DNA of 63,918 bases, the filler included, from Octopus bimaculoides (Eukaryota): NCBI RefSeq assembly GCF_001194135.2. It is 4 parts of 4 records of this genome, joined end to end, with 100 filler letters (N's around TTAATTAATTAA, not from the genome) between each part and the next. Parts side by side here need not be neighbours in the genome. Positions count along the whole stretch, not along the records: positions 31,685 to 47,443 come from NC_069001.1; positions 47,544 to 58,702 come from NC_068991.1; 2 more parts are not named here. The stretch is one strand, 5' to 3'. How positions within the stretch are numbered: the stretch's first letter is position 1; each line of letters opens with the position of its first letter. Positions 1 through 63,918 of the stretch are shown here, one piece after another. Made by a program: the position numbers and the translations under genes. The notes below the pieces were generated by a model, which ran no database searches, was not told the origin of the DNA, and worked only from the letters and a program-made list of their open reading frames with translations.

Positions 1-14047: not shown

Positions 14048-14747
14048 TTTTGTTGCGTGAATAACTAACTGTGTGTACACAAAGACACACGTAGACAGAA
14101 ACAGGGAATGCACATACGCACACACACAGTGATATTTATTATAAAATTTATAATAGTACAATATTACTTGTTATCAGTGATAACGCATAGTGATAACATT
14201 GTCTGACAAAACTTTTAATATTCTATCTTTTTAAATATCAGTTAGTTTAATTTGAATAAGAAAGTAAAAAGAGAGAACGGGTAAGGATATAAGGAGGGAG
14301 TGAGAGATTGTGGAACGGAGAAATGAAAATCAGTAAAAATAAACAACGCTACAATGGGTCTTAATGTCAATGATTTCTCAGTAGACTGACCACGTTTTTA
14401 AGAGGAAATATATAATCAATATAAAGAATGATATTATATGAAACCAGTTTATATACACACATTTAGAATATTCATTGTAATAACGTATACACAACCGTAA
14501 GAACAAACTTTATTTTAATTATTGTTCGAAGTTGGTTTGTTACGGAGGCCATATACTTTCATCTTTAGGATCACTAAATAAACACATTCGGCTCTGTAGA
14601 CTAGTTTCAATAATAATGGAGTCACATATTTCAGGAGGTTATAAAATTTCGTGTGTGTATAGATACACATACATGCATGCATATCTATATATGTGCATGT
14701 GTGTGTGTAAGTGTATGTATGAGCGTGTATGAATATATATGTATATA

Positions 14748-14778
<31 letters not shown>

Positions 14779-14955
14779 NNNNNNNNNNNNNNNNNNNNNN
14801 NNNNNNNNNNNNNNNNNNNNNNNNNNNNNNNNNNNNNNNNNNNNNNNNNNNNNNNNNNNNNNNNNNNNNNNNNNNNNNNNNNNNNNNNNNNNNNNNNNNN
14901 NNNNNNNNNNNNNNNNNNNNNNNNNNNNNNNNNNNNNNNNNNNNNNNNNNNNNNN

Positions 14956-15000
<45 letters not shown>

Positions 15001-15020
15001 GTGCGTGTCTGTATATATAA

Positions 15021-15215
15021 TCTTTTGTCTTTTACGTATTCAAGTCATCAGACTGTTGATATGTTAGAGTACCACCCTGATAGTCGAATGAATTGACCGC
15101 AGTACATTTTAAAGCTTTGTCGAGCCACTCATTTACGGGGACGTACACACTCCAACACCGGTTGCCAAGCGGTAGTAGGGCGGAATCACAGATACCAAGC
15201 CAAGAACACACACAC
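15021..15215 (-). mobile_element. Family C SINE, 3' half
   Basis: tttacggggacgtacacactccaacaccggttgccaagcgg is the reverse complement of the 3' half of the 57896 copy. Confidence 0.7.
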
Positions 15216-16199
15216 AACAGAAGTAAGAGATAATATGCTTCGAGATGTTTAGCATTCAATCAAGCAATATTTTAGTGCTGATGAGAAATTATTTGTAACA
15301 TTAAACATTTATAATCATGCAAGGGTTGCATAAGTGCGCGCGTCTGATATCGAGTGTGCATTTGTTTTCTTTTTGTTTGTATGTCACTTTAATGCAGCGT
15401 ACCTAAATTAAAAACATTTCGAGCTTCAAAACAGTAAAAGGAAAGTGAAACACTGTAGGTGGGAGAATTATATCAGTATTTGATTTATACACAGTAGGTT
15501 ATATGTGTTAGAACTAAATGCTGTATGCATTATTCCCTTTATGTGCAAGCTGAATAGCAAGTGATTCGGCCATATCTATTGAGCATTTATTCAAATTTAC
15601 TCAATTAAATAATTTCCGTATGAATCCTGATACATTCGCTCAGTAAATATGAGCTAACCGATTGATTGAACTGCTTTCAGTGACGCGTTAAATCATGGTG
15701 GTCACAAAAGACATCAGTAATTTCAATCAATTCACAATATATCTTCTTCCGTGATAATACATAAGATTATATAACAGTGAAAATCATATTCGAACCAATT
15801 GGAATATCTTCACTCATAGATTTGGCTAATCGGTAATAATTTTCGGCTAAAAAGGGATTTTTTGCGCTGTTTTCATTCGATTACTGTTTATTTTAATCGA
15901 GCTCCTTTTTCCAATGTAGGATATCTCTTACATATCAAGACGTTTGGTGAGATTGTAGCATGTAAAATTGTTACGACATAATTGCTTACATACGTACGAC
16001 TCACGTCTAAATTTCAATTAATTTTTTTTTTTATTAAAATTAATAGTTTTTAAAATTTGTTAATTTTACTTAGAAATAATCATTTTATTCATCATGCGAT
16101 AGAGCATATTACATATAAATAAAATGTAAAGTATTCTCTAAATTTGTGTTTCTACAGAATATCAATCGAGCACATTATCACTTTACAAAATCTAACCAG

Positions 16200-16576
16200 A
16201 GCGCATGTGCTAAGGAGTTTGCTTCCCAACCATATGGCACGCAGCTTAGTCCTACTGCGTGGCACCTAGGGCAAGTGTCTGCTAATTTAGCCTCGGGCAG
16301 ACCAAAGCCTTATAAGTGGATTTTAAAACTGAAGGAAGCCCGCCGTACATATATATATATATGTATATATTTGTGTGTTTGTGCCTGTATTTGTTCTCCC
16401 ACCATTACTTGACTACTGAAGTGTAGGTGTGTTTACGTCCTCGTAACTTAGCGATTCGTCAAAAGAGCGGATACAATGAGTATCAGGCTCACAAAGAATA
16501 TGTCCAAGGGTCAATTTCTTCGAGTAAAGGTGGTACTCAAGCATGGCCACAGTCAAAATTACTGAATCAATTAAAA
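16200..16576 (+). mobile_element. Family C SINE with internal microsatellite
   Basis: ctgcgtggcacctagggcaagtgtct...gaagcccgccgta, then (TA)/(TG)n, then tttacgtcctcgtaacttagcg...gcatggccacagtcaaa. Confidence 0.8.
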
Positions 16577-17906
16577 TATAGTAATTGTCAATGCTATCTT
16601 TTGAATAGACAATACGTCAAACGCACAGAACGCAAAAAATGAAAAAGCACAAACTTAATTTCAAATTCAAAGCACAGAATTATGAAAAGTAGTCAATGCA
16701 TGTGCGACTCTGCACTTTTCAATTATTTTTTTAGGTCCCAACTATGTTTTTGGTGACGCTCTATCGTTTCATATTTTCTGCCATTGATTCAAGTCAATCG
16801 GTCTTATGTTAATGACATTAGCTTGACACTAATTATGATCAACCCATTCGCATTAATCAGTTTATAATGAGTAGCTCATTTAATACAGCCCTGTTTCTTT
16901 TGCTCATAGGAAGCCGATACAGCGTTGGCAACACTGTAACAAGAGTTGAAAGGAAAGACCGGAGATTTAAGCTAACTACCTCCTTGATAGTTATTCAAGA
17001 ATATATGAATAGGTTTATAGGCACTACCCATCATCCCACTATTAAAGCATCAAAATCAATTCCCTAAGGTATTTAACCTATATCAATTGGTGCAATTGAT
17101 ATTCTACATAGTTCTATGATTTTCATCATATTCCTTTAATGGTTCTCGTCTCATATATGATGAAAAGAGCATACAGGCAATAATTATTCGCAGTGTGTGT
17201 GATATTGTATTATATTAGCTGACTAGATATGAAATAATATATATATAAACTAGCTCTCTCTCACACCTAGCATAAAATGCACTCATAACATTTCCCTTTT
17301 TCTATTTCACTCTTGTTCTATGTACACAGAAAGAACAACCCCATACCAGATTTCATTTCACATTATCTAAATATATGAATCTTTTAACTACATTGTTGGA
17401 TTATCTGAGGAACATAGATTAAAATCGCCTCCACAATTTAAAATTTATTGAATTAAACAATCACTAAATGCCTTGCTAATATATACTTTCTATGATAGGA
17501 AATATTAGAAACCCAAGAATGAAAATCATCATAAAAACTGATTTCTTTTATCGCGGTTAATGTTGATATATGATATGCAAGAAATCAAATAACTATAGGT
17601 TGCTTTAATTTCCTTGAAAACTCACTCTCTGAATCTGTTAAAGCTATTTGCTTTAGTCCGTGAGTCCCCAGAAGAAGGGAGAGTTCATTAATTTCAATAT
17701 TTTTCCTATTAACACAGTAGCATTATTTTCAAAATATTTGTTTGCAATATTTTTCATAACCAAAGAACATGGTGCTAATTGTGTTTGTATAGAAAATAAG
17801 GTACTTAATAAGTGAAGTGAAAAGCATGCGCAAGACAAATATTAGCCCTCCCCGGATCTTCGAAGAGAGTAGAATCTCTATGATCAACATGAGTCCTACT
17901 ACATAC

Positions 17907-17994
17907 GAAAGTTAATATCCTCAGCATATGAACAGATCAAATACATCGCTACCACAGTTAAGCACATCCACAGCAGCAGGAGCAACGATGACAT
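17907..17994 (-). CDS. Candidate first coding exon with signal peptide (MSSLLLLLWMCLTVVAMYLICSYAEDINF)
   Basis: ATG with an in-frame upstream stop, hydrophobic core, S-Y-A cleavage-like site, then c|gtatgt donor (phase 1). No downstream exon could be linked securely. Confidence 0.35.
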
Positions 17995-19339
17995 CCCGAA
18001 AATTAACTCCCGAAAAAAAGTTTAATTTAGCTATTCATATATAGATGGAAGTAGATCATTATTAGTGATATGGATGCGAAAACGATCCAGACTGGACATC
18101 ACCTAAAAATGGTTGGGGAATCAACCTAGTACATTTGAAGAGCCAAAACGTTTGCGTAATTAAAAGTAGAAAAAGTTAAGTAGCTCTGTAGCCCACGTGA
18201 GACATTAATGACAGCTTGATTCTCATTAGATATCCCAGTGATATTTTCAAAGATTGCACAACAAATTACGGTATTCTGTTGTAGCTGCTTCATTTGTAGC
18301 TCGTCATCAATTTACCTAGTCCAATGTAAACTATACGCAAGTAGAAATATGTCCATCCATGTTTCTTTGACTGTATCTTCATGTGCACATAGCCATTTTA
18401 AGCAACTCTATCTCCCTCACCTTCCCTCTGGCACTCACTCGCACGCGCACACCTTGACTAAGGTAATGCTGTATAGAAATTGAAACTGACTATTGGAACC
18501 CACATGGATAAAATCCTCAATTCTTCTGGCAAAACTATACTAATGACAAAAGAAGACGGCTCTCAAAATATGCAATAATAATTATGATAATAATAATTAT
18601 TAGTATAATTACTTTACTGAAATTGCAGACTGCGTACTTGTAAGCGATTTATACATTTGTTTCCGAGATTTCAGCACAAATCTGGTACATATTTTATATT
18701 CGTTTACATGGGTGCCAAATACCAAACATATTAATAAAAGTATATTCACGCAAAAATAAAGGAAAATAGAACTAAAATCGTATTTGTAACAAGTGGAATA
18801 CGAACAAACAAACAAACAAAGCAAAGCAAAAAGAAATAAATAACACAAGTTTAATTTTCTTTTGTTAAAACAAATAAGTTACAGTCTTGTATTCACTGCC
18901 AAAAATATGTTTAAAACATAGCAAAAGATAAAAACCGTTTTCAGAGCACATTTTCTAAATGTAGAATTTGCTGAAGCGATTACTTGAATTTAATTTGAAA
19001 AGTTTTGATAGATTATATGCAATCTAAAGGGAGATATTAACAATAAATTTCAATGCATCAGTGAATCTCTCTCAGACGGACTAGATAATAAAAATAAAAC
19101 AGAAATCTTTTAAACAAATATGTAAAGTGTTTGAAACACGCAACTAACACACTCAACAAATATAGAAATGAAACTCTGACATTACTTTGACACTTATAAC
19201 TCTGTGCCACTGGAAAACATTTGCGTAATTTAATTAAGCAAGTTATATTACTATTGACTCATATTGTCCTTTAATTGATTCTATAAAAAGAAAAGGATAG
19301 AAAATAGAAGAGAAAAGAAATCAATAATCAATGGCTATA

Positions 19340-19350
19340 ATAATAATAAT

Positions 19351-19388
<38 letters not shown>

Positions 19389-19447
19389 TGATGACGATGA
19401 TGATGATGATGATAATGATGATGATGATGATACTTATAATAATGATG

Positions 19448-19508
<61 letters not shown>
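19340..19508. repeat. Compound (AAT)n/(GAT)n microsatellite
   Basis: Direct. Confidence 0.95.
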
Positions 19509-19509
<1 letters not shown>

Positions 19510-19594
19510 TTTAAGAAAAGTTATAGCAATATAAATTATAGTGCGATTATACTAGTGTTGTTGCTGATGTTGCTGATGTTGTTGTTGTTTAGGT

Positions 19595-19789
19595 TGCGAG
19601 CCGGCAGAATTGTTAGCACGCCGGAAAAATACGTAGTGGCAGTTTTTACGTCTCTGATTTCTTTGTTCAAACTCCGTCGAGAACATCTTTGTCCTTCCTC
19701 TTTGATGAAATAAGTACTAGTTAAACACCGAGGTTGGTGTTAATCGACTCACTCCCACCTTTGCTGGCCTTGCCCCAAAATTTAAAAGG

Positions 19790-19851
<62 letters not shown>
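19595..19851 (+). mobile_element. Family B SINE ending in an (ATT)n tail
   Basis: gcgagccggcagaattgttagcacgccgg head; ATT run 19790-19851. Confidence 0.7.
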
Positions 19852-19852
<1 letters not shown>

Positions 19853-20782
19853 TTGGTTTCATTCAAGTCCGCTCTCATTCCTGGTAGGATTTATGTGGAA
19901 AGCGGGTTACTTCTTGTATCCTTAGGTATCCGCAAGTTTTCAGTCGTTTTTCAAGTGTTTAGAACCCTACTAATAATTATTGCTGTCCCCGAGAGACAAA
20001 CTTTCTTTAGCAGATCTACAGGACATTGTATTTCCGTCTCCTTCAGCCATTTGTTTATACCTTGTTCCCGACGCACCAATTATTATATACACAACCTTTA
20101 CAATATTCATATTCCAAATTTTGTCTATTTCAAATTATTAGGAATTGTATACGTTATTTTTTCTTCTCTTTCTTTACGATCCTGGAATCAGATGGGCATG
20201 ATAGGTCGATTTGTAAGCAACTTTAGTTTTCCCTCTCTATAACTAATATTCAAATAGCCTCTTCTCCGTTTGACTAGGAAAGTCCACAAAATCTTACATT
20301 TCTGTGATTCCAGTACTCGTTTTATTCGATGACTATAACATGTTTTTCCATCATCAGGTCCTTATTTCCGACAAATTTTCCAGTGTAAAGCTTTTACAAT
20401 CTGGTCGTACAACCATTTCTTATATTTTTCCTGTGCCAGCTAGGAGTATTCTGATACAATATGTTCCATTGTCACGTTCCAACTTCCAAAGCTCTACATT
20501 TCTCTGACACATCCCCTCCATATAATTTTTTCTCAATTTGTTTTTTTTATCGCTTGATTTTGAGCTGCTAGAATTAAGTTGCCTCTTTCTGTTTTTAACC
20601 AAACACCGGAATTAGTTCAACATAAATAATATGTATTCAATCTGTCTAAGGTGGTCTGTTTGTATTTCATTCTTGTTTTTTTTTTATATCCTATTACGCT
20701 TTTGTTCACCTGTCTTTTTTTTTATTAATTCAGTGTCTTTAGTGGTGTTTTCTGTTCTCTTCTGTAAGTACTCTAGTAGGGG
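19852..20782 (-). mobile_element. R4/Dong-like non-LTR retrotransposon, decayed 3' portion
   Basis: Minus-strand relics WLKTERGNLILAAQNQAI, TMEHIVSEYS*LAQEKYKKWLYDQIVKALHWKICRK, FEIDKIWNMNIVKVVYIIIGASGT, KKVCLSGTAIIISRVLN; ends on the (AAT)n tract. Confidence 0.8.
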
Positions 20783-20791
20783 TTTTTTTTT

Positions 20792-21150
20792 AAAGTACAA
20801 ACTACTAAAAATTGAAATTGCAAGAATGTGGTCTATGAGGAAAGTGTCTGTCATTCCAGTTGTTGTAGGGGCACTCGGAGTACTAACAACCTATTTCGAG
20901 AAATATGTGAAGGAAATCGGAATTAACATGATAGCAGAACAAGCCCAAAAGACTGTTCTGCTGCGGACAGCTAGGATTTTGAGATTGGTACTTGAATGTT
21001 GAATGCCTTCCAGGATAATTAACAACCAAGTATCAAAGCTTACAATGCGTAAAAATAGACTGTCTGGGGCATCTGACAGCAGGCTGCGCCCCGCTGTCAC
21101 ATGTTATACCAGAACAAACAAGATGAAACAGCAGCAGCAACAACAACAAC
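20792..21150 (+). mobile_element. R4/Dong-like 3' end (REL C-terminus, 3' UTR, CAG/CAA/AAT tail)
   Basis: KYKLLKIEIARMWSMRKVSVIPVVVGALG...QKTVLLRTARILRLVLEC*. Confidence 0.85.
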
Positions 21151-21197
21151 AACAAAATAATAATAATAGTCATAATAATAATAATATGGTGCCCTAA

Positions 21198-21458
21198 TTA
21201 TGATAAGAAAGTGGGTGTTAGAATATCTAGATAAGTTCCCAGAAGGACCATGTCTCAGAGAAATTCAAGAGATTGTACTGACAAGTACTGCTCACATCCT
21301 TACAAAAAATCCAAGGTTTTTCGCTACTTCCCCAAGTTTACAGTCATGCTGTAACATCTCTTATCCTTCATTCGCCCCAGGAAACTAGGTGTGTCTCGAT
21401 AAGTGACTGTAACAAACATGCAAATTTAAAAAAAATAAATAAATAAATAATAATAATA
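21198..21458 (+). mobile_element. R4/Dong-like 3' end, different subfamily
   Basis: MIRKWVLEYLDKFPEGPCLREIQEIVLTSTAHILTK; flanked by AAT repeats on both sides. Confidence 0.7.
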
Positions 21459-21840
21459 ATAGAGTCAAAATTAAAAGACGAGTGCCATTTGTTATCTTGT
21501 GAACAATATTTCGACATCTTGCGTGTCTTCCACTGATTCAAAAAATAAATTTGTCAATCTACTTCATTTGGTTAATATAGAAAGGATTGAGGTAACTCCT
21601 CCTGAAGATATAGAGTCAAAATTAAAAGAAGAGTGCCATTTGCTATCTTGTGAACAATATTTCGACATATTGCGTGTCTTCCACTGGTTCAAAAATTAAA
21701 TTTGTCAATCTACTTCATTTGGTTAATATAGAATGGATTGATGTAACTCCTCCTGAAGATATAGAGTCAAAATTAAAAGAAGAGTGCCATTTGCTATCTT
21801 CTGAACAATATTTCGACATCTTGCGTGTCTTCCACTGGTT
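21459..21840. repeat. 151-bp tandem repeat, about 2.5 units
   Basis: atagagtcaaaattaaaaga starts at 21459, 21610 and 21761; units differ by a few substitutions. Confidence 0.95.
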
Positions 21841-21853
21841 CCGCTGGTTCCGC

Positions 21854-22300
21854 TTTTTTTTTATTAATTCAGTGTCTTTAGTAGTGTTTTCTGTTCTCTT
21901 CTGTAAGTACTCTAGTAGGGTTTTTTTTAAAGTACAAACTACTAAAAGTTGAAATTGCAAGAATGTGGTCTATGAGGAAAGTGTCTGTTATTCCAGTTGG
22001 TGTAGGGGCACTCGGAGTAGTAACAACCTATGTGAAGGAAATATGTGAAGGAAATCGGAATTAACATGATAGCAGAACAAGCCCAAAAGACTGTTCTGCT
22101 GCGGACAGCTAGGCTTTTGAGATTGGTACTTGAATGTTGAATGCCTTACAGGATAATTAACAACCAAGTATCAAAGCTTACAATGCGTACAAATAGACTG
22201 CCTGGGGCATCTGACAGCAGGCTGCTCCCCGCTGTCACAGGTTATACCAGAACAAACAAGATCGAACAAAAGCAGCAACGACAACAACAACAACAACAAC
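21854..22300 (+). repeat. ~440-bp near-identical duplicate of 20715-21150 (head-to-head R4 junction and 3' end)
   Basis: Direct match from ttttattaattcagtgtctttag to the CAA tail, with scattered substitutions. Confidence 0.95.
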
Positions 22301-22339
22301 AATTCACAGAAAACTTTAAAACTGTAAGCATCTATAAAT

Positions 22340-22545
22340 AGTATGGCCGTTCCATGAGAAATGTTTGTATATTATGACTGTCTGTCTTTATGTTCTGAGT
22401 TCAAATTCTGCCAACGTCTAATTTTGCCTTTCGTTCTTTGGGGATCGATGGCAAGAAATTTAGTACCAGTTCTGTATTGGGGACGAACTAATTACCTGGC
22501 CCCCTCCGCATAAAGCTTTTCAGGCCTAGAAAAGTATATTGTGAC
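22340..22545 (+). mobile_element. Degenerate family B SINE
   Basis: ttctgagttcaaattctgcc...ttttgcctttcgttctttggggatcgat...tagtaccagt. Confidence 0.7.
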
Positions 22546-23029
22546 ACTTACAGAATATAGAAAGTAATGAAACATCAATGACGATATAATCCAACCAAAA
22601 TATCTGTTACACAAACGTAAACAGAATTACTATTTAACCTTAAAATACATCGTACATATTCAAAGAAACTTCTTGGGTTAGTGGTACAGAACGTTTTTCT
22701 GATATTCTACGTTAATGTTATGCATGCCTGTGGAGTACTCAGCCATTTGTGTGGTAATTTTATCCTCTTGTGCTAATGAAAAGTGAAATTGACCTCCAAT
22801 ATTTTCTGTGTGTATATATCTATGTATGAACTTTTCATTGGATTTATGCATCTACTATCTCTCTCACTTTCTCTTTCTCTCTCTCTCTCTCTCTCTCTGT
22901 CCCTCTCTCTCTCTTACTTCCTTTCTGTCCTACTTTCTCTCGTTTTCCACTTCTTTGAAGTAAGTGTGCCGCACACAACAGGTACGTACAAAAACAAAAA
23001 GTTAGCGTTTTAATATTATTGATAACAAC

Positions 23030-23050
23030 AATAATAATAATAATAATAAT

Positions 23051-23095
<45 letters not shown>

Positions 23096-23592
23096 TTGTT
23101 GTTTTTTTTTTCTTCTGTCTTCAAATTTTCTTCCACTTCTCGTCGAGTGTTTCCGTACACCTAGGGCAGAGAAGCTCATTGTATGCATTCCCAGTTTACA
23201 CACGCACATTCACAGGTTAAATATGTATTTTAAAAAAATAATAAATAAATAAATTCATGAATAGATTTTGTTTTCATAGTGATAATGCTCTTATCAGTGC
23301 ATGAGTCGTTCCAGTTAACACGATTTTTTGCACTTCCTGTAGGGATGGTAATCATGGTATCATTTTCAAATAGGTTTCAGTACCTCTTTTTTTATCATTC
23401 CTAGAGATCCTACAATTAATGGTACGGTAGTCGCCTTGGGATGCAACATTTTTTTTCAGTTTGTATTAGGAAGTCTTTACTGATCTTGTCAAATTCTTTC
23501 GCAGCTGTATTGTGATCGCAAGGAATACAGATGTCAATTAATAAACACATCTTTTTTGTCTGATTTTTTAATAATAATATCCGGTTTATTAG
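23030..23592 (-). mobile_element. R4/Dong-like 3' fragment with REL catalytic motif and (AAT)n tail
   Basis: ANKPDIIIKNQTKKMCLLIDICIPCDHNTAAKEFDK (PD..D..E/K-type REL motif) and SLQEVQKIVLTGTTHALIRAL; tail at 23030-23095. Confidence 0.85.
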
Positions 23593-24372
23593 CTTATTAT
23601 TATTATTATTATTATTCAGTAGTTTTATTTTTATAACGTGCTTTCACTTCACTACCGAGCGCAGCTCTGTGCGCCTTGGGTATGTGCTGTGGTTTGCTGT
23701 GGTGCTCTTATGTTTACTGTATTGAAAGTGTTTTGCGTAGAATGTGTGCAGTACCCAGTAGTGCAATTTTCTGTATGTTATATATATTTGTAAGTCCTGG
23801 TGTTTTTGTTATGTATTTGTCTGAATATTTTTTTATTATACCTAAGGCACCTACTATGATAGGAATTGTTTCTGTTTTTAGATTCCACATTCGAGTTATC
23901 TCTATTTCCAGGTCTTTGTATTTTGAAAGTTTTTCCATTTCTTTTAGAGAAACGTTGTCATCTGCTGNNNNNNNNNNNNNNNNNNNNNNNNNNNNNNNNN
24001 NNNNNNNNNNNNNNNNNNNNNNNNNNNNNNNNNNNNNNNNNNNNNNNNNNNNNNNNNNNNNNNNNNNNNNNNNNNNNNNNNNNNNNNNNNNNNNNNNNNN
24101 NNNNNNNNNNNNNNNNNNNNNNNNNNNNNNNNNNNNNNNNNNNNNNNNNNNNNNNNNNNNNNNNNNNNNNNNNNNNNNNNNNNNNNNNNNNNNNNNNNNN
24201 NNNNNNNNNNNNNNNNNNNNNNNNNNNNNNNNNNNNNNNNNNNNNNNNNNNNNNNNNNNNNNNNNNNNNNNNNNNNNNNNNNNNNNNNNNNNNNNNNNNN
24301 NNACTTGTTATATTTCTTTTCATTATGTGTTTTTGGTAATTTCTGGTGGGGAGGCTTTGGTCTTGTGCAGCA
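23593..24372 (-). mobile_element. R4/Dong-like 5'-truncated copy inside a (TAA)n tract (spans an N gap)
   Basis: IAAQDQSLPTRNYQKHIMKRN before the gap; MEKLSKYKDLEIEITRMWNLKTETIPIIVGALG...LLGTAHILRKTLSIQ* after it; (AAT)n on both flanks. Confidence 0.9.
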
Positions 24373-24660
24373 ATTTATTATTATTATTATTATTATTATT
24401 AGAAGAAGAAGAAGAAGAAGAAGGAGAAGAAGAAGAAGAAGAAGAAGAAGAAGAAGAAGAAGAAGAAGGAGAAGAAGAAGAAGAAGAAGAAGAAGAAGAA
24501 GAACAATAACAACAACAACAACAACAACGAGGAGGAGGAGGAGGAGAAGAAGAAGAAATAGTAGAAGAAGAAGAAGAAGAAGAAGAAGAAGAAGAAGAAG
24601 AAGAAGAAGAAGAAGAAGAAGAAGAAGAATGATGAAAATAATAATGGTAATAATAATTAC
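24373..24660. repeat. Compound trinucleotide microsatellite (ATT/GAA/ACA/GGA)
   Basis: Direct; explains the poly-E and poly-R ORFs. Confidence 0.95.
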
Positions 24661-27600
24661 AACAACAATAGTAATTAAAATGTCTAAAGCCTAATCATGA
24701 CAGCAAATATGAGTTGGTGAAACGACCACCTCTTCTCAGTCGCGACATGACATGTAATGCTGCTCCTTTTCTTTTTTGATCCAAAAAGGGCATTATTAGA
24801 CTAAGCAGTTTGAAATCACATGTCCTGTGGTAGCAGAACCTTCAGCTCAATGACCTTAGAACACCAGACCCAGCGGTCGTCTGTTAGCCGAAACGGTCTC
24901 AGCTGTCATCCTCTGCACACTATGTTTTTGCAAACTCAACGTATTTTCAAGTTGCCCAGGATTGGCAGGTGAAATCAGTGCTGTTTTAGAAATTTCTGCG
25001 CTGGACTTCGTGATACTGACAATATTTGTTGACGCAAGAAGTAAGTTCTTGGTAGTGGACGAGACCATCGACGAAAGACAAATTTTCAATTACGTCGCTA
25101 TTAACGATCCCACAGCGATTAGGCGGCCAGGTTTACTTTAGCGTTTTGAGGACTCCGTAGTAAAATTACATTCATTCTTTAGTGTTAATGAATGATTGAA
25201 ACGACATATAGAAATACTTTTGGACAGTATGGTCGTAGCTGGTAGAAGCGATAGAGGCAGGGTAAAAAAGCGTCGAATATCTGCTCAGACTTAAGTAAAC
25301 GGAGATTTGACTGCATTCCACAATGCACTCATAGAGACAGAACTGGCCACAAATGTTGATGTGGATGGTATCTAGATAGAATATTTCAGACCATTTCTTA
25401 GTGATCATCTCTTAGTGATCATCTCTTAGTGATCGGCTAAATAGAACAGGAGCATGTTATCTCTACATTCGAAATTGAAACCCTTGATTGATAGAGATGA
25501 TTTCATTGGAAGCTAAAAGCTGCTTCCCGTTTGCATCAAAATTACACGGATATGATTTGCAAATTTGTAATCGAGTGTTGACAACACAAACATTACAAAC
25601 GCATAGTAGTTAGTGTTAAAACAGAGATTAGAGTAGATTCAATAAGGTTTAGAGAGGAAATGCGTGTAGGAAATCTAGACGAGGAGGAAACCGAGTTAGA
25701 GTTTTGGATGAGGCGCCCAGAACAGGTACAATGACAATCATGGTAACAGCAAGTTTGGTTGTCAACCAGTTTTTCAAAAGGATGCTCTGATTGCTTTTAT
25801 TTTACAAGAGCTATGATACATGATCTAAGACATCTAATAAAGATATTCATTTGCTGGAACTAGACAAAGGCAAATGTCAAGGCTCTAAAAGAGGTTTGGA
25901 AAGCGGTTGGAGTTTTATGTCGTGTGACTGAATGATGACGCTTTGATATGCACTGAAACAGATTAGCACACAGCCTTGTTTTCTCTAAGTGTGAGTAATG
26001 AACCCGTCATTGTTTGAGTCCTTACAATTTTAAATCAATCTTTTGAGCGGCTAAGATGCATCACCGCAACATGCGTTATTATCTTCAAGATACTTGCGAA
26101 AGCATATCACCAAAAGCATTTACACTCAGAATATATTTGTTAGAAATGAAAGCAAAAAGGAATATACAATGTACATAACCGAGCAAGTATTTTGTTACCA
26201 TTCTTTAATGGTCTCCATGAAATATTAGTGACGTACGGTTAAATTTAACCTACTTGTGCTACTGTAAAGTAGAATCCCTCGACAGTTCATTCATGCGTTC
26301 GATGTACGACTAAAATCAGAATTTACATACCCCAAAAATTTATAACAATTATATATTGATGTGAAAATATATAAATCTTAGAACTCACACATATATAGTC
26401 ATTAATTCTTCAAAATTCAAACAAGTTAAATGCAAGTTAAGGCTTCCATGATGGCCTTTCGAAAGGAAAAGTGTCAGTCTTAATGCTTACATATTAGCGA
26501 AACATGTAGCTTTTATTCATTATTTTTCAGCGCCTCTGCAGATTTTGAATATCTAATACGATCTACGCAGGTTCTTCATAGGAAAAAAGGCGGCTTGCTA
26601 CTGTAATGTATCTGCCCTACATTCGATGTAGGACTACATTCTGATTATCCTCAAATCATCAAAGGTACTTAAATCGGTAATTTTTATTTCACCATCCTCC
26701 CGTTGTTTATCAGATACCTCCTTTTTCTCAATTGCATTCGTTATTTTTCTCATATTATTTGACATGTAAGCCCTATCTGCTTGCAGTATTGTTCGTTCTA
26801 TTTTTCGTAATTTTAAATGCATTGTGTACTTTGTGTCTGTGCGAGTTGTTTGAGTGTGTGAGTGCGCGCACGCCCGTGAAAACATACATGTAGCATGTGT
26901 GTGTCATGTGTGTGCTTTAACGATATTTTTTTCGATTGCGCGCGTAAACATGCGATATCAAATTATCGGAAGACAAGTGTTTGCATACCTTTCTTTCAAT
27001 TCAAAGTGAATAATTGACACGACATCTTATAAAACATTCATATAAGCCTAAGTTGCCAACAATCCGCAATGTAGAACATTGGAGAGAAAAATGTAATTTT
27101 CCTTTTAGATTGTGAAAATATTTGTCGTAATCTGTCTTAGCAAACAACTGGCATTTATATTAGTTTGTTCAATATATATTTCACTATCGAATGATTATTT
27201 GAAAGAAGAAGCAAAATGCTTATGTGCTTATTTGTAATTATTGGTCTCCGCACAGAGGAATTGTTTCGTTTAATCTACTTAATTTACCACTGACAGACTG
27301 AACATGCATTTTCTCTTTCATTAACAAATCCTGTTCCAAATTTAAAAATCACTATTTCATTGTATTTTAATTGGTGGCATGCTCTTTAGTAAAATCTCAT
27401 TTTAGATATTCACGGAATATTGCAAATTTGTGTTTTGGTATTCCATGAATAATCAAGCAGCCAATTATTCATCAACTTGCGACGTAGAATTCACAATCAT
27501 TATAGTTAAACTGTATCATTTACTGCATTCAAATAAAAAAATCATTTCTTTGCTCTTGTTCGCTTGATTTTTTTTTTTTTTTTGCATAAGGAACCCTGAT

Positions 27601-29100
27601 TATGATATTGATGTATGGCAAATAAAATGTATATTCTTGTATAAAATTAAGCTTACACTTATCGCCACGGGGAAAGTTGATGTGTTTAATACTGGAAAGC
27701 GTTAATGTTATTCTTTGATTGGAGATCTTGCTTGAATTTTCTTTTAAGCATGATTAGCTATAGAATGTCTCATTTAAAGACTACAAACGTTTGTTCCTTT
27801 TTCATCATTGACGCTAGAAATTGTGTGATTTTTATCAGGAAGGAAACACACAATATATCTTTATAATTAGTAGTGTTATCATAAAAATATTGAAGCTAAT
27901 TTGAATATCAAAGAACGTCGCAAGATAATTCACTAGTATATAATACGTTTTATATGTATATATATATATATGTGTGTATACACATATGCATATATATATA
28001 TGTATATATNNNNNNNNNNNNNNNNNNNNNNNNNNNNNNNNNNNNNNNNNNNNNNNNNNNNNNNNNNNNNNNNNNNNNNNNNNNNNNNNNNNNNNNNNNN
28101 NNNNNNNNNNNNNNNNNNNNNNNNNNNNNNNNNNNNNNNNNNNNNNNNNNNNNNNNNNNNNTATATATATATATATATATATTGATAGGAAGGACAACAA
28201 AAGAAATAAAGAGATCTAGATATTATGTAAACAGAGGAATTTATCTGTAAAAATATGTGATAATTATTCGGTAGCCATGATAAAACTCCGAGTTTCGAGC
28301 CATTGAATATTCCTGTGATTTATATATATAATAGATGTATGTGCGTGTATATGGGAGGTTTAAGTGTGTGTGAATTGGGGCAGCGTTTGAAGCTGAAGTG
28401 TCAGTTTGTTTCGCAGACTGAGTTCCCCGGATTATGCCTGTGCTTGTTATTATGATCCAGTGGATTATAATATAGTCTTGTAGTGCTGAATTAGGTAAAC
28501 GGATACTGTTTGTAAATCGATCTGTTGAAACTTATACGTATTTCAAATTCTCTTCACCACACTTGTGCTTACTGCTCAAAAGAATATCATGGATGTGAGT
28601 GAAGATGGATGAGACTGCAGATGGACGTGGGTGCTGGATATGATGAATGAAACTGGAGGTTATTTAATTTAACAGAAACTAAAGAGCTCACGTGAGATTT
28701 ACACATAAGTACACACATGTGTACGTGTTAATGTGTGGGCACTCGCACGCGATTTCTGTATGTGTGCTATGCACAATAAAACAAGTATTACATGAAATAT
28801 CTATCTGTGCATCATAGTTAATGTAAATTCACCATTGAAGGGCAAATATAATTCGGTATTCCTCCAAGGATAAGGCAAAACCTTATTACTCTAGCGAAAA
28901 CTATACATTTTGGATTAAAAACTAAAGTAAAACAACAGATTACAATCCCTAACATAAACATCTGGTCAGCAGTTTAGCCTATAAAGATAAGTTCTGGCAT
29001 ACTGAGTAGAAATATAGGATTTACTATGAAAATCTATTGTACCTAACTTAGTATACATTACATTCGTTCGAAAAACATTTTCTTATTTGTGTTCATTATA

Positions 29101-29510
29101 TTGGGTGATTTTATAAGTAATGCGGTTTTTGCACTTGCATGAACTAAAAGCAGGTAGTAATTTTACCTTGTACTTCTTCCTAGTGCAAGTTTTGAAGAGA
29201 GAGTGCAGTTCGATTTTGACAGCTATTTTTTCAATGCTCAAAGGAGCATATTCGTCATATTTTGCTTTATGAGTTCAATAAGGGCAGGGTTCTGACAATA
29301 AATGTAAACCAGTGTCAAAGGTGGTTCCAGAATTTAAGAGCCGGAAACTACAGCCTAGAGGATGAGCCTCGATGGGAAGATCTGTAGAGTTAAACGAGGA
29401 CATTCTTCAAACCCTGGAGGAGCAACATCCCATTATAACGTTTGAGGAACTAGCGTAAGGGCTTGGATTTGGTCATTCAACCATTCATAATCGACCATCT
29501 TTGGTTTCAG
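29101..29510 (+). mobile_element. Mariner 5' fragment (second family)
   Basis: TA followed by TIR-like ttgggtgattttataagtaatgcggttttt; KEHIRHILLYEFNKG, QCQRWFQNLRAGNYSLEDEPR, VELNEDILQTLEEQHPIITFEELA. Confidence 0.85.
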
Positions 29511-29605
29511 GCGAAAGGTGGTGGTGGTGGTGGTGGTTGTGGTGGTGTTGGTGGTGTTGGTGGTTGTGGTGGTGGTGGTGGTGGCGGTGGTGGTGNNNNN
29601 NNNNN

Positions 29606-29750
29606 TAAACGAGGACATTCTTCAAACCCTGGAGGAGCAACATCCCATTATAACGTTTGAGGAACTAGCGTAAGGGCTTGGATTTGGTCATTCAACCATT
29701 CATAATCGACCATCTTTGGTTTCAGGCGAAAGGTGGTGGTGGTGGTGGTG
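29606..29750 (+). other. Exact repeat of 29391-29530 after a 10-N gap (probable contig-overlap artefact)
   Basis: Identical sequence on both sides of a minimal gap that sits at a (GGT)n tract. Confidence 0.75.
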
Positions 29751-31584
29751 ATGAATAGTTTATTGATCAACATCATGAAAATCGTAATTACAATCCTCAA
29801 TATAGGGCATATTTAAATACCAGATGTTTTGTAGCTATCCAATAGGTCATCTACATTATTTGAAACCTAATGATGAATTTATATCTCTTGGGTCCGAGAA
29901 TGATTCATCAGGTGCCCCAGGAAATGTAGTGGCGTCACCAGCATTACTGACTTGTAGGGCTACAAAATTGGACTATATTGCAAAGAAGCATGTTATAGTC
30001 TTTACCCATTTATATTTGGGAATGAGCTGAAATTATTGCAAAATATTGATGCATTTTACTTCTTGTCACAATATGTAAAGTAGTGTTAGATACTATCATT
30101 TATGAAATATGGTAATTGTATTACAAATAATAGAAGCAAGCGAAGAAAACTGAGAATGATACGATTAGACCAACTCGGCCTGGTAATTCAATAATCGTCT
30201 TATGTTCACATCGGTTATATGAATGTGCATTCAATGTTAAATATTCAATAAGATTGTATGCACAAAATGTAAGCAAATTAAGCAATTTAGAATTAACATG
30301 ACACTAAAATACAATGCTTGTCTATCATTTTTTAGCGCTTTGCATTAGCAGTTTGGGCATATCAAACCAATTTGTGTGAAAAGATTTCAACAGCAGAAAG
30401 AGGTTGAGACACACAGTCTGCCATGTACGGGATTGTATACGGTAGTACATCATCACTAAGTTAATGTCATATTATTAGTGGTGGAACGCCGATAAATGAG
30501 TAAATATTAAAGACAAAATTTAAAACAACAGTATTTACATTAGTACAATATTATACAATCTAAATCTTGAAATGAGTTATTCATTATGGAGCAGGGTCAA
30601 TAAAAATGAATTATTTAATGAATTTAAATTAAGTTTAGAAAACATTTAGCATTTCAGATTAAATAATTTCTATCTCGATCATGGAAAAAGCAGTTACGTT
30701 TGGATTAATTTTCACAGATATCCTGAATATATAACATTAATATTAAATTTAATATAATTTATTTTAGTGCAGTTGTCTACATTGTTAATGTTCTTGGTAT
30801 GATTCTAATGATAATAGAGATGACAGAATTAATTAATAAGAACGCTATATTATTAAGTACTTGTTGAATACAGTTCCCTATCGTTCTAAATTGAACATAA
30901 ATATCAAATTGGCATATATCTTATGAGGAGAGGAATTTGCACTATCGTTGTAAAATCATAGGTCATACTAGACAGTGTTTCACGACTTTTACGCCGCAAG
31001 TTCAAACAGTACGAAGATAAGTTGTCGTTAATTTTAACAGCTCAGATAAGATTCAATACCAATTACCTGAATATTGCGTAATGTATCATGGCAGTCTTCC
31101 CGGCTTTTAGTGGTTGAATGATTAGAAGACGTGGTGAACGTTTGCATATCTACTGGTGTCGGAGAGTGACTTGATTAATATAAAGCAAAGGTAAAAGGAA
31201 ATTCTCGTTGTGTTGTCTCACGAAAATAAGAACAACAAATATCATTTTTAAAGGGTCAAACAAACATATAAAGTGAAATATCGGGGCACAGAATGCATTT
31301 CATTGACATTGACTCACTGTTGCCAATCTCTGCGTTACTTCCTACAACAGAAAGCTAACTCAATAAACATGGGTCTTCCACAATAAACAGAGACAAACAA
31401 TGTAGTAACCTGCTGCATATAAATAACAGACCTTCATGTGTGTGTTTTATGTGTTTGTTGTATAACTATATATATATTTATATGTACTGATATATATAAT
31501 ATATATACATATATATGTACATATAAATATATATAAATATGTATACATATATGTATATATATATATGCACACACACACACACAC

Positions 31585-31684
31585 NNNNNNNNNNNNNNNN
31601 NNNNNNNNNNNNNNNNNNNNNNNNNNNNTTAATTAATTAANNNNNNNNNNNNNNNNNNNNNNNNNNNNNNNNNNNNNNNNNNNN
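31585..31684. other. Artificial scaffold-join linker (44N-TTAATTAATTAA-44N)
   Basis: Exactly 100 bp with six-frame-stop palindrome; same layout at 47444 and 58703. Confidence 0.9.
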
Positions 31685-31963
31685 CTGCTGCAGGATTGCC
31701 ACCCTTGCGCTGACAATCCATTAGTGTAAGGGAGATTACTTCTATAAGAAGAAGGGATGTTATATGTTCATATCTATGTGCATGCATAGGTATACGTATA
31801 TATAAATACATCTTCACTAGTAGTACTATTTCGTTAAGCGCATCTACTAAGCAGTATGAACTGTGTTTAAGGCAGATACGCACAGCGTGTATCACTCCGC
31901 TATAGACACTGTTTGTAAACATGTCAAATAAAGTAAACACGTAGAAACATAACATACCTTCAG

Positions 31964-32154
31964 TGAGTTGTTTATTATCCCACAAAGAACAAAAGAATAC
32001 ATAACAGTTGTCCCAAGAATTTGTCGATTCCATTCCCTGCTTATGAAATGGGATATGGTATTGTCTATCTTTCATTTGAACCTTCTGATGACAGTTCGCC
32101 ACGTTTCGATCTGCGCCTTTCTTTGCTCGTTCTGTGCTCAGCAGTCCATGCTAT
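31964..32154 (+). CDS. Candidate exon, strand and frame ambiguous
   Basis: Plus: ccttcag| ... ctat|gtaagt with two largely open frames. Minus: cttacatag| ... gaag|gtatgt, also open. No homology recognised. Confidence 0.3.
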
Positions 32155-32639
32155 GTAAGTACAAATCCCAGCGCTTTATCGGTTAATTTGCATGCTGTAA
32201 AGTATAAACGACTTGTAACACTTCTACCGACAGTCCAAGGATTTAAGAGAAAAACTGAAAACTTAACAACAATCTAGATAAAGGAACTGAAATATGAGAA
32301 TGTTATCTTTCACAGACATATAAATATCTATGAATCACTATATCAGATGGTGTACATCACACACAAATGAAAGGAAAACATTATGGAATATTAAAAATTA
32401 TAGGCAGTAATAGTCAGTAATATATTATAGGCAGTAATATTCAGTAACATATTATAGGTAGTAATAGTTAGAAATATATTATATACAGTTGAATGCTAAA
32501 TGACTAGAAGGAACCAAAAAAAATTATTATTTCTACTCTAGGCACAAGGCCTTGAAAATTTTGGGGGGAAGGGGGCTAGGCGATTACATCGACCCCAGTG
32601 CGTAACTGGTACATATTTTATCGGCTAAAATCCAAGAGG

Positions 32640-33330
32640 AAATTAACGATGGCAAGAAAATTCATATATAGCCAATATCTGAAAATATTGAACAGGACAG
32701 AAATAGACAAGGAAAAATTGCAATACTGACTGAAAAGTACAGGAGATAAAGTTTTGAGTGAAGGATACTTGATCGCAGCGCACTGCCAAAACCTCCTGTC
32801 TGGACACTGCCTAGAGCGTATAATAAAGTAAAATACATTAAGTGATTGCAGAAGATATGAAAATTAATAAAAGTTAACCAAATTATTTTGGCTGCTCGGT
32901 GTTAGCAAAAACAAACAAACACATTCACAGAGTTACTGAGTTAGGACTTACATGCTGTGGAAGCTAGGTCAAAATTATGAAATATCAACAGAAAATAGTT
33001 ATAATGTTTTCAATAGGACGCTAAATGAAGTTTCAAGGGTAGGCACAAAAGTAAAATAGAAAGAAAATAATGATTACATTTAGCATACACCAAAAAACGC
33101 CGCAGAGAACGAGAAAGTGACTAAATGTTTTGATATGCCAATAAGAACAGACAGGATGATGAAGGATAATCGAGCACATATTGTCCTTAAAAAGAGCAGG
33201 GAAAATGTCTCATAATCAAAGTCGCGATTTGATAATAGATACATGATATTGTATCGAGAAATTGAGGAAAATTTATCCAAATATAAAGATCACAAAATAA
33301 TAGAGATAACGTGATAAAAACAGAAACAAT
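32640..33330 (+). mobile_element. Heavily decayed R4/Dong-like post-RT/REL fragment
   Basis: YSQYLKILNRTEIDKEKLQY*LKSTGDKVLSEGYLIAAH and AENEKVTKCFDMPIRTDRMMKDNRAHIVLK. Confidence 0.65.
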
Positions 33331-33539
33331 CTCTATCAGAATATGACAGAAAATGATAAAGGGAGTGGAATTACATAACCTAAACCTCAGGACTTATAAA
33401 TATGCAACAGCGAATATAAAATAGCATTACGAGGCATCATGCACACATTATATAGAGCACTCTCAATACAAGAGAATTAACAAAATCAAAGCAGAACACC
33501 GTACAAACCCAACACACATACAGTACCGATATTGACGAA

Positions 33540-33900
33540 ATACATCAACCATTTCATGATACGATGGGAAGCCTCAATATCTTTAGAAGGGGCAATCAAT
33601 ACGAGTACTATACGCATAATAAAAGGGATCTTTCAAGAAGAATCAATATTCCATTTACTCTTTTGCCTAGTACTAATCCTGTGAACAAGCCATCTCTTCT
33701 ATATGGATGACTTGAAGATATTTACAAAGGACAATATCGAGCTGGGATTAGACAATCGAGCCAAAGCTTTCATAATAAGAGGCAACTTAAACTAAAATTA
33801 CTCAAACTAAAATTACTCAAACTAAAATTACTATACGAGGGTATCGAAATCAGAGAATTAAACAAGAAACAAGCATGCAAATAAGAGGAGGGGAAACCGA
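33540..33900 (+). mobile_element. Decayed R4-type RT fragment
   Basis: IKGIFQEESIFHLLFCLVL...HLFYMDDLKIFTKD...LGLDNRAKAFIIRGNL. Confidence 0.7.
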
Positions 33901-35656
33901 CAAAATCAAAAAAGAATATCACAGAAAACTCAGGATAATATTAAGTTTTAATTTAATAGTAGTAATTTGATATTTGGCATAAATATGATAGTCATTCCAG
34001 TTATAAATTACATCTTCAACAGAAAAAAAAGTGAATAAACTATCCAAATGCACGTGTTTTCAAATTCAACTAAGGAGGATGTGGAGCATGAAAATAAAAT
34101 AGTACTAAAAACAATGAAAGCATACGTTCAAAAACATGTTAGCCACACTAGGGTTCACAATGCTACATACAATCCAAACTCTAGCACTGTTATGTACAGC
34201 CCACCATTCAACGAAACTACACAACACACCCCGAGATAACTGATATCGAGATTCAATGACTCACAGTACACATACTCTATCCGGCTGCAACGCTTAAATT
34301 CCACGCAAACCACAGACTACAGACTGCACACAATAAACTGCTGATACCGGAACACGTGTGATGGGTGGCAGGCGTTATCCGTCACACAGTTGAACACAAC
34401 TTGGCACTGAGGTATCTTCAAGGAAGTCCACTCAGTTGCAAATATTCCTCCATGTCTACAATCTAATGACAACTTTCTCCTATAAAATTGAAACCCATGA
34501 AAAGATATGTGAGCGTTGCCCTTTCCCCACACCACTGAAAGCAAAAACTGAATGGGATTTGAAATATCTGTCTTTTGCTTACCTGTAATGATAACACTTT
34601 TCCAGTCGGAGCATTCTGTAAGGTTTTCTATCTGGCTTATTGTAAGTCCTTAAAGCAGTCAATAAACAGAAGCAGCTGATACAGATTACATTATTATATT
34701 TTGTTACGATCTCTATTGATCGCCTTTTTATCTTTCTTTTTTCTTTCGATGCAGCAGCTGCGTGCGATGAGTAGAATACCGTGTATTGAATAGATCATGC
34801 CGAAACTTGTTTCAGTGCTGGACTGGTTTTTAACTCTGAGTTATGTACAATGTACATAAATTCTCACAATATTTTATATATAATGCAGAATTGTTTCGCT
34901 GTCGGTTGTGTTTTTATACTTATCCTTATAGCTTCGAGCATCGGTATTTTCTATTTAAAATAAGCCCTGTTGCGACATAAAAAAAAAAAAAATAAACACA
35001 TTTCTTATTTAAAATGAAACAAAAACAAACGACGACAGAACTTAAATGAGCCGCATTAACAACTGATAGTTATTGCAGATTAGGTATTAGAGGAGATGTT
35101 ACTTCATAATTTAAAAAGTTATCTGAAAAACTGTATAATGCTGATAATTCCTCGTTAAATTATCGTCGTTCAGAAAATGAGCAGTGAAAATAATTACCCT
35201 ATATAATATATAATTTATTATCAATGACGTACGTATATCAAAAGTTAACACAAAAATTCAACCATATATACATAAAAAGCAACGACAAAGGCATCGTTCC
35301 ATTTAATACACATCGTTGGGATAATGCTGTAAAAATATTCAAGAAAAATAAGAAACCGGAAACTAAAAGCTATATAGTTAGTTAAGAGTGAGAGAGAGAG
35401 AGTGAGAGAAAATGTGTGAGAGAGAACACTAGTGGTGAGAGGTCGAAGAGGGGGTTCGCTATTATGTCATGCTGTTAAGTGGCAATATTTTCACAATTGA
35501 CCGTCCCCACTGCTGCCATCCCAAATCCTGCAGTCAGTCGATGTTATTCACCAATTCAAACCTGTTGGCCTTGGGTTTAAATTAGAAACAATTGTGAGAC
35601 AAAAATTTAATGGTGCTTTACTTGACTATTTTCATGTTTCAGGCAATAAGGTTTAT

Positions 35657-36162
35657 AAAAGATATTGGTGTATCTCAGGCAACACGGTCGTGGTCTAGTA
35701 CAGAGAGATGTAACAGGGTAACGCCGTAATAGGATGGTGAGAGGGGGTGCTATACTAAGAGAAGTAAAGTTGAGCTAGGAGGGAAGAATGAACAGGTAGA
35801 AGAAGGAGGTGATACTTGGTTTATTAATGGGGGAACCAAGCACTAAAGGTGGAAGATGGTAGAGTAGAACAATGGAGAGAAAACCGTGACCTGACAAAAT
35901 AGAAAATTGAAAAATGAAGAAAGAAAAATGAGAAAAAATATCAAAAAGTTTTTTAAATATATTAAAATATATCTAAAAAAATATATGAATAGTGAGCAGT
36001 GGGGAAGCCTTTGGAAATCCTCGTTTGAGAAAATCCAGAAAGTTTTTTTTATATCTAATTTCCAAAGTTAAAAGGTTAAAAGGTTCAAAAGTTTAAAAAG
36101 TTTAAAAAGTATAAAAGTTTAGAAAGGTACAACGGTAGATAGACAAATAGATAGATAGACAA

Positions 36163-36223
<61 letters not shown>

Positions 36224-36588
36224 GGTGTGTCGTCTGTGTGTAGTCTTGTTACTAGTTCTAGGGTTAGTGGGTTAAGTGAGCGCTTTCGGATCTATAATCC
36301 TTCGTCAGACTTTACACTTTACATGGTTGTTACTGTTGGCGTTGGTTAGAAGTTCATCATGCAGTTTTGTCAGTTCTCCACAGTTTTCTCTCCATTACTC
36401 TACTCTACCATCTTTCACCCTTAGCCCTTGGTTTCCCTATCGATAAACCGCTACACCCCTCCCCCAAGTATCACCTTCTCCTTCTACCTGTTCATTCTTC
36501 CCTCCTAGCTCAGCTTTACTTCTCTTAGGATAGCACCCCCTCTCACCATCCTACTACGGCGTCACCCTGTCACATCACTCTGTACTAG
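35657..36588. mobile_element. Putative short non-autonomous Penelope-related element with inverted arms and a hammerhead
   Basis: Inverted arms 35694-35899 and 36365-36589; 12-bp direct repeat aataaggtttat at 35645-35656 and 36589-36600; HHR inside. Confidence 0.5.
36271..36315 (-). ncRNA. Minimal type I hammerhead ribozyme, canonical core
   Basis: GUAAAGU-CUGACGA-A-GGAU(UAUAG)AUCC-GAAAGCGCUC-ACUUAAC: all core bases, 4-bp stem II, palindromic stem III AGCGCU, CUC cleavage triplet, stem I with one A.A mismatch. Confidence 0.8.
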
Positions 36589-36779
36589 AATAAGGTTTAT
36601 GTAGCATAAACCGGTTTTAATTTATTCACTGTGTCCCTCAATTTATTTAAAATATGAGAAGCAAATTGAAAAATGTGGAGTGGTAGAATCGCTCAAATTC
36701 CACCGACTCCAATATTGTCTTTTATCCTTACTGGCTCGAAAATATAAAGCACCAATGAAGTGCTGGGTCTATTTGCTCA

Positions 36780-37050
36780 GTAAACCCCACTTCAGGCGAT
36801 GAATTGCCAGAGTCTTTAGAGAGTCGATAAAAATGTCTGAGTGGTATTTCTCTTGGTTCTTTACTTTCCGAGTTCAAATCTTGCAATCAAGTTCTGCAGT
36901 CGATGTTATGTACTAACCACTCCTTCAAACCTGTTGGCCTTGCGCTTAAATTAGTAACAGTTGTTATGCTAGAGACAAAAAATATCTCTCGTTTAATGCT
37001 GTTTCAATTGACTACTTTCATGTTTTGGACACAAAGGTTTATATAAAAAA
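36780..37050 (+). mobile_element. Degenerate family B SINE
   Basis: ggcgatgaattgccagagtc...ccgagttcaaatc...gtcgatgtta...ggccttgcgcttaaattag; tail resembles 35530-35665. Confidence 0.6.
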
Positions 37051-37899
37051 ATTCTATCCATAATGTTATACTCTACTTATGTACCTACGTATTTAGAATA
37101 ATATTATAGATATTATGTTCCATAAATCTTATTATCTAATGTGTAACTTATGTACTAATGTTGGTCTTGGGTACGACATGAAATCGCATCCTGTGGTGAG
37201 GCCCAAGTTTGGAAATTCTGGAGTTGTGGGGATTATGGAGTCACCTTTTAATCACCATTACTCCCAGATCTGTTCTAACACGAAATGGTAATACCTTTCA
37301 GGGTTCCATCTATGAGTTAAATAGCTTTTTATAAGGGTAGATTGAGCTACTTAGCAGCAGTGAAAGCAATCGATCTAGGAGAAGGAAAACTCCAAAATTA
37401 ATAACCACTTCCAACATGCCCTAAACCAGTACGGGAGAGTATGGCTGATGAAACTAACATGATATCTATCATATGGAATAGATTTATACTATGGAGGCAA
37501 CTATCTCATGTTAGTGGTCATTCTTCCGCAGGCGCAGGAAGCGGAAGTGATGATGTACTAATCAATGTTGCCTGGTTAAATGGTTAGTTAAAGGAAGAGT
37601 CAGCGACAGACAGAAGATATATNNNNNNNNNNNNNNNNNNNNNNNNNNNNNNNNNNNNNNNNNNNNNNNNNNNNNNNNNNNNNNNNNNNNNNNNNNNNNN
37701 NNNNNNNNNNNNNNNNNNNNNNNNNNNNNNNNNNNNNNNNNNNNNNNNNNNNNNNNNNNNNNNNNNNNNNNNNNNNNNNNNNNNNNGATAAGTGTGTGAA
37801 ACGGAACATTGTAGCGGTGAGAGGTCGAAGAGAGGGTACGCTATTATGTCATGCAGATTACTGGCAATATTTTCACAATTCACCGGTTCCACTCCTGTA

Positions 37900-38900
37900 T
37901 GATCGGTAAATCGACAGTTGCATCAGCACCACCTCACTTTCCCGGTAACTACTAAACTTCTTCCTCTCTTTTGTCCAGTCCTTCCATCCTGCCTTTGATT
38001 TCTCCTGCTCTGTCTCAGATACCTCCGTTAACTTCATCATTATTTCCGTCTCCATTGACTATTTCTCCTTTACTATTTTTATCTTCTACAAGCCTACGGA
38101 CTCTCACTTCTACCTCAACTACATTTCTTCCCATCCCACACCCACATCGAACTGTCGATCACCTTCTCACCTGTCGTCGTCGGTTCTGTAGTGACGACCG
38201 TGACTTCGAGACAGTCCCAACGCACGACCCGCCAGTTAACCCACCGAGGATAACTCCCACTTACCTTCGTCGGCGCTCGGTCAGTTGACCATGCATCAGT
38301 TGACCGTCCCGTGCTTACCTGCATCTTCTCTTCTCTCCGGCCATTTCTCCTCAGTACCCTTCTAATGCACTATATTACACGGTTTCTGCACACTTTGATC
38401 ATACCCCACTACCTCCCACATGTTCAGACCCTACGCAACTTAGTGATCCTTTCTCACTTCCGACACTCAACCTGGCTTATTTCCTTGCTTTTGCATATGC
38501 TGCCGCACGTGCCCCTCACTAGTACCAAATATCGCTCCTTCCAAGTCACCGATACCTTCACGTGGACCTCCAGCAATCTCATGTACTACTTCCTCTGCTT
38601 TTCTGTCCCTATATAAAACAAACTGGGTAGCAGTTTTGCCGAACACTGATGGGATATAATTCTAGGGGAATGACAGTTCGGTTTTTCCCACTTTCTCTCT
38701 GGTGGACATTCCCTTCAGTATCTGTCTATGCTCAGACTAGTGTTGCAGAGCTCTCGGCCACCGGACTCCTGGAGACGGAATTAATCTTTTCTCACCTACC
38801 AGTTTTAATTCCCAATCCCTTTTCGTTCAATCTTCTTCACCACTTCACACACTCATACTTTCCTATTCAAAACACTACCCCACACCTACAACATATCTAT
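37900..38900 (+). mobile_element. Decayed Penelope-like element (RT thumb and GIY-YIG relic)
   Basis: FLSFVQSFHPAF, YKPTDSHFYLNYISSHP, RRFCSDDRDFET, QVTDTFTWTSSNLMYY, LETELIF...PFSFN; collinear with the 40960 copy. Confidence 0.8.
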
Positions 38901-39491
38901 TAACAAAAATCTCAACGCCACACACAGTGACACGTTTAAACACTGTACACATACACATAGCTGTCACGTATCCACTTGCGTGTGTATGTGTATATATGTC
39001 AGTAAGAGGAAGAGACATGTACACACACACACACACGCACGCACGCACACGCACTCGCACACACATTCACACATACGCCAGGCTAAAGTTGTGCTTTTGC
39101 CACTACACCTAAAGCGACCACTCAACTACTTCCAGCTTTTCGTCATGCGGTGCAGATTGGATACACGTACATTTCTATTTCTCCAATTTTCCTTTTTTTT
39201 TTTTTTTCTCCATTTGTTAACCTATNNNNNNNNNNNNNNNNNNNNNNNNNNNNNNNNNNNNNNNNNNNNNNNNNNNNNNNNNNNNNNNNNNNNNNNNNNN
39301 NNNNNNNNNNNNNNNNNNNNNNNNNNNNNNNNNNNNNNNNNNNNNNNNNNNNNNNNNNNNNNNNNNNNNNNNNNNNNNNNNNNNNNNNNNNNNNNNNNNN
39401 NNNNNNNNNNNNNNNNNNNNNNNNNNNNNNNNNNNNNNNNNNNNNNNNNNNNNNNNNNNNNNNNNNNNNNNNNNNNNNNNNNNNNNNNNNN

Positions 39492-39575
<84 letters not shown>

Positions 39576-39734
39576 ACACACACACACACACATATATAGT
39601 GTATTTCGGGATGGTCATTTCATTTATTTCTTTTTTTCCCAAATAAACACACGCACTATATACTTATTTTTTCTTCACTCGTTTATTACTGCTCTTATTT
39701 CATTATTTAGACTTATGTCCATTATGACCTCTTA

Positions 39735-39809
39735 TGACCTCTTCAGCGACACTTTTCGTTTCTGTACGTGTTCTTGCTCCAGAAACGAAAAGTGTCGCTG
39801 AAGAGGTCA
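39735..39809. repeat. Perfect 30-bp inverted repeat with 15-nt loop
   Basis: tgacctcttcagcgacacttttcgtttctg (39735-39764) and its exact reverse complement (39780-39809). Confidence 0.95.
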
Positions 39810-39837
39810 GAGATGTGTGACGAAAGATTTCTGGACA
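39792..39837 (+). ncRNA. Minimal type I hammerhead ribozyme, canonical core, weak stems I and III
   Basis: GUGUCG-CUGAAGA-G-GUCA(GAGAUGUG)UGAC-GAAAGAUUUC-UGGACA: core intact, stem III AGAUUU is one base from palindromic AGAUCU, UUC triplet, stem I needs wobbles and a bulge. Confidence 0.6.
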
Positions 39838-39886
39838 ATGGACATAAGTTAAAATAATAAAATAAGAACAGTAATAAACGAGCGAA

Positions 39887-39929
<43 letters not shown>

Positions 39930-40501
39930 ATTACCATCTTGAAATACAACAATATCTGTTTCAACACACGATTTCACATCAGGAATCTTGCAAAACGACT
40001 TTATATGTNNNNNNNNNNNNNNNNNNNNNNNNNNNNNNNNNNNNNNNNNNNNNNNNNNNNNNNNNNNNNNNNNNNNNNNNNNNNNNNNNNNNNNNNNNNN
40101 NNNNNNNNNNNNNNNNNNNNNNNNNNNNNNNNNNNNNNNNNNNNNNNNNNNNNNNNNNNNNNNNNNNNNNNNNNNNNNNNNNNNNNNNNNNNNNNNNNNN
40201 NNNNNNNNNNNNNNNNNNNNNNNNNNNNNNNNNNNNNNNNNNNNNNNNNNNNNNNNNNNNNNNNNNNNNNNNNNNNNNNNNNNNNNNNNNNNNNNNNNNN
40301 NNNNNNNNNNNNNNNNNNNNNNNNNNNNNNNNNNNNNNNNNNNNNNNNNNNNNNNNNNNNNNNNNNNNNNNNNNNNNNNNNNNNNNNNNNNNNNNNNNNN
40401 NNNNNNNNNNNNNNNNNNNNNNNNNNNNNNNNNNNNNNNNNNNNNNNNNNNNNNNNNNNNNNNNNNNNNNNNNNNNNNNNNNNNNNNNNNNNNNNNNNNN
40501 N

Positions 40502-40950
40502 ATATAAGATTCCAGTGTAATCCATGGGTAGGAGAGGTGCAGCTGAAGTGTAGGAGAGTAAAAAGTCCAACTAGGGAATCCAGGTAGAATAGTCCGAAGT
40601 GTAGAAGGTGTAGAAAATCGAAGAAAAGTTCGTTGGGTTAAGAGGTGGAGACAAGATCAAACTGGTGCGACCACGTGATGGGGAGAATTCACAAAAAAAG
40701 ACGAAGACAGGTTGTGTAGACAACAAACAGATGTATTAGTTTAACGCTCAGGAAGTGAAAATGTCTTTTATGTTTCGAGACTACGCTCTTCCACAGACAG
40801 GAACACAGAAAGAAACAGGGAGAGAAAATAAAGAATGTGTAGTGGCTAGCGATCTGTCATAGCGAATGCCGGACAGAGGAGTCACACAGGAGAGCTAGGA
40901 AGAAGGGGAGATAATAAAGTATCGGTGATCCCAAAACGAAGGTGCGTGAG
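40502..40950 (-). mobile_element. Inverted Penelope pLTR (family D) at the 5' side of a PLE
   Basis: 40678-40900 is the reverse complement of 45760-45960 and carries the HHR-variant motif at 40763-40800. It abuts the RT fragment in opposite orientation. Confidence 0.75.
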
Positions 40951-40959
40951 CGTGTGTAT

Positions 40960-42290
40960 AAGAGAGTGGTCATGGGAACGAGAATGGGCCCCAACTATAC
41001 GAACCTGTTCGTTGGCTACGTTGAAGCCCAAATATTCTCAAGTTTCACTGGTCCCACTCCTGAACTATATTGACAACTGTATCGTTATATTGACGACTGT
41101 ATCGGTGCGACCTCACTCTCCCGCGAACATCTAGACTCCTTCCTCTCTTTTGTCAAATCTTTCCATCCTGCCCTTTACTTCTTCTGCACTATCTCTGACA
41201 CTTCTGTCTCCTTTCTTGACATTCATCACTCCACTCTCACCACCTCCATCCACTACAAACACACAGACTAACACTCATACCTCAATTTCTCCTCCTCCCA
41301 CCCTAAACACACCAAGCTCTCCATCCCCTATTCCCAATTCCTCCGTCTGCAGTGACGACCATGACTTTGAGACACAGTCTCAACTCATGGCTCGCCACTT
41401 CATCCTACGTGGATATCCCCTCACCACTATCCACACCGCCCTTGCCAGAGAACTTCTGTGAACCGTGCATCTGCTCCGCCCCCCGCACCCGTCCCACCGT
41501 CTCCCGTCTCCCGTNNNNNNNNNNNNNNNNNNNNNNNNNNNNNNNNNNNNNNNNNNNNNNNNNNNNNNNNNNNNNNNNNNNNNNNNNNNNNNNNNNNNNN
41601 NNNNNNNNNNNNNNNNNNNNNNNNNNNNNNNNNNNNNNNNNNNNNNNNNNNNNNNNNNNNNNNNNNNNNNNNNNNNNNNNNNNNNNNNNNNNNNNNNNNN
41701 NNNNNNNNNNNNNNNNNNNNNNNNNNNNNNNNNNNNNNNNNNNNNNNNNNNNNNNNNNNNNNNNNNNNNNNNNNNNNNNNNNNNNNNNNNNNNNNNNNNN
41801 NNNNNNNNNNNNNNNNNNNNNNNNNNNNNNNNNNNNTTCTCCGAGCCTTCCGGCGACTCCAGTCCGATCCTTCTCCTTCGCACATCTTCCCTAACCGACC
41901 CCTCCCCTCCTTCAAACGAGCCCATAAACGACGAAACCTCTTGGTCCACAGCTTCTTCCCTAACCCAACCTTACAACCCGATTCGTTCCCTGCTCTCGCC
42001 CATGCTTCCGCACTTGCCCTTCCGTCTCCAACACCTCAATTCTTACTGGCACCCATCGTCGACCCTATCATATCACCGACTCCTTCACCTGCACTTCTAG
42101 TAATGTCATCTACTGCATTTCCTGCTCTCTCTGCCCTTCTCTATACATCGGGCAAACGGAACGCCGCTTGGCTGACCGGTTTGCGGAACACCTCCGAGAC
42201 ATCTGACTCGGCAATGACACCCCGGTATCGCAGCATTTCCACTCTACCGGTCACACTTTGCAACACCTGTCTGTGTTCGAATTGTCAACG
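40960..42290 (+). mobile_element. 5'-truncated Penelope-like element (RT + GIY-YIG), defective
   Basis: VVMGTRMGPNYTNLFVGYVE, YIDDC (tandemly duplicated 41066-41104, frameshift), SSSHPKHTKLSIPYSQFLR, Cys linker CSRPCFRTCP, FTCTSSNVIYCISCSLCPSLYIGQTERRLADRFAEH. Confidence 0.95.
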
Positions 42291-42295
42291 GTTTT

Positions 42296-43719
42296 GATTT
42301 TATAAAGCCGACATAAATACTGGTCAACTGTGTCATGTCTTGCTTTATATTCTACAGGTGCTAAGACTCTACACCCTGAGGTTAGGTGGTCTATAGTTTC
42401 AATCTCATTGTTTCAGAATCGGCATTTTGGGTCAGCTCCATTTTTTATCACATTGGCTTGGTAGTTCCGGGTTAATAAGCTTTGGTCTTGAGCAGCTAAT
42501 ATGAAACCTTCACTCTCTGTTTTTAGTCCTGAGCTTCGTAACCATTGATGCGTGTGTTTCTGGTCGACATCAACTTGTTTGCTACATGCCACATACTTGC
42601 CATGCAGAGGTTTCTGTTCCCATCTGCTAGCTAATATTTCATGTGCTTTTGTCTTTGCAATTAATTTTATTTTCTTTCCAGCAGCAGTTGTCGCATTTCC
42701 TTCAACCTGATCAATCTGGTAGGTATCCAAGAGATCAGTAGCGAATTTTTTGCTCTCTTTCAGAATAGACTGAAGTTTTTTTCGGTCTTTCATGTTTTTC
42801 AACAAGTTTTAGCATCCAATCGTTGGTTGTTTCAAGGTATTTGGCCAGTCCGATTGTGGTGGTTTTGTACGTAAGTTCAAGCTGGTTCAAGCCTCGACCT
42901 CCCTGAGCTCTGGGAAGGTAAAGGCGATCCACGTCTGCCTTTCGATGGTGCATCTTATTACAAGTTAATTTTCATTATTTCGCTGGTATTTCAATTAAGC
43001 ACATTGAAGCTATAAAGAACAACTGGGGCTGCTAAGGAATTTATGGCTAACACTTTATTATATGCATTCAGCTCAGACTTCAGAACTGCTCGAACTCTTC
43101 TATAACATTACTTCCTAACCTTGTCTTTCATGCTTGCATGCTGGATACCAGAGCCTTCATTTATTCCTAGGTATTTATAGGTTTGTTCCTGCTCAAGTTC
43201 CTTTATTACTGTTTCGACATCTAATTCGATTGAACTTGAGTTCACCAGTTTCCCTTTCTTAAAAGTGGCTTTGTCACACTTTTCAAGGCCAAACTCCATC
43301 CCGATATCATCACTGAATCCTTTCACAGTGAGTAGTAATCCTTCAAGCTCTTCGTCATCTTTGCCATATAGTTTTAAATCACCATATAAAATAGATGGCT
43401 TATTTTCCTGTTATCAATTTTGTAGCCATACACTGTTCTATTCAGTTCACTTGAGAGTGGTATTAGTGCTATGCAGAAAATTAGTGGTGAAAGTGAGTCA
43501 CCTTGGAAAATGCCACAGTTTATGCTAATGTTGTCTGAGCGCAATACTCCATTAGAATGATATAACTGGAGCTTCGTGTTCCATATTGACATAATATACT
43601 TTAAAAATCTGAAATCACAGGAGAAATTTTGAAAATGTCCAGCGATTTCAGAATCCACGAATGTGGCATGCTGTCAAAGGCTTTTTTTAATCAATCCATG
43701 AAGAGCTGAGATTTCTGCG
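42296..43719 (-). mobile_element. R4/Dong-like non-LTR retrotransposon fragment (RT to zinc knuckle)
   Basis: KKAFDSMPHSW, GIFQGDSLSPLIFCIALIPL, FGLEKC, YKYLG, RLYLPRAQGGRGL, KPLHGKY, ESEGFILAAQDQSL, CRF...ETIDHLTSGC; truncated before the REL domain. Confidence 0.95.
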
Positions 43720-45755
43720 CTTCCAGGATTTTTCAGATGTATATTAGGGCATATCTTTCTTGCCTACGCTCTAAGGAATAGAGTCTTAATCTCTTGAGTC
43801 TCTCCCAGTAGCTTATATGCTGCATAGAGGCTATCTTCGTGTAGCTTCGTTGGAATGCTTCAAGTTCTGAGATTAATTTGACACTGGTTAGTGACCATAT
43901 CTGAGAGCAATAGTCAAAGTGGCTTAGGACAAGAGTCCTTCAGAGGACCGTCATAGTTTCCTGATCTCTTGTTCTAAAAGTTCTAAGAATCCATCCGGTC
44001 AGCCACCTGCATTTCATTGCCAATTTAGCAACCGGTACATGGAAGGATGCATCATTACTCATGTAAATGCCCAGGTCTCGCACTGACCGTGCTTCTGGTA
44101 TTACAATCCCTCCAGGTCCTGTGTATTTAATGAGTATTGCATTTAGTTTTGCATGTTGATAGCACAAGGCTTGAAACTTTTCAGCATTAAACAGTATGCT
44201 ATTCTTTTCAGCCCACTTGTATATTTTATCCAGCTCACATTGCTGGTGCATAGTGTCTTCAGGGTTCTGTATTACCTGTGAGACTTTTGTATCATCTGCA
44301 TAACTTGTGATCGTGGCTCTCTATGTGGCTGAGAGTATATCTGAGGGCCATTATGAACAGTAGTGGTCCCAAAACAGTGCCTTGCGGAACACCGCTCACT
44401 ATCTGCGTGTCATTGGAGGTGGCCCCATTGGCTACTACCACTTGACTTCTATCCTTCAGAAAGTCATGAAGCCATTCACCCAATTTTCCAACTATGCCGA
44501 GATCACGCAGTTTGTGACATATCATTCCATGATCGACTTTATCAAAGGCCTTGAAAAGTCCAGGTATATTACTTCCACATCTGAGTGGTTGAGCAGCTGT
44601 TTCAGCACCCAGTCATAGTACTGTAAGAGCTGAGTTAGGCAGTTTCTTCTTGGTCGGAAACCATGTTGGCTGTCAGGCAGTAAGTCACTTTCTTCAAGGA
44701 AGGCGATTTGTTTTCTTCTGACTATTCGTTCCATGACCATGTTGATGTGCGAGGTCAGAGAGATAGATATGTAGTTCTTGGCCTCTGCTCTGCTACCTCC
44801 TTTATGTATAGGGCATATATTACCCTCCTTCAGTTTTCTTGGAAGTTTGCCAATTGCAAGGAAGCTCTGAAAGAGGGACTGCTAGGACTCGCGTACATGC
44901 TTTTAGAAGGATTGCTGGGAATCCATCGGGGCCAGTAGCTGAGTTTGGGTTCATTTCATCTATAGCTCTTATTACATCGTCTTCCTTCATATTGATGTAA
45001 TCGATCATCACTGCCTTTGTTTTTATATCTGCAGTGGTAAAAACGTCAGTTGGATTTCTGACTTGCAAGTGTCCTAGGGGTGGAGTAAAAGTACTTTAGA
45101 ATTGCTCATTAAGTATTTCATTTATCCTCATTAAGTATTTCATTTATCCTCATTGAAGCTGTTACTTTGGAAAACTTGTAGAAAGCTCTGGGGTTAGATT
45201 TTATATTGTCTATAGTCGAGGCTTCTTTGCTCTTTCTTTTTCATGGGAGCGCTGCAGATTTTTTTTTCAATCTCCAGCAGTTGTATTATCAGGCGGGACT
45301 TTTCACTGCTTTCAATTTGTTTGTTAAGGCGATTTGAAACTTTTGTACGCCGTCTCATAAGAATTTTCCTTTCACTGGGGATTTTGTTCTTGTGTACAGT
45401 GGCCTTTCTCTCCGGAAAACATTTGTAGCATATGGCTTGCATTACAGAAATGAATTATTGAAGTTTCATGTCGATGTCCGGTGAGGAGAGACATTTAGGC
45501 AGGTTTGTTTGAGGATCACTTTCTCAATTTGTTTCCAGTTTGCCTTATGGAAGTTCAAATTGGAAAGATTCTGAGAGTTTCTTGTAGGTTGCATGTCCAT
45601 GGTTTCCATTGGTCCGTACATGGTCAGCTCTACCATGTTGTGATCCGTGAGTAGTGTCGGTGTCACTTTCACATTATGGATGAGATCCATATTATTTGTG
45701 AAGCAGAGATCCAGTATGTTACCTGCCCTGGTTGGTTGGAGAACTATTTGTTCCA
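43720..45755 (-). mobile_element. CR1-type LINE ORF2 relic (APE C-terminus + RT)
   Basis: PTRAGNILDLCFTN...TDHN, TGPDGFPA, QHGFRPRRNCLTQL, IYLDFS, GVPQGTVLGPLLF, YADDTK, RYALIYI; many frameshifts. Confidence 0.95.
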
Positions 45756-45759
45756 TTTA

Positions 45760-45960
45760 CAATGAGGTTCAGGAGGGACTTCACCTGTCCGCCACTACAC
45801 ATTCTTTTTTCTCTCCTTGTTTCTTTCCGTGTTTCTTTCTGTGGAAGAGCGTAGGCTCGAAACGTTAAAGACTTTTTCACTTTCCCAGCGTTATACTAAT
45901 ACATCTGTTTATTGTCTACACCACCTGTCTTCGTCTTTTTTTGTGTGTGAATTCTCCCTA
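45760..45960 (+). mobile_element. Penelope pLTR fragment (family D) with hammerhead-variant motif
   Basis: tcttt-ctgtgga-a-gagc-gtag-gctc-gaaacgtt-aaaga at 45834-45871. Confidence 0.8.
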
Positions 45961-46389
45961 TATATATATATATATNNNNNNNNNNNNNNNNNNNNNNNNN
46001 NNNNNNNNNNNNNNNNNNNNNNNNNNNNNNNNNNNNNNNNNNNNNNNNNNNNNNNNNNNNNNNNNNNNNNNNNNNNNATGTTAGAAAAATGTTATAAAAT
46101 TTTGCGTATAGTAACATTGTTTTTGGAGAAATAACCGGTTTCGTATTTTCTTTTCAAATTTCTCAAATTTCTTTACCTATATTGTGTCATCTCTTCGCTA
46201 TTTTGTGAAGAATGGAGTTCCAGACAGGGGAAGGTAATCAGGGATTTTTTCGGTATCAGGGAGATAATCGAAAATGTTGGGAATGACTAGGTTTTATGAA
46301 TTTAACTTGATTTGGTTTTAAAAGAATAGAATGTTACATGTGGCTAGGTTTTGCTTTATATTTTTCTCAATGAGGTAAGTTTTCTTATT

Positions 46390-47443
46390 TAAAAATGTTA
46401 GAAATGGTTAAGTTTTGGCTTATATTTTTCAATGAAGTAGGTTTCCTTATTTAATCTAACTTGCGTTGGTGTTCCAATGGCACATTGATAAAATGGGAAG
46501 ATTACAAATTGTGGTAGCAGTTGCTTTGCGCGTTTCTCAATATGTTCACTAAAGGCTATCTTTCTGTACTCTGGTAATGCAATCTGCTGTCGGTGGAAAG
46601 TCCATCTGCGTCTGAGCGATAATCTCGTGGATCCTATGTAGTTTTGGTGGCAGCCCGTGCTTCTTATAACATAAATCAGGTTTTCTGAAGCACAAGTAAA
46701 GTCAGATTTGATCTTGAATTTTTTTCCCTCTTTGAAAAGGAATTCTGATCCTTCTAGAAGGTTTGGGCATGTTGCACAATTTGGTCAACCACATTTTTCA
46801 CTTTTGCGTCCGTTATTTTAGAAAATAATTTTGCCTTTGTGGGGATCTTTTTTAGTGATCTGGTTGTTTGTGGCTTTTAACGATCTTATGTGTGTGTAAA
46901 ATTTCCTTTAATTTGGGGTTCTTATGTAGCATTGGTAAATTTGGGGTGATGATGGTAAAGGCGTCTTTGTTTCTGGGGTTGTATGTGGATATGTACGGCA
47001 ATATTTTCGGGGAAGGTGTGTTGCTGTGTTGAACTTTTCTTAGGTTTCTATGTCAATTTGTGTTGCACGTCTGATTCCATCCTTTATGAGTTGAACTGGG
47101 TAGTGTCTGTCAATCAGGGTGTTTTTGAGTTCTTGCAGTCTAAGGTCTCTGGTATTTTTTCTGACACTATTGTGCATATCCTTCTTGCAAGGTTGAAGGG
47201 GATATTTATTTTGGTGTGTCTTGGGTGGCATGAATTAAATAGTAGATATTGTTTGGCGTCTGAGGTTTTGTAAAATATGTCCGTTTCTATTTTTAGGTTT
47301 AATTTTTAAATTAGTATATCCAAGAATGGGAGCTCTTTTTGGTTGTACTCCATTGCGAACTGTATGTTTGGGTTGATGCTGTTCAATAGTCTTTTGAATT
47401 TCAGAAGTGTGTCTGTGTTTTCATTCCAGAGTATGAAACAGTC
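46390..47443 (-). mobile_element. Penelope-like element of a second, A-rich family (RT thumb + GIY-YIG)
   Basis: DCFILWNE...INPNIQFAME...LPFLDI, YLLFNSCHPRHTKINIPFNLARRI, PNCATCP, FTCASENLIYVI...NYIGST; cut by the linker at 47444. Confidence 0.9.
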
Positions 47444-47543
47444 NNNNNNNNNNNNNNNNNNNNNNNNNNNNNNNNNNNNNNNNNNNNTTAATTAATTAAN
47501 NNNNNNNNNNNNNNNNNNNNNNNNNNNNNNNNNNNNNNNNNNN
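47444..47543. other. Artificial scaffold-join linker (44N-TTAATTAATTAA-44N)
   Basis: Same 100-bp layout as 31585. Confidence 0.9.
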
Positions 47544-47608
<65 letters not shown>

Positions 47609-47633
47609 TGTATGTATGTATGTATGTATGTAT

Positions 47634-47945
47634 GGAAGAATACTTGGCCTAGTTAGGGTGTTGTACTCACGATCGCAGTATCGTAGGTTCGATTCCCGCA
47701 GCGGACGGAGTGTTGCGTTCTCGAGCAAAGCACTTCATCTCACCCATGTTGCCCTGTGATCACTTTGACATCTGACATGTCACACCATGCTCTTGTATAC
47801 GTAACGTCAATTTGATGGAGGGACTGAGCTAATGTGGAGCACAAACATTTAATCACTACAAACAAATTATCCGCGCAACTTACTCCGCGAAACATTGCAG
47901 AAACTTTATCTGTCATCAACGACAGGCGGAACCATGAATCCATGT
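47634..47945 (+). mobile_element. Family A tRNA-derived SINE
   Basis: A-box tggcctagttagg, B-box ggttcgattcc (47686-47696), ttctcgagcaaagcactt CORE-like segment. Confidence 0.75.
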
Positions 47946-48135
47946 ACATACATACATACATACATACATACATACACACACATACATACATACATACATA
48001 CATACATACATACATACACACACACACATACATACATACATACATACATACATACATACATACGTACATACATACATACATACATACATACATACATACA
48101 TACATACATACATACATACATGCGTACGTACGTAC
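47944..48135. repeat. (TACA)n microsatellite
   Basis: Direct. Confidence 0.95.
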
Positions 48136-48739
48136 GTATTCACATGGATACATGTGAGTGTGCATGTTGAGTATATTATGTGTGGGCATATGTGTGACTA
48201 CCTCACGCTTAACCTTGGCCGTCACAAATACTTTGGTGTGTAATTCCAAGTTTTGTCTTTCACAATGAAGAATATGTATGAAAGACAAGAGATACCGTCC
48301 AACAAAGCAAACGAATTACTGTATTTGTTGTAGCATCTACTAAACACCTCATTTCTTTAAAAAAAATCTTTTTTTTTTTACTTTATATCCGATAACAAAA
48401 TAGCCAAGATGCTTTTCGTTGTTGCAGAGGTAATTATTTATTGCGCAATATATATATTAGGATGAAGTTGGAAATCTAATTAAAGACAAGATGTATGTAT
48501 AGATTTTTCTCAAAGCTTGTTATCATTACCAATTACAAAATTGAGAGAGGCTAATGGAACAAGTCTTCGAATGTACATTTACATAAATGCATGACTGAAA
48601 GCTGTGTTTTTACAGAATGGAAAACTTGTCATTGTGCCAAGAATTAAAGTGAAGCCTCACACCATTTTACCAGTCTCTGATATGCAAATACAGCTTGCAG
48701 TTCGAGAAGCGCTAGCCATAACAACCATTATCTTTAGGC

Positions 48740-48787
<48 letters not shown>

Positions 48788-48806
48788 NNNNNNNNNNNNN
48801 NNNNNN

Positions 48807-48932
48807 TTCTGTTGAAGAGCGTAGCTCGAAACGTCAAAGACTTTCCGTATTCCCGAGCGTCATACTAATATATACTTTTGTTATTTACACCACCTGTCCT
48901 CGTCTGTTGTTATTATTTGTATATTCTCCCAT
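48807..48932 (+). mobile_element. Family D pLTR fragment with hammerhead-variant motif
   Basis: tt-ctgttga-a-gagc-gta-gctc-gaaacgtc-aaaga at 48807-48840; 5' side is in an N gap. Confidence 0.8.
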
Positions 48933-49555
48933 ATATATATATTTATACATATGTGCGCGCGTGCGCGCGCGCGTGTGTGTGTGTGTAGATAGATTGATAG
49001 ATAGATAGATAGAAAATAGTGTACATTTAAACACAAGAGAAAACTATCTTTAACAGGTAATTTTACACGCTAGAAGAAGCAGTCAAAACCACATTTAAGA
49101 GCAATTTCAAAGGGAATGAAAAATAAAAACTTTTATTTTGTTATTCTTTTACGGTTATATCTAGGTTTCGAATTTTATTTAGCAAATAAAATAATTTGCT
49201 AGGCGAAATTCTCATCAGTAACCGCGCCATAATATTAACATATCATTTAAAGACAAATAACACGTGTCTCATCATTATATGTTATAATTTTTCAAATTCA
49301 CCGCGCAAGCTCAGTTTCAGTCGGCAGTAAATGAAAAATGTCGAACTGATGTTCGAAATGCTAAAATCATATACGTAAAATATATAAGGTAGCGAATACT
49401 TTTAGAAATTTCACTACCAGTGGCCTAGCATGTATAAAACTCAATAGACAACATATTCTCAATATAAAATAGTGTACATTTAAACACAAGAGAAATAAAT
49501 AGAGAAATATATAATAAAAATATTAAAAACTAAAAATAAAAATAAAATAAAATAA

Positions 49556-49594
<39 letters not shown>

Positions 49595-50209
49595 NNNNNN
49601 NNNNNNNNNNNNNNNNNNNNNNNNNNNNNNNNNNNNNNNNNNNNNNNNNNNNNNNNNNNNNNNNNNNNNNNNNNNNNNNNNNNNNNNNNNNNNNNNNNNN
49701 NNNNNNNNNNNNNNNNNNNNNNNNNNNNNNNNNNNNNNNNNNNNNNNNNNNNNNNNNNNNNNNNNNNNNNNNNNNNNNNNNNNNNNNNNNNNNNNNNNNN
49801 NNNNNNNNNNNNNNNNNNNNNNNNNNNNNNNNNNNNNNNNNNNNNNNNNNNNNNNNNNNNNNNNNNNNNNNNNNNNNNNNNNNNNNNNNNNNNNNNNNNN
49901 NNNNNNNNNNNNNNNNNNNNNNNNNNNNNNNNNNNNNNNNNNNNNNNNNNNNNNNNNNNNNNNNNNNNNNNNNNNNNNNNNNNNNNNNNNNNNNNNNNNN
50001 NNNNNNNNNNNNNNNNNNNNNNNNNNNNNNNNNNNNNNNNNNNNNNNNNNNNNNNNNNNNNNNNNNNNNNNNNNNNNNNNNNNNNNNNNNNNNNNNNNNN
50101 NNNNNNNNNNNNNNNNNNNNNNNNNNNNNNNNNNNNNNNNNNNNNNNNNNNNNNNNNNNNNNNNNATATATATATATATATATAAATATATCGTTGACCA
50201 AACACCATT

Positions 50210-50375
50210 CAATTTTTTTTTCTCCTTGTTTTCTCCGTATTCTTTCTGTTGACGAGCGTAGCTCGAAACGTTAAAGACTTTCAGTATTCCCGAGCGTCAA
50301 ACTAATACATCCTTTTGTTGTTTACACCACCTGTCCTCGACTGTTGTTGTCTTTTTTTTCGTACATTCTCCCATA
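50210..50375 (+). mobile_element. Family D pLTR fragment with hammerhead-variant motif
   Basis: tcttt-ctgttga-c-gagc-gta-gctc-gaaacgtt-aaaga at 50241-50277. Confidence 0.8.

Positions 50376-63918: not shown

Follow-up and report, generated by a model that had tools for sequence, protein, structure and literature searches.

Four hammerhead motifs in the window (the whole stretch of Octopus bimaculoides DNA analysed, a pack of joined parts with a length of 63,918 nucleotides) carry U at position 6, where A is normally fixed. They are the 3′ pLTR ends of an endonuclease-bearing Penelope element, Neptune-like by its linker, with a minimal type I hammerhead, and the family comprises more than 10,000 copies. 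From sequence comparison, we suggest, with a probability of about 0.5, that the U6 motif is a slowed ribozyme which depends on dimerisation or on protein and is likely still under selection.

All four motifs described in the earlier note were found where it placed them, each with U6 (Table 1). The copies at 40763 and 45834 lie in one stretch and those at 48807 and 50241 in another, with the joint at 47444-47543; a BLAST search of the window with three of the copies returned the same four and none further. The claim that they keep the hammerhead geometry is correct for stem II (GAGC/GCUC) and GAAA-CGU-H, which are unbroken in three of the four, but the full stem I UCUUU/AAAGA is present only at 45834 and 50241; in the 48807 copy its 5′ strand is interrupted by an N gap. 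The 40763 copy is, as stated, more decayed: stem II has lost one pair, the ACGU palindrome reads ACAU, N17 is A and a single core-adjacent stem I pair is left. In every copy one additional nucleotide separates A9 from stem II (A in the first three in coordinate order, C in the fourth), a feature absent from the earlier description. In the 50241 copy it lies at 50253, and the predicted cut falls after U17 (50272).

Table 1. Hammerhead motifs and Penelope-derived pieces in the window.
Feature	Positions	Strand	Details
Hammerhead copy	40763-40800	minus	CUGUGGA; C3=40796, U6=40793, A17=40769; decayed
Minimal hammerhead, older G7/U17 subfamily	45834-45871	+	CUGUGGA; U6=45842, loop II GUAG, U17=45866
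Minimal hammerhead, youngest subfamily	48807-48840	+	CUGUUGA; U6=48812, C17=48835
Minimal type I hammerhead, young subfamily	50241-50277	+	CUGUUGA; C3=50246, U6=50249, loop II GUA
Inverted pLTR piece with the 40763 copy	40502-40960	minus	extends ~180 nt beyond the usual 3′ end
Decayed, 5′-truncated ORF, same Penelope family	40961-42290	+	RT GTRMGP and YIDD, cysteine linker, GIY-YIG; N gap 41515-41836
5′-truncated pLTR end with the 45834 motif	45790-45960	+	terminal TA repeat; 5′ bound approximate
3′ part of pLTR with the 48807 copy	48807-48930	+	terminal TA repeat
5′-truncated pLTR end with the 50241 motif	50190-50373	+	a TA repeat at each end; both bounds approximate

Assignment to a Penelope pLTR family with a minimal hammerhead, as first proposed, agrees with the position of the motif downstream of an ORF with reverse transcriptase (RT) and GIY-YIG domains. 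At 12 of the 30 endonuclease loci examined it lies 294-1156 nt downstream of the endonuclease ORF on the same strand, and it is likewise linked to an ORF at L061, L084 and L089. The RT core, whose motifs were recognized by eye, precedes a C-terminal GIY-YIG domain, which Pfam matched at E=0.004-0.005, under the curated cut-off; a Pfam search with three RT pieces gave no match. Between them lies a Neptune-type CX2-5CxxC linker (CSRPRCRTC in L063), and it is this linker, common also to Nematis in the part of Craig et al. (2021, PMC8557442) covered here, that would place the element as Neptune-like. In that same part, the Neptune clade resembles our element in its RT, linker, GIY-YIG domain, (TA)n targets and inverted 5′-truncated layout. 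No intact full-length element was identified, and the 30 endonuclease loci belong to older subfamilies. The ~180-nt extension of the inverted pLTR piece probably belongs to the beginning of a following tandem unit. This piece and the decayed ORF stand back to back. Comparable extensions past the pLTR 3′ end were seen in L121, L199, L223 and L227. A non-LTR retrozyme, in which tandem repeats lack an ORF and each unit has one hammerhead, is contradicted by the dispersed, 5′-truncated, ORF-linked copies, which share a common 3′ end and whose few adjacent pairs mostly come from different subfamilies.

Genome-wide, the exact young-type motif had 4,533 matches and its reversed control none, while a looser U6 pattern had 10,088 against 91 in the control; the motif thus occurs beyond chance. 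U6 was found in 4,498 of the 4,533 young-type matches, and the other 35, with C in 29, A in 4 and G in 2, resemble private mutations. It was also present in 115 of 123 copies, most of them collected through their flanks (A6 in 2), and in all 12 ORF-linked motifs. U6 is therefore fixed across young and old subfamilies, and young copies, far from being mostly A6, depart from the canonical core C3 U4 G5 A6 N7 G8 A9 at this position in all but 4 matches.

Sister families in the same genome, with homologous flanks, retain A6, so U6 is, by this comparison, derived. The idea that U6 is ancestral thus stands for the U6 lineage itself but not beyond it. Among matches with U6-type stem I, 51 carry A6 or G6 (A 40, G 11; a mild A excess, p=0.014), and these are mostly scattered among U6 copies in a tree built without N6 and unstable at its root; the U6 lineage may keep a small, old remnant with A6 (e.g., L395). 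One subfamily combines U4A with A6U and has ~490 exact copies (88 among the first 100 of 555 matches). An A6 sister subfamily with G17 has also spread. The amplification of both suggests relaxed catalysis, and natural core variants, which the earlier note called uncommon, are less rare in this clade than it implied. Tree placement (154 columns, weakly resolved) and the intermediate L040 indicate that the youngest burst likely arose from the U4A lineage by a 12-nt deletion restoring U4. The identical deletion arose also in U4 copies, so it need not have been selected.

Changes shared by subfamilies are scarce within the motif. Core and stems together have 2 subfamily-level against 138 private changes, and the flanks 57 against 519 (Fisher p=0.0004; p=0.003 against the 3′ flanks alone). 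Taken separately, the core columns give 2 against 46 (p=0.30) and the stems 0 against 92. Subfamily-level variation sits on N7, N17 and loop II; 5 of the 7 substitutions of this kind hit N7 or N17 (p=0.004 if all 7 free columns among the 36 are counted). In the 123 copies, N7 is U63/G34/C20/A6 and N17 is U63/A37/C22/G1, so that the NUH rule for the cut site is broken by G in a single copy. Near-invariant positions are G12 (113), A13 (122) and A14 (122), as well as the palindromic ACGU which replaces helix III (A15.1 120, C15.2 111, G16.2 111, U16.1 123). No subfamily-level change affects G8, A9, G12, A13, A14, A15.1 or U16.1. Stems I and II surround the core, and the G10.1-C11.1 pair and the additional nucleotide at 9/10.1 are present. 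Stem covariation was found across sister families, where 4 of 8 pairs changed on both sides and the score was reached in 0 of 500 shuffles of hand-picked, related rows, but not within the U6 lineage, which has no compensatory stem change. Several flank columns are likewise invariant, and subfamily-level events are few overall. The register used aligns without gaps to the A6 sisters; a shifted one, with UGA(A/C)GA as the core, would put a four-way variable column on U4 and break stem II. No covariation seen by eye supported a pairing between GAGCG, further downstream, and the 3′ strand of stem II.

Traces of cleavage were not apparent. Truncations at the cut site were not in excess among 100 listed rows (8, against 10 and 6 at two TA-microhomology spots; tallied by hand, with 30 rows scripted). 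An A6-sister control gave ~4-5 truncations in 22 matches, an underpowered count without a denominator. RNA read ends after the cut site, which the earlier note had proposed to look for, did not pile up in three unstranded libraries. The motif, irrespective of its position-6 letter, was also found in DNA contigs of sequencing runs labelled as four organisms; a search of sequencing runs for motif holders returned none recorded as RNA. In folding predictions for 7 U6 copies with intact ACGU, the motif on its own favours a competing hairpin in which U6 pairs into the GAAACG strand, with G5-C15.2 and U6-A15.1 pairing possible; A6 sister motifs are predicted to misfold as well.

Rfam covariance models gave no hammerhead match for the 45834 and 50241 copies or for the canonical A6 sister L094, and none appeared among 150 of 195 rows listed for the window. 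Since the A6 control was also missed, these scans are uninformative. The earlier claim of invisibility to standard searches is correct for CUGANGA descriptors, but U6 is not the cause of the Rfam result. Our literature search, which did not extend to Lünse et al. (RNA Biol 14:1499) or to the supplements of Perreault 2011, Naghdi 2020, Craig 2021 and Roberts 2023, which may bear on U6, found no natural or Penelope U6/A6U hammerhead.

The comparisons with known systems draw on parts of the cited papers. Cervera and De la Pena (2014, PMC4209133) give the Penelope min-HHR consensus as CUGANGAH; the core variant described there is U3-A8, and every Fig. S3 alignment row examined has A6. These minimal hammerheads are slow and need a dimer. 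The octopus motif resembles them in its type I form, short stem I, extra A9/G10.1 nucleotide, G10.1-C11.1 pair, palindromic 15.2/16.2, U-rich 5′ flank, 3′ pLTR position and thousands of solo truncated copies; it differs in its fixed U6, joined by U4A in one subfamily. A natural position-6 substitution is also known from the phage Bcep176 hammerhead, whose A6C core retains low but detectable cleavage (Perreault 2011, PMC3088659; Naghdi 2020, PMC7151607). Unlike the U6 family, with its >10,000 copies, Bcep176 has C6 at a single phage locus and is not of the minimal dimer type. In one fast hammerhead, A6C carried a >10,000-fold cost in Mg2+ relative to Mn2+ (PMC7151607). The anole Penelope hammerhead (Anolis Poseidon PAc) cuts only with protein, and its cleavage is dispensable for insertion in vitro (Frangieh 2024, PMC11167929). 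PAc and our element share a pLTR hammerhead, copies from uncut RNA, a lack of RNA-seq ends at the site and AT-rich targets. In PAc the hammerhead runs into the beginning of the ORF, and the part of that paper covered describes no position-6 change; in the octopus element, which unlike PAc has a Neptune-type linker, a 1-nt loop II indel in the youngest subfamily argues against coding constraint on the motif and against such an overlap.

Under the slowed-ribozyme reading, a single A6-to-U change would have occurred in a master element, and later masters would have retained the two stems together with the catalytic G8 and G12. Reverse transcription probably begins ~95 nt downstream and passes the uncut site, so fast cutting would be unneeded; selection would preserve rare or late cutting, such as the trimming of tandem transcripts. 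In its favour are the fixation of U6, the scarcity of subfamily-level changes in core plus stems and their placement on N7 and N17, the stem covariation across sister families, the likely regain of U4, and the published A6C, dimer-dependent and protein-dependent hammerheads. The core-alone p value, the spread of the U4A+A6U and G17 subfamilies, the low activity of CUGA-turn mutants (PMC9901934), the missing truncation or RNA-end peak and the predicted competing hairpin count against this. A functional variant and a structure retained after loss of catalysis, the alternatives offered originally, are both still apt, and the sequence does not separate them. It is possible, if less than probable, that the motif does not cut and that the hammerhead fold, or the hairpin permitted by U6, is kept for binding an element protein or host factor. 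Such a role fits the two amplified variants (U4A+A6U and the G17 sister), copies that read through the site, RNA ends without a pile-up, conservation which comes mainly from the stems, and the predicted G5-C15.2 and U6-A15.1 pairs. It also fits insertion without cleavage in vitro (PMC11167929) and the success of Naiad elements without canonical hammerheads (PMC8557442). A binding fold alone, however, sits poorly with the unchanged catalytic positions, with variation exactly at the catalytically free N7 and N17, with U4 in the most successful recent lineage, and with the measurable activity of A6C hammerheads (PMC7151607).

That U6 merely hitchhiked in a successful master, its conservation reflecting chance or a DNA signal such as an internal promoter, is improbable. 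The few subfamily-level events, the weakly resolved tree, the invariant flank columns and the missing compensatory change within the U6 lineage are what would be expected of hitchhiking, but the core-and-stem deficit and the concentration of changes on N7 and N17 are not, and the loop II indel argues against a coding constraint. More improbable still is that the U6 core is fully active, the change being offset by the extra A at 9/10.1, by dimerisation or by protein. U6 did persist through at least five subfamilies with no A6 subfamily taking over; yet the extra nucleotide is equally standard in A6 Penelope motifs (PMC4209133), when the CUGA turn was mutated pairwise, every mutant but the C3-G8 swap had low activity and no double mutant rescued changes in the turn (PMC9901934), and the Mg2+ cost of A6C (PMC7151607) speaks against it. 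We only tentatively entertain a natural CUGU-core hammerhead that would still cut, gated by protein, dimerisation or a metal ion, in a lineage recording A6U, U4A and partial repair. That repair would be a repeat-mediated deletion which brought U4 back shortly before the largest recent burst.

On the sequences compared, the U6 Penelope hammerhead appears to be a variant of the known min-HHR class, whose published consensus, in the part covered, has A6. Almost all Penelope elements have hammerheads, although these are slow in vitro and, in one in vitro system, insertion does not require them. This genome offers a matched natural series on nearly one scaffold (A6, A6 with G17, U6, U6 with A4, and U6 with U4 regained), and since each member has a known amplification record, the series could separate selection on cutting from selection on the fold. 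Descriptor-based censuses undercount such motifs: in this genome 10,088 sites match the loose U6 pattern and 2,844 the A6 pattern. If the CUGU core does still cut, CUGANGA descriptors would miss the most abundant minimal hammerhead of this genome, and selection would tune the speed of a ribozyme in a transposon.

All four motifs that the earlier note had described are present, with U at hammerhead position 6 in 4/4. Stem II and GAAA-CGU-H are retained in three of them, the minus-strand copy 1 being decayed, as had been remarked. One additional nucleotide separates A9 from stem II in each; this is standard for Penelope minimal hammerheads according to the accessible part of PMC4209133. The window is a pack: copies 1 and 2 lie in one stretch, copies 3 and 4 in another. 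BLAST within it returned these four family copies and no more.

Features in the window and at related loci
Feature	Position	Strand	Remarks
U6 motif, copy 1	40763-40800	-	decayed
U6 motif, copy 2	45834-45871	+	
U6 motif, copy 3	48807-48840	+	
U6 motif, copy 4	50241-50277	+	
Hammerhead-like motif	39798-39826	+	canonical CUGANGA core, other repeat family
Hammerhead-like motif	36283-36308	-	canonical CUGANGA core, other repeat family
Hammerhead-like motif CAGUGGA...GAAA	21508-21837	-	three tandem repeats spaced ~151 nt
Extension past usual 3′ end	40505-40682	-	likely start of next tandem unit; pyrimidine tract and CAG could be a 3′ splice site; same in L121, L199, L223, L227
Decayed ORF, another Penelope family	46078-47443	-	cysteine linker and GIY-YIG; truncated by pack joint
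GAGCGUY-N2-3-CUAAUAC-like motif	e.g. 50292-50308		~20 nt downstream of U6 motif; conserved in U6 lineage and A6 sisters; could be a protein-binding site or branch-point-like signal
RNA-seq signal (runs X21-X23)	50260		one highly transcribed copy without hammerhead 5′ half; 200-400 reads/run with common loose end
Chimera	L032:1400-1650 (G000:C1:189909480)		sister-family 5′ flank and A6 core joined within hammerhead to U6-family 3′ part; likely a template switch
G17 subfamily of A6 sister, loop II UCC	L095, L116, L361-L366, L377, L069 (G000:C1, C4)		GUG triplet

The motif sits in the pLTR end, with a common 3′ terminus ~95 nt downstream and ragged 5′ ends. A TA repeat often follows this terminus (after 42 of the 66 anchor matches with a recognised terminal motif; 62 other matches have no recognised motif). 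Younger copies are often found 180-280 nt 3′ of an older G7 copy and oriented alike (L012, L044, L204, L238, L271), which fits insertion in the TA tail of the older one; dimer partners could come from these pairs. On the opposite strand, copy 1 is adjoined by a decayed ORF that has RT motifs and a GIY-YIG domain (Pfam E=0.005, below cut-off). The linker CSRPRCRTC, read at locus L063, is of the Neptune/Nematis type. Both this type and the arrangement at copy 1, where an inverted pLTR and a 5′-truncated ORF stand back to back, are described for Penelope elements in the part of PMC8557442 available to us. In relatives of the copy-1 ORF the pLTR follows downstream, on the ORF's own strand; 12 of 30 endonuclease loci hold a hammerhead motif, with U6 in 12/12.

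Across the 2.34-Gb genome, a young-motif pattern with the extra nucleotide and positions 6 and 7 unconstrained gave 4,533 matches vs 0 for the reversed control, and 35 of these have a non-U base at position 6 (C 29, A 4, G 2). The alternative raised earlier, that young copies mostly carry A6, does not agree with these 4 of 4,533. A looser pattern matched U6 10,088 times (control 91) vs 2,844 for A6 (control 79); among 100 of the A6 matches listed, 11 have a displaced start and, wherever their flank was inspected, prove to be C6 members of the U6 family. To avoid selection on the core, copies were also gathered by 3′ flank anchors (4,449 and 5,296 matches). The sample comprised the first 30 listed of the 5,296 and 90 among the first 100 listed of the 4,449; from these 100, three copies that stop short of the motif, the C6 duplicate L112 and the final six rows were excluded. 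This gave 120 unique copies, to which the four window copies were added and from which one truncated copy was removed. Position 6 reads U115, C5, A2, G1. U6 predominates in every subfamily, from ~3% to 10% median divergence, figures that overstate age because the groups are coarse.

The earlier note took U6 to be ancestral in this family, where it does dominate all subfamilies. Relative to A6 sister families it is derived, since their 3′ flanks and stem II are homologous to those of the U6 family. When A6 or G6 was searched for in the U6-type sequence context, 51 matches came up (A 40, G 11). Most are scattered across the tree; an old A6 remnant of small size could conceivably be among them.

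Because changes after insertion are neutral, subfamily-level changes (those on internal branches that four or more copies share) were compared with private ones on a weakly resolved tree of 154 columns. Core and stems took 2 subfamily-level vs 138 private changes, set against 57 and 519 in the flanks (Fisher p=0.0004; p=0.003 against 3′ flanks alone); this deficit makes it improbable that the motif is under no RNA-level selection. Stems alone took 0 vs 92; the core alone, at 2 vs 46, was not significant (p=0.30). N7 and N17 take 5 of the 7 subfamily-level substitutions in the motif (N7: U63, G34, C20, A6; N17: U63, A37, C22, G1), and loop II is one base shorter in the young subfamily. All three are positions that the hammerhead leaves free. 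The consensus of Fig. S3, in the accessible part of PMC4209133, agrees with this. Absence of G17 and constancy of U6 are each not significant alone, as events are so few. In a hand-picked set of 19 distinct motifs, U6 and A6 together, stem covariation held across sister families: 4/8 pairs change on both sides, and 0/500 shuffles reached the covariation score, which relatedness inflates. Inside the U6 lineage no compensatory change was seen. Stem II also covaries in other members of the loop II UCC A6 sister family (L368-L370).

Two core events appear on the tree, U4 to A and then A back to U4. The CAGUUGA subfamily is real (555 matches without U4, CAG in 88 among the first 100 listed), has both loop lengths and is placed at the base of the young clade; its upstream flank holds an imperfect copy of the stem I-CUGU segment. 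In early young copies (L040, L159, L169) a CAGUUGA-type flank is fused directly to the remaining core, as by a 12-nt deletion that restored U4 and left U6; we infer this order of events. At least two U4 copies have the identical deletion, which may therefore mark a mutational hotspot. In an A6 sister, ~10 fetched copies carry G17, and a GUG triplet is normally a poor cut site. Together with the U4A subfamily, this sister makes catalysis look relaxed in the clade, as would suit a fold that does not cut, a possible reading although we favour it less than slowed cleavage.

Cut templates are expected to accumulate 5′ truncations after N17. With a pattern set to young copies that lack the 5′ core, 114 matches were obtained; by hand count among the 100 listed, 8 end at the cut site and 5 and 5 at +1 and +2 downstream, with 10 and 6 at two other TA-microhomology spots. 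Ends are spread out too in 30 scripted rows of 5′-truncated young copies, and the truncations at or next to the cut site amount to an estimated ~0.5% of ~3,700 anchored young copies. An A6 sister, taken as control, yielded 22 matches and some 4-5 truncations, so that its power was low. The RNA-seq ends anticipated at the cut site did not appear: three unstranded runs, possibly from another species and sampled at ~6% each (1,905-2,437 reads), gave even depth and no pile-up, a weak null because most reads probably stem from transcription running through solo copies. A fully active candidate ribozyme seems very unlikely from the sequence. Isolated U6 motifs are predicted to favour a hairpin (G5-C15.2 and U6-A15.1 pairs) over the open hammerhead; A6 sister motifs misfold as well.

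In the accessible parts of the literature, A6C is a natural variant that cuts slowly, and better in Mn2+ (PMC3088659; PMC7151607), and CUGA-turn mutants have low activity, rescued by the C3-G8 swap alone (PMC9901934). Likewise, the portion of PMC11167929 seen reports that the anole Penelope hammerhead requires protein for cleavage and is dispensable for in vitro insertion, with RNA-seq ends absent. No A6U Penelope motif was found in the literature searched, Lünse et al. lying outside its coverage, or among the examined rows of the Fig. S3 alignment in PMC4209133. Rfam misses U6 motifs, as had been supposed, but it misses A6 minimal motifs too.

The U6 motif is a genuine core variant, present in high copy, of an established ribozyme class; its layout and position are those of Penelope minimal hammerheads, and it departs from the canonical core at A6. 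With a probability of about 0.5, judged from sequence, it would be a slowed candidate ribozyme.
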